DNA of 64,000 nucleotides from Pseudovirgaria hyperparasitica (taxonomy: Eukaryota). Below are positions 1 to 64,000 of this stretch, piece by piece. Below the pieces are notes generated by a model. The model worked only from the letters and a program-made list of their open reading frames with translations. It ran no database searches and was not told the origin of the DNA. The stretch's first letter is position 1; the number at the start of each line of letters is the position of its first letter. The stretch lies in NCBI GenBank assembly GCA_010093815.1, contig ML996574.1; one strand, 5' to 3'. The position numbers and the translations under genes are program-made.

Positions 1-1649
1 CATAGCTCATATGACTCGCCTTGCGCGAGTGAAGTCTGGCAGCATTGAACCTTGCTACGGTAGTTCGTCTCCTCGGGCGTCCTGATCTGCGCGAGTCCAA
101 GACTCAAATCAAGGGGCTTACGACGAGGTTCCAAGCGAGACTCATTATATCGAGGCTGGTGACGTGTATTGACTGACCTTTTGGATCGGATCTTGGCTCT
201 CATCTCCCGAATCCAGCATTCGTCGTCCGGTAGAAGGCTTTGAACATACACGTCCCCTGCACGATGGTCGATGACTATGCTCCGCTCAATAAAGGCAAAC
301 TTGATATCTTGTCTCCCGTCATTATAACATGACTCGTGAGGCTTGACATCAATAGTCTCGAGGCCTGCCTCATACGAGATGTAGCCCATGAAGCCACCCC
401 AGAATGGAACCGACTCGGGAAGTGTTCCTTTCAGTCCAGACGTAAAACAATATCTGTCGTACGAGCGTGGATCACACCTGTCCAGCGTGTCTTGAAGAAT
501 CGGCCATATTCGGCTGATGGAATCAACCTGGGCGGAAAGTAGTTCGCCTCTCCGCGAAGTGTAACATAGCTCTTTATCTGTTGAACGGTACGTGATTTCT
601 GGTGCCTGTGTCTGACCAGACGTTGGGATTCCTATAATGCTGAAACGTCCTGTCGCATGACCTTGAGAGTCCAGCATAACGATCCTGCTGCGATCAAGGT
701 TCAAGTTCTCGCACAGCATTACTGGAGTGATTGATGGCCACGGGACTTTCCGCCACAAAAACGTGCCTGCATTACGAACCAGGTCAAATTTCACATCTGT
801 AATCATCCCATCGATAGAATCGCTCAGACATATATCTCGAGTTGCACGCATACCATCTACACCAGGGGGTGCAACAGCGCTCAGTCTGTCGATTTTTGCT
901 GTCATATCAGGGTCAGCTATGGTAACCGACCGTTGCCTTGAAATTGACCACGCTTGAGCACGACTCCACCAGTTCTGTATCATGTCCATTCCTTCTTTGG
1001 ACGTGCAGATGGATTCAGGATGGAATTGTACGCCCCAGAATGGCTTGTATAGATGCCTCGCAGCCATCAGTATAGGACCGTTGAGCTCATCCGATGAGTC
1101 CCATGCCAGAGGGAGCATCAGTGGACACTGAGGTGTTGAGTCCCATGTGGTAGTGCCCTCCCCAAGCACTGCATATAGCGAATGGTACTGTGTCGCATGC
1201 AGATTTCGAATGCCTTGAAAAATGTCCATGTCAATGTGCTGAATTTTGCTTACAGTTCCATGTCGAGCCCGCTGCAGTCTCTCGATCCTTGCACCATGAC
1301 TGAGGCATAGACTCTGGAACCCCAAGCATACACCAAAGATGGGCAGTATGTCAGCCTCCTGTAGCTGCCACAGCTGGTTGATAAGTCCGACATCCTTTGG
1401 TTTGGCTGGATGGCCAGGCCCCGGTCCAATGACAACGGCATCGAACGCTCTCAAGATGTCAAGTAGGCATCGGGACACCTCAACATCATTGATGCGGGCA
1501 ACTGAAACAACGGCATTGATCGACTGCTCAAGAAGTCCGACAATGTTGTTGGAGAAAGAATCAAAGGCGTCGATGTAGAGGATACGAGGCCGAGGCAAGC
1601 CACTGTGGCTGCCACCGAGGGGCGGAAAAGGCCCTAGGGCGATCGGCAT
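1..1649 (-). CDS. ABZ1: Para-aminobenzoate / aminodeoxychorismate synthase, N-terminal part (GATase domain onward); runs off the left edge
   Basis: Manual translation from ATG 1649: MPIALGPF...RILYIDAFDSFSNNIVGLL...DAVVIGPGPGHP...GVCLGFQSL...GVQFHPES (class I GATase motifs). An in-frame stop lies just upstream of the ATG. Probably absent from the ORF track because it leaves the window without a stop. Confidence 0.88.
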   Translation of the reverse strand, partial: MPIALGPFPPLGGSHSGLPRPRILYIDAFDSFSNNIVGLLEQSINAVVSVARINDVEVSRCLLDILRAFDAVVIGPGPGHPAKPKDVGLINQLWQLQEADILPIFGVCLGFQSLCLSHGARIERLQRARHGTVSKIQHIDMDIFQGIRNLHATQYHSLYAVLGEGTTTWDSTPQCPLMLPLAWDSSDELNGPILMAARHLYKPFWGVQFHPESICTSKEGMDMIQNWWSRAQAWSISRQRSVTIADPDMTAKIDRLSAVAPPGVDGMRATRDICLSDSIDGMITDVKFDLVRNAGTFLWRKVPWPSITPVMLCENLNLDRSRIVMLDSQGHATGRFSIIGIPTSGQTQAPEITYRSTDKELCYTSRRGELLSAQVDSISRIWPILQDTLDRCDPRSYDRYCFTSGLKGTLPESVPFWGGFMGYISYEAGLETIDVKPHESCYNDGRQDIKFAFIERSIVIDHRAGDVYVQSLLPDDECWIREMRAKIRSKRSVNTRHQPRYNESRLEPRRKPLDLSLGLAQIRTPEETNYRSKVQCCQTSLAQGESYEL

Positions 1650-2800
1650 TTCCTCATTCAGCCGGAAACGACGTTGAGCGCTTCAGTATGGTTACCAGGA
1701 AGACATGCTGCGTGTTGATGAAGGCTTGGATATTTTGCTACGCCTCCAAAGCAGGATGGGAGCGAAGATTTCTGCTGGGGAGATGGTTTTTTTGGACCTG
1801 GCACGCTAACGTTGATTCCCGGACCGGTCTCTGGCTCTCGCCGCTCGGAAAGCCAAGTCGGTATGAACAAGGATATCAATCGGTGCCCGACATCCGGATA
1901 TCATCATAAACGCGTCGAATTAGCCAGACTGGGGTGTTGTGAAGTAATTGAAATGACTCTGTATTCAGATATGCAACTAGCTCGTATATTGCTACTCTGA
2001 AAGCCTATCAAGCGAGGCGTGGACAGCGGTCATGCGTATATGTCAGCCTGCCGCGGTAGCATAGAGACCGTTCCCTTTCATCATATTCACTTGCCCATGT
2101 CGAGATAATTGTTTAGTATGCTGGTTGGTTCAGAAAGTCGACATGAATACAAGCTGGAAGATAGCATAATAAGACAAGGAAGTCTAATCATATTCCATTA
2201 TAGCACCATAGAGCTTTGCGGTAGCGACGCCCGATTGTAGTGGTCTACCTACAGCAACCTTACTGCGCCCTTCATTGTGGCCATTGTTCGAAACCTTTGA
2301 GTTTCTCGGGAGAGAGACATCACATACACATACGCATGTAAACACTATTCCAAGTCTATGACTAATGCTATGAACAGATAGATAAGCCAGCAACCTAGCT
2401 TCAGTGTTTCCCATCTTGCCCAATCACTGATATTGTGCTGGCACGGGTCCATGCTCACTCTGTCCCTTACTGGGATTGTTGAACAGGTTCAACACTCTTC
2501 ACATCTATGAGCCTTGTAAGAGGTCTGTGCTCTCTGGGCTTGCTCTGATCTCTTGAGCTGTACCTCTACCTACCCTTGAATTCTATCTCAAGCTGTCTCC
2601 CAAACGTGCCATCGAATCCTTTCTCAAGCAATACTCTCCCTACCTACGCTTGAATTTATCTCAAACTGCACAGGAGGTTCCTACCGCTCGCCATAAATCT
2701 ACTATCTACCCTAGCATCCGTCTTCCCCTTTCGAAATGAATAGCCGTGAGTCATGATATTATCTACTCTCCGCAATCACACTAACTTGTCGTATATAGCA

Positions 2801-3635
2801 ATGGATGCAATTTCCGCCAACCAGGCCCTCGTCGACCCTAATGCTTTCCATAACCATCCTTACCCAGCATTGATGGATGTCGTCATTGAGTACGTCCGAC
2901 AGCATCAAATCTATGAATAACTATACATTGATACTAATAAACATCTATAGAGATAGTCCTTCACTTATCACCTTCCTTCTATATGAGTCTAAAGATGACT
3001 CTGAAGCTAAGAGCAGCTTCGTTATGCACGAGAACCTGGCCCGGTCTTCATCGACTTTTCTGGAAATCGCTATTGAAAATACCTGGATTGACACGCAGGA
3101 GAAGACTGTGGAACTATATGGGTTCAAGACTGAACCATTTACGGTGTTCTATAACTGGGTACATACCCAACAGCTGCCGGTTTCGTTTGGACCTCAGCGT
3201 GATGTTAGTGCGCAGTTGCAGGACCTTGACCTGGTTCTGACAGCATACTCTCTCGGGGAAAAACTTCATGCAATGGATTTCAAAGACGCACTACTCGACG
3301 CTTATTGTTGGTTTTGCCGTTCGTTTGAACCATATTCGAACTATATAATTCTTGGCCCTCCAATCCAGATTGGTTGGGTCTGGAGTGAGACTCCTCCAGC
3401 CTCGAAGATCCATGAACTACTACTCGACTGCATAAATTATAATGGCGGCGAACCGAGCTTGTGTGAAGAACAAGTAGAGCTATTCTCGCAAGACTTTCTT
3501 CGGGCAGTAGCCCAAGAAACATATTCCAAGCCTGGACCCGAAGCAGTTCGACACAAACCCATCATGCACCCCGATCCATGCCATTACCATGAGCATGGGC
3601 AGGAGAACAATTGTTACAAAGCTCGTCTCTTCTAA
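2801..3635 (+). CDS. Fungal BTB/POZ-like domain protein (paralog 1)
   Basis: Exons 2801-2889 and 2951-3635 (intron GTACGT...CTAAT...TAG, phase consistent). BTB-like pattern F-x-x-HENL-x-x-x-S-x-F...W...F-x-VFYNW...AYSLGEKL-x-x-x-DFKD; C-terminal DPCHYHEH...CYK. Confidence 0.78.
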
Positions 3636-5263
3636 GATTTCCCAAGGCTATGGTCTCTGGCAAAAGCTTGGAGGATCGTCAAGAGGTAGTTCAACGGTAA
3701 CTTCTTGTGCATGGAACTGGTAGGCTAGAGACATCACGGCTATATGAAGTCTCGGCGTAGACACGTGGAGAGAGAGCTCGTATGGTAGTATAATGCAATG
3801 AGACGCTTAGCACAATGATGGAATTTATGCTTCGTAGAAAGTAAAAAACTTCTTCCAATGTTCTATTTAATGATCTCTAGTAGTGTATTACCAGCTCCTG
3901 TGATTACACCATACGTTAAGGTGCTGTCACCAATGTATTAGCCTACCTATTCATGCTCGGCCCATGAGTGCAAGAATCAATTTGACTGTCTATGGAACTG
4001 TCCCAATGCTACTTTAAGGTTGAGAGTAGAGTACGTTACTGTAATACACAGCTATTTTAAGTTCTCTCTACTTGGTGGTGTAGTGCTCAAGAGCAGAGTG
4101 TTACATTGCGCAAGGAGCGATAGTTGCTATACGCTGGGAGTCTCTGTGGCCATCTGCCTGTGACACTGTACTGCAGTCTAAGAATACAAGGGATTGTATT
4201 ATCATGTAGGAGTCCTGAGCTTGTACAGCAGTGGCTATATGGTAAATCATTAATTCTACATTACATCGCACATAATACTAACCCGTATAGCGACCTACTT
4301 AACTCGATCTCTCCGCTAAGATATCCTACCGATTCTATGAAGATGCAGCTCACGCACTTTGGGAGGCAAGACTCGAGTCCCACATAGTTCTTCCTTCGTC
4401 AGATCCATGCAGTTACCATCTGTATATTTCAGGCAAATGCTACAAGGAGTTAGGTTGAGGATGCACACAGAGTACTCAATGGACACAAGAGTCAGCACGT
4501 TTCGGCAGTAGTAAGGACGACGGTCTGCAATGGCCATGGAGCTAAATATGGAGCAGTTATATCAAAGTATCAAAGCATATGCAGACTATGCCATTGGAGT
4601 ATGTTCCTCTGGCCAGTAAGATGCATACTAGGTAATAAATCACATTTCGATCTACCATTGCATCGTCTGAATCAGCTTGTCTTTGACCATAACCAATTTT
4701 CCAATTCCAAACATCACGAAGACCCATCGAAACCCTCGGAGATACCTGTACCTTGCCCCTTACTCCTCGCATATAACCTGAACCCCTATAGCTATCATTG
4801 GAAATGACTTCTATTATCGCATACCTTGCATTACGTTATCGAGTCACACCATAGCCTCATTAACCACATATTCATGTAGCCTAGACCCTGAAAAGCCTCG
4901 GTGCCTCCTAAACGATTGTGATTGCAGTGTTCTACTTCGTAAGCGATATCACACAGATGAAGTAAAGTCCGTGGAGCACGCGGATCCAGTCAGGGATAAT
5001 CGCCCGTGACAGCATCTTCCGGGTATTGAGGTTTTTGATATTGAGGCTGCGCCGGCTTGCGCGTGCCGTATGTGCATCAGGATATGGCAGGGTTGGGAAG
5101 TAAGCGAGTTGTGTTCACATGCGGAAAGTATCATTCACTTGTCTACGGGATCTTCTATAAAGCTAAGGGTATCTGCCCTTACTTTCCTTTCTCTACTTCT
5201 TCCACTACTTCTCACTCCCCTTCTTCAACTATTCTAGACCTCTAATATAACTCTCAAGCCAAC

Positions 5264-6089
5264 ATGTCTTCCAGTAAGTATCTAGCATTGATAACTTCTT
5301 TCGCAGCTTGCTAATCATATGCTACAGAAGGAGTGGTCAAGTACGATCGATACAATGATCGCGTGAAAGAACGCCCAACCCTTTCGTAAGCTCAATCTCA
5401 TTCTCGTATTACTATACTTTCTGACTTATATTGGTAGCCTCGACAATAACATGATCACTATCAAGCTCTATTCTAGTCATGACGAGAAAAGTTTCCAAGA
5501 AGAACATGTTGTACATGAAACTATCTTTAGAGAGGCATCCATGGTCGTTGATAATGCCATGGCTTATGATTGGGCCAACAAACGCGAGCGTGTAGTGAAG
5601 CTCTACGACATGGAATCCTACATAGCTTTCCAAGTCTTCAAAACGTGGGTATACCGACATAAAATCATCGTGGAACGATGTTACGATACCGGTGTCTCTT
5701 CTAGCAGCGAGATCCGACTACTATTGGCCGCGCATCATTTCGGGGACAAGTACAAAGCGATACACTTCATGGATACAGTCTTCGACGCGATCACGAAGCT
5801 ACACGAGGGTATCTATCGCGACCCACAGCTCGGGCTTATACCAAGCGTATGGGCACGTACGATGACGAATTCGCCACTTCGGCGATACTTCATTGACTGT
5901 ATCGTCCATAGTAAGGCTTCAGCCTACAACCCCTTTGAACTGTTAAAGAAGCTTCCGGAGGAGTTCCCAACAGAGCTTGCCAAGGCGTTCATGGTCGCCA
6001 AATTTTGGCCAATGGGCCAGGGGATGCCCGGAGACCCTTGTGCGTATCATGTCCACGTGAAAGGCACATGCTACAAGTCCCTAGCCTGA
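5264..6089 (+). CDS. Fungal BTB/POZ-like domain protein (paralog 2)
   Basis: Exons 5264-5273, 5328-5385 and 5438-6089; both introns GTAAG...CTRAY...AG with consistent phase. HVVHETIF...W...FQVFKTWVY...HFGDKY...FMD...SPLRRYFID; C-terminal DPCAYHVH...CYK. Confidence 0.78.
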
Positions 6090-6164
6090 CTCTTGGGTCC
6101 GTACAACACTGGATATCGGTTGGAATCTACAGCGTGGGATCAGACATGGGTTTCTGCAAGGCAA

Positions 6165-6256
6165 GCAATAGTCAGCGTACAATTGTATTGAATCGCCAAG
6201 GCAAGCGTCCTAGGTAGGCTTACGATTGCAATAGTCAGCGTACAATTGTATTGAAT
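6165..6256. repeat. Perfect 29-bp direct repeat, two copies, period 63 bp
   Basis: GCAATAGTCAGCGTACAATTGTATTGAAT at 6165-6193 and 6228-6256. Confidence 0.9.
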
Positions 6257-6323
6257 TCTTAAGGATTGCCGATTGCCGTATAGTAGTATTAGAGAAAAAG
6301 TGGGGTTATGGAGGGCAAAGAAT

Positions 6324-6396
6324 ATCACATGACTAGTCACGTGCCCGATCACGTGACCACACACGTGACTATATAATTACTAGATTTAGTCACGTG
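6324..6396. promoter_or_regulatory. Cluster of E-box/Cbf1-type RTCACRTG motifs
   Basis: CACATG at 6326; CACGTG at 6338, 6350, 6362 and 6391. Function is inferred only. Confidence 0.4.
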
Positions 6397-7489
6397 AACG
6401 TCATACTAGTCAAACTCGTGCCTAATATTAGCTACCTCACTATAATCGCTAATCGGTATAATAGTCTATAATAGTCGCAAGCAATCGAGGAGGCACGCTT
6501 ACGCTTGATAAGCGGCTGGGATTTCACAATTGCGCTTGCAGTACAGGGATTATTTGAAAGTCCGCTTGCGCTTGACTTGAATTGCCTTGCAGAAACCCAT
6601 CTCTGCGTGGGATGGATTAGACTGTGGTAAGGGAATTCATGCAAGCGAGGGAGGTTGCTAAATGGAGGGTCTTTGAACTTGAACTGGTTGAATAGCAGAG
6701 CATGAGCCTGGCTTGTCGCAATGTGGGAGCATCTTCCCCATTGCACCACAGAGATCAAGCACATAAATTAATATTATACTACTCGATGGTACATTTGACT
6801 TATGCCGTGATGTCGCTCCTTTCAATTACTTCGTGACCGTCTCCTTAACGGAGTCCTTCGCCTTGTCTTCCATGCCTACGATGTAGACGTCTTGAAAAAC
6901 ATCCTCATATACCTCTACATCATTATTACACTGGAACTACCGCTATTGAGGCCACATAGACACGGCCTACCCAGCTAAACACTCTACGCCAACTCATACC
7001 GCAATACTAAAGCTATGACAAGCCCCTTCTATGTATACTACTTAGTATATTTTATAACCCTCTCCCGTAGCAGAGCCTATTCTAGATAGTGCCAACCACA
7101 CTTTTTATCCCTGATACATAGCAAGCACTATCTCCTTGGAGTTAACAGCTGCGTATTACACAAGACACTTATTCCTAAGAGCTGCATTATCGCTACCCTA
7201 GCCAGCTGTCTCTTACATCCTCGTCTTTAAAAACATATATAATCCCGTACCCCACCGAAAATACAAAGCTTGAGTTCACGCGTGACAAGTAGTATAGATA
7301 CGTTGAACGATGTCTTAGAAGGTTCTTAGGCTAAGAAAGCCTCATAGAGCTGCTGGAAACGTGGTTGTCAGTAGTTTAGTTGCACGAGTCGCCCACATAA
7401 AGGCGTGAGAAGAGGCCTCGCAAGAGACTTCTTCAGTAGAGAATCATCTGTATACTAACTACCAGAGGACTTTTAGGAGACCGGCTCAA

Positions 7490-8200
7490 CAGTTAATCGT
7501 CTATATTTTTGATGCAAATGTAGTTATTAGAGACTTCATCCGGTGGAAGGACCCCTTTATCTCACTTCAAGTGTGCGTGATAGCGATTCCTCCGCGTAGG
7601 AGGACTGTCAATTCATACTCTAAATGTGCTCGTTAGGAGTTTATTCATCTAGGCAGCTTATATCTATACATTACTCTGAGGAATTTAAGAGACCTCTCCA
7701 CTAGATAACTGTACAGATACTTGTTATAAACGTGCTTAATAGAGACCTTTTTAGCTAGAAGGATCCCAACATCTTACTTCAAGTATAAGTATTAGCGATT
7801 TCTCCGCTTTAGAAGAGCTTATATTTCTATACTACTTGTGTTTATTAGTAGTTTGTCCACCTATATCTCCTATGTCTACTTGTTGCCGTAACACATTCAT
7901 GAGATCTCTCCAGTGTATAAACGCGTAGCCACTTACCACAAGAGCCCCTCAAGGAAGTTTGATGAGCGGAGAATCGTCTATATTTCTATAGTAAACGTAC
8001 TCATCAGAGATTTCTTTAGCTGTAAAGACCCAATTGTCCTGCTCCGGGTGCGTCTATCAGCGATTTGTCCATCTGAGAAAGTCAATGTATTCTGCTGTGA
8101 GTGTACTGTAACGCGTTTTAGCCGCTTGAAGAGGCCATATCTAGTCAATTCAAGCACGCTGGTAGATGGTTATCGAATCTTGGAAGGTTGGGAGTATTGA
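7490..8200 (+). pseudogene. Degenerate coding relic with three internal repeats
   Basis: Units translate as IVYIFDANVVIRDFIRWKDPFISLQV / TVQILVINVLNRDLFS*KDPNILLQV* / IVYISIVNVLIRDFFSCKDPIVLLRV. Many TAG/TAA stops; TpA-rich context. Strand is uncertain. Confidence 0.45.
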
Positions 8201-8398
8201 GAACTGGTATGTGTTTAAGGCGGAATGGGTGATAAAGAAGTGGAGTTGTAAGAGTGGATGCATGATATACAGGGAGGACAGTTGTTGAATACTAGGCTTG
8301 AATACTAGGCTCTGTTTTCTATGTAGCGTCTTGTCGTATATGCCTATGTATATATGTATATATGAACACAAAATCATCTCGGATAAAGCGTTTCTAGA

Positions 8399-10633
8399 TC
8401 AATGCTCGCAGAAATTGTACTCTTCAAACCCTTGTTCAATAGCGGCAGATTGGCTTGTCCGCTCACTCATCAGTTCTAGCCGGTGTTGTTTCGCCTCGTC
8501 CAGCTTCATCAGATTCTCCATTACGCCCTCAAAGACCATATCAGCCAGCTCGCGTGGAAGCCGATGGCTGACTTGCGAGAGCTCTAGCTGTTTCTCAGCA
8601 ACCCATTCGTACTGTTGTGGCGGTACGTTGGCAGTCGATACGACGCGGTAGTTTGGATCGACGAGCCATAAGACGATGAAGCGTCGGTGGCCTGGGCGGG
8701 TCTTGTCCTCCAGCGAGAACGGCTCCACGCAATGCTGCAGGGTGTTGGGGAAGGCGAGAAGGCGGCCCTGCTTCGTGGCAATGCTTCCGAGCTCTTGAAC
8801 GGCAGGTTCATCGCGTAGACTGTCTGTCCCGAAGATCTCAGCCAAGGGCTCGTGCTCATCTTGTTCGTAGTCCATTTCGCCGCCCTCGAGCAGCGCTTCT
8901 TGTCTGAAGCTGATGCGGGATTCGGTGGTGTTCTCAACATCGTAGTAGTATATCGATGTAGCGACGATATGCTCGTTGAGCATGCCCTCAATGTGCCAGC
9001 TTCCTCCGTCATAGCTAGGCTTATCGGGCGTGAGTTCGATGCTGGCAAGCTTGACAATTACTTGCAGACCTTTCTTGCGAAACTCGTCTTGGATCTTGAA
9101 TTCACTGAATTCGTGATCTGAAATCCCCATGAAGCCTGCGTGCTTGCCCTTCTTCCAATCTTCGTACGTATATGAGGGCTCTGGGTGCTTGACTGTTCGT
9201 ACCCGTTTCCACTTCCAGTCAGCAACGCCCCCAAGGCCAAGTTCGTCTTTCCATGTCTCGCCATCAGGGAACTCCTTTATCCATTCCCCGTGCTCGTCGT
9301 TACTATCTTCCTCCAAGGCAGGATTGTCGGGCTCTTCGAGATAGGCTTTGACCTGGTCGACAAGCCTCTGGTACTCCTCTGGCTTCATATCATCCGTGCG
9401 GTACGGAAGAGCGTCGATCCAGTCTGGTTTCTCGGTGTCGAATTCCGATCCAAAAGTCAAGATACGCAGAGGCACTCGCTGCTCCTCTTTCATCAGAACC
9501 TCGTTCCATGGCTCTATCGAGAGCGATATTAATTTCTCGATGACCTTGTATAACGGCCTGTTCTTGTTCGGATGGAGATTGTTGATGTACGATGTGATTT
9601 CCGCATCAACGCCAGCATCTCCAGTGAATCTTACTTCACATGGCAGCCATTGGAACTTCTTGGACCACAGAGGAGCCCTGCGACCGAGCTCTTCCTGCAC
9701 TCGCCGTCTGTTCCAGTTATTCATGTCACTCCAGTCGATGTTGCTATCTTCCGGATTCACGGTCGGGCCTCCTTGCCTCGGTGCGACCTCGCCCCTGCCC
9801 GAGAATTGAAGGGATTTGATTAGATCAACCTGACCGGTATTCATTACGGCAGTACGACCATACACTAGTGGATAAAGCGACGGATGGACCATGTTCAGGA
9901 CCTGATCATTGGAGTTAGGGTGCCAATCCTTCTGTGGTGCATCAATGAGAGACTGTGTCAGGCTGACGAACTGCTGGCGCAAGGATTCATCAACAAGTTT
10001 ATCCGACTTGACGCATCTGGAACCCCCGTCGAGAGTATGTACAAACTTCTTTTCGTCGTGGAGTTTCGCTTTGTCACGTAGCTCGAGAACACACCAGTCA
10101 AAGGCCTTGTCGCTCATATGTGGCATTTGTCTCGCTTCTTGACGCCATTTGTCCACAATAGCGTCGTCAGACACCTTGCGAGTCCATTCCGGCTTGTCCG
10201 TCAAGGCGTCCATGACTTGAATCATGGAGACCTCCCGGACGGTGAGTCGATGTAGGAGTTTCCAATCATTTGCACCATGGGCAAATCGCTTACCGTCCTC
10301 TCGGACAAGCTCGTACTCAATTGGCACACCATTGAAGGCGGGAACCTGTATTGGTTTCAGTCCCGAGTTGTCGAATTGGATCTCGTTTGCATCTCCGGTC
10401 GCCATCTCAGCAGCGACGTCGGTCTCAGGATGCTCTTCAACAAACTGTATTGACTGCATACTCAAGGGGGTAGTCGGTCCGCCTTTATACTCGCGACTTG
10501 CAAAGCGAGCTGGGCTAATGATTGGGGCGAAAATGGCGGTGCTGGGGCCTAACTTAAGTATCCTGGAACTAGGTAGACGCGGTCGCGTCGACGAGATGTC
10601 TGGGAGAAGACGCAATCGAAGTGCCTGGCGCAT
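8399..10633 (-). CDS. DUF4246-family protein (putative 2OG-Fe(II) oxygenase-like fold)
   Basis: 744-aa intronless ORF with KDWHPNS...VHPSLYPLVYGRT, FQWLPCEV, ITSYINNLHP, QVIVKLASIELTP, GGSWHIEG, AFPNTLQHCVEPF, GHRRFIVLWLVDP. True start may be Met77 (10405). Confidence 0.85.
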   Translation of the reverse strand: MRQALRLRLLPDISSTRPRLPSSRILKLGPSTAIFAPIISPARFASREYKGGPTTPLSMQSIQFVEEHPETDVAAEMATGDANEIQFDNSGLKPIQVPAFNGVPIEYELVREDGKRFAHGANDWKLLHRLTVREVSMIQVMDALTDKPEWTRKVSDDAIVDKWRQEARQMPHMSDKAFDWCVLELRDKAKLHDEKKFVHTLDGGSRCVKSDKLVDESLRQQFVSLTQSLIDAPQKDWHPNSNDQVLNMVHPSLYPLVYGRTAVMNTGQVDLIKSLQFSGRGEVAPRQGGPTVNPEDSNIDWSDMNNWNRRRVQEELGRRAPLWSKKFQWLPCEVRFTGDAGVDAEITSYINNLHPNKNRPLYKVIEKLISLSIEPWNEVLMKEEQRVPLRILTFGSEFDTEKPDWIDALPYRTDDMKPEEYQRLVDQVKAYLEEPDNPALEEDSNDEHGEWIKEFPDGETWKDELGLGGVADWKWKRVRTVKHPEPSYTYEDWKKGKHAGFMGISDHEFSEFKIQDEFRKKGLQVIVKLASIELTPDKPSYDGGSWHIEGMLNEHIVATSIYYYDVENTTESRISFRQEALLEGGEMDYEQDEHEPLAEIFGTDSLRDEPAVQELGSIATKQGRLLAFPNTLQHCVEPFSLEDKTRPGHRRFIVLWLVDPNYRVVSTANVPPQQYEWVAEKQLELSQVSHRLPRELADMVFEGVMENLMKLDEAKQHRLELMSERTSQSAAIEQGFEEYNFCEH

Positions 10634-12514
10634 GGAAGACGTCGAAGAGGTTTCGACGCCACCAACGGCGTGCTACACTTCCAGAGGATGTACAAATACA
10701 CTTTGATGCATGAAATGCCGGGTCGTTGAGACGTTGAGAGGAAGCCAAGATACAGATCAGTTTCTGCCTCAGGCAGCAGAGCGTGAGCTCCGAGAGCGGC
10801 ATAGCGTCGCCATGGCAGGTCCGATATCCCATTCATCACCACATCTACATCAGTAGCTATCACTACTTAAGAGCACAAAGACACTCATTTAAAGATGAGA
10901 TGTGTGATTTACATGATCGGTACTTGAGTGCGTGGATCGGACCCATAATATCGTCCCGACGTTCCAGCTGAGCAAGCAGCCTATTAATCACTCATCTCTG
11001 CTCAATTGAGACTTTGCAGAAGAGCCACAATAGCGGACGAGTATGCGATTTGTGTCAGCGAACGATTGTTTGGTAACTATTGTGTCTAGATACCCTCTGA
11101 TCACCAGAATACGAGTCTGACACGCGAGCTGCGGTCAATAGTCGAGGCTCCGGTAGTTGTAACCTTGTAGCGGACTTCAAAAGCGCCTTCAAGATGCCCG
11201 ACGACGAGGTCTGCTGTGTCGAACTTTGCTCCCGTGGTCGCCTTACTGATACAGTTAGAATCCATCATCTCAAAAGTGACGATCCGTTGCGCTAGCGATC
11301 TTTCGTTCTCCGCGACTCGTACTATGTGACATAGAATCTCGACCGAGTTGCACCAGTAACACGAAATGCGTTTGACTGGGGGATCCCCAGCCTTTAAGCA
11401 ATCGTACTGGCATGGAGAAGCCTTGCTCCGAGCTGACGGTAGCTGTTCAGGGTTCATGATGAGCGGCCCATGCCGCAACTCATATGAGCGTTCTTGGTCT
11501 ACCACTGTAGTGGCGTAACTAGGATCTGCGTAACGTTCGTATTCCAAGTCGCACGACAGACTGAGTACACGATGATACTTGAATATCGCGAAATAGGTCG
11601 GGCATCAATACTTTGTTGGTGAAGAGCCGGACCGTGTGGAGGACACGCGGGCATTGAAACGTGGAAGGAATGCATGAAGAGCTAGATAGAACGGCTGGCG
11701 GTACTGAAGAAGTAACTACCGCATCACAACTGTGGCTCTGATGAGCCGGCTGTTATCATCGGGTTAGACTGCAGGGACAGTGACAGGGACAGGGACAGGG
11801 ACAGGGACAAGGGGGTTAAGGAATGCGGCGCTGCCACGCGAGCTCCACCGTCCTGGACTATAAACGGCCGATTGTCCGTGCTGGTCGCAAGTTTCACGTA
11901 CTTCTACAACGCTCATCCCAGTTGATGTAGTAATGGCGGATTTGACGGGACATGGAGTGCGCTCCGTCCTGTGGTCTCGAGCATCTCGTCTATGATTCCA
12001 CGTCTATTTCTAGAGCCGCTGGCAAAGATTACGACAGTATTTCCCGTCTCCTGCTTGGATCACACACAGGAATGCATCGATCACGAGTCAGGAGTACCGT
12101 CACCTTCTTGCTTCTCGGCAGCATTCTCCATGATGCCATCACGGACACGGTGGTGCTGGCAGCGACATTCTTCAGGCCCCACAACCACCAACAGCCCAGT
12201 AAAATGCCTCTCAGTTGGACTGAACACACCCATGTGCCACGCTTCGTGTGTATCTGTTCTTTCAGGCCTCAATCCCGCGCGAACCGTGCCTATGAACGCA
12301 AGGCGGTCATGTTGGACCCCGGACATTGGCTCCGGCTAACCATGCTGCTCTTACACTCCCATCAGGACGCCAATAATTCCATGTAAGATCGGACGAGTCA
12401 GTTACATACGTCTCGGGAATGCAAGTATACATTGGGCCAGGCACCCACTCTCGATGATGATCATGCATCTCATTCGCAAATTCAAGCTATAGTGCGAATC
12501 TCGCTACTACTTCA

Positions 12515-13858
12515 ATGCCATCAGAGTCATCTGACCGTCCCTCAGACCTCGATAGAGGCGTTGCCTTTGCTGCGATATTCATCTCGGAGTGTGTGCTAAC
12601 GACCGTTGTTGTCGTGCTTCGTTTCTGGGCCAGATGGAGCATTCGAAAGATTGCCATTGATGACTGGGTGATGCTCGCAACTTGGGTAAGTTTCCTCAGC
12701 TATGGTGACACTACTTGCGGCTGTCCGCATGATGAGTACTGATATTGGGACGTTTGACGATGGATGCTGACATCACAGGTCTGTCACTTTGTCTTCACAG
12801 TCATGTCGGCTGTGCTAGGTCTACAGGGTGGTACTCGACATCTCGTCTACCTGCAACAAGACCCAGAGCATGCTATATGGCTCACAAAGCTCAACTGGGT
12901 CTCTCAACCATCCGGCATTACCGCACTAGGGCTAGGCAAAGTCGCAGTCGCACTTCTGATCCTGCGCATCCAAGGAAATGGCGTACCCTGGAGGAAATGG
13001 CTACTACACGTGGTTATCTGGCTCACTATCATATTTACGATCTTGACGGTAGCCTTCACTTTTGGCCAATGCAATGACCCGACAGCACTTTGGGATCCAG
13101 AGTCCAAGGCTACTGCCAAGTGCTGGAAGCCTGAGACTCAGAAAAACTTTTCGACCTTCTCGGCCAGTAAGTGGTATGAATGGCCGTCTACACGGCCTAA
13201 TGACTAACTTGCATCAGGCTGGAACTGCGCTGTCGACATGCTGCTCGCAATTCTGCCCGTGACGCTTGTGAAGGACTTGCACATGGAGCTGAAGAAGAAG
13301 ATCGGGCTCTGTCTTCTACTTGGCCTGGGCATCTTGTAGGTCATTGTATACCACAGCTTATATTGCATGAACTAACGACGCATATATAGTACTGGTGTCT
13401 GCGCTGCCATCAAGATAAACCAACTCGTAACGCTCGCTGCACGCTCCGACTTCACTTGGGCCACATACCAGCTCTTCATCTGGACCAATACCGAGGGCGC
13501 GCTCGTCATCATCTGTGGATCCATCCCCGCTCTTAAGCCTCTATACAGGCTCGTGCGAGGCGAACCTATTCACAGCTACGGCACTGGCAGTGGCAATCAA
13601 GGCTCCAGAGGGTCGTACAGCAAACATATCGCAGCAGTCGCGCCGAGATACTATCCCGCGCACACCTTCGAGGTGCGCTCGTCACCACAACGGTCCGGGG
13701 AGGAGTCAGGAGGTTCAAGGTCGGAGACATTGAGTGATGGGAATAGTGAGACGCTCATAATCAAGCCGGATGCAGACAGGGGCACGGATCAGATCAGAAT
13801 CACACAGACGTTTGAGGTCGGCTGGGCGGACGACATACGGGTCAATCATGCAGTGTAG
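12515..13858 (+). CDS. Pth11-like / fungal rhodopsin-domain integral membrane protein (no CFEM domain)
   Basis: Exons 12515-12685, 12779-13166, 13218-13335 and 13390-13858, all GT-AG and phase consistent. Motifs LRFWAR...DDW, K-x-AVALLILRI, DMLLAILP, LGLG, WTNTE...ICGSIPALKPL; about 7 hydrophobic segments. Confidence 0.88.
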
Positions 13859-14179
13859 TAGATGTCTGATTTTGAGATATGCATTCATTTGTAACGCTTG
13901 TGTTCTTTCAAGCTCTCCTTTGGAAATACATACAAGCTTTTGCGTGTCAATCCGAGATTGCAGCAGGAGTCAAGTAGCGTGATGTCATAACACCCGTGTC
14001 ATTGTTCTCTCAAGCTCGCGATGGACTTTAGTCGCGACCCCTTCGCCGTACCGAGGACGCTCAACAACGATCTCCACTCAGCCTCCAAGCTAGACGATTC
14101 CGATGTTGACTTTCACTACATATAGAAATGAGCGTCCTGCAGCGATACTCCGTATCGGATCTCAATGTGCACAGTGCAT

Positions 14180-14488
14180 CATGCGTACCCACTTGTCAAA
14201 TGTACCAAAGACCGAGGCTCGGGTAGATAAGTCATGGCCGCTGTTTATGACCCAGGTACACCTACATCTCTATTACCTATAAGCTATAGTATATAAAGTA
14301 ACCAAGTATTATAGTTAGATTTTATTTACTACTATGAGAAGTTGAGACTAAGGTATAAATTACTTTATATGGGTGCTAAGTTAAACACTATTATTTTATT
14401 ATGGGCATGGAGCTTGCATGCAAAATGCGGCCACATCTTTTCGACCCGAGCCTCGGTCTTTGGTACATTCGACAAGTGGGTTTGCATG
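14180..14488. mobile_element. Putative MITE / foldback element: 62-bp imperfect inverted repeats around an AT-rich core
   Basis: Arm 14180-14241 matches the reverse complement of 14427-14488 at 54/62 positions without gaps. No target-site duplication identified. Confidence 0.5.
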
Positions 14489-14983
14489 CGGACCGACAAG
14501 GGGACTTGTGACATCAGGGGCAATCGACGTTCGAACGCATGCATAGGGACTGGCGAGACTAGGGGGGGGGGGGGGGGAGGTGAGACTCAGACTAAATGGA
14601 GCAAGGTCATGTAGCACATCCTGCTCAGCAAGCACGGCGTTACAATTATCTACAGGGTGATAAAATTGTGCCTTTTATTGACATATACTTGTCGTCGGAA
14701 GGGAAGGGGAGAGCGCATGGATGTGAATATCTCGATCCTATGAGAAAGCCACAGCACCTATACATACATGCAACCGCACCCACACATATTTCAATAGCCA
14801 GATATCTACGCTCATGAGTAACCTTATTCCAATATCCTGTTTTCTCATATATCTCTCAGCCACGGATACACTCATGTCTCCGCCCATGCCAACACCCGCC
14901 AGCGCTCTCCACGTCTTGCTCCAGATCATGAATATAACAACACCAACCCCGAAGCACTCATTTTTCTAAACACCAACCCCCAT

Positions 14984-17673
14984 CTACACACTCACCACAC
15001 TCTCGCAATCCTCCCTCTCTCCACTCCCCTCCCTCCTTACCCATCCCATTGCATCCACAATACCCTTTGCATCCTCACGGAAATCTCTCCCATAGGGCGT
15101 CGCGCAGTCTTGATATATCGGCGTACCGGGACGAGGCGGCGATATCGTGAGTCTATGAGGCTTGGTGGGCCGCGTAGCGTACTCTCGTCCAACTGTTCCG
15201 TAATCCAATGTGCGACCCTCCCGACCCTCCTCCCCACCCCTACTCTCCGACAACTCCTCAAGCAACTGCCTGACACGCGCCTCATACAACTGACTCTCAC
15301 CCTCATATTCAATCTGAGATCCCAGCCTCAGCTTCTCGCCCGACCCCGAATCCAAGCCCATAGCATTCGCGCCCTGATTACCAGCCGACGCAGACGTTGC
15401 GCGCAATCCCGACATACCACCCTGCCGCACCGCCATACTCGGAAAAACAGCAGGCGTCGGCGTGCTCTGCAACAACGTACCCTCAAGCACGCTACCATTA
15501 AAAAAACTGGTCTTGTGGAGATTGGACGGATTTGTCGAGGGATCTGTCGATTCAGGGGTAGGATAGTTTGGTTTTTGGGACGCTGGGTTCGGATGATAAT
15601 ACCTGCCAGGATTCCCGCCATAATTATTTCCAGTAGTGGGATTCTCCTCGTTCCTACTCGCTGACACGCCCAGACTACACAGCGAGTCACACATCCTACC
15701 GACATTCCGCTTACGACCAGCATCGTCGAATTCATTGATGAGCGCAAGCACGGCGTGGAACGAGGGCCCGGGGGATGTGCCGTGGTCTTCGAGGATTTGG
15801 ATGAGTAGGGTGAGGCCGAGAGATGCGGTGGCGGCGGCTTTGCGTAGATTATCGGCGGCAGATCTGGAGAGTGTGGGTGATGCGGGGGTTTGGGGGTGAG
15901 TGGGGAGAGGGGGTGAAGATGGGGCGGGCTGGGTAGTGGTGGCAGTGGAGAAGATGTTTGTGGATTGGGAAGCTTGGACGAGGTTTTTCCATTGAGGTTG
16001 GGTGGTATTGGGCGTAGGTGAGGGTTGGATGGGGGGATTGGGTGGTGCAGGGTGGCAGGCTGCGCGGAGCCATTGTCCGGATTTTGTGGGAGAAGGGGGT
16101 GGGTGTGTTGGTAGGGGGGCATGGTGAAGGGCGAAGGGCTGTTTGTCTAAGATGGAATTGCGGTATGCCGGGCGTTGGGAGTCGTTCATAGTTGAAGGTT
16201 TCTGTAATGTGGGACTCCTGAATGGCTTCCAAGGACTTGCGCGTCCGTCTGAGACTTGGGCTCCGCTCGTGTTTCCGGCGTCAGCGCGAGCGTTCTCCCG
16301 CGAGACGGGATTCTGTGAAGACTCTTGCCTATCATAACAGAAGGACCCAGCACGGAATACAGGTGGTGGCGGACCGCTGTATATATCTGTCTCATCTCCG
16401 CCTGGTGAATTGGCTAGGCGATGGACGATGACGGTCTCGTCCGATGGAGCTTTCTCAGGAGCTACCGATGGCGAGGACTTTCTCAGGGGGAGGGAATTGC
16501 TAAGCCTGTGTACCTGGTCCCGTCTGCGTCGGAGCGGTCTTATGTCTACGGGACTAGGAGGTCTGTGCAACCCCTTATCTTCATTTCCTTCTTCATTGCT
16601 CGATACAGGCGAGTACCCATACGTTCGTCCGGCACTGGCATTGATTTGAGGTCCTCGACGACGCTGACGGACTTGGAGAATCTTGCGGCTTTGCTTCGGT
16701 GCTGCTGGCTCGACCATGTTTTGCAAGCCCTCGGCGTCTTGGGTTTTGATGACAAGGGACGGTCGTCTCCCTTCCCGCGCTTCGTCATTGATCCCACTGT
16801 CCGCGTACGGATGAGGTGATGCATGCCCTGTAGGTCTGCTTCTGTCTGAGACAGAAAGACGCTGACCATAGTTGCTCGGACCAGGCCTGCTGGAATGTGC
16901 TGCAACTGGTGGGCTAGATCCTATCTCGAGATTCCGTTGCACATCGAAAGAAAATGCGTTACCAGGAACTGGTCCTATCGGAGAAGCACCAAGACCTCGC
17001 CGATCTGCGTCGTCATAGCCGTAAAGCTGGCTCGATGTCGTGAAGCTCCCGTCTGCTTCACTAACGTCGAAAGTTTCACGGCTGTACTTATCATAGAACT
17101 GCTCCAGCTTTAAGTAGACAGCTTCAAGGTCCTCGTTCGTATGGACTTGGCCGAACAGCTTGACGGCTTTCTGCAGGCGTTTTTGTGCCCTACGTTTCTC
17201 GCTCTCAGACAAGCTCGTGGTGTTCTTGATGAGATGTTGGATTTTCGGAACCGCAGTGGCGAAATCCGTGCGCATGAGTCTTGTGAAAGCTATACGGCCT
17301 CTAACTGTGCTGGTGGGACTTGTTTGGTACGCACGGCCAATTTCTGTACGATCTGAAGCGATTCGAGAGTGCGTGTTTTGCTGGCGAGTTGCAGTAGTGT
17401 CACTCCTGCCTGATACTCCCAGTCTCGAGCGAGGATGTTCAGTGATGTCTGGTGCTCTCCTCCTGTAATAGCCCATTCGCTCAGACATGCTTCGTTCTAC
17501 TGAGACTGGCGCCACGCGCTCTACACCCAGGACGTTGAACGATCTTTTCGACCTGGTTAACGATTAGCTTAATATGTTGGACGGGACGGGACATGCCACT
17601 TTTTCAGTCGAAACCCCGTAAGAAATCTGCTTTTGAAGCGACGAAGACTAGCTTTGAGCCCTGATTGACTCAT
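14984..17673 (-). CDS. Hypothetical S/P/R-rich, largely disordered protein
   Basis: 843-aa open frame 14984-17515, extendable to an acceptor (GCTAAT...CAG near 17552) and a probable first exon from ATG 17673 (MSQSGLKASLRRFK...). No recognisable domain; 5' end uncertain. Confidence 0.6.
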
Positions 17674-18374
17674 TTTGATGGATCTGATAGTGATCCGAAG
17701 GTGCACAAGATTGACTCGCAAACAAGTCGATTTATGAATAGTAGTTGTCGAAGAGAAACGTCTGCAGAGTGGTGACAGCTGGTGAACACGTAGTTGTATT
17801 CCTCTATGATTGTAAATCTGAAAGACTGGCGTCCTTGGCAGGGATCAATCGGTCGCATGGCTTTGTGGGCTGTTTGCGGAAGCCAAACAAAGCCCCTGGA
17901 CAGTCGCGCTGGTCCCCGAAGCAAAGAAGACACAAAGCAGCAGAATGAATTTAATAGGAGAGTAGAGAACAAATCCGACACCGTGGTCGTGATAATAGTG
18001 TGACAACAAATGATTGTTGCAAAGTGACGTTGCCTTGCAAAGCCATTCATGAGGTTTGCACACTTCTGCTTCTTTTTCATGTAGTGTAACGCCAGCAAAG
18101 GAGGCAAAGTGACAAAGTAGCTATCGCAAAGTCTTCTTTGTCGGGAGCTTGTGTCCTCGACCGTCGTTGTAGGATCTTGGAAATCCAGACGGGAGTTCAG
18201 GACTGACACAAGTCGCCGACAAACTCATCTCCTACAGAGAATCTACCAGCTGATGTTAGCAATAAGCTTTAGATTCGTCTGCCCATGTCTATCCTCTCAC
18301 CTTCTAGCCCCTCGACAGAATCGTCCTGTTCAGAAGCTTTTGGGTTGATAATTCCCCCCTATCATGGACCTCGT

Positions 18375-19160
18375 TTAGGACCCGTCTCCATCTGACTTCG
18401 TCGGCCTGACATAGCCCTTCAAAGTCACAATCCCCTCCCCATCATCCTGCAACCACTCCCCCTGCTTCCCCTCCGGCTCCCAAAGCATCGCATGCGCCGG
18501 CTGCAACTCGACCCCCTCAACATTCAAGACCTCGAAAGTCTTAAACCCAGCCTTCCAATACAACTTCTTCGCCGTCGGCGCCGCCTCCAACGTAACCGGC
18601 ACGCCCTCATCCCTCGCCGTCTCCATGCCCCAGTCCAAAAGCCTAGTACCAACATTTCGACGCTGCGCAGCAGGATGTACAGCAATGACATTAAGATGCC
18701 AGTACGCCTCCAGCGAATCATAAATCGTCAACACCATGACATGCGCATAGAACCGCCGCACACGATCCCAATCCGTCGCATAGTCCATCACAGTTTCCTG
18801 ATACCACTTCTCCCAGCCCAGCGCCCAGCGTTCAAACTTCCAGGCCAGCCGATCCCGCGTCCATTTCACCTGCACGGCATCCGAGGGGTCCTTGGAGCGT
18901 CTATTCCAGGTTGCGAAACCGATGAGTTCGCCTGGGACAAGGCCCGAGTCGGTGGCCTCGGCGACGGCGACCATGACGACGTTGCCGGGGATGAGCAGGG
19001 CTGTTTTGGCACGGATCTTCATGGCGCGCGAGAGATCGTATGGGTGCTTGTCGAGCTGCGGGCAGAGCCAGTTGTTGAGTTCGTCGTGGCGGAAGGCGGC
19101 GAATTGGACGTCTGCCATGGAGGGTGCGTCTGCGGGAGTGGCGGGGCGGATTAGGACCAT
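18375..19160 (-). CDS. GNAT-family N-acetyltransferase
   Basis: 261 aa: IRPATPAD at the N-terminus, acetyl-CoA motif A (IAVHPAAQRRNVGTRLL) and motif B (LEAAPTAKKLYWKAGF). Confidence 0.92.
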   Translation of the reverse strand: MVLIRPATPADAPSMADVQFAAFRHDELNNWLCPQLDKHPYDLSRAMKIRAKTALLIPGNVVMVAVAEATDSGLVPGELIGFATWNRRSKDPSDAVQVKWTRDRLAWKFERWALGWEKWYQETVMDYATDWDRVRRFYAHVMVLTIYDSLEAYWHLNVIAVHPAAQRRNVGTRLLDWGMETARDEGVPVTLEAAPTAKKLYWKAGFKTFEVLNVEGVELQPAHAMLWEPEGKQGEWLQDDGEGIVTLKGYVRPTKSDGDGS

Positions 19161-19563
19161 TTTTTGATATACTGAGAGAGAGATTCTGGGGTGAGGAACG
19201 TGTAGAGTGTGGATGGTCGGGTGAGAGTGGTGAGATGTGCTATATATTTTGTATCCTGGTGCCTAGCGTAAGCGTGCTACGCCCTAGGGCGTGGTGGTGG
19301 TTGCGAAGTGAGTATATGTCGCAGGGCGTTCTGCTGGCCGATCAATGAGGTCCGAGCTCCGTGGTGTTGTTGTGTTTGGGGGCGGATATTGGCTGGGACG
19401 TATTTAAGGTTTAGATAAACAGCATACGAACACCGTAAGGAGGGCAGAAGGTTTATGATACTGTCTCTGGATATACTGGTTTGGGGCTTCTATGCCCATA
19501 TAGATCCGCAACTGTAGCCTCATCTCATTACCTTAAGATATAGTCCACATGTCCTACTATGAA

Positions 19564-22520
19564 TTATGCACTCCATAGCCCACTAATCGTCTCGACAGCC
19601 CTCTCGACAACAGCCTTGACCCTATCCCTCAACACCCTGTTGTTCTCGCACTCGACCTCCAAGTCTTCCAGCCAGACCTTTGCAACGCTCTTATCCACTT
19701 TGATCTCGATGCCGGGCACGGGGATTCCAAGCCCGTGCAGTCTTGCCAGCTCCTTTTGCTCCGCCGCCGAAAACTCTTCCGTCTCATCTCCATCATCGTC
19801 ACCATGCTCTGTCACATCCGAGCCTGGCGTTGCCGGCGCCTTGAGCTTAGGATGTGTCAGCGGCGTGATGCCCGACCCGAATTGAGCCTCCATGAACATG
19901 AACAGCCGGTCGAAGCGTTCTTGTGGGGTGGCTGTAGCGTGAGGGTTCCGCTTGCCATGGGTATGCCCATGGCCATGGCCATGTCCATGCGCGCCTTTTG
20001 AGCTCTGCTTGACTGCCGCCGGGGAGCTTTCGACGGTATATAGCACTGCCAGCACGGCGTCAGCAATACCGTCGTTGACCATGTTGCCTTCCCACTCGAC
20101 CTCGATGCGGCCGTTCTGTTGGCAATGTAGTTTCACGCAGTCCATGACCTCAAAGGTGGTGATGCTGCGGTCGACATCCTCATCTGCGTGCTCGTAATCA
20201 CCGTTCGTATCGGCGGATTTCCCGTTGATTGCGGCATCGGGCGCAGAGAGCTCTTTGATCGCGCCAAATGTGCCTTCGAGCGCCCAGCGGATGAGATCGA
20301 GGCCGGCGGTGCTGAGCTGCAAGTGCTGCCGGCAGGTGATGGTAGTGGTGGTTAGGCCGGCATATTCTCGCAGGTCTTCGGGCGCCATCAGGCTCATCTT
20401 AAAGTCGTTCTGAACAAGCACACCCGTGATGAGTTGGGATTGCGGAATGTCGGGCGCGGAGCCGTTCAGATCTTTGTTGCGAAAGGCGAGTGGGGGAGGA
20501 ATCTGGGCGAGTTTACCGACGACTTTGGCGATCTTGTCTGTCTTGAACGGAATCCGTAATTCTTCGCAGTTCGGCGGCGAGAAAACTTTGACGGGTTGTG
20601 CTTTGTCGGCGTTGAGTGAGAGGAGTTTGGATTTGAGGCGCATCATATTGTGTTTCTCTCCATGAACCAGGATCTGTATGCGCGTTAGTTAGTGCCGACT
20701 TGGAGAGCGGTTCCACTTCAACTTACGACTACGGGCGCTGCTACACCCTCGATGAATTCGCGATTTTCTGTTCCGTCAACGTGTGCCGCAAAGCTGTACT
20801 CTTTTACTTCGCATCGACGAGGAATCATAATCTGTTCTTGTGCTCCTGGCACTCTTCGCTGTGTTGCTGCCGTGTTCCTCGTCATAACTGCGTGTATCTG
20901 TTCCGGCTCTTGCATGATCATCTTGGCCATTGTTCCCTCGACTGAATAACCTGTTATGATGACTCCGTTCTTCTGATCTGGCGCCCAGCGCTCCAATAGC
21001 TCTCTCGACACACCGTTCTGCATGAAACCTGGAGACGCAAGCATAACACATGCACCGACATCATCGAATCGCTCCAAGCTCTTGAGACTGCGCACAAATC
21101 GGAAATCCCAAGGCCCTCGTTTGCCAACATCACCGGCTGCTTCGGCTTCAGCCATGCGTTCGCGGAAGAGCCGTTTAATGTTGTCGTTCATAGCAGACAC
21201 ATAGGTCTGGTATACCACCATACACTTCCTGGCCAGATTGGACGCGTAGTAGATGGGGATTTTCTGGAACTCGGCGTGCTTGCCCCAGTACTCATCGAGA
21301 ATGAGCAGCAGCTCTTGCGCCCGGCCAAGGGCAAACACCGGAAGAAGTGCTCGCCCGCCACGATTCAGAATGTTGGTGATGGACTTCATCAGTCCAGCCT
21401 CGCGCTCCAAGCGCGGTATATGTGATGCAATGCCGTATGTGCTCTCCGTGATCAATACGTCAATCTTGACGTTCTTTGGGACCTCTGCTGAGATCAAGTG
21501 ACGGTCTTCTTCGCGGGAATAGTCTCCAGTAAACAGGATCTTGAGGCCGGCAATCTCGATGAGGAACATGGCAGCGCCGAGCACGTGGCCGGCTGGATAT
21601 GGCGTTATGCGGATGGATGAGATGGTATGTGTTGTGTAATAGTCGATTGCTTCGATCATGGGAAAGGTAGTGAGATGGTCGGCTTCAGTGTACAGCTGAA
21701 TCTTTTGCTCTGCAGAGGAGGATATGTTCCTGATCCCGCGTCAACAGGTTCCATGCGAGAACAGCTTCACTACACGAACTTACCCTACCCGTACGCTGTC
21801 TTGTACGAGCCATTTATAAATAGCTTTGGTTGGATGGGTCATGAACACTCGTCCTTTGAAGTTTGTCTTTGACAGAACATACGGTAAGGAGGCGGCATGG
21901 TCGATATGGAAACTGTCGTCACACACGTTAGCTTGCAGTTGCGATGACTTCTAGTAATGTACGAGATGAAGAGTTCTATGTACATGGGAAGCTCGCAAGA
22001 AGCAGGAAGCAAGTCACAGTCATTTCCATAAGCGCAAATGAGGCTCGATGATGTAAAATTCTTTCATTGATATCTCATTTACATGACAGGACTGGTGCCA
22101 TAACAGATGGTACAGGGGCAAAGATGGAAATGTCAAGGCTCCACGGTAATATGTGCGCTGATTGAACGGTTTGGTCCGATTCTCATGGGAATGTGTCTGA
22201 GTAGCTCTGTTCCAAGCCCGGATGTGTGATGCTACGTTCTATGCAAAAGGTACGAGGGCGAGGACTTACTGGCTTATCAGTAGTACATCGACGGTACTGA
22301 GATCGAACTCGTCATAGAACGGCATCGCGGCCAACCCATCATAAGCAGGATGCATTCCCGCATCAAGCATCACGGTCTTGCCCTTGTACTGTATGATATG
22401 ACACGACCGCCCGACCTCGTTACCTCCTCCTAGGTTCAGAAACATGAGCTCATCTGCTGGATCAACAGGCTCTTCGTCTTCTGGCGCTGCTAGAGCCGCT
22501 AACTTCCGCTTCGTCGCCAT
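19564..22520 (-). CDS. YSH1: Pre-mRNA 3'-end processing endonuclease Ysh1/CPSF73
   Basis: Exons 22520-22270, 21912-21784, 21729-20727 and 20673-19564. Motifs [23 protein letters not shown] (split by intron 1), [37 protein letters not shown]. Confidence 0.97.
21913..22269 (-). ncRNA. Candidate structured cis-regulatory RNA in YSH1 intron 1
   Basis: 357-nt intron (other introns here are about 46-130 nt) with nested complementary segments 22132-22124/22029-22021 (9 bp), 22080-22074/22042-22036 (7 bp, extendable with G-U pairs) and 22016-22011/21950-21945. Confidence 0.5.
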
Positions 22521-23107
22521 GATGCAAGCAAGGTATGTCGAAGAGGATGGTGTGTATTTTTACTGTGGTCGGCCGGTATCGCGGTAAGGAGAGGCTTAAG
22601 GTCAAGCGCAGGCTCTGTAGTTGCAGGCGCAAGAGGCCTATATACAGGCTTCTGTCGACACTTCTGTGTCATACAACGGTCGCATGTAGACTTGAATGCT
22701 GTGTTTCTGAGCGGAAGATGGTTGTGGTTGTCGAGCAGAACGTGGTGATGCATCCATAGAGAGTGAACGCGACTGTAGGTGCTCGCGTCGTGGTTGAGAG
22801 TGAGACCGGCGAAAAGTTTCGCGAGCTCCGGACTGGTTGCAGGCTTGCGCATCGCGTCGTCCAAGTCGTACATGATTCACTGCTCGGGCGAATACCGACC
22901 ACCACAATACCTAAAGCCCGCCATATCGTCTGCACAGCGTTACCCTCACCTGGTCAATAGAAGTCTTCACTTTGCCTATGAGTGTAAGACAAACAACAAG
23001 AGCCTCCTGCGGCTGAAGCCGGAGGTCCCATTCAGCGCGGCCTTGAGCAACTCCACCCACGCCTCCATTCACACTGCAACCTCGACTGCTCTACCCACCT
23101 TGCTATC

Positions 23108-24729
23108 ATGGCGCAACAAATGTCACCTCCGCCTGCGATGCTCGCACACCAACCGCAACAGCCTCGTGTTTCATTCTCTCCGATGCCTGCGCAATCGCCG
23201 CCCGCGCCGCCTGGGTCGATGGGACCTCCACAACGACCCGCTGATCGTGCTGGTGGTGGAACTCGGGGGAAGGCGACTGATATTAACGACTTGAGTGATG
23301 CCGTCACCGCTGCTGGGATCGATGTTGCGAACGAGGAAAGCTATCTGAATGAGATCTACCACAACCGGCAAGGCACTGCGTCGTTCTCTACGTCATTTAA
23401 CTCGCAAACGTCTTCCACCATATCCCCCGACACCAGCTTCGGTGCATGGACTCAAGGTGGATCGGGTGCATTTCAAGGCTCAGGCCCAACCAGTCAACCT
23501 GCAAAATCACCAGAAGACGTAGAGAAGGAATTTCTGGAAAAGAAAAGACGCGCGGCCGAGATACTGGGCGAACAGCGTTCACATCATCTCAACGACCCTT
23601 TCTTGCTGGGGAACTGTGTCCAACGAAGAATACGGCGAAAAGCATACGACCACGGAGTCAAAATCAACCTTGATGGGCTTTTTGAGAAGATTTCTGAAGA
23701 GCAACCCTCGCGAGGGGTACAGGCCACCATGCATTCGAACGGTTCTGATGTCAACGGTATCGTCGCTGTAAAAGCTCACAGTCTTCTGAATGATAACACC
23801 CCATTGGTAGACATTCTTACTCTTGTCTCGTTGGCGACTCAGGAGCGCCTTCGAGGTTTATTAGAGGAAGCTCATGGCATAGCGCGAAATCGACAGTTGA
23901 CCTCTCACGGAATCGTTCCACCAGAGTTTGCATCTTTGGCGGTTGGCACTGGCAAGCCACGAGACACATCGGTGTCCCCGCAATTACTTTCTGGAACAGC
24001 GTGGGACCAGCCTCCTAGCGCTGCGAGTCCCACGGCTAACCCCCTCAAACGTAAGTTGACTCTCGTCCTTCACTTATGTCATCCTCTAATCAAGGCTCAG
24101 GGCCTCATCAAAACTCTGCAAGCCTCCCGACTCCTCCCAATGACAGTCCTTCAACCCCGCAGAAGACAATAGTCTTTCCAAACTCTCTCATCGACTCTCT
24201 ACGTTTGATCGCCAAGAATGACCGCAAATACGAAGAAGAGCGACTCGCAAAGCGCGCAAAGCGTAGGAAGCTTGCAAAGCCCGCCGATGGTACAAGTTCT
24301 CCAACTGTCGCCGAAGCTACCGCCGTAGCAGATGCCGTAGCCATCAACACGAAGCTTACGAAGAAGGAGCGCGACAAACTAGCAAAGTCCAATCAGACAG
24401 AAGAGGTCCTTCACCGAGAAGCGAACAAGACTGCGAGCCTCGCCATGGGTGGTATGGGAAAGAAGTATTCATGGATGTCAGGAGGTGCGAAAGGTGGAAG
24501 TGGAGCCAATACACCCAAAGTCAACACCGCCGTTCCTCGCCCTGGTTCAGCAAAACCTGCAGAGAAGGGCGTGCAAGGAAGAAATCGCGCATATGGAGAT
24601 TTCCGCGAAGACAGAGACAGAGGAATACAGATGAGAGACCTGCTGGCAGTGCTGGAGGCAGATGGAAGAGAGAGGAGGGCGGTAGTGAGAGGCTACACGA
24701 CACGGATGAAAGGATCCAATACCGCATAA
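23108..24729 (+). CDS. TAF4: TFIID subunit TAF4
   Basis: Exons 23108-24050 and 24101-24729. DINDLSDAVTAAGIDVANEE, DPFL, LVSLATQERLRGLLE (histone fold), HREANKTASLAMGG..KKYSWM, GIQMRDLLAVLE. Confidence 0.88.
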
Positions 24730-25172
24730 GCATTGATCTGGATACGGCGTTTACTTCATATGGGTTTCTCGAACATCGTTCGATCGGGTTGAGTCTTCCG
24801 AGGTAGAACAAGAATGTGTTGCGGCCTTTGCATTATTAGTATCACTTTATTCTGAAGGCACGCAAAGAGCCGAAGTGTGGTTGGCTGCAGCAATACATTC
24901 AAGGGGACTGCTGGGGCAAAGTTAGCAGCATCGATCAATATATGCCTGTAATTGTACAAACAATGAATGAGCCCGAAACGCAAACAAACACGCTCATGGA
25001 TGTCTCGCTTTGCTGCCTAAGGTTTCAGGCAGAACTATATTACTTGGCATTGGTGTCGTAGTACTACCCAACCATGTCCAATGAGTGTCTACACAGCTCC
25101 AACAATCCTATATCTGCGTCTCCCGTGTGGAGACCGACCTTGTTACTCTCGCCGTACCTACGCATCTCCACC

Positions 25173-26174
25173 ATGGACTTCAAATCTCTCATGTCCGCAC
25201 AAATCTCCAAGGCCAAAGCACCACTGAAACCCGAAGAGCCCACCAAAAAGTACCTCAAGCGCTCCGAAGTCGAAGCCCAGCGCCAGGCCGCCTACCTTGC
25301 AGAACAAAAGGCCGCCGAGGCAGCACGCATCGAGAAGCTCCAACAAAAGCGCAAGCACGAAGAAGATGAGGCGGAGCGCACGCGCGTGCGCGAAGAGAAG
25401 AAGCGGCGATTGGCAGAGGAGAGCAGCAAGCGGCGGGAACTGGAAGCAGAAGAAGAGGAGCGCAAGCGACGGAAGAGACTTGGTCTGCCGGAGCTGGTGA
25501 AGGAGGAGGTCAAGGAAGAGGTCAAGGAGGTTGTGGAGAAGAAGAGGGTGTGGGAGGGCAGCATACCGACGACGCTGGAGCCGGTCGAGGAGAAGGATAT
25601 GAAAGTCGACCAGCTGAATGTGCCTGGTAAGGATGATATCGAGGGTCGCGAATTTCTGTTCAGGCAGTTGGCGAGCTATTTCAATATGGTGCTACGGGCG
25701 TGGGAGGTTGCGCTTGCGCGGCGCACGGAAGATGTCAAAGCGAGCTACCAGGGCAAGCAGGCGTACAACTCTATGGTACTGGCAAAGGACAACATGAAGG
25801 CTATGTTTCGGAAGATGGAGGCAGGGGAGTTAGAGCAGGACATCCTGAAGCCGGTGGTAGAGATCGTACACGCAGCTCAGGAGAGGAGATATGTGGATGC
25901 GAACGACGGATACTTGAGGCTGAGTATTGGAAATGCGTAAGTCACTCTGGTCTGTTGATGTAGAGGTCTACTAACGCCTTGCAGAGCCTGGCCTATTGGA
26001 GTTACCATGGTTGGTATACACGAGCGTTCGGCGAGAGAAAAGCTGCACGATGGTGATACAGCACATATTATGAGCGACGAGACAACGAGAAAATATCTCC
26101 AGAGCATCAAGAGATGTCTGAGTTTTGCACAGACGAGATGGCCGCCGGATGATCAGCTACAACTTATGGGCTGA
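25173..26174 (+). CDS. PRP18: Pre-mRNA splicing factor Prp18
   Basis: Start MDFKSLMS; exons 25173-25936 and 25985-26174. Signature [33 protein letters not shown]...HIMSDETTRKYLQSIKR. Confidence 0.95.
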
Positions 26175-26869
26175 ACACAGCACGCATCAAAGGGACAGGC
26201 AACTATGCCATTGTGCAATATATGGTTTCGTCGCCTCGACAGTCATCATCACAATGGATATGGACGAAGCTCACATGAGCAATGGAGCAAAAGAGCAACG
26301 CTTCCAGACACAAATAGCTGCATGTTCGAAGCCCGACTACTTGAGTAGGGCAGAGTCTCTATAACTGCACGGCTGAAGCAAAATGAAATGCGCTGAAGAA
26401 TACGCTATCGATTGCAAAACATCGAGAGGCGGTAGAAATACAGAAACGCGTCATCCCTGGATCCATGAACCCGGCAAAGGTTACTTGCTAGCGTGTTTAC
26501 AAACACGCGACCGCTATAAATAAACAGACCACCTTTTGACTTTGCGATGCGGATGTATATTACTGCTATGTCGTAGACTAATTAGATAGAAGCTTTTAGT
26601 ACGATAGATGTAGGTGATAAGATTTCCCTAGCGGAAGAAGTGGACAAGCAATCAGAGGCTCGGATCCGATCCCGAACCGTGTTATGGATTTGATGCATGC
26701 CGGCAGTAGTCTCGTCTCCCGCATTTCCGTAACTCCTTCGCACAATACACAATAACTTCACGCTATGAACGTGGACTCCTTGCAATTCCCTTGATCCCCG
26801 TCGCTCCATCCTAGAACTGAGCATCTAATATTCCCTGAACGTGCCGTCCGCTGCGTGTCGAGGCCCACC

Positions 26870-29800
26870 ATGTCTTCCTCCGACGACCTCGACCCAACCC
26901 ACTTCATGGAGCGCATCCGCAAACTCGACGAGCAGCGCAACTCGGAAGAATCCGAAAGAGCTAGAAAGTTGGAGGAAGAGATTCTGCAGGGCCGCAGCGA
27001 GCGTGCTGCCAGGAGAGCTGGTATGTGAGCAAGCATTTGTTGTTGAACCACGCACCGCGCGCTGACCATTGTTGTGTTTCTCCTAGAGCGTCACAGGTCC
27101 ATCTCGCCCGAAAAAGCTTTAACACCCCAATCCCTTCGCTCATCCAGGAACACTCCCAGTACTCCGTCGGAGAGCACGCCTCCCGTTACAATGCCGAGCT
27201 CCAATTTAGATCTTGATTCTTCAGCTCCCCACTTCAGCACTCCAGACGTACAATCAGAATCTGCGGCCCCAGAGCCCGACCGCACGCGACGCGCTCCAGC
27301 ACCAATCCAGACTGCTAGTCAAGAGTCAAATGAACAACCAGAACCCTCCAAGCCATCAGCAGGCCCAGGACTCGCCCGCTCTGGGACACTTTCATGGCAG
27401 CAGAGGCCTAAATCAAGAGGTTCGGTGCGATCGAGGCCGCTCTCAATGGTAGCTGCAGAAAATATCGCCGCAAAATCTCCACGTGGAACACCTGAACCAC
27501 AAGCAGACGATGAGCAAACAATGTCACGAAGTCAGATAGCACAGTCACTAGGTGCGAAAGATCCTACTTGGTTTAGGCAGACGGCAGACAGAGGAGTGGG
27601 CTCGGCAGCGTATAGAAAGAGTCAAGTAGAGGTTGAAACGCCAGACACTGATCGATGGGGTCAGCACAGCTCAGGTTCGCATGGTCGTACGCCTGCATCA
27701 CCAGGGCATGGCAGCGCAAGACGACAATTGCCAGGGCTGTCGATAGAGTCTACCCCAGAGCCCGAAGGTCCTTCGAGTCCGCCTCCAGACGGCTTCCGGT
27801 CAAGCTCACCGTCTCATGTTGGCTCGGTGCGTGCTAGCACTGCCTGGAGTAATCGGATGTCAAGCACAACCTCGGTGTCTACTGTCAGTGCAGCTGAAGG
27901 AAAGAGCGTCTTGCCAAATTTGGAGTCCCAAAGGTTTAGCCCTCCCTCAGAACGGAGTCCAGAAGGAAGTGTCGAGAGGCCACATAGTGTCGCGATGTCG
28001 CCATCCCAAGGAAGAATTTCTCCCGAGCGCATTCCTAGGGACCGCACCCCATCCCCGACAAAAGGCATGGGCGGCTTTGTACAGAGCGCGATGCTACGGA
28101 GGACTGACAGCCAAAGCAAAAGATGGAGTGCGCAGCCAGGTGCTGGCTTGAGCAGGCAAAGCTCAACTGCGAGCAACAGCAGTAGGCCCGTGAGCTTTTC
28201 GCAGGCGGCTTTCGCGCAAGCCTTCGAAGCGCGACCAAGCAGTCTGAGCCGGGGTAACTCTCTGGAACCGAATTCAAGACCAGGCTCAAGCCATAGCAAT
28301 ATGACCGTCACGCAGGACAACTCGGCATCAATCAGCCAGGGTAAGACTGATGTGGAAGGGTTCAGGAAGCCTGCGCTCCCCCACCACAGCCGAGGAAGGT
28401 CAGTGACTTCAAGAGCTGATATGGACGATGCGAGAAGCGATGCCGGTGAACCGCAAAGCCCTTCGAAGCGCTGGAGTCCTACGAAGTCTTCGTGGCTTGA
28501 AAGTGCGCTGAACAAACCTGCAGAGCAGCCGAAACCGAAACAATCTGCTGTGCCCTCCACGCCAAGCTGGATGGCCGACCTGAAGGCAAAACAACAACGA
28601 GGAAGTGTCGACGTTTCCAAGTCAGCAACATCTCCACCGCCATCCAGTCCGACATCCAGTAGTGTCAAGTCACCTTCAGCGCCAGTCAAAGTCCTCGAGG
28701 TGGTGGATCCAGTAACGCCTGTCCCCGTTTCTAAAGTCCAGCCAGCTATCCTGTCGCCCAAGGAGAAGGAAGCCGTAGCTCCCAAGACGTCCTCACCCCG
28801 AGAGCCCATCAAGAACCGTCCAAACCCTCCCACGACAAAATCGAAGCCCAACACACCCCCAAAGGACTTTCGCGCGAATCTGAAACCCCGGCAGCTACCA
28901 GCCGAAGGATCGAAAAGCGATGAATTGGAGTTCCGCGCTGCCTTTGGGAAGCTGAAGCGTGCTGAAACCAAGAACTACAAGGCGCCAGATACGTTCAAAG
29001 ACACTATTCTACGAGGCAAGAACGATCTCTCCGTCACAGGTGGCCCAAAGCCTCGTGTACGGCGCGACGAACTGAAGGAAAGCTTGCTGGCGCGGAAGGA
29101 AGAAATCAAGACGAAAGTCGCTGAGACTGGCTCTGCAGTCACGAAAAAGCCCGAGCCTGTGGCGGCGCCCATTCCTGAAGGCATTGCGCGAAGGAAAACC
29201 CTCAGCAGATCGGATGCTCCCAAGGAGAGGCCGGTACAGCCTCAGCCTGAAGCTCTTGCAAGGCAGGCCAGCTTGAAGGACAAGCCGAAGCCTGTACTGC
29301 CAGGGAAGCAAGTGCCCGACGTCAAAGAGCCAGCTTTTGGTTTGAAGTCGAGCAAGCTTGCGGATCGATTCAATCCTGCTCTTGCGGGCATGCTTGCTCG
29401 TGGGCCGTCGCCTGCAACTAACTCCTCTGCGTCGAAACCAAGCGATGCTAGATCCGTCCACGACCAGAGATTGACACCTGTCTCTACGGATAAAGACGAT
29501 GCCCCTGCCAAGGAACTCACTCACATGACCAAGGGACGGGCAAAAGGCCCCAAGCGACGAGCACCAACCTCGAAGCCTGCGGAGTCGAAGAATGAGCCTA
29601 CACCAACAACTCAGGAGAAAACACCACAATCGCCGGCTTCCTCGATACATTTGGCACCCTCAGTAAAGGCAACGGATGTTATTACCAACAAAGGATCTAA
29701 CATTGAGCCAGCATCACCAGCATCAAGCATCAAATCTCCCCAAATACCTTCCATGTCGAAGCCTTGGACTCCAGCAAAATCCGCCGATGAGGAGAAGAAA

Positions 29801-32442
29801 CCGGAGAAACCAAAACCTTCTCCCAAGTCACCCGAGTTACTGAAGAGAGTCTCTACGCCAGTTTCTATTGCGAGTCTTGAAGAATCTTCCAAAGAGGCCA
29901 AGTCGTCACCCTCGAGCCTTCGGTCTAGTCGAGATGTCGTCATCGAACGGGCAGTCCCGTCTCTTGACACCTCTGGACGGACGTCACCGAGCAAAAGTGT
30001 CTTGAACCGATTTAGTCAAAACCTCCAAGCAAACCGGACCGCAGCCGCCTCAAGAAGTCCTGTCATCGAAGACAGCGAAAGCAGAATTGAAGAGGTCAAA
30101 AGACAGTCACCAACAAAGGTCGCGTTCAATCGGTTCAGTATGGCCGAGAAGGCTAAGCATGACGATAGTCCTCTACAGACGCCGTCTAAGAACACAGACT
30201 TGAGAGAGCTCCCGAAGCCGAACGTACAGACGCCCGTCAAGATAAGTGTCGAAGTCAAACGACCACTGCCTGTACCCTCCCCAAAGCCATCATTGACAAA
30301 GGCCCTACCTCCAACGCCGATCCCTGCCACGCCAGAGAAGAAGGAAGCCCGGGATGAACAAGCTGTAGATGATCTGTCTAACGTGTCTGTGAAGAGCGCT
30401 ACCTCTCTGTGGGGCCGTCAGTCGGCCTCTGCATCCCCTGAGGTATCTAGAAGCAGAGAGCCTATCAAATTGCCCACTCGTGCTGACGAGCGCGCTGCAG
30501 AAGAAGAGGCCGGTCTTATAAAGCCGCAGTCTCAAAGGCCGGCGGGACTTGGTCTTGGTTTCATAACATCTGCTGCTCAACGGCCACATGTATCAACTCC
30601 GCCATTATCCGCGACGTCAAAACCTGTTCCATCGCAATCAAGCCCGCGATTCGATATACCGTCGTCTCAGCTCTCACCTCGACCCTCACCTCGCCCTTCC
30701 CCTAGACCCTCGCCTATTACTAGCAAGGAAGATCCCGATAACATCTTCTCAGATCGTTTCGATACGCCCCCTGATACCTCCGGTAGTCTACCCTCACACA
30801 TTGACACCCAACGCATTCTCCAATCTTCGCCCCTCTCTACAGAAAAGATCAAATCGCTGCGAAATCAGATCTGGGAACTAAGCCCCGAGGGCAAGCTCTC
30901 ACACATCCCAATACAAGAAGAACACGTTCTCTTTGAAGAGGAAATGTATCTCTCGACACACCTCTATTCATCCGAAAAGTCCCCCAGAGCCGCACAGGTA
31001 TTCCTCTGGGTGGGCGCCACAATTTCAGATACAGTCGTCGAGGACGCCCAGCAATACGGTCGGCAACACGCCAGGGACAACGGCGTCAAAGACGTCATTC
31101 TCGTCCGACAAGGAAAAGAGCCGCCGCAATTCTTCGAGGCGCTCGGTGGCATTATCATCACCCGTCGTGGCTCCCGCGAATCCTCAAAGAAGCCTTTCAT
31201 GCTCTGCGGCCGCCGTCATCTCGGCCACCTCGCATTCGACGAAGTCGACCTCGCGCTCAAGTCCCTCTGCTCCGGCTTTCCATTCGTCGTCGCCGCACCA
31301 CAATCCTCCGCCTTCGTGTGGAAAGGTATTGGCAGCTCTGCCGAAGAAGTCTCGGGCGCACGGCTCATCGCCATGGATCTCGCGCAATCCGGCGAGCTCT
31401 TGGAGATTGACGAAGGCATGGAAACCAGCGCATTCCTAAACTGTTTCCCGGGCCACGAGAGCCAGCGCATGCCGCGAAGCGCCGACCACTGGCGGTACAA
31501 GGCCGGCAGCGAGCGCTACCGCGCCCGGCTGTACCGCGTCGAACAATCGAGGACGCTCCCGAAGCAGGCCGGCGGTGGTGGAGGTGGCGGCGCCGGGGCG
31601 TTTCTCAGCACGCAGGTGAGCTCGTTCTCGAAGTTTCTTGGGGCGCGGAGGCCGAGTTGGCAGAGCTTCCTGCCGGCAAGTCCGAATAGTCTGCCTGATG
31701 CTCCTCCTCCAACTCCACCTCCTCCTCCTCACCATCATCATGATCCTCCACCTCCTTTAGCGCAGCAGTCACCAACATTATCTCCGCAGGCGACCATCCT
31801 CCGCAGTCCATTACCCAGCAGCCCGACGAAGCCCCTGCCGTCGCCGTCGTCATCCTGGCGCACCGACGTCAAGGAAATCGCCCCCTTTTGCCAGTCCGAC
31901 CTCGAAAGCGACGGCGTCTACGTGCTCGACGCCTTTTTCGAGATTTACATGTACGTCTTGCTTGTCCTCTCCTATAATCCCCATTCCCATCCCCCCTTTT
32001 TTTCTGTCCTCTCCAAAGAAAAAAGATGAAAGTAAAAAGAATTACTAACCGCAAAAACAGCATCCTAGCCCCCCTCTCAACCTCCCAATCCCCCTCCTTT
32101 GCCACGGCCTTGCTCTTCGCACAGGACTACGCCATCCTCGCCGCTTCGCTCGACGACAGGCCTTTTATCCCTGTTAGCACTGTCGTGCTCGAGGGCGTGC
32201 CGCGCGATATGCGCAGTGTGTTTCGCCGCTGGGATGAGGCGCAGGGTGTGGGTGGGAGTGCGGCTTTGATGGCTGGTAGGGTGGGACCTGGTGGTGTTGG
32301 TGCTGGTGCTGGTGCTGGTGTTGGGCTTGGGCTTGGTGGGCCGGGGGGTAGAGGTGGTGCTACGGGCATGGTGCAGAGAGGGCAGAGCTTGAGGGTTGTG
32401 GGGTTGGGCAAGGCGTTGAGTTTGACGGGACGGGTGCGGTGA
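26870..32442 (+). CDS. DUF4045-domain protein with C-terminal gelsolin/villin-like repeats
   Basis: Exons 26870-27020, 27087-31950 and 32061-32442. N-terminal coiled segment (FMERIRKLDEQR...LEEEILQGR), SPTKGMGGFVQSAM and SPTKSSWLESAL; C-terminal gelsolin-like VFLWVG, VRQGKEPPQFFEALGG, FVWKG, YVLDAFFEIY. Confidence 0.85.
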
Positions 32443-32444
32443 GA

Positions 32445-33070
32445 TGTGGTGGGATGGGATGGGATGGGATGGGATGTGTGTATACATACGTGTGTTATTG
32501 TGTTGTTGTAAGCTATGAGAACGAGATATCACGTCACCACACCACACCACACCACCCACAAGTGTAAGAAGAACAGGAAAGAAAGGGAGGATTATTCGTT
32601 CGGGCTGGTGCCAGTGGTCGTAAAGATACGAAACGGGAAAAGAGAGCTCGTCGTTGTCATCGTCATCGTCATCGTCGACACACGCTCGCAATCTCAATCT
32701 CAATTTCAACTTCAACTTCAATTTGATTTTTATTCCCCAACGGCGCAGTGTAGTATGTCTATCCAATTCAAATCCACACAATCCACACACTATAAGCCAA
32801 CCGTATCCTATCCTATCCTATCCAAGCAGAGAGGTCCGTTCCGTAGGTGCTTTAGCTAGCTAGTATACTTACTGTATGTAGTATCCCAAGGTCCCAAAGC
32901 GGCGAGGCAAATCTAGCAGGCAGACAGTAATCCAATCGATCAAGCACAACCGAAAAAAAAATCCAATCCAATCCAATCCAATCCAATCCAATCCAATCCA
33001 ATCACGTCTGATCCGATTCAATTCAATCCAATCACAACACATCACATCACATCACGTCTAAACCAATCCA
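32445..33070. repeat. Microsatellite-dense 3' intergenic region
   Basis: (GGATG)n near 32451-32475, (CACCA)n near 32535, (CATCGT)n near 32658, (ATCCT)n near 32804, (ATCCA)n near 32961-33001, (CACAT)n near 33038. Confidence 0.9.
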
Positions 33071-33147
33071 CATCCAGCATTTTAAACATGTCTCGTCAGG
33101 ATACACGCACGTCATCTCAGGGACACGCCCCCTCTCTTCCCACTCAC

Positions 33148-36143
33148 TCACTCGCGATAAAAGGTGGGATAGACAGGCGCCTTCACAAGCACGCTGCGGC
33201 CACGAATCTGCACGCTGAGACCGGCCGCCAGCCTGACGCGCTGCGGCTGCTCCTCCTTTGGCCCGTTCGAGCTCCCGGGCGCACTCAGACTGACCTGGCT
33301 GCCGCCGCCGACACCAGATGCAATCTTGCCGCCGGGCTTGGGCTTGCTGGAGCCCATGAGGCCACCGAACATGCCCTTGGAGCGCTTCTGGTCGTCTCTG
33401 GTGCTGCTGGCCTGTTGTGGGTCGGCGTCTGAGGCGTTAGTGTCGCTGGCGGCGCTGGCGGAGTCGGCGTCGTTGTTGTCGACGTACGGGTTCGTGAGGG
33501 CGGCGATGCTGGATTCGATGGTCATGAGTTCGGGGTTGATGAGGGTGCCGGGCTCGAAGTAGTCGATGTTGACGTCGCGGGACTCGAGGGGGAGGTGCAG
33601 GGCGATGCCGACGGCGAGCTCGATGATCATGGGCACGTTGCCGTGTAGTTCCGGGCTGGCGGCTTCCTGGAGGTACATTTCGAGGAAGCTGATGAGACTC
33701 TCGTTGAGGAGCTCGATGAGACGCTGGCGGTTTGTCGTGGCTTGAGGGGATCGCAGGACGTCGGACAGGCCTTCCAGAGTGGTCATGCGCCAGTTGATGA
33801 TCTTGGCCATGAGGGCCTCTTCTTCTTCGGCCGAGTGGACAGGGGGGCTGAAGCGTTTGATGTTGATTTGCATGGTCTTCAGCTGTGTACTGAGGCCGGA
33901 CTCAAGGTCTGGATGGAAGTACTTCTCAAAGACTTCGCGGTGTATCCAATTTGCAATCACGGAGCGTCCAACAACAATCATCTCCTTTGCACCGAGGCCG
34001 ACAGCCTCTTTGTTGACTGAGCCGTGCATCCACGGCGGAATGCCTTTCCAGTTCTTGCGAATGGAGTGGGCGAGCTGGGCGACGAGACCGTCGAGCCGCT
34101 TGAACCGAGCAGCATATTCAGAATCATCCAGCGATGTTCGTGACATTGACATGCGCTGGTTTGCAAGCGTATTCTGGAGCTGGTGAACCTGCGACTGCTG
34201 GTCGAAGAAATAGCGCTTGACTTTTTGGTATTTTTCGCCTGTGTCGGTGTTCAGCAGGTCAAATCACTTGCACGACATGCATGTCCACTCACGGAGTATC
34301 TCATGCTCTTTGCGCAAGTTGTCATAATCTTCCTCATTAATGTCTGACGCAGGACGCGGAGTTTCCCGCCCGGTCTCTCCCTCAGTCTTACCATTACCTC
34401 TATACGGCTGTCCTTGGGAGTTTTGTGGTACAACGCCAGCGGTGAAGCCAGCAACTCCGGGCGAGACATTCCCAGCTTGACCAGGCGCACCCGGTGGTAT
34501 CTGCAGAGAGCCTTCTCGCGTCGGTGGCCCTGGCAGCTTCTGACTTCCCATGTCCCCCGATCGCATGTTGTTCCTGTTATGAGACGGTGGAGGTGCCATC
34601 GGATTTGGTTCCTCGTTCGGGGTCGTTGAATCCTGAGCGCCGGCCTGTGGTTCGTAGGCTTGGTAGCCCGCTGGCGAAGGAGGATTGAACTGTTGGGCGG
34701 AAGGTGGCCTGCCCAGCAACTGTGGATCTTGAGTCTGCGGGTGATGAACTGGCTTCTCCCCGGAATGCAATTGCTGGCTTGGTCTCCTCAGAACTTGACT
34801 CTCTTGAAAGCCTAGAGGGACCTGTGGGGGCAGGGGCTGGTATTGCTGGGAATCCTGGTGAGGCGCAACGTAGGCAGGTGGTTGTCCGTGGGGAGGGGGT
34901 GGTTGAGGCTGGAATGCGTGGTAGGCTTGCTGTCCCTGGACGGGCGATTGAGGGTTGTCCTTTTGAGAATACGAGATAAAGGTACCTTGCGGCGGCTGTG
35001 CACTGTTCCCACTGCTTCCGCTTTGCTGTTCGGGGCTATAATTGGCAGAGTTGGCTTGATTTGGTGGATACTGGCCTTGGTTTGTGTCTAGACGAGCTGG
35101 AGTCTGGCGATACTGGTCGCGAAACTGTTCTGGCGGGGGCTGTTGACCGAAGGCCTGCTGTTGACTGTAGGCAGAATCTTTAAGAGGTACCTGCGGGGTA
35201 TGTCCTATCTGTGGAGAGTTGCCAGCAGCAGGCTGTTGCAAGAACGGGTCAAGGTTTGATTCGTCCTCTTCGGCAGAGGTAGTCAAGTTTGTGTTGGACG
35301 CCTGTCTCTGGTTCCAATTCTGCGGCTGTAGACGCTGCTGTTCCTCGCCCGGTGTGGGATACCTTGGCTGGCCGTCCGACTTTCTCAACGACACCCTGCG
35401 ATTAACTGGCCGTTGGTTTGCGAGGTTTTGATTCTGTACAGACGGTGGCTCTTTTGACGAAGACGAACCAAACAATTTATGACGGATAGACTTGGACTTG
35501 TGATGCTCCTTCTCGCCCTTGTCTCCTCTGTCTCCTCTTTCTCCTCTATACTGCTGCGGGCCTTCTGGGGAGTGGTGATGCAGGTATGAATGACGATGGT
35601 CCTGCTGAGGTGGGGGAGGCTGCTGTGTCTGCTGCTGCTGCTGCTGGGATTGCTGTTGCTGGGATTGCTGAGACTGTTGAACCTGCTGAGCCTGCTGAGC
35701 CTGCTGAGCCTGTTGAGACTGTAATTGTTGTTGTTGTTGTTGTTGTTGCTGCTGCTGTTGTTGTTGTTGGTATTGCTGCGATGGCGGGGAAGCTTCAGCG
35801 GCGTTTACCTGGGCGGCGACATTCACAGGCGGGCGGTCTAGCGATAGATTGGAAGAATGTCTATGACTCTGCGAGCGAGAAGGATGAGGACGAGGCTGCG
35901 ATGGATCAACAATCTGTTGCTGATACCGACGATCCTGGGGGTCGAGGGCTGTGAAATGAAATTGCAACAAGTCAGCTTGGTGGGCAAAGTGGACGGACAG
36001 TGGGCCTTGGGAACAACAGAGTTCGGGGACAGCTACACACACGCACCTGAGCTGGATGTCGACGAAGACTGCTGGCTGGACGGATTGCCCTGCGAAGGCT
36101 GCAACTTGTTGCTCGACGACTTGCTGCTAAAGAATGAGGGCAT
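33148..36143 (-). CDS. Fungal protein with Q/P-rich disordered N-terminal half and helical C-terminal domain, function unknown
   Basis: Exons 36143-36047, 35948-34293 and 34238-33148, phase consistent. Coiled coil REKYQKVKRYFFDQQSQVHQLQNTLANQR followed by SLDDSEYAARFKRLDG...FEKYFHP. Confidence 0.8.
35630..35772 (-). repeat. CAG/CAA polyglutamine tract
   Basis: TGC/TGT triplet runs on the + strand encoding QQYQQQQQQQQQQQQQQQLQSQQAQQAQQAQQ. Confidence 0.92.
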
Positions 36144-39100
36144 GGCAGTCGCTGGACGGGCAGAAGCAGCAGAAGTCGAGGCACAATCAGCCTTCAGTAG
36201 AGATGCGCGTGCGAAAGGAGAGTGTTTGGGATGAGAGTGAGTAAGTGAGTGTGTGTGTGGAGAGGGTGGGGGGCCGCACGCACACTCGCTCGCACGTACT
36301 CGGTCAGGAAGAAGATGAAGAAGAAGAAGAATGTCTGGTCGCGCAGGACGATTGGCTGAGCGGTAAAATACTCGTCGTCTCAGTTCTGCTGGATGATGAA
36401 TGATGGATGTTGACGGTTGGGCGATGTGCAGCAGTATCAGGTAGCCCCTACACACTCACTCTGTCTCTCCCATCAGTCTTCTCTCTCTCTCTTGTCTCAG
36501 CCCTAGTCCAGCCAGCCAAGGACGATAGGAGGAGCCAGGACGATTGTTCCCGCACGTGCCGGTGCAGCTGGTAATGGAAATTATATTCCCTTTCCACTGC
36601 CGATTCCAGTAATGCTGCAAACCCAGTCCACCACTTATCGGCGGTTGGACTGTTGGAGTCGTAGAGTGCTTGTGGGCCTTTGGTGGTGGCTGTGTTCCTA
36701 GGGGACGGACATTTTGGTAATAGGCCACCACATCTCCAACATGCACTAATACTCTTCTGCTTTTGGGGGCCTCTACAGCCTTGTCTGTTGTCTCTACTCC
36801 TTTGTGTCTACCTATTACACTCCCCGTCGCCTCGCTCATGGCTTGCCATCCACTGGCCTGTGTGGGATCCCATCCTTCACCGTACCGTACCACCGCAGTG
36901 GCCAGTCTGTCAGCTGCGTCTCGCCGCTCAATAAATAAAATCTCTTCATGTCCATGTCATTCAGCTCTGCGGGAAGATGCATGATATGTTGCATCTCGCT
37001 GTAACTCGCTGCTGATGCTTCGCTTTCTATTTATAGACGCTGCTCCGCTCCGCTCCCGCATAAATTGTGGGGTATCAGACTGTGATTCGTGCCTGGGGTG
37101 TATTTGATGCCTGAGGTGTAATTCCTGTCTAAGGCTTCATGTCTGCCTTGGGTGTTATTGATGTCTTAGGCAGCAAAAGTGCCTCAGGTACCGTATATAC
37201 ACAACCTCTCAACCTTACCTTATGCTCTCATCACACCAGGATCACATATCTTAGTAGTATCTTCAGCTCTTTCCATCCCCTACCTGCCCACATAGAGTGC
37301 GCATGTGAGTCTGCAATGGCTTCAGCGGAATTCATGTCCGATTAGCATGCACTTGTCTGCGACATAAAGTTATGACAAAAGCCGTCATAACTTCAAGAAA
37401 AAACACTCGTATCAAAGTCCCCACGCAGGTCCCTTAGGTGCCTACAAGTCATAAAGAAGATTCTTGGACTCTAGTGATACGAAGCTTGAGTCTACTGCAG
37501 ATGGTGATGGCCTAATATATTTCAACGGAGCTCATGTGTACAGTGTACATGGCCTCGACAATTTATCAATTCCAGAACAATATAGCGACAGAATTATAAG
37601 CACCAGACGCATTCACAATTACAAACCTAAACCGATGCCCTAGTCTTACCAAATAGGAAAACTTGTAAGGACTGGCCTCACCTCAGGCTGACATACCCAT
37701 TTCGGCGCTGACACCCTGGACGCCTCGTCATTCTCGGCCTTCAAGACGGATCGGTTATCGGCATCACAATGCTCGAGTACCTGCTTACTACTCCATAAGG
37801 CTGAGACCGCGTGCTCCTTTGGTCAGCTATGGCTGTCTACAATGGTGAGACAGCCAATCCATGTGGAAGCCTGATATGGTGGTTTCTAGTCATTGCTGCG
37901 TCTTCCCGGCCGTTGCTTCCAACATCCCGGTCTGCCTCGTGGCATTAACCTGACCACCGTTCATTGGGAGGATCTTGTACCATGGTCTTGGGTTTACATG
38001 TTTTTCTGGAGAAGTCTTGCATATCCAGCGATGCTGCGCGAGTCATCGTGAGCTGTATATGCGATACTATGCCCCGGCCCGTTTCGTCGCCGATTACGTT
38101 GACCAAAACTGATTCCCTACTACGACTATTCTGAATCAGAATGAAATCCACCAAGCCGACTAGTCAAGTAAAACACGATACGGATGGCTTGCCTTGTGCA
38201 CAACACCCGGCTGTCGGCACGTCGAAGTCCAAGTCTGTTAGCATTAGGTACAGTTCAAAACTCTCCGTGAGCAAATTGCCACGCGTTCAAACGCCGCAGT
38301 TCTCACTCCTCAACATGTCAGCTTCCTCTGATGGTGATACTCTTGTAGCAGTAAGGCTTTGTACATTGTGCCGAACACCCGACTGTACACTCACTCGTGG
38401 AGAAGACGTCATTCCTGACTTTACCAGAGTAAAGGAAAGAAAATAAGCATCATCTTATTGACGATTCACCGACTACATGCAAGACATGTCCGTTTTGGCT
38501 GACGGTAGCTCACTCAGACATTCGGCTGCCTGCCGCAAGGAGGACTGTGTGCTACTTCTCAAGGAGATCTGTTAGACTCTCCTTAGAGACTGTTGCATTT
38601 CTGGTACACGAGAAGGTACCTCAACCTCTCAGGTCTTCTACTACTACATACTCACCCTTCTAGACTATGCTCAAGAAGCTCTTATAACATGTTAAGAGTT
38701 ACTACCTTCACTGCTGCTATACACGATTGTCACATTGGACTTACCGCCGAGTATCTCTGGGGGTTTATCTACGCCCCCAACACATCTATCAGGATGACTT
38801 AAGAGAAAGACGTCGTCATCGACCAGATCAGGACCCGTTTTTTGTCTCAGAGCTCAAAGCTTACGATATCCAAGCTTTTCACAAGCTTTGATCCACCCAG
38901 CTGAAGAGACTATGCCTATGTGCATCGTCAAAGTCGGCACCCCTGAGGCACTCTGTCGTCCACGAAGCCCACGAGACCCTCTCAACCACCAACGACATGA
39001 CTCCCACTGACGCCTCTGCTTATCCTAACAGCATCCTCACGGCATCGCAAGTTCCGTAGCTTCGATGAAGAAGTAATCATGGACTGGTCGAGACTCATTC

Positions 39101-39253
39101 GGTCTGATTGTATAGACATATCTCGAGTATAAGAAGCAACTGCTTCTTCTCGAGAGAACAGCATCAAACAGCCACTCATCCCATCTCCTCCTCTCAACAG
39201 CACAGCTTCACAAGACCAAAGTCTTCTCCTCCATCCATCCATCTATCATCATC

Positions 39254-40105
39254 ATGATATTCAATCTCCTCACCTCCGCCCTCGCGGCCTCCCTAATCGC
39301 AACCTCCCTCGCCTCCCCCCTTACAACCACCACCTCCCCCAACCCAAACAGCATGCCCGCAAGCCTCGCAAAACGCACCATCAACCCCAAAACCGCCAAC
39401 GGCGCCTACACCCAGTCCCAACGCGACGCCCAGCGCGCCGCCCTCATCCTCGCCGGCACCGAACAAGCCCGCCAATCCATCCTCCTCCCCAGCCCCCCCG
39501 ACGCCACAAACATCACCTTCCAATTCATCAACAACACCGTCGCCCCGCCCACCGGCGGCACAATCTTCCTCTCCACCCTCGCCAGCTTCCCCGCCCTCGA
39601 GGGCTCCTCGGTCGCCATGGCAATCGGCTTCATGAACCCCTGCGCCCTCAACACGCCCCACATCCACCCGCGCGCAAACGAGTTCCTCACCGTCGTCCAG
39701 GGCTCCCTCATCGGCTCCGTCATGCTTGAGCGCGACTCCGGCTTCGGAAACGTCGTCGGTGCGAACGGCGGCAACCCCATCGAACCCTCCGCCATCGCTC
39801 AGGCGGACGCCGTGCTCGCGAATTACACCGGCATGCTCTTCCCCAAGGGCAAGGTGCACTGGCAGTTCAACAACGAGTGCGAGCCCGCCGTGTTTGCGGC
39901 CGCGTTTGACGACGCGGATCCCGGGCGCGCGGAGATTGCGGCGCAGTTTTTCAGTGGCTTGCCTGCTGATACCGAGTTTAGCGCGACGGGCAATCAGCTG
40001 GATACGTTGAGTCCTGAGCAGATTTCCAAGTTGAGGGATAGTATTCCGAGTACGTTTGTGACGCTCAGTCAGGATTGTGCGAAGAGGTGTGGGATTCCGG
40101 CGTAG
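39254..40105 (+). CDS. Secreted germin-like / spherulin-1-type cupin
   Basis: Hydrophobic signal peptide; cupin motif 1 PCALNTPHIHPRANEF and motif 2 FPKGKVHWQFN. Confidence 0.9.
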   Translation: MIFNLLTSALAASLIATSLASPLTTTTSPNPNSMPASLAKRTINPKTANGAYTQSQRDAQRAALILAGTEQARQSILLPSPPDATNITFQFINNTVAPPTGGTIFLSTLASFPALEGSSVAMAIGFMNPCALNTPHIHPRANEFLTVVQGSLIGSVMLERDSGFGNVVGANGGNPIEPSAIAQADAVLANYTGMLFPKGKVHWQFNNECEPAVFAAAFDDADPGRAEIAAQFFSGLPADTEFSATGNQLDTLSPEQISKLRDSIPSTFVTLSQDCAKRCGIPA

Positions 40106-40379
40106 AGGCGGTAGTTTTACACTTGGGGAAATAGGGGTGGGGGGACCTGGGGGCTGGTATAAGCTTGGAGGGTGCGGGACTTTCATTTGTTTACTGTTTC
40201 TTTGGCTCGTACACACGTACACACACACTCTCTCTCTGTCTCTATTTCTTTCTTACCATCCCTTCATTCCATTCTCTTCTTCCATCCACTTTATTCTCTA
40301 CAAACCCCAGAGCATCGGAAATAGTAGCAGATCCTTATAGTCCCTCTTTTATCCATCTCCATCTCTTACTACAAACCGC

Positions 40380-40900
40380 GTAGATACAACATATATGAGA
40401 TTTTAAGATATAGATAGAATATATAGAGGAAGGCACCCGACCCAGAATTGAACTAGTCATTTACTCCTTACTCCCTATTTCCCCCCCTTCGCTCTTATAT
40501 TCTCTTCTATCTCTGCTCTTTACTCTATGATGCCCGATTATTAGTCCAGGATAGTATATAGTACAGAGTATAAACGCAGTAGAGGAAATAGAACAAATAG
40601 AACAAATAGAAGAAACAGAACTTATGTGTACACATAGTAAAGGCAGCGAATCCGGCCTGGTCTCGGTTAGTAGCGATGTATGTAGAGTGAAATTAGAAGT
40701 AGGGATCGAGGGAGAGGGTAGGTAGGCAGGTATTAGATCAACAAGGGGTATAAATAGCCAAAGATATATAGAGAAGAGACTATATACAGTAGGGATTATC
40801 TAGAGGAGAGGTTATATAAAATAGAGGTTATATAAACTAGAGGTCAAATAGAAGTAGAGGTTATAAAGAGCTACAGTTATAGATAGTTGGTAGGTGTTAG
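40380..40900. repeat. AT/TpA-rich degenerate tract (RIP-like relic) with short tandem units
   Basis: Abrupt drop in GC; AAATAGAAC repeats near 40586-40620; TAGAGGTTATATAAA-like units at 40801-40868. Confidence 0.55.
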
Positions 40901-41175
40901 ATCACACACGGTGGCTTACTGCTACAATAAAGCTGTGGGACATGAACTTTATATAAATAGAAGTGGGTATGTGAATGGTAGAACTTCAAGTCTCTTATCC
41001 TCAAATTAGTCGATGTCAACATTGTGCCATGTAGGATCCTATCACTCTCAACTATGGGTATTATATTCGCTGTATAATGTCTAGTCAGTCCATCTATCAA
41101 CCAAATCTGATCTATGCCTGATTCCAACAAATCGTACACGTCTCGTCATAGCATTTTCAAGTCGTACAAACTCGT

Positions 41176-42158
41176 CTAGCACAATCCAAGCACAAAAACA
41201 AGCGCCATCACACCGGCGCCGACAATGCCTGCATTACCACCCTGCATCAGCGAAGCAGTGCCGGTCTGCGTAGGTGCAGCACCCGTTCCAGTTGTGCCGC
41301 TCGGGCTTGTGCCGGTTGGTTCCGCAGCTCCAGTCTCGCTGGCCGTAGGCTGGCCACTACCACTGCTCGTTGGCGTGGCTGACGGCGTCATCGAGCTCGA
41401 CCCATCGGTATCGCTGCCGTTGAACTTGCCAACAACGTAGTCCGCCGCCGTAGTGCCGTACTCGCCGATGTAGCTGACGTGAATTTCCACGCTGTCGCCG
41501 CGGTCGCAGAAGTAATCGCGTGCATCGCAGTAGCTTTGCACACGGCCGACCAAGCCCAACTCTTCCCAGTCGTTATTCGGACGTGGGAATGTCGAGACGT
41601 TGGTTGCGTTGCCCACATTTACAGGCTCGTTCTTGACGAACGTCGGGTCGCCCATCAGAATTGCAGCCGTAACTTGGTTGCGGTATTTCTCGTCGATCGG
41701 CTGCGTGATCGGGAAGAAATCAATCTTGTTTCCGAGGAGGACGTCGCCCACAACTTGTGCTCCCTGTAACGTGTGTCAATCAATACTGCTGTCAATCCCA
41801 AACACACCCTGGCATGGCACTATCGACATACCTGGCTGTAGCCCATCAACACCATCCGACCATCCGGGCACGCATCACCATACGCCTTCACCAACTCCGT
41901 CATGTTGCCCACGCCCTCCGGCTCACTCTCTGTGTACGGCGGATCTGTGATGGTGGCCGGGTAGGAAACCGCCGTGGCTGTAGAGTCCGGCACGCGGCTC
42001 AGAATCTCATCTTTCACGGGGCCCAGTATGCCGTATCCAGGCTTCTCACCAGAGGCGCGTGCGACAATCACATATGCGCCATCCACACATGTTGGGGTAC
42101 CCTGGGCGGCAGTAAGACTGGCAAGCCCGGCGAGGGCGACGATAGAGTACGTCTTCAT
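41176..42158 (-). CDS. CE5 cutinase/acetylxylan esterase-family protein, probably GPI-anchored
   Basis: Exons 42158-41832 and 41763-41176. Signal peptide, VARASGE, GYSQGAQV nucleophile motif, MGDP, SYCDARDYFC, H in EIHVSY, S/T-rich stalk and hydrophobic C-terminus. Confidence 0.92.
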
Positions 42159-42812
42159 CGTTGGTATGACGTGGATGAAGTTGGGAGCTGCGGGAGGGGA
42201 TTCGCGAGAAGGCGAGAAATAGAATCGAGATTCATGGCGGTGGGGACGGTGATGTATACATAGTCGGGATCGTCGAGATGGGGCCGATGGGACACTACCC
42301 CAGAGCTAGTGAGTTGATACTCGAAGCGAGGGTGCAGATGAGCCTCGAAAGGACAAGCGTATGTCTGTATGAATCGCGTGTGATGTAAATGGCGGATGGC
42401 TGAGCCGGCGGTTCCTGGATGGCTGCGGTGACGTGAATGGAAGCGGGTGCAGGTTGCAGGGGCCGAGGTTCTTCAAACGTCTTCATGCGCCTATGCCAAG
42501 CTTGTTCCGCACTTGCCACGGCCCGGACACGGCGAAATAGTCTCTGCCTGAGGCCGCACAGCTAACAGGCCTTGACAAGTACGTACGCCACCACTATTAC
42601 TCCGGTCATTGGGTCATCGATGCTGGTGGCCCTCGATCGGTGGCAGGATAACGAAATCAATCGCACGATACAGGGGCGGAAGTCAGTTTTTAGCATATCA
42701 TGGTTCGGCTACTCTCATGTCAACAAGCCTTGGATGGCATACGTCTTGGGTTTCAGATTATGGTCTGTCCCGGAATCTCAGCACTGGGCACATCATACGC
42801 TGGTACGTCGTG

Positions 42813-44581
42813 TCAGAAGACATCCTCTCCGCACACTTTCCGGCACCATTCCTGAATTGCTTCTTGGCTGAACGGACTTCGCCAGGGTAGGTAGTCAGCT
42901 ACGTCCCGAGAAGCCGTATCGATCCAAGCCTTCATCTCTGGCGTATCTGCGTAACGTGCGCTGGCTCGAAGAGGACTAAGAAGAAAGTGACACCCGAGTG
43001 GCTTCCAATGACGTACCTGCTCGAAGCACATCCAGCAACGACGGCACAGCGCGAGGTTGCGCTTTTGGTACAGATCAAAAATCATCTTATCTTCGCTCAC
43101 AGCTTCGAATAGATTTCCTGAGGACTGTGCTGATAGAGAGAAGAGGTACTGGACAGCCCGATTAATGGAAATAGCATACGTAGTATGCCACGCGATCAAT
43201 CCCACGAGTGCTGGATCTTTGAAATGATACACAAGTGGTACCAGTTCATCACCTGTCTCCGATGGTTGTATGGTCGTCGTTTCTTTGATCAAGTCTTCGA
43301 TGCGTGAATCGATGAATCGTAATGTTTGTGATATCTGAATCGCTCGGTTGAGAGCACTCGGTAGGTCGGGACATGCTCCGGGGTCTGGAGTATCACGAAT
43401 CGTGGCAATGGATTTAAGAAGACTGCCCCATCGAGTTGTCTCTCTATGGACGGAGTAGTACAACATTGATATATCACTCCTTCCGTTGCGAGGAGAAAGA
43501 GCAACCTGCCAGTCTGGAGAATCCATGAAGCATGGCTGCCCAGTGTAGCTACATGTGGCGTTAACGGCTAGACTCAAGTTGTTTCATCAATGACATACAT
43601 GGAGTGACCGATCTAGGATTAACGTTAGCAGATATAAAATACGCAACCGTGACACATAGAAACTTACAATACCTGTCTGGCAATCCAGCAGGAGGAGGAA
43701 GCTGAATGTGTTGTCAAGATTTCCGCAGCCCCGGATTTTGATCAAGTCATAGATGGCTTGCATATGGCCCGAAGTCCAAAGCCAATAAGGATTGTCCATG
43801 AAGAAGCCCTCGTTGCGCCATATAATCATGATCGCTGCGAGTGTGTAGTCAGAATAGCGCTGATCAGGGTCTTTAATCGCCTCCCGCAGTAGCTGCAAAG
43901 CCTTGCCATACTTTCGAGATATAAAATTACCATAGTAGGCGTCGTCGCCTGACAAACAGCCCTTGACACTGGCGCTGATGCATTCTGTGGCCGCGTCAAG
44001 GGCTGGAGACACTCCCAGATATCTGGGTAGCTCATTAAACAAATGGCTGAAGCAGAACGTCTTCGAGCTTATGTCTATGGCGTCCATGCTTAAGGCTCCA
44101 ATGAGGTCACACGCCAGCATCTCGGACCGTGTCATTGACATGAGCATAGGCATGGAAGAGGTTACGACTTGTGGACTTCCACGTGCCAGCGACACGGACT
44201 TTGGCTTCTTGATCTGGACATCGGTGTAATTCCAGGAGAGATGTCCACTAGAGACTTTCACTATAATCCCATTCGAGCTTGCTGACGTCTCATCGATTGG
44301 CTCATTTGGGGAAGTGATGGAATTACCCTGGTCATCATTAGGACTACCTGAAACAGATTTCTCTTTCTGGAACTTCCTCCGGGACTTCATGAACTTGTAG
44401 CGATCAGGTGGGCCAGGGCAATCACGGCCACTTTTCATGCAAGGTGTGCAGACCGGCCATTGTTCGTCGCACTGCCTCATGTTATTTCGTGGTCGAGCTG
44501 AGGTTTAGTACGTGTATGTCTTGCCTTGACCTTCCGTATCCGACAAGTATCACAGCGAGACACATGAGGTGCAGCTACCAT
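42813..44581 (-). CDS. Zn(II)2Cys6 transcription factor
   Basis: Exons 44581-44525, 44471-43668, 43612-43599 and 43548-42813. CDTCRIRKVK|CDEQWPVCTPCMKSGRDC; central YGKALQLLREAI...TLAAIM helical region. Confidence 0.88.
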
Positions 44582-47109
44582 ATTGCAAAGATCTTGTGGC
44601 GTCTGAATTGGGTCTGGATTTGCGCAAAAGCGAGGCGACGGATCTGGCTTCTTTATGTTTTCGTCCGTGGGGAACAAGTCCTTGAGAACTCATGAGATCT
44701 ATGACCACACGAGAGCAGCTTGGCCATATTGCTGGATACCGGCTGGGGCGCAATGCTGACACATTTGGTAATGTTGGAGAGCTGTTGGAGCTGTTGGAGA
44801 CCTAACCGTCGTTAGGGCTGCTGGGAGATATCTGTACTAAGCTGTAATGGGCTTAGTCTCGCTCGATGAAGCTCAGTCGGGCGTAGCGTGTTCTTATTAT
44901 GCCAAAGGTCCATTCATGTCCGTGTTCCAACATTTATCGCATGATGCAAATCTCGCATGTCAACTATAAAAAGCCCCCCGGGACTATCAATGCGGCTGGC
45001 GGTTCTAATCACCAGTTCGAGGCATACACCCGCATGTTTGCATGAACAGCCCTTCACAATTATGTTTGTCCACCTTCCAACGTCAAACCCGAGGTTTTCC
45101 TAAGCCAAGTCGGCAGCAACCTCTATATTCTTGAACTATATGACAGCTTGTATTCCAGATATCATTGTATCAAGCTACGTGTTGGGCAACAAAACAACAA
45201 GAAACGGCTTGTTTCTTCATTGGGCAGAAATGCGAAAACAAAGGTGTTGGTCTATGAACGATGCCACTAGGCACATAGTTGACTGTCTATAAGTATGTGA
45301 ATGTGGCTAAACCTGAATATCTTTGATGGAGAGCAGGCCATGACACCAATTATGATGTTCGCTAGTGATTGATATACCAACAGTACAAAAGTATCCTATT
45401 TTCGCCCCCATCTAGCACTAGTACAGGGAGGAGATATTAGTGTGGAACCCTTTGCTGCCTGAACTGTGCCTGAAATGTCTCTAGACTAATCCATGTCCCT
45501 ACTACGACTCTAACTCTCAGACACAAGCATTTCCTCGACCCCTTCCCGCCGTCCAGATAACGCAATGTAGTATTCTCCAACGTGGCTTGCTTCATGTGGG
45601 ATGCATCGCAAAGGATAACAACCAATCTCGTTAATCTGCCTTTGACATATTCATACAAGTAATTATATGCTATATGCAATCTACGATACAGCACGGGAAT
45701 CATGACCAACCTCCATCGAGACCTTACAATCTTCAAACTCAGTAACTGTTTGATCTTTGTTTCCAGCCCCTGGTACCCATATCCATTACCCGTGAAGCAC
45801 GAGTGTCCAGCTCTTTGGCACGCCATGATTGCACAGGCAGTTGCATACCGACATTATTCTGCTCCTGGAACGAGGTTCGGCATCCACGCTCTATGTATGC
45901 GCGTAGATACTGCTAATGTCATAACGAATCTCCTGTATGAAATGCTGGGGACATGAGATACGACGCGTACTTCCTAGGGTTTCGTGCGATTGCAGACCTG
46001 GGCAATAGAATGCTTGATAATTATAGTGTCGTACAACCGCATGCCAAGGACGGTGAGAACCTGCAGGGCCATGGATGCAGATCGAGGAGAAGGTAAAGAT
46101 TTGCGATCATGCAGACTGTGCAGCAGGGAAAGGCGTATGTGGACCCCATCGGCTGGTGGAGATGATGAGCCTAGACATGGGGAAGGGAAAGTATGTAATA
46201 TATCTGCGGACCGAAGAAGAGAAGACAAGGGATGTGGGAGGGACTGTGCTAGGGGTGTTTAGGCAAGTCAAGATTCTGACTGACGTACCATACGGTGACT
46301 TTCTAGACAGTGATATGCTGACAAGCCAACTATAGTCGCATAGTCACCAGTATGGTTTCATCGTTGAAACACAGCCAAGTGACTGCTGGTGTACATGTCC
46401 AAGTCTGCGAAGCTTGGTGAAGATGTAAAATTCATGACTCGAGGCCATACTCATTTGCTGACGGCAACCAGGGGTTAAAAAACTGGAGCCGCCTACTACC
46501 GGACCGAAGTGCCACGTAAACCTGGAGAAGTCCCACAACCTTAAATGGTCGACAAGACTACAGCTACTGAACATGGAATGGGCTCTTTCATGGCCTAATG
46601 AATTGTGGTTAGCTATTCAACAGTTCAGCTATATCACTTCTATGTACGTCACATAGATCTGCACAGAAAAGCTGCACGGCATATAATATAGGAGGTCACA
46701 TGCCGCGTCAAAACCTGTAAAGCAATGGTTTTCACGGTGTTACCAGGGCTTCAGTAGTCGGTCATCTAAAAAGGAGTAGATACTCTGGGTAAAACAAGAC
46801 CACAGCAGATACAAGCTAAGAAGTTCAGCGTCAACATTCCGTTGTTGCATCCGATATTTTATCGGCAGCCCCTGTCACTAAGATGTCCTTGATCAGATTA
46901 TCGTATTTCGGGCAAATGCAATATAGAAGTCTAGCATATATAGCTCTGTTAATCTCAATCAGAGAGTGGTATCAGAAGAGAGAAGATATGGACTGTGCAA
47001 CAGGAACTGTTGGACCCAATATCACAAACTGGCAGAGGCCAGGATTGACCGATAGGACGATTGAACTTAGGCGAAGCTGTTCTCGGATCATTGCCACATT
47101 CCCTTTACA

Positions 47110-47894
47110 ATTCACTTCACCACTATTATTACCATCGTCGCCTTCACTCTTCCCCTCGCAGCAGTTGATTCCCGATCACCACCGACTGTGCAGCATCTGT
47201 CCACGCTATCTTTACCCTGGGTAAATCTCTCCCCGACGATATCGACTCCTCCGTCTTGCACATGCTCACTACTACCTGAGACGCCATCCTTTCTGGCGTC
47301 CCTGGCTTCACTGTCGTCGGGCTCGAGTACAATTACAAGAACAACAATATGCGAGCCGCTATCGTCTCCGGCGTCGATATGTTCAGGTAGTACCTTACAG
47401 GATACGTGGTGAGCTGTGGGCCCCAAAGCATGATTGTACTTCCAGGGTATTCGCTGGGGGTGATGGCAATAACGGCCACGTTGTGCAGAACGAGGATGCT
47501 CGGACTATGGCACGCCATGGGGATAGATAGGAAAAGTGCGAAGAATGTAATTGTGGCGTTTATATCTGGCGATGAGACGCCTTATGCTTGGGCAGAGTTG
47601 GACGGAGAGGACGTGTCCGCAAGGCATTAGGGTGAGTTCTGCTACCCGCCCCTATTGTCTATTAATTGGACGAGCGAAACTTTTTCCTCGGGTGATTTAT
47701 ACTGACTTGTAGGTAGCTGTTTCATAGGTGGTACAATTTTGGCTGCTTTGGGTTCAGGAATGCACGACATACGTACTGTGATCAAGGATAACCAGTGTTG
47801 CGCGTGGCAGGGAGATCGTGGTAATGTGAGACATTACCACTATGGAGATCGGTACAATGATGATATTGTTGCTTTCATCAACAGCAAGATATAA
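47110..47894 (+). pseudogene. CE5 acetylxylan esterase-like pseudogene
   Basis: Reconstructed frame DCAASVHAIFTLG...*DAILSGVPGFTVVGLEY...*YLTGYVVSCGPQSMIVLPGYSLG...AFISGDE...*GSC...DNQCC...HYGDRYNDDIVAFINSKI. Stops at 47277, 47388 and 47628; ATT at the expected start; a frameshift after the signal peptide; intron 47632-47712. Confidence 0.8.
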
Positions 47895-48075
47895 TCTTAG
47901 GGCTCAGAGCTGGACTTGATCATCCTCTTACCTATCTGATACATCCACGTTGTAATAACTAATGCACTGGCATGAATAGCAGAAGAATCATTCAGTTAGT
48001 TATAATCCCGAAAAAAGCTCCAATCGCCACGAATACGGTGCGTAAAATTTATAGCAATATCAGACATCAAAGATC

Positions 48076-48998
48076 TTAAACCGTCATATAAAGCGTAGCC
48101 CCCAGCCCAACTCCAACACCCACACAAATAAACAAATTCCGCCAACACGCCCGATGCGCCTTCCGCAACATCTCCGATATCTTCAAAATCAATTCCGGCG
48201 ACGTATTCCCGCTCGGAAATTCCTCCTCCGGCACCTCCTTTCCCAAAAACGCACATAACGGCTCCCACCCATCGCCAATTTGCCACTCTAGAAACCGCCC
48301 GGGCTCTCCCACCATCAACCCCCTCACCATCGCTGCATGCTCCTTATACACCCAATCCATATTCGCCTCAATACCACGCGGGCCTTCACACCGCCAAAAA
48401 CAAACCGCTGCCTGTCGCCCGCGATCGAGCCAGAACCGCTCCGTGCCGAACATGCACAGCAAGCGCGCCAGTGGCCGGGCCGTAGATACCATTGCAGGCA
48501 CGATCGTCCCCGCAAACGAGGCGTGCCAGGCCGCGACGTCGCGCGTGTTGAGGATTACCTTGGCGTCCGGATATGCGGCGACGAGCTCGGCAGCGTTGTA
48601 CCCGGCGGGTGAGGAGTCGAGCACGGCAGTGTAGGGCCCCAAGACGGAGTCGTAGAAGGCGGTATCGAGGGCAAGGGGGTAGCCGGCGTATTTTGCACGG
48701 CGGGCTTGATCCCAGCGGACGAGGTCGGCGGTGTCTGCGACTGCGTTGAAGCCGTGGTAGCTGTGGGGTGTGAGATTGCCGTGTGTGGTGGTGGTGGTGG
48801 TGCTGCTGCTGGGAGAGTGGCTTACGGCTTGTAGTCGAGGATCGCAAGGGCGCGGGAGAGCGATTCGGTACCGCTACGGGAGAGGCCGAGACAGAGGATT
48901 TGCATTGGCTCGGAGCGTGTGCGTTCCGGGGGTGGGACCCAGTGAAGGTGTTCCATGAAGGAGGACTCCATGATCCAATGTATTATAGCTGAGGCCAT
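48076..48998 (-). CDS. Sulfotransferase-like P-loop protein (Sulfotransfer_4 type) with C-terminal hydrophobic tail
   Basis: Exons 48998-48826 and 48760-48076. QILCLGLSRSGTESL, YHG, AAYPDAKVILNTRD..AWHAS, GWEPLCAFLGKEVPEEEFPSGN. Confidence 0.88.
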
Positions 48999-49401
48999 CT
49001 TGTCGGGTTGTTTTGGCGATAATTCAGCCTGTTCGGAGGTTGTTGTGATGTACTTGGAATAGGGGCTACTGCACGGACATGCGGATTAGTTCAGTCGAGT
49101 CCGGATTTCACTACCAACTCCCGTCTGGAGTATTGGAGAGCGACACTGTGGCGTGATGTGACTTCACACAGCGATCGTCAATTCAAAGCTTAACGAATGT
49201 GATATTTCCTGCCCTTGTTGCCTTTTATATATACTTGATGCTGATAGAGAGTGGGGACTTGAAAGTCACTAAACTAGCTTGAGACATCACTACATGAGCC
49301 CACTCAACCCATGCTTCTGATTGGCTCAAGTATCCAACGTATACCCTTGTAGCTTGACCCGCGATTCAAGCACTCCCTGGTCGCTGCTCGGAACCCCAGC
49401 A

Positions 49402-50793
49402 TTAGTCAGTGCTAGTCTTCTCGTCACGACCAATACTAGTTGTATCATTAGGAGAGTTGGCCTTTACAGCAGATGCGATGTCTTTGTCCTGATACAAGTA
49501 TCCAGCCGGCTGATCGCTAAATCGGCCCCTCTCATTTCCCATGTAGCGACATAGCTCTTCGCCCATGCGCAAATATTGACCTTCTTGAACAGATACTATT
49601 GGATCATTTTCGAACAGTACAATCATGTCACTGCCTCCGAGCTGAAAGTATCCCATTTCGTCGCCCTTCACGAGTTGCTCTCCCTCCTCGAGCTTGATCA
49701 CGACGGACGAGCAGACTGACATGCCAACAGGTACTATGGCGACCAGGCCGTGCGGTGTTTGCAGTACGATGAGGCCTCGCGTTTGGTTGAACTGATAGCC
49801 AAAGTCATTGGCGCCAGACAGAACATGTCGAGTCTTGCGGATGTAATGTGTCGAGGAATGGTCTCCATCTATTTCAGTCCTGGGCACAGCTTCGATTTGG
49901 CTGTAATGTGCACCAAGAATCTTTCTTGCTTCGAGAACGACTCCGTCTACAGGGGCATGCATACGATGATAGTCGTGCGGTTGTAGGAAGAGATGTACCA
50001 AAGTGCCATTTGCGAAATGTGGGGCGTACATGCTTCCATCGAACAGTTCGTCGATGTTCCATTCAACAGTCTTCACAGTGACGGTTGCACGTTCCGTTAC
50101 GGGGAACTTCTCCAGGTAAGTGCAGTCTACTGGACTGACGAGTACAGAGCCATCATCCGGAACTGCGATAGGGCGCTTTCCAGGCTTCACGTGCCGAGCA
50201 AAGAAGTCGTTGAACGTAGCCCATCCTCCATCCGGCTTGACGTAGTCGTCGATCTTGAATTTCGGACTCTGAGCGAATGTACGCAGTGTCTCCTCTGAGA
50301 TACTCTCAGGAGTGTTCATGTACTGACCGAACTCCTTGCCAAAGTCGACAATCCAAGTGCTCAACCATGTCAGGGGCACCTTGCTGGCTTGCGGGCGGAT
50401 GGGGGACTGATACACAATCACAGACGGCTGATTGAGCACAAAGTACACCACCGCAAAGCGATGATAGATTGCCGAGGCATCAACATTCTCCGTAGGTGTC
50501 CATGTCAGTATCGAGGAGAGGAAAGAGAGGTAACATGGAAGGCTGGAGAAATGTTCAATGTCGGCTTTAGGTAGATCATACGAGTTTGCCGTCTTGATTG
50601 CTGCTTCAAAGGCCGCTTTGTGTTCGAAACTCGAGTATATCCAGTCCGCGAGCCTGCGTATACATGGGTGGTATAACTCGATGTCAGATGGGGTGAGCTC
50701 CGCGGGTGCCGTACGCTCTCCTGAAACATGATAATGTCGGTGAGGTGCCGTCAGAAAGTCGATGGTAGGTACAGCAGCCATGTTTGTTTGCAT
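49402..50793 (-). CDS. Phosphatidylserine decarboxylase-family pyruvoyl enzyme (stand-alone, no C2 domains)
   Basis: Intronless ORF with TFNDFFAR...KRPI, SPVD, FLQPHDYHRMHAPVDG, VPVG and the self-cleavage motif GYFQLGGS. Start may be 50781. Confidence 0.9.
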   Translation of the reverse strand: MQTNMAAVPTIDFLTAPHRHYHVSGERTAPAELTPSDIELYHPCIRRLADWIYSSFEHKAAFEAAIKTANSYDLPKADIEHFSSLPCYLSFLSSILTWTPTENVDASAIYHRFAVVYFVLNQPSVIVYQSPIRPQASKVPLTWLSTWIVDFGKEFGQYMNTPESISEETLRTFAQSPKFKIDDYVKPDGGWATFNDFFARHVKPGKRPIAVPDDGSVLVSPVDCTYLEKFPVTERATVTVKTVEWNIDELFDGSMYAPHFANGTLVHLFLQPHDYHRMHAPVDGVVLEARKILGAHYSQIEAVPRTEIDGDHSSTHYIRKTRHVLSGANDFGYQFNQTRGLIVLQTPHGLVAIVPVGMSVCSSVVIKLEEGEQLVKGDEMGYFQLGGSDMIVLFENDPIVSVQEGQYLRMGEELCRYMGNERGRFSDQPAGYLYQDKDIASAVKANSPNDTTSIGRDEKTSTD

Positions 50794-53700
50794 TTTGAGG
50801 ATCCAAGAAATCGGGTGTAAAGGATATACTTTGTCTTAACAATGGCATGCATAAATGATCGTCCTCATGGGTGTGCCCCGTATATATCATAGATTGGCAT
50901 TCTACCTACATCACATGGCTAGTAGCATAACCCGAGGGTTTGACTAACATTCAATGTCATGTGTATTCTGTTTTCGTGTAATGACTTCACTATGCATAGA
51001 CTCGGACACAAGTTACGCCGTTTTGTCTTTCCGGAGTAAATAATAAACCTTAGATCCTATTTTCTACTATATCGCTCTATAAACTTGTGTAATTAATGTT
51101 CTGCCCACGTCCTAGAAGCTACGATATATAGCTCTATTAGATTAATATATTTCGAACATAAGCTTCTCCAAGCTTCTGTAGCCAAAGCTTCTTGAGCTAA
51201 TGCCAGCTTTCACTTCTTCTATGACAGATATCTAGTACAGAAGTTTACTCTTATCTTCCTATACCACTGAGTGATTACTCCAACGTTTGATAGTAGACCT
51301 TTTAGTAGAGGTGCTCAACTTGGTCAACTAAAAGACCATTTAGTGTATATTTATTTTCGCCGAAAACATTAACGGTAGACTTACCATATACATGTACATG
51401 GTTCTCTGCTCATGCACTCGATTCCATGATGTGACTAGGAGGGCTGGTCTATGACGAATCACAGCGTGGTTTCGGGCAAATTACGCATTATCACAAAGTC
51501 CTTGCTTCTTCTCCGCTATAAATCAAAGAAATGCCGAGATAACAACTCGCTATTTCACACACTTCTACATTAGCCCCTCAAAGGTATGAATCGAAAGAGG
51601 TGAATGCTCCAAGACTATGGCAAAGCATGCTGAGCTCGTTTATGTGTACGTTATGCACACGTGGTGATCCTCAAAGTATGGGATAATACTAATTGTGGAT
51701 TTAGCGTCACTTTCAGTTCTCCACGTAGTAGTCGATGGTTGCTATATGCGGATCTGGTCTCACGTTCACTGGACGCGTCTTGGTTCAGATACAAGGCATA
51801 GAATTCTGAAGTTCGGGACGCTCCCTACATCGATTTCGATGATCTACCAGGCGATGGCTTTACATTCTGATAAACTTTCGCATCGTTAAGCTCCCGTATC
51901 GACTACATGACCGTGTCGAGGGCCTTTCGCGTCGGTGGACTCTCGCGTCCAGGAACATTATGACAAGAGCTATAGGAAAGAGGTTGATAGAAATTATGGG
52001 GCTCTGGCTGCTCTGGTCATAGGCTCTAGAAATTTTCTCGAGTTACCCTTCGAGACATCATGCTCTCTGTTTGCCATTACAGCCCGCATTCGCCAGAAGG
52101 ATCGCGATGCTAGAAAATGCATTGGTGCCCAATGCATATAGTTTCGTGTGCATGCGCACTATTTTTGCGGTACGAAGATCCACTGTGTGTAAACCTGTTG
52201 ACATGGAATGAAATCAAGATATCTTTGCCAAGAATGCTTGGCCTGTTACAACCTTCATTCGTCCAGATTGCCAGTACAAGTTGGCCATTATCAATCCCTT
52301 CGTTATTTTACATCATATTACAGTCGCTTAGCGCATTTCGAAGGCCATATGACACTCTAAACTTGATCGACACTGCTTGTTCTCATGATCTCCCTTCCCG
52401 GATGGACGTGGGGGCACCCGCCGAAGTCGATATTAATCCTGACATATCGATTGGGATTAAGAGACATTGATACACAATATTGATCTGAGTATGACCGTCT
52501 CGAGTAGTCTTCCTCCCCGATCTTGTTTCACCCATGTCGTCTTGCTATTGATCTACTATTCGTTCATCTATAGGATTAGTATACATTATTGAGGTTTCGT
52601 AGCGCCTGTTCGGATCCTTCTCGGACTGGTTTCCTGTGTCGGCAGATGATACATGAGACCGGAAGGCAAGCCATGATAATGGCAGTGCTCGCTTCGCCCT
52701 GATTACGAAAGTTTAAGTGATTGCCAAGTTATGGACAGAGCGCTACGGAGTAAATTAAGGAGGAAAATTCCGGATCCATGACGCTACTAAATGGGAATTG
52801 TGCGAGTAGTACTGTCATGGCAGTGAGCAAATGCCCTCGGATCAGGAGAAGATCTCGCAGTTACCGCCCCTTTTCTTCACTTCGTTCAGACTGCCAGATT
52901 ACTTACCTAAGAGCTTGGGAAGATTACAATGAATTCATCACATAATATCACGATAAGACCAGCTGCGATTAGTTGATTGGCGTGTGGCCCCCCACGAGAC
53001 GCAGGTAAGTATAGTATCAAAGAGCAGAAGTGAAGTATACGATGTCGATTGTCATCAATCCCGTGACGATCCACCATCGAATATTGTGCTTCCTTGTAAA
53101 TAATGCGCTCATGACCTATCGAAGATTTAAAAGCTTTTAACATAGAACTGTCAGCATGTACGTGACCGGAAGTAGGTTACAATCTGCGGACGATAGTTCA
53201 TGCGAAAGAATCCTTTTCGGAAAAACAAAATTAAGCTTTAGTTGCGTTACTCACTCTCAAAGTTTATCTGTGATCGTGACATGGACTACTCGTGGACTCA
53301 AGAGTACTCTTTGATAGAGGACAGCGACAGGGAAGCAACAAACTCGCATCTACATCCATAAGCCAGTTGGCCATCGTCAAGACTCATTGCGTTATACGTG
53401 TTCAATAGTAAAGGTGTGGCTCCTGCAATTCGCACGGAGTCACAAAGAAAAGCGCTGTAAAAACATTCTGATCATTGCCGCCCTTGGTAATCCATTCCGA
53501 CGATCACCACTGTTCATGTATATATAACAGCACACATAATGCTCCACATGCGCGGCTGCTACGTGGCCCTCGCGAATGAATCATTTTCACATAAAGGATG
53601 CATGTATAGGACAATTACCGCTTTCATATCCTCAAATATTCGATCTTGGATTACCATCCCCACCAATGCCGCATTGTCCACGTAAACAATGAGATCTCAA

Positions 53701-54392
53701 CAGAAAACAAACCTTCGTATTCTGTACTGTCATCCTTTTTGCGCGCATGGTTACCGACATCATCTCTCTTCAATACTGGACGTTGTCACCACAGCCTCTG
53801 CTTAACGCCACATACTATCACCGCCCCACAATTCACACAATCCATACACTGGCGAGACATGTTGTCACATGGCCACACCCAACACTCGCCTTTCAGAGCT
53901 CAATATCGCAGCAAACATATAGACAGTGTCCATCCCGTTTCTAGAGTCATCGTTTCAGGCCAAGGAGATCGGGCAGTAGCGGAAGTGAGTCGAAATATGA
54001 TAGAGGAGGGATTGTCAGACAATATATATATATTTATCAAGGGAGTATCGGGTATGTTGAAGCCATGCATGCCTGTGCTAGAAGTGGTCTTGCGGGGAAT
54101 TCTGTAACGAGCTGCCCTTGGCTTAATGTTGTGAATGAGACAAGAGGAGTACTGACTGCAAAGTATGGATTTTTGTATGTGAAAATGATTCGCGGCGGGT
54201 GATTAGATGCTGTAAGAGACATCGGGAGTGTGGAGGTGATGATTATCGTATGCATTCATATGACGATGCAGCTCGCCATTTCGTCATACTAATGGTGTAT
54301 ATACAGGCTATGCTGTTTAGTGGACACGGACATCAGCTCGTTACAGCGCTTTCATATTACCCAAACAGCCAACTCAATTCGTACTACCAGTC

Positions 54393-56328
54393 TTATTTCT
54401 CCACCTCGCCCGGCGCCTCCTCATCTTTACCCTCCAACGCTGTCTTCTCCCTCCTCTCCTGATCTTTCTCATCCTGTGCCTTCAAGAACTGACAGAATGG
54501 ACTCCTTGCTCGCATCTTTGGCCCAAACACGATGAACGAGAACGGTACTAACGCAATCACCGCACAGATAAAACCCAATGTGCCTGTTGCCCATTGGATG
54601 CCCAAGTCATCGTACATCGGCTTCGCAGCAAATGGTAGCACGGCACCCAACAGACTCCGGCTTCCTGCGGCCGCAGCACTCGCTGAGGCAGCGTACACCC
54701 TGTATGCGTCGACAAGGTAGTTCAGCATGGCCATGAAGAGCAGGAGGTACCCAATGCCAAAAGATATGCCTGATGACGCGGGCACGGCCCAATGGATGTC
54801 AGATTTCGCGGTGAAGCCAGACCAGAACAGACTTGCGACAAGAAACGGCCCCGCTGCACACGCGAGTGGAAGACGACGGTATTCTTCATTCAGTGCCCAC
54901 TTCTTGCCGGCACGCTGGTTTTTTTCAAGAAAATAATCCCACCAGAGATACATGGGGCACGCAATATAAGCTCCTATACCGATGGTGATGAACATCAAGC
55001 CTGTTTTACCGGGACTTAGGCCGTATACACCGCCGTAGATGATCGGGTATGATTCGAGGAAAATGTAGAAGAGAGCGTAGACGAGTGAGAGGTAGAGACT
55101 GGTGAAGAACACAAGAGGTTCTGTGAAGAGCATACGAACCGAGCGACTGAGGACGACGGTGAGGACGTGATAGAGGGTGTTATCTTCGAGCTCAGACGGG
55201 GCAACAATGCTTGGGTCGTTCTTTTCTTTGCGGAGCCTCGCAGCCTTCCAACGGAGGAGAACCGGGCTGTAGGTCTCTTTGTAGACGAGAAGGAATGGCC
55301 ATGTTGCACCTGCGATGAGTGCGCCGAGTCCCCAGGGCCATCGCCATGAGACAGTGGCAAGGTAGCCTGAGAAAACGGGACCGAGAGTTGGACCCCAGCA
55401 TGTTGCGACTATGTATTGTTAGAGGTTTGTTGATTTAGAGATGATCAGACATACCCATATAAAGTGCCAATGCTCGCCCACGTGACTTGGGATTGTGATA
55501 GACATCTGCGCAGATACCGCTGACGACGGATATAGGACACGCGCCCGCGCAGCCGATGAAGAAGCGGAAAATAATGAAAGCAGGCCAATTCGGTGCGAAT
55601 GTGCAACCTATTGAGAAAACCGTGAAGATGAAGAAAGCTCCTATCATAGTGATCTTGCGTCCATACTGTTCGCTAACAGGCCCGGACACTATACTGCCTA
55701 ATACGTAGCCAAACTATAGACATCGTGAGCGAGAAATTTAGGTAACAACATATTATGGCTGACTTACAATGTAGACGGACGTCGGCAGAACCAATTCTTC
55801 CTCGTTGGTTATGGCGAAGTGCTCGCTCAGTTGGTGAGATACGCCGGATCCAAGAGAGCTTGCTACAGTCGAGTTCAAAACTGTCATTATAGAGGTTGCA
55901 ATCGAGTAAAGCTTCCAAAACTACCACAGTGTCAGATCCAGTCTATAGAGCATGCTAAGACGCTACAATTACGCATACCCTCGACCAGTTGTTTGGTTCT
56001 TCTGGAGAGTCGTCCGCAAATGAGATGACATGCTTCGACGGTTCTAGTGACGATGTTCGCATTAAGCCATATTGTGCTGAGCTGTTATTGCACTTCAGAT
56101 CTTGCATGCGAGCTTCTTCCTCTGTATCGACGCCATCATCGTCGTCGTCATAGATCCCATGTTTAAAGTTCTTCCTATTCTCCACCGTGTCTTCAAGCTT
56201 GCGGACTATCTATACGTCAGCTCATTTTGTCGTTGAACAGGCCCGAGTGTACGCGCACATGATCTCGTACATGGAGAGGAGATTTCACTGGGGTTTCGGG
56301 TGTTTATGGTGGGAGTATCGTTATGCAT
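54393..56328 (-). CDS. MFS drug:H+ antiporter (DHA1 family)
   Basis: Confident exons ~56205-55979, 55920-55768, 55713-55455 and 55408-54393; first exon and ATG (56328) uncertain. P-x-NWS, GPVSEQYGRK, FRFFIG, GPTLGP, WRW, ETY-x-P, NYLVDAY. Confidence 0.9.
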
Positions 56329-57137
56329 GATGATAGGACTCGTGGTATCAATACAGTGAGCTCATTAGTGGTAAGGGTGTCTGTCTCTCAAATGTGCGAG
56401 TTTAACCAAAGCCGAATTAAGGATGACAAAGACTAAAGTACGGTCTACGTCGAGTTGAAGTCTGCCAGGACATGTTTCAGAAGAAAGACGTCGGACTGCT
56501 ATAGGTCAGCCAGGCCCGAGGTATTTGCAAAAGCTGCACCAAGAGATGATGCTTGTAGAATGAAAACCTTATGCAGGTGCAATGCAATACGTATGCAATG
56601 AGTTGCAGCGTGCAGCGTAAGAATGATCGGTTATGGCGGCAGGTATTCGTTACAAGTGAAGGAGAAAGTCCCTCTCGACCGACGGTAAACTTCTGAGTGA
56701 TTCATGAGGGGCCCGACGTCCATCATTCGATAACATTCCTAAGCCTGCGATGCCCGACCTTGACTAGCTTACTGCTACTAAGCGATATAGTGTCACACCG
56801 CCAGCGTCTGTCCAATCATGGCAGTGACCTTGTTCTATCACCATATTTCAGCTTCGTGTTGCATCAATTTTCAACCGGTTTGGTAGGCATATCGGAGAAT
56901 CTGGCGGCAAGGGCCGGATCATGTGGCGTCTTCCGGGACGGCGGTTTCTTGCAAGAGCAGCAATCATCCTTGATGACAAAGCGCAGGGGTGCGTGAAACT
57001 TTCATTCTCAGGGTGCGATAAAAAAACTGCGAAGCAACTTGAGGTTGAGCAGGTCGTCGTTCCGCTGATACGTGCTGCTGAATGGAGGTAATTGGTTGGA
57101 GTGATGCATTTCTTTGCTGTCGGGTCTATAACCGAAT

Positions 57138-57798
57138 TTACGTCTCCAGATTGATGCTCCGTCCAAACCTCGCGTACAGCGCAACCTTCAACTCCTGCAT
57201 TTCCTCTCGCGTCGTCTCTAGCTTCTCCTCTAGACTCGTCACTTCTTTGTCGATTTCCTCAGTCGATGCCGACAAAAGCTCTAGCACCTCTGGCTGAGGA
57301 ATCGATACAAAGCAGTCTCCAATCTTGTATCTAGACAGTCAGTGAGCAATGACTGGTCGCCACAAATTTTTTGTGAGCATATCAAATGAATCCTGATACA
57401 CACGCACGACTAGGAGAGGTCGTTGAGACTTACGGGACTTTCTCGTCTTCGTCTACAAGCTCCAGTTCAGTCGACACTTCTTCAAGATCTTCCTTGTCTT
57501 TCTATAAACACAAGGAGTGCATTAGTGATTGATGCTGCGGAGCTGAGCTCACCATGACGCCCATCTGGCGCGTTCACCAAACGTACCCTCTTCGCCGCTA
57601 GCTCTTCTTCGAGCTTTGCCTCGCGTTGATGTAGTCTGCTGAACTTGTTGATCTTGTCTTGATCTTCACGACGCACTTCCATTTCTTCACCGCCAGTCGC
57701 TGCCTCATCTTCCCTGGTGAGCTTCACATCAAGGTCAGCTGCGCTTCGCGCCCTGTCTTCTCTGAAACGCTTCTCACCATGCGACGATTTAGATTCAT
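57138..57798 (-). CDS. GIM3: Prefoldin subunit 4
   Basis: Exons 57798-57778, 57721-57587, 57501-57434 and 57330-57138. EVRREDQDKINKFSRL, ELELVDEDEKVPYKIGDCF, LKVALYARFGRSINLE. Confidence 0.93.
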
Positions 57799-58276
57799 CT
57801 TTAGCGTGGAGTGCTGATTAATGCCCGACGATATGAAGATGAGCAAAGGGCAACAAGATGATAGCTGACAACGGAAGAAGGATGTTGTTCTGCTTTTGGC
57901 AGGATTGAGCGTCGTAAAGAAATGCGCTGCACCGTAAAGTGGAAAGCTCTTGACGGCAATGCACGGACCAGTATGTATACGTGCCTGAGGCAGTAAGGCA
58001 TCATATGTCCTGAGGCAACATGCTCATGACCCCTGTCAACATTATGACTTCCACGAATCGGGTAATTGTTTCTCATCACTATATTAGATATATTATGTCT
58101 AATTCATAGCGATGTGTACTATGACAATCATACGCAGGAGGAGCAAGGAGCATTGAAACCCGTTGAGTAAATTATCCAGGAATGTGAATGAGATGTTACC
58201 ACATCGCAGTATAAAACATATTTCACGGCGCAAACCATGGACAAGTTCTTCAGCGAAGACAATTTCGTTTTTCACA

Positions 58277-59323
58277 ATGAGAAGTCTACTAGCAGTACTC
58301 GCGGCGATATGTTCGCTCGTGACAGTTGCATCTGGCCACGGGTATGTACACGTCCGTTATTTCCTGTGGCTTTGTTGTCCCCATTTCTTCCTCCATGTTC
58401 TTTCTACTCTCTTCAATATCATACTAACACTGACCACAGCTGGATCCATCGCCACATTCTCAACGGAATAACCTACATTGGCTTCCTTCCCGAGAACAAA
58501 CCCATCTTTACAGACCCTGCACCCTCCATTGTTCGCCGGGTTGGTAGCGATGGCCCGGTCACCGATATCCATAGGTACATACAGCTTAATGTCGCTTTCT
58601 GCATGTTCTTTACCTGGCTATCCCCCCCGAAAAGAGTCTCATCACTGTTTCACAATCACCTCGTGCCTCATCTTACCAGACAAACTGACACCATCCCACT
58701 CAGCAACGACATAACATGCAACTTCAACGCCACTCCAATCGCGAACTCTGACGGCACATCCCGCGTAGGTAAGGTCACTGCCGGCACAAACCTCACCGTC
58801 TATTGGCAAGGCTGGCCGCACTCAGGTCCCATCGTTACATACATGGCGCGGTGTACGCCCAACTGCTCCACATTCACGGGTCGTGAAGGCGCCGTGTGGT
58901 TCAAAATCGATGAGTTCGGGTACCAGATACCGTCGGGTGATACAGCGGGCAGTGAGCTGTGGGGGACGCAACAGCTTGACACGCAGAAATACTACTGGAA
59001 TGTGACCATTCCAGCGTGTCTTGAGAACGGAGAGTACCTGTTCCGACATGAGATTATTGCCTTGAGTGAATGCAAGGTGTGTAAGAGTTCGGTAGGGGAG
59101 GAAACTGTTCGAGTGCTAATGAATATTACAGACGAAGGGCAAGTGTCAGTTTTATCCGAGTTGTGCACAGATCGAGGTTATAGGAGGAGCGGGGGTAAAG
59201 CCGGACGGATTGGTGAGTTTTCCGGGGGCGTATACAGATGCGAGTGTGTATTGGGATACCAATACTATGGACCCAAAGGGCTATGTTATGCCCGGGCCGA
59301 AGGTTTGGAAGTGTCCTGGCTAA
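58277..59323 (+). CDS. AA9 lytic polysaccharide monooxygenase
   Basis: Exons 58277-58341, 58440-58574, 58704-59076 and 59132-59323. Signal peptide then His1 (HG), DITCN, WPHSGPIVTYMARC, WFKIDEFG, GEYLFRHEIIAL, QFYPSCAQ, SFPGAY, PGP. Confidence 0.93.
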
Positions 59324-59999
59324 GAGTGTGGAGGAAGGGAGTCGGAGGGAGGGTTGTGGGTTTGTAAAGAGGTTCAAGAGAACGATGACTAGATGTGGAG
59401 AGAATACACATGTAGATATTCGCCACAATTGCGCACTATCATCCCTTCACGAAAAACATATCTTTGGTGCACTACAATATCATCTCACATCATTATCGCG
59501 GCACCTAACCTGACACTCCCAGATCTCATATGTATATAACCCCTATTCCGTCCACCTCTCCCAATTGCTTAGCTGTGCAGGTCAACATATCACACTAATA
59601 GCGCCCTATCGTGCTGTGTCACCACAAAATCTTCGTCTTGTTTTCTTGATCGACCGCGGTGATCGTTTTTGGGATCTAGACGCGATGCACACATTGTGGT
59701 CATGCGTTCAAAATTGCGTAATCTCGAATTAGATGTAGACAATATTGTCTTTTGCAGGGCGTTGTGCTCAACGGCGATAATTACTGCCGTTGTAGCTGTG
59801 CGAAGGGCTGTATTGTATCCTGTGTATGATACTCACGATTAATAAGGAGGGACGTTACATTATTTTGATATTTCACATGCCTCATGTTACTTATCCTATC
59901 ATGTCTTCATTAGAGTTACAGACTCGAATGTTCTTTTCATTCTTTTTATATTGTCTGATCTCAAGAGCATGGATTTTGTTCAACAAAGTGTATCGTTCC

Positions 60000-60470
60000 A
60001 ACGTCTAGTATAGTGTGCTATGACTCATGAGGTGGGACTTGATACCGTGGTTACTTATTTCTAAGACTTTAAATCTAGTGACCTACTGTTGTAGATGTAT
60101 TTCACGACATAAGAGACCGATATCTATATCCTACCTTCTCTGACTATGAATTTTGACTTTCTCTTATTCATTGAAATATTACGAAACATTTGCTCTCTGT
60201 ATAGTGTCGAGTATATTAGGCCCTAAATATATGTCTAGTATAATAGTATCTATGTATAGAAGAGATAGATAATGCTTACTATCTCTACTAGTGCACGAAG
60301 AATTTAGTATTTCATCTCGAAGATTCTATTCATAGCAAGGGTAGTATCTCCTAGAATATTAATATCAATATGCATAGTTGATATGCTATGAGTCTAACGT
60401 GTGCTCTCGGTTAGTAATCTAATATGAACTTGGTATTTTTGACATTTGCCGAGTTAGGTTTAGTTTCTCA
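60000..60470. other. AT/TpA-rich degenerate tract (possible RIP relic)
   Basis: Low GC, abundant TA/CTAG/TATA, no ORF; judged by eye. Confidence 0.4.
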
Positions 60471-60793
60471 TTAGGTGTACTGTGCCGTATTCAACAAACC
60501 TCCAACAACACCATGGGATTGACAATCGATGTAGTGCATGAAACCAGTGACCCCCTCAGACCTCTATCTGCGTTATATTATCTATGCACGTTGATCTTAT
60601 GCGTTCTTTTTCAGTGCCAGCAAGCATCTACCCAAACACGAATGATCTAATAAAGACGCGTTGTCGCGTAATCAACCGCGACGCGTGAGCGGCGCACTTC
60701 TATTAAAAAGGGCGACATTGGGAGGTCGAGCCAGTAATACAATACTTACGAGAATCTTCCATCACGAATCTCATCCATTCAGCAGGCTCGAAC

Positions 60794-61690
60794 ATGCCAG
60801 ATACACCTTCAGACAACCTGGATGAGCCATATCCCGCCAATTCTGTAACCGAACAGCTGCAAATCCCCGACAACACCCTGGACGGTCGCTTCTCCAAAAC
60901 CAACTTTCCTTTCCAGAAGAGCCAAAATCCGCATCAACCCTTGAATTCACTTGGCCACCTCGATATGCTGCCCGTCGAACTGCTCTCGGAAGTGCTATTA
61001 GATTTGGATGTGTGTACTCTTATGGCATTCCGATGTGTAAATCGACAGGCCATAGCAATAGTTGATTCATTGCCAAATTTCCGCAGAGTCGTCGAAAACT
61101 GCATTGACGTTATCCGCGCCATCGTGGCAACAGGAGCGAATGACTACACCTTCAACACGCTATATAATCGTCTTTCAATGAGTGACTGTGTAAAGTGTGG
61201 CAGATTTGGCGGGTATCTATACCTGATTACCTGCCAGCGGTTATGCTACTTCTGCTTCACTAGGGACGAGGCATTCTATCCCATTACGGAGTCCACAGCG
61301 CGTCGTATCGGCATCAGAAAGGGTGATCTCAAAAAGTTGCCTCATCTTCTCAGCCTTCCTGGTCAATACACAGGCTTTGAAAAGCTCTCGAAAAAAAGGA
61401 TAAAACTCTTCGATCGAGAAGCAGTGCAGCAAAGAGCGCAAGATGACAGGTGGATCGTCGTGACAGGTCGACAGATAGACCGTACAACGCTGGAGCCAGC
61501 GCGTTACATGGTTATTATCTCAGTTCCCCACTTTCGCACTGGCAATGGCATTGATAGGGGTGTGCATTGCCTTGGATGTCGAGATATCCTTGAGAAACGA
61601 ATCAAATACAGCCAAACCGCAATACTTGATCATTTCAGGCAATGCGGACCGGTGCGAGAGATCCGGGGACGCATGCAACATGTGCCATGA
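60794..61690 (+). CDS. F-box protein with Cys-rich (CxxC) C-terminal region
   Basis: LDMLPVELLSEVLLDLD...FRCVNR F-box; CVKCGRFGGYLYLITCQRLCYFC; CLGC. Confidence 0.85.
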   Translation: MPDTPSDNLDEPYPANSVTEQLQIPDNTLDGRFSKTNFPFQKSQNPHQPLNSLGHLDMLPVELLSEVLLDLDVCTLMAFRCVNRQAIAIVDSLPNFRRVVENCIDVIRAIVATGANDYTFNTLYNRLSMSDCVKCGRFGGYLYLITCQRLCYFCFTRDEAFYPITESTARRIGIRKGDLKKLPHLLSLPGQYTGFEKLSKKRIKLFDREAVQQRAQDDRWIVVTGRQIDRTTLEPARYMVIISVPHFRTGNGIDRGVHCLGCRDILEKRIKYSQTAILDHFRQCGPVREIRGRMQHVP

Positions 61691-63024
61691 CTTCTCCCGT
61701 CGGCGGGAAGCATTCACAACTAAATTCCTGGTGGTCAAGTTCTTTGGTATATGTGAAAACCATCGAACTAGCCAATACGACTCCGTCATCTTGACTAGGC
61801 GTCAATCATCCCCTGAGAATTCTTCAGAAGGGAAAGGAGAAGCTCAATCATGTATCCTTTAGTGACGGCGGATCCGGACTATTACAGCGTACGTCTTTGC
61901 CCCTACCATCGTGCGATACTGAAGTGCTGCGAGCGTATGTTGAGGCACAAAGTCAAGCCCAAATATGCAGTCTCTGAGACCATAAAATCGCAAAGAATAA
62001 GATGTTAGGGTATATTCTGAATAGAAAAGGACTAAATTGGGGGGATTTTGTTTGGATCTGTCTCAAAATGCAAAATGATCGTCTGTGGCAAGCTGAAGCA
62101 GCTAGGAAATTATCTCGTCCTACTTGAACTACCCCTGAGGGGCCTTTATATACCGCTCGTGAACATGTTTTCGAATTTTGAGTTCTACGAAGGAATAGCT
62201 GGAAGATAGTACGACACGCTTGGTGCATTACTGATGGTTACGTCTATCAGCATACCGCTTCAACCTAGGCATATAGCATGTGATGAGCAACGGTCCTCCC
62301 TAAGTAGCCTATTTAATGCTTTGTTTTGAGTTTCTTCCTCTTCATCAACGATGCAAAACGATCAATACTCTAAAAGAAATTAACAGCGAGATAGGTAGTT
62401 CGCTCGATTATCATTCTATATTGTCGAAAATCCATGGTTGACAAAAATAAAAAGTCCGCCGTGGCCCTGGAGGGTGGTAAAAGTATTCATATGTGTTATA
62501 TTGTCTCATTCAATCACATGGTCTGATTACTAGTCAATACAAGTAAGGGTTGAAAAATCTCTTCTATCTCGGGTCTTTACATTGTAGACCACATCTCACA
62601 TCTTGAGGATATCCATCTGTAGATTTTCTCTTGTCTAAACCTGGTAGTGTGGTTGCTGAGTCGAATCGTAAGCCAACAGTAAATAAGCTAGACCGGAAGG
62701 AGAGATGCTCACGATGCATGCCCAAAAGCGAACGTGACTTGAGCCTTTATAACCATGCTTCGAGAATCTCAAGCTTTGAATTGTAAACAAAGGTCTTGTG
62801 TTGGAACTCAGGATTCCTGACCGGTTTTGCAAATGCCGCGCGGTGCGAACCTAGATAGATAGTGAGCTTATCGATATCAAAACTCTAATAACAGCAATAC
62901 TTACGAGAGCTTACGATCGAGACAACAGCCAGATCATACTCACTGATCGTCCAACTAGCATAAATTTCACTCCTTTACCGTACCAATGCCAGTTCAACAG
63001 ATCCACCCTGCCCCGACAAAAATT

Positions 63025-63594
63025 TCACTCTGCCATGTCTGGTCCACGACTCGAACACTCCCAACACCTCAAATCCCTCTGCCCACAGAACCCCCAAGTC
63101 TCCACACCCTCCCCAGGATCAAGAATCCCCAACTCTCCACACTCATGACAAAACACATGCTTTTCCAACCCCAACCACACCCATCTTCCCCTCATATTCC
63201 GAGACACCTTCTCCGAAACAACCATACAATCCACACACTTCTTGCTCGTCCAACACTTATCCAGCACAGCCCCATCAATCTTTCCCTCTCCCGTACGTGG
63301 AAACTCCTTGCCCAATTTCACGGAGCAGGGAAAGCGATCCAGACCGCGAATGCGCTCGCAGGACGTGCATGCTAGGATATTGTGCTCTAGGGCAAACTGT
63401 GTGGGCTGTAGGAAGGGTCCGGTGTATATGAGAGGGAGGATATTCAAGCGGGTACTGAGGATTGGATCCGGGATTACGGAGCGCATGTGTCTGCATGTTT
63501 TACGTAGGAGGCAGCGGGATGTAAGGGGGAGGGCGTCTGCAATTAGGAGGTGGAGTTCGCAAGGCAGTCGAAGGTATGATGGAGAGAGGGCCAT
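63025..63594 (-). CDS. Small F-box protein with CxxC motifs
   Basis: Likely start 63594 (MALSPSYLRLPCELHLLIADALP...LRKTCR); CTSC, CVDC, CHEC and CWEC motifs. The ORF extends upstream to 63768. Confidence 0.72.
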   Translation of the reverse strand: MALSPSYLRLPCELHLLIADALPLTSRCLLRKTCRHMRSVIPDPILSTRLNILPLIYTGPFLQPTQFALEHNILACTSCERIRGLDRFPCSVKLGKEFPRTGEGKIDGAVLDKCWTSKKCVDCMVVSEKVSRNMRGRWVWLGLEKHVFCHECGELGILDPGEGVETWGFCGQRDLRCWECSSRGPDMAE

Positions 63595-63895
63595 AGTGAT
63601 TAGGCACTTAGATCGTATCGAGGCTGGTTGCTGGCATTTGCTTAGTGTTGTAGCATTGATGTCGGGATGTTGTTGCGATTCATAACTGACGGGTGGAGAT
63701 GTGGGGTAGCGTGGGGGGAACGGATGAATGAATGCGGGGCATGGGAACTCCACAGTATATATGGGCACGTTTGAGCCTGGGCGAACCTTTTGCTACACTA
63801 CCAGTATATCAGTCCAGCTTAGTCAGTGTCGATAGCCATTGGAAGTGTCCTCGAGTGAGGAAAAGATGATTTCTTTGGAATAATGGACCTCCTGA

Positions 63896-64000
63896 CTACC
63901 TTCGACCACCCTTCGGCTTCCCACTCGGTCTTCCACTTGGCTTGCCAGCCGCTTTTGACCCTGGCTTCCCTTTACCCCCTTTTGGTCCCTTGACCGTCGC
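63896..64000 (-). CDS. Probable K/G-rich C-terminus of a gene entering from the right edge
   Basis: Open frame ATVKGPKGGKGKPGSKAAGKPSGRPSGKPKGGRR* ending at TAG 63896; only 35 codons visible. Confidence 0.45.
   Translation of the reverse strand, partial: ATVKGPKGGKGKPGSKAAGKPSGRPSGKPKGGRR

Follow-up and report, generated by a model that had tools for sequence, protein, structure and literature searches.

The window analysed here is a stretch of 64,000 nt from contig ML996574.1 (GCA_010093815.1) of Pseudovirgaria hyperparasitica, and its minus strand, on which all features described below lie, carries the coding region of YSH1/CPSF73 (19564..22520). The gene model, with exons at 22520-22270, 21912-21784, 21729-20727 and 20673-19564, translates to a protein of 830 aa with Pfam matches to Beta-Casp (7.2e-29), CPSF73-100_C (1.3e-78) and Lactamase_B_6 (2.4e-08). 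The Beta-Casp and CPSF73-100_C matches identify the host gene as a core cleavage/polyadenylation factor, Ysh1/CPSF73, and Neurospora crassa ysh-1 is among the named full-length relatives of the protein.

Splicing of the gene was determined from assembled contigs; the sequencing for this organism comprises four runs from two studies, none of which is recorded as RNA. DNA contigs of X1 and X2 run unbroken through all three YSH1 introns. Contigs of X3 and X4, which come from one sample in one study, bridge all three (21912->22270, 357 nt; 21728->21783, 54 nt; 20673->20727, 53 nt), and because they skip every intron we took X3 and X4 as transcript-like assemblies. The transcript contig extends from 19467 to 22757, with another contig end at 19497. 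The 357-nt intron is real, as the transcript-like contigs remove exactly this segment. Its interior occurs in no X3 or X4 contig, and no loose ends were found there; since assembled contigs lose rare forms and do not reveal where an RNA ends, X3 and X4 are silent on a truncated isoform.

Intron 1 (21913..22269; phase 2, GT..AG; from contig splicing and the gene model) lies within the first His codon of the HxHxDH motif. Exon 1 ends with ..AGC CA and exon 2 begins with T TTC CAT ATC GAC CAT, which splits the first His codon of S-H-F-H-I-D-H. An earlier note, made from the letters of the window, had described this intron as far longer than the others, as interrupting SH|FHIDH, and as producing ISQ-stop after 84 aa when retained. 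Our results confirmed that it is long (the remaining two introns have 54 and 53 nt) and that it sits at the catalytic motif, as seen from the exon borders, and read-through does end in ISQ-stop after 84 codons (ORF 22266..22520). This stop arises because CA|GTAAGT in this phase gives it automatically, and the same Q-stop closes at least 90% of the 66 exon-1 fragments that were aligned from other fungi. By sequence, the 5' splice site is a strong consensus GUAAGU (22264..22269), the branch-point consensus GCUAAC (21927..21932) lies 12 nt before the 3' splice site, and the latter is CAG (21913-21915). Across most of the orthologous loci the 5' splice site is GUAAGU, GUAAGC or GUGAGU.

Length and position of intron 1 in orthologous loci

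We compared intron 1 among 72 metagenome orthologues that contain both exon borders. An intron of 241-506 nt (median 317) was present at exactly CA|GT..AG|Y in 61 of these loci, while the remaining 11 had either no intron (8 loci) or introns of 49, 62 and 152 nt (3 loci). Within these 61 loci, the remaining YSH1 introns measured 45-66 nt (in 43 loci) and 49-53 nt (in 19 loci), and intron 1 is five to six times the length of its neighbors. The loci are metagenome contigs, many of them related, and the counts are therefore not counts of independent events. Taken across loci, the comparison indicates that the length of intron 1 is under constraint.

The proteins encoded by exon 1 at these loci matched their nearest named relatives at 57-93% identity over 60-130 residues, which makes for weak assignments; the nearest named protein was from Sordaria sp. 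for the window (87%) and from Friedmanniomyces for locus L071 (93%). Several genome annotations call exon 1 as a separate protein of 83-84 aa.

The central module of intron 1

Alignment of the orthologous introns argues strongly that the most conserved part of intron 1 is a central, strand-specific module. A UGUA-type element comes first, and an A-rich element (AAUGAA here) after it; these are followed by a U-rich run, CA and a GU-rich block, with a second UGUACAUAG last. Block A (22061..22083), defined by an nhmmer profile and by alignments, consists of the UGUA-type UGUAAAUGAGA followed by the A-rich AUAUCAAUGAAAG, with AAUGAA at 22068-22063; relatives have AAUCAA, AAUACA or AAUAAA as the A-rich hexamer, and the conserved words in the alignments read UGUAYAY-AGA-AUCAAU. 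The U-rich run and the CA dinucleotides that follow it (AAUUUUACAUCAUC; 22047..22060) were located by a composition profile and by comparison with Neurospora, which predicts cleavage points at C22053|A22052 and C22050|A22049. Block B (22009..22029), a GU-rich segment with GUGAC (AUGGAAAUGACUGUGACUUGC), was taken from alignment A2, in which its GTGA is invariant or nearly so; it is also the 3' arm of the outer stem drawn in the earlier note. Block C (21976..21984), from the same alignment, is the word UGUACAUAG, located 87 nt after the start of the A-rich element. Of 54 unique long introns, 12 have this word without any change, its TGTA..T is invariant in alignment A2, and the spacing from block A to block C is 64-92 nt. 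The module starts 105-276 nt into the intron (186 nt here), and the branch point and 3' splice site lie 105-230 nt further downstream (171 nt from the anchor here).

Three UGUA words (22114, 22083 and 21984), an AAUGAA (22068-22063) and four stems had been listed for this intron, and all were found where they had been placed. The UGUA at 22083, the AAUGAA and the UGUA at 21984 lie in the conserved stretch. The remaining UGUA (22111..22114) is not conserved, being outside blocks A-C and outside offsets 184-313, the only stretch of the window's intron that matches other introns.

In five subgroup alignments, windows covering the module had identities of 0.79-1.00 against intron means of 0.55-0.89. 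The block A profile, built from 16 seed sequences that include the window, gave a single match in a search of both strands of the 64-kb window (E = 0.0015), at 22061..22083. Over 451,282 bases, searched on both strands, it gave 31 matches with E < 0.2, of which 30 fell in intron 1 on the sense strand, 16 of the sequences having served as seeds; the 31st lies downstream of exon 1 in locus L024, whose contig stops before exon 2.

We also profiled base composition in 42 non-redundant introns anchored on the UGUA-type element, a choice of anchor in which the U-rich and C-rich parts were not used. Against a background of A 0.23 and U 0.28, A reached 44-54% at +6..+23 and U reached 52% at +24..+29, followed by C at 35-38% (+30..+41) and U at 38-42% (+42..+53).

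A motif pattern framed after the data had been seen (UGUA or UAYAUA, up to 20 nt, then AAUGAA, AAUAAA, AAUCAA or AAUACA) occurred in 21 of 44 introns in the sense direction versus 3 of 44 antisense; shuffles averaged 1.0 and never exceeded 4. On the genuine 3' flanks of YSH1 orthologues it occurred in only 1 of 36, and its density per kb was 0.09 in 3' flanks, 1.63 in intron 1 and 0.05 in coding sequence. The result on the 3' flanks means that the pattern does not serve to detect poly(A) signals of these fungi in general, and its enrichment mostly says again that a single motif has been conserved.

The conserved words are specific as well as strand-specific, and such words would also fit a dedicated RNA-binding protein. 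Such a protein might decide whether intron 1 is spliced or retained, or what becomes of the unspliced RNA, with no cleavage in the intron; since retention leads to a stop after 84 codons, Ysh1 output would still be lowered. In line with this explanation, the perfect PUF-type 8-mer UGUAHAUA is present in 17 of 44 introns (0.6 expected from shuffles; 3 of 44 antisense), the immediate stop after exon 1 is near-universal, and the poly(A) motif pattern fails on real 3' flanks. However, the other 27 introns are without a perfect PUF 8-mer, and a bound protein would leave unexplained both the change from U-rich to C-rich sequence seen downstream of the A-rich element in nearly all introns and the 105 nt or more kept on each side of the module. 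On balance we consider regulation by an RNA-binding protein unlikely.

The module could instead act in DNA, as an intronic enhancer or a platform for transcription factors in a promoter-proximal intron that is long in order to house it. Intron 1 is the first intron, ~450-700 bp from the transcript start (contig start 22757), and its primary sequence is conserved without covariation, both of which are consistent with a DNA element. On the other hand, the surroundings of the core are strand-asymmetric as in RNA signals (A-rich, U-rich, C-rich), and the two occurrences of palindromic UGUACA-type words are separated by a fixed, RNA-like distance. We give a DNA-level element a small chance.

Tests for RNA structure

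The earlier note had called intron 1 structured. The minimum free energy of the window's intron was -81.8 kcal/mol (z = -0.53), and 29 of 100 shuffles folded at least as well. Its longest uninterrupted stem was 10 bp, against a shuffle mean of 10.0, a length reached by 60% of 60 shuffles, and its UGUA count of 3 compares with 1.36 expected (P = 0.14). No feature within this single sequence thus stood above chance, as would be the case for an ordinary, non-functional intron that happens to be long. Against an absence of function, the intron has been kept at five to six times the length of its neighbors in 61 of 72 loci, and the module is common to the loci and found nowhere else in 451 kb. The comparison of loci makes a non-functional long intron very unlikely.

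Over 54 unique introns the mean MFE z was -0.33, with 7 of the 54 below -2 (20 shuffles). Alignment of the orthologous introns with a search for covariation, as the earlier note had proposed, showed conservation of sequence and length, but no compensatory changes in the window's clade: RNAalifold returned a consensus of 7 pairs at -0.82 kcal/mol with 0 compensatory changes for 13 sequences of this clade (alignment A2), and a consensus at -0.21 kcal/mol for 11 sequences of the other clade (A3). The proposed search of Rfam 15 was negative: the window had 0 matches at the gathering score, the segment 21700-22500 had 0 even at E <= 10, and the 20 orthologous loci searched had 0. A conserved fungal 'ysh1' intronic RNA motif, which the earlier note had mentioned as reported, was not recovered: besides the lack of an Rfam 15 match, the word ysh1 has 0 occurrences in the accessible portions of Li and Breaker 2017 and of Gao, Jones and Rivas 2021. 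With the free energy, stems and UGUA count at chance and no consensus fold in the clade, the description of intron 1 as a structured RNA is not supported by these sequence-based tests.

A subgroup of the introns behaved differently from the window. A zipper stem is a long-range stem that brings splice sites together, and intron 1 might be kept long for such a stem, or for a processed noncoding RNA such as one resembling a snoRNA. The flanks of the module were strongly complementary in part of 42 introns, with duplex z < -2 in 12 and < -3 in 8 (L009, L011, L012, L013, L020, L034, L042 and L071). Seven aligned sequences shared a consensus fold of -42.2 kcal/mol that includes a bracket stem of 19 pairs; 8 of the 58 pairs in the fold remain paired through changes on both sides, and CATGG words were enriched, on both strands. 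However, the covariation term of the 7-sequence fold was +1.96, which is a penalty, and the duplex z of the window's intron was +0.19. Together with the free energies and clade alignments above, these values argue against a structural explanation, as does a covariation screen of Neurospora and Aspergillus fumigatus introns, the accessible text of which lists 17 structures, none in ysh1 (PMC8216456). We accord a structural RNA a slender chance.

A snoRNA that accounts for the length of the intron, which the earlier note had named as an outcome that would overturn its proposal, was not found. A candidate H/ACA snoRNA (H = AUACAA, ACA = ACAUAG) was rejected, as its flanking hairpins are not conserved and its H box is not kept, varying by eye outside ANANNA (AUGAAA here versus AUACAA). 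A C/D snoRNA was rejected because the window's intron contains neither CUGA nor UGAUGA. There was no Rfam snoRNA match on either strand of the window and no conserved hairpin in the clade alignment.

Other candidates were also tried and set aside. We rejected block C (..UAG) as the 3' splice site of a nested intron or of a poison exon because the candidate 5' sites (GUAUAC, GUACAU and GUAAAU, by eye) are without G at +5; only some introns leave an in-frame remainder downstream of block C (63 nt here versus 59, 73, 70 and 80 nt in L060, L052, L054 and L008). A conserved small ORF starting from the CAUGG words would have lengths of 11, 24 and 42 codons in L009, L012 and L011 (by eye), and these unequal lengths, with the enrichment of CATGG on both strands, led us to reject it. 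Finally, the short contigs L014, L021 and L074, which stop inside the intron, were considered as poly(A)-ended transcripts. They have no poly(A) ends and are genomic, because the exon-1 intron or long upstream DNA is still present in them.

Intronic cleavage and polyadenylation as a candidate mechanism

The base composition around the module runs in the order described for Neurospora crassa poly(A) sites, in which an A-rich region (-30..-10) and a U-rich region (-10..0) precede a cut between C and A, and among whose hexamers AAUGAA ranks first and AAUAAA third, with AAUCAA also in use (PMC5869017). The fission yeast protein Seb1 binds (A/U)GUA(A/G) motifs that lie 50-100 nt beyond poly(A) sites and stimulates the use of these sites (PMC4949328). 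Block C lies at about this distance. Because of the length of the intron, the conservation of the module and its poly(A)-site base order, we consider an intronic cleavage/polyadenylation switch to be the best reading available. According to this reading, intron 1 would be a conserved premature cleavage/polyadenylation site that competes with splicing and exerts negative feedback on Ysh1, which we regard as a serious possibility that falls a little short of being probable. The earlier note had proposed an intronic poly(A) switch in an intron that it took to be structured; the structure did not hold up, while the retained length and the conserved module with the order of a poly(A) site do.

We infer from the module's order that it would act as a poly(A)/termination signal, and the position of the cut, the proteins bound and the dependence on Ysh1 levels are predictions of the same kind. 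RNA polymerase II would transcribe exon 1 and the strong 5' splice site, and ~105-276 nt into the intron (186 here) the module would emerge, with its UGUA/UAYAUA upstream element, A-rich, U-rich, CA and GU-rich parts and, in the window's clade, the second UGUACAUAG 64-92 nt on. The branch point and 3' splice site would then still be 105-230 nt away, which would give the processing machinery a time window before the intron is removed. When the machinery is abundant, the RNA would be cut near C22053/A22052 and transcription would end, yielding a short polyadenylated RNA with an 84-codon frame that lacks any catalytic motif. When the machinery is scarce, splicing would win and full-length Ysh1 mRNA would be produced. 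CFIm is only one candidate reader of UGUA; Hrp1, proteins of the Nrd1/Seb1 type and PUF proteins would fit equally.

Several findings count against the poly(A) reading. The motif pattern, as described above, is found on 1 of 36 genuine 3' flanks, and the region of the window's own YSH1 3' end is without the same clean order of elements. The splice signals are of consensus strength (GUAAGU, GCUAAC, CAG), and the words of the module are more specific than the degenerate Neurospora signals.

Self-regulation by intronic polyadenylation has precedent. CstF-77 (human CSTF3, Drosophila su(f)) has a conserved poly(A) site in intron 3, an unusually long intron, and the use of this site, which rises with the activity of the machinery, yields short transcripts without a useful product and constitutes negative feedback (PMC3708835; PMC7614891). 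As with CstF-77, the host gene here is a core 3'-end factor with an unusually long intron, although the YSH1 site is a candidate only. The CstF-77 intron is an animal intron of many kb with a weak 5' splice site (PMC3708835), whereas the YSH1 intron is 241-506 nt long with consensus splice signals, including GUAAGU as the 5' splice site of the window. Moreover, YSH1 encodes the endonuclease itself, in filamentous fungi, and its short transcript and feedback are proposed here from sequence. PCF11, through a poly(A) site in intron 1, and RBBP6, through alternative polyadenylation, also set their own levels by early polyadenylation (PMC7614891; PMC6428223; PMC6458999), but unlike YSH1 these are vertebrate genes for different subunits, and CPSF73/Ysh1 is not named among self-regulating factors in the accessible part of one review (PMC7614891).

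The module resembles fungal poly(A) signals in its order, its AAUGAA, AAUAAA or AAUCAA hexamers, its U-rich run and C/A cut site (PMC5869017), and its downstream GUA motif (PMC4949328). It differs from these degenerate signals in being a sharply conserved word, captured by a pattern that finds 1 of 36 genuine 3' flanks, and the Seb1 data are from fission yeast, whereas the module is from Pezizomycotina. Like the structured fungal intron and UTR motifs (Li and Breaker 2017; Gao, Jones and Rivas 2021), it is a conserved noncoding intronic element, but unlike them it has no covariation-supported fold in the window's clade and no Rfam family. The subgroup of orthologues with a long-range stem bracketing the module resembles the 'zipper stems' of yeast introns (PMC12350175).

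Extending the poly(A) reading across filamentous ascomycetes, we propose that the machinery may use the pre-mRNA that encodes its nuclease to gauge how active it is. A mid-intron poly(A)/termination module, held in a deliberately long intron that splits the His codon, would be cut when the machinery is in excess and spliced when it is scarce, and in some lineages the bracket stem would tune this race. This extension is tentative and, in our estimate, somewhat short of probable. In animals, the 3'-end machinery is known to be under homeostatic control through CstF-77, PCF11 and RBBP6; such control is not known for the nuclease, nor in fungi, and a search of article main texts, with few subscription journals covered, found no literature on an intron element or self-regulation of YSH1/CPSF73 in fungi. 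If true, CPSF73/Ysh1 would gain its first example of a self-regulating intronic poly(A) site, which would also be the first in fungi with deep conservation, and an intron of 250-500 nt would offer a compact, genetically tractable model of the race between splicing and polyadenylation. It would also explain why an intron five- to six-fold longer than its neighbors is retained at one codon of a housekeeping gene across a wide span of fungi, and would define a strong natural poly(A)/termination module in fungi, where such signals are otherwise poorly defined. If the proposal is wrong, the module remains a conserved noncoding element that lacks an explanation and is worth a test.

A short product of exon 1 is on record in Botrytis cinerea B05.10, for which two proteins named Bcysh1, of 83 aa (ATZ48165.1) and 828 aa (ATZ48166.1), have neighboring accessions. 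The shared name and neighboring accessions suggest that they are isoforms of one gene, and, judging from the intron, the 83-aa form would need a transcript that keeps the start of intron 1. As a lead only, the 83-aa form fits retention, such as an RNA-binding protein might impose, as well as it fits intronic polyadenylation.

Splicing of the long first intron of YSH1

The minus-strand gene with exons at 22520-22270, 21912-21784, 21729-20727 and 20673-19564 is that of Ysh1/CPSF73, the 3'-end endonuclease, and its 830-aa product carries Beta-Casp (7.2e-29), Lactamase_B_6 (2.4e-08) and CPSF73-100_C (1.3e-78) domains. Intron 1 (22269-21913, minus strand; GUAAGU...GCUAAC...CAG) is 357 nt long and splits the first His codon of S-H-F-H-I-D-H after base 2; intron 2 has 54 nt and intron 3 has 53 nt. 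An earlier note had proposed that intron 1 is a structured autoregulatory RNA or intronic polyadenylation switch, and all of its coordinates were correct when rechecked on the window sequence. The window locus was present in four public sequencing runs (X1-X4), of which X3 and X4 represent one sample from one study. Contigs from X1 and X2 were unbroken across the YSH1 introns, and those from X3 and X4 (extent 19467-22757) bridged 21912/22270, 21728/21783 and 20673/20727. Thus, the gene model and the accurate removal of the long intron were confirmed by transcript-like assemblies.

The same runs also showed neighboring transcripts, at 18800-19297 and 22910-23400. The first has its contig end at 19275-19297, some 170-220 nt away from the YSH1 3' end. 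The second begins at 22910, ~150 nt away from where the YSH1 contig starts (22757), suggesting a short divergent promoter region. Within Ysh1, a His-Gly run is encoded at 19960-20005 (minus strand), in the C-terminal half of the protein.

In Botrytis cinerea B05.10, two proteins with neighboring accession numbers are named Bcysh1, one of 83 aa (ATZ48165.1) and one of 828 aa (ATZ48166.1); the former requires a transcript that retains the start of intron 1. Exon 1 is annotated as a separate 83-84-aa protein in Sordaria sp., Lachnellula, Apiospora, Glarea, Fonsecaea and Botrytis (protein records P0001, P0011, P0018, P0021, P0082 and P0122); each record reflects either a gene model that breaks off at the long intron or a genuine short isoform.

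Persistence of intron 1 among relatives

A search for exon 1 alone, limited to proteins of 45-146 aa, recovered 973 fragments, most of which terminate in ..LLI[ST]Q-stop. Their sources include Sordaria, Lachnellula, Glarea, Apiospora, Phyllosticta, Aspergillus tanneri, Exophiala, Fonsecaea, Friedmanniomyces and Elasticomyces, so the intron position is widespread in Pezizomycotina. The stop directly after exon 1 results from CA|GUAAGU standing in this phase, and it is common to nearly all relatives. An alignment of 66 fragments led to 80 orthologous metagenome loci, 72 of which included the exon 1 end together with the exon 2 start. At the exact site, 61 of these 72 carried an intron of 241-506 nt (median 317); in eight loci the His codon was uninterrupted, and in three the intron measured 49, 62 and 152 nt. 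Five more contigs ended inside the intron, 213-361 nt in. An extra intron of 45-66 nt within exon 1, which the window lacks, was found in 43 of the 61 long-intron loci (e.g. exon 1 at L008:3001-3300), and intron 2 was 49-53 nt in 19 and absent in 11 of the 30 measurable ones, so the intron content around the long intron changes while the long intron itself persists. From this comparison, a five- to six-fold excess of length maintained at one codon is not drift, and the view that intron 1 has no function is highly improbable.

Some of the intronless loci (L062, L065, L066, L067, L068, L073, L076 and L077) and short-intron loci (L069, L080 and L078) are 81-88% identical to the window across exon 1 residues 20-83. 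In another metagenome contig, L022:214-1768, exon 1 is fused at the 5' splice site position (..CA|) to unrelated sequence that runs on into a lysine-rich coding region; possible origins of this contig are chimeric assembly, rearrangement and derivation from a transcript.

A conserved module and the question of structure

Taken alone, the window intron has no feature above chance. The three UGUA words of the earlier note are where it placed them but are not enriched (3 vs 1.36 expected, P = 0.14). Its proposal that the intron is structured did not hold in the window (MFE -81.8 kcal/mol, z = -0.53; longest uninterrupted stem 10 bp, equal to the shuffle mean). The window intron is similar to other introns only at offsets 184-313. 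A module traced through words common to orthologous introns lies in the middle of intron 1, with a median distance of 160 nt (105-276) to the 5' splice site and of 155 nt (105-230) to the 3' splice site. On the minus strand it comprises block A, a UGUA-type element followed by an A-rich element (22083-22061; consensus CAUGUAUACGAGAAUCAAUACAA, window form UGUAAAUGAGAUAUCAAUGAAAG), a U-rich run followed by CA (22060-22047), the GU-rich block B with GUGAY (22029-22009) and block C (UGUACAUAG, 21984-21976), which lies 64-92 nt downstream of the A-rich element. Two of the three UGUAs and the AAUGAA fall within the module, and the third UGUA is outside. In five subgroup alignments, module identity was 0.79-1.00 vs intron means of 0.55-0.89, and conservation was at least that of the splice sites. 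A block A profile, seeded with 16 sequences and run against both strands of 451,282 bases, gave 31 matches at E < 0.2, 30 of them on the sense strand in intron 1; the other lay shortly after exon 1 in L024, a contig that stops before exon 2. An element that acts at the DNA level is rather improbable.

Across 54 unique long introns, the folding z had a mean of -0.33 and a median of -0.48, falling below -2 in seven. For 13 sequences from the clade of the window, RNAalifold (-0.82 kcal/mol) found only a 7-bp pairing of two palindrome-like UGUA words and no compensatory changes. Complementarity of the module flanks gave z = +0.19 in the window; z was below -2 in 12 and below -3 in eight of 42 introns. 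In a seven-sequence subgroup with complementary flanks, the consensus fold (-42.2 kcal/mol) included a bracket stem of 19 pairs, and 8 of its 58 pairs in all are preserved through double changes, yet the covariation term was +1.96; for 11 more diverse sequences (-0.21 kcal/mol) the alignment was too poor. By these fold and flank tests, a long-range stem encloses the module in some lineages but not in the window's, and structure is not the common denominator of intron 1, the conserved feature being mostly not a structure. The Rfam scan named as a check in the earlier note returned no match with Rfam 15, either at gathering score in the window, at E <= 10 in 21700-22500, or across 20 orthologous loci. 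No trace of the published 'ysh1' intronic motif that it mentioned was found in Rfam 15 or in the available text of two fungal-motif papers, with zero occurrences of 'ysh1' in Li and Breaker 2017 and in Gao, Jones and Rivas 2021, the latter a covariation screen of Neurospora crassa and Aspergillus fumigatus introns giving 17 structures (PMC8216456). That intron 1 acts through a structure or a hosted RNA is quite improbable.

CATGG words were present in the 5' halves of 26 of 44 orthologous introns in sense and 21 of 44 in antisense vs 9.6 in shuffles (e.g. L012, L016, L038 and L071; none in the window intron), and are probably paired arms of lineage-specific long-range stems.

Likeness of the module to fungal poly(A) signals

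Base composition was profiled in 42 non-redundant introns anchored on the UGUA-type element (background A 0.23, U 0.28). The profile was A 44-54% and G 8-22% at +6..+23, U 52% at +24..+29, C 35-38% at +30..+41 and U 38-42% at +42..+53, where the anchors were chosen partly by the A-rich part and the U-rich and C-rich parts are independent of that choice. According to one study, Neurospora poly(A) sites are A-rich at -30..-10 and U-rich at -10..0 and are cut between C and A, with AAUGAA as the commonest hexamer, AAUAAA third and AAUCAA in use (PMC5869017). The A-rich element of the module, AAUGAA in the window and AAUCAA, AAUACA or AAUAAA in other introns, varies among exactly such hexamers. The predicted cut in the window would be at C22053|A22052 or C22050|A22049. 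Block C lies at about the same distance from it as the (A/U)GUA(A/G) motifs bound by Seb1 in fission yeast, which stand 50-100 nt 3' of the poly(A) sites whose use Seb1 promotes (PMC4949328). A motif pattern of our own framing (UGUA or UAYAUA, then one of the four hexamers within 20 nt) matched 21 of 44 introns in sense and three in antisense (shuffles mean 1.0, max 4). Among 36 genuine 3' flanks of YSH1 orthologues, however, it matched just one and is therefore no general poly(A)-signal detector; the enrichment in introns is mainly another expression of one word being conserved.

The best-supported mechanism, which we favor tentatively, is conserved premature 3'-end formation in intron 1, which would compete with splicing and feed back on Ysh1 output. 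The earlier note correctly picked the place and the kind of mechanism that is most likely, but erred on structure and on a published motif. The same self-limiting logic is described for the animal 3'-end factors CstF-77, PCF11 and RBBP6; CPSF73/Ysh1 is not among the factors named in the passage that describes it (PMC7614891). Unlike the CstF-77 case, the splice signals of YSH1 intron 1 are strong. Our literature search found no report of such a Ysh1/CPSF73 mechanism in fungi. Sharply conserved words would also fit a dedicated RNA-binding protein, whose element would govern retention without cleavage; perfect PUF-type UGUAHAUA occurs in 17 of 44 introns vs 0.6 expected but is absent from the other 27, and we consider this reading possible, if unlikely.

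Finally, the YSH1 3' UTR contains GGUAAUGAGAU (19520-19535, minus strand), about 50-65 nt upstream of the transcript contig ends at 19467 and 19497. It resembles GUAAAUGAGAU of block A (22073-22083, minus strand), a likeness that may be chance or a common signal.
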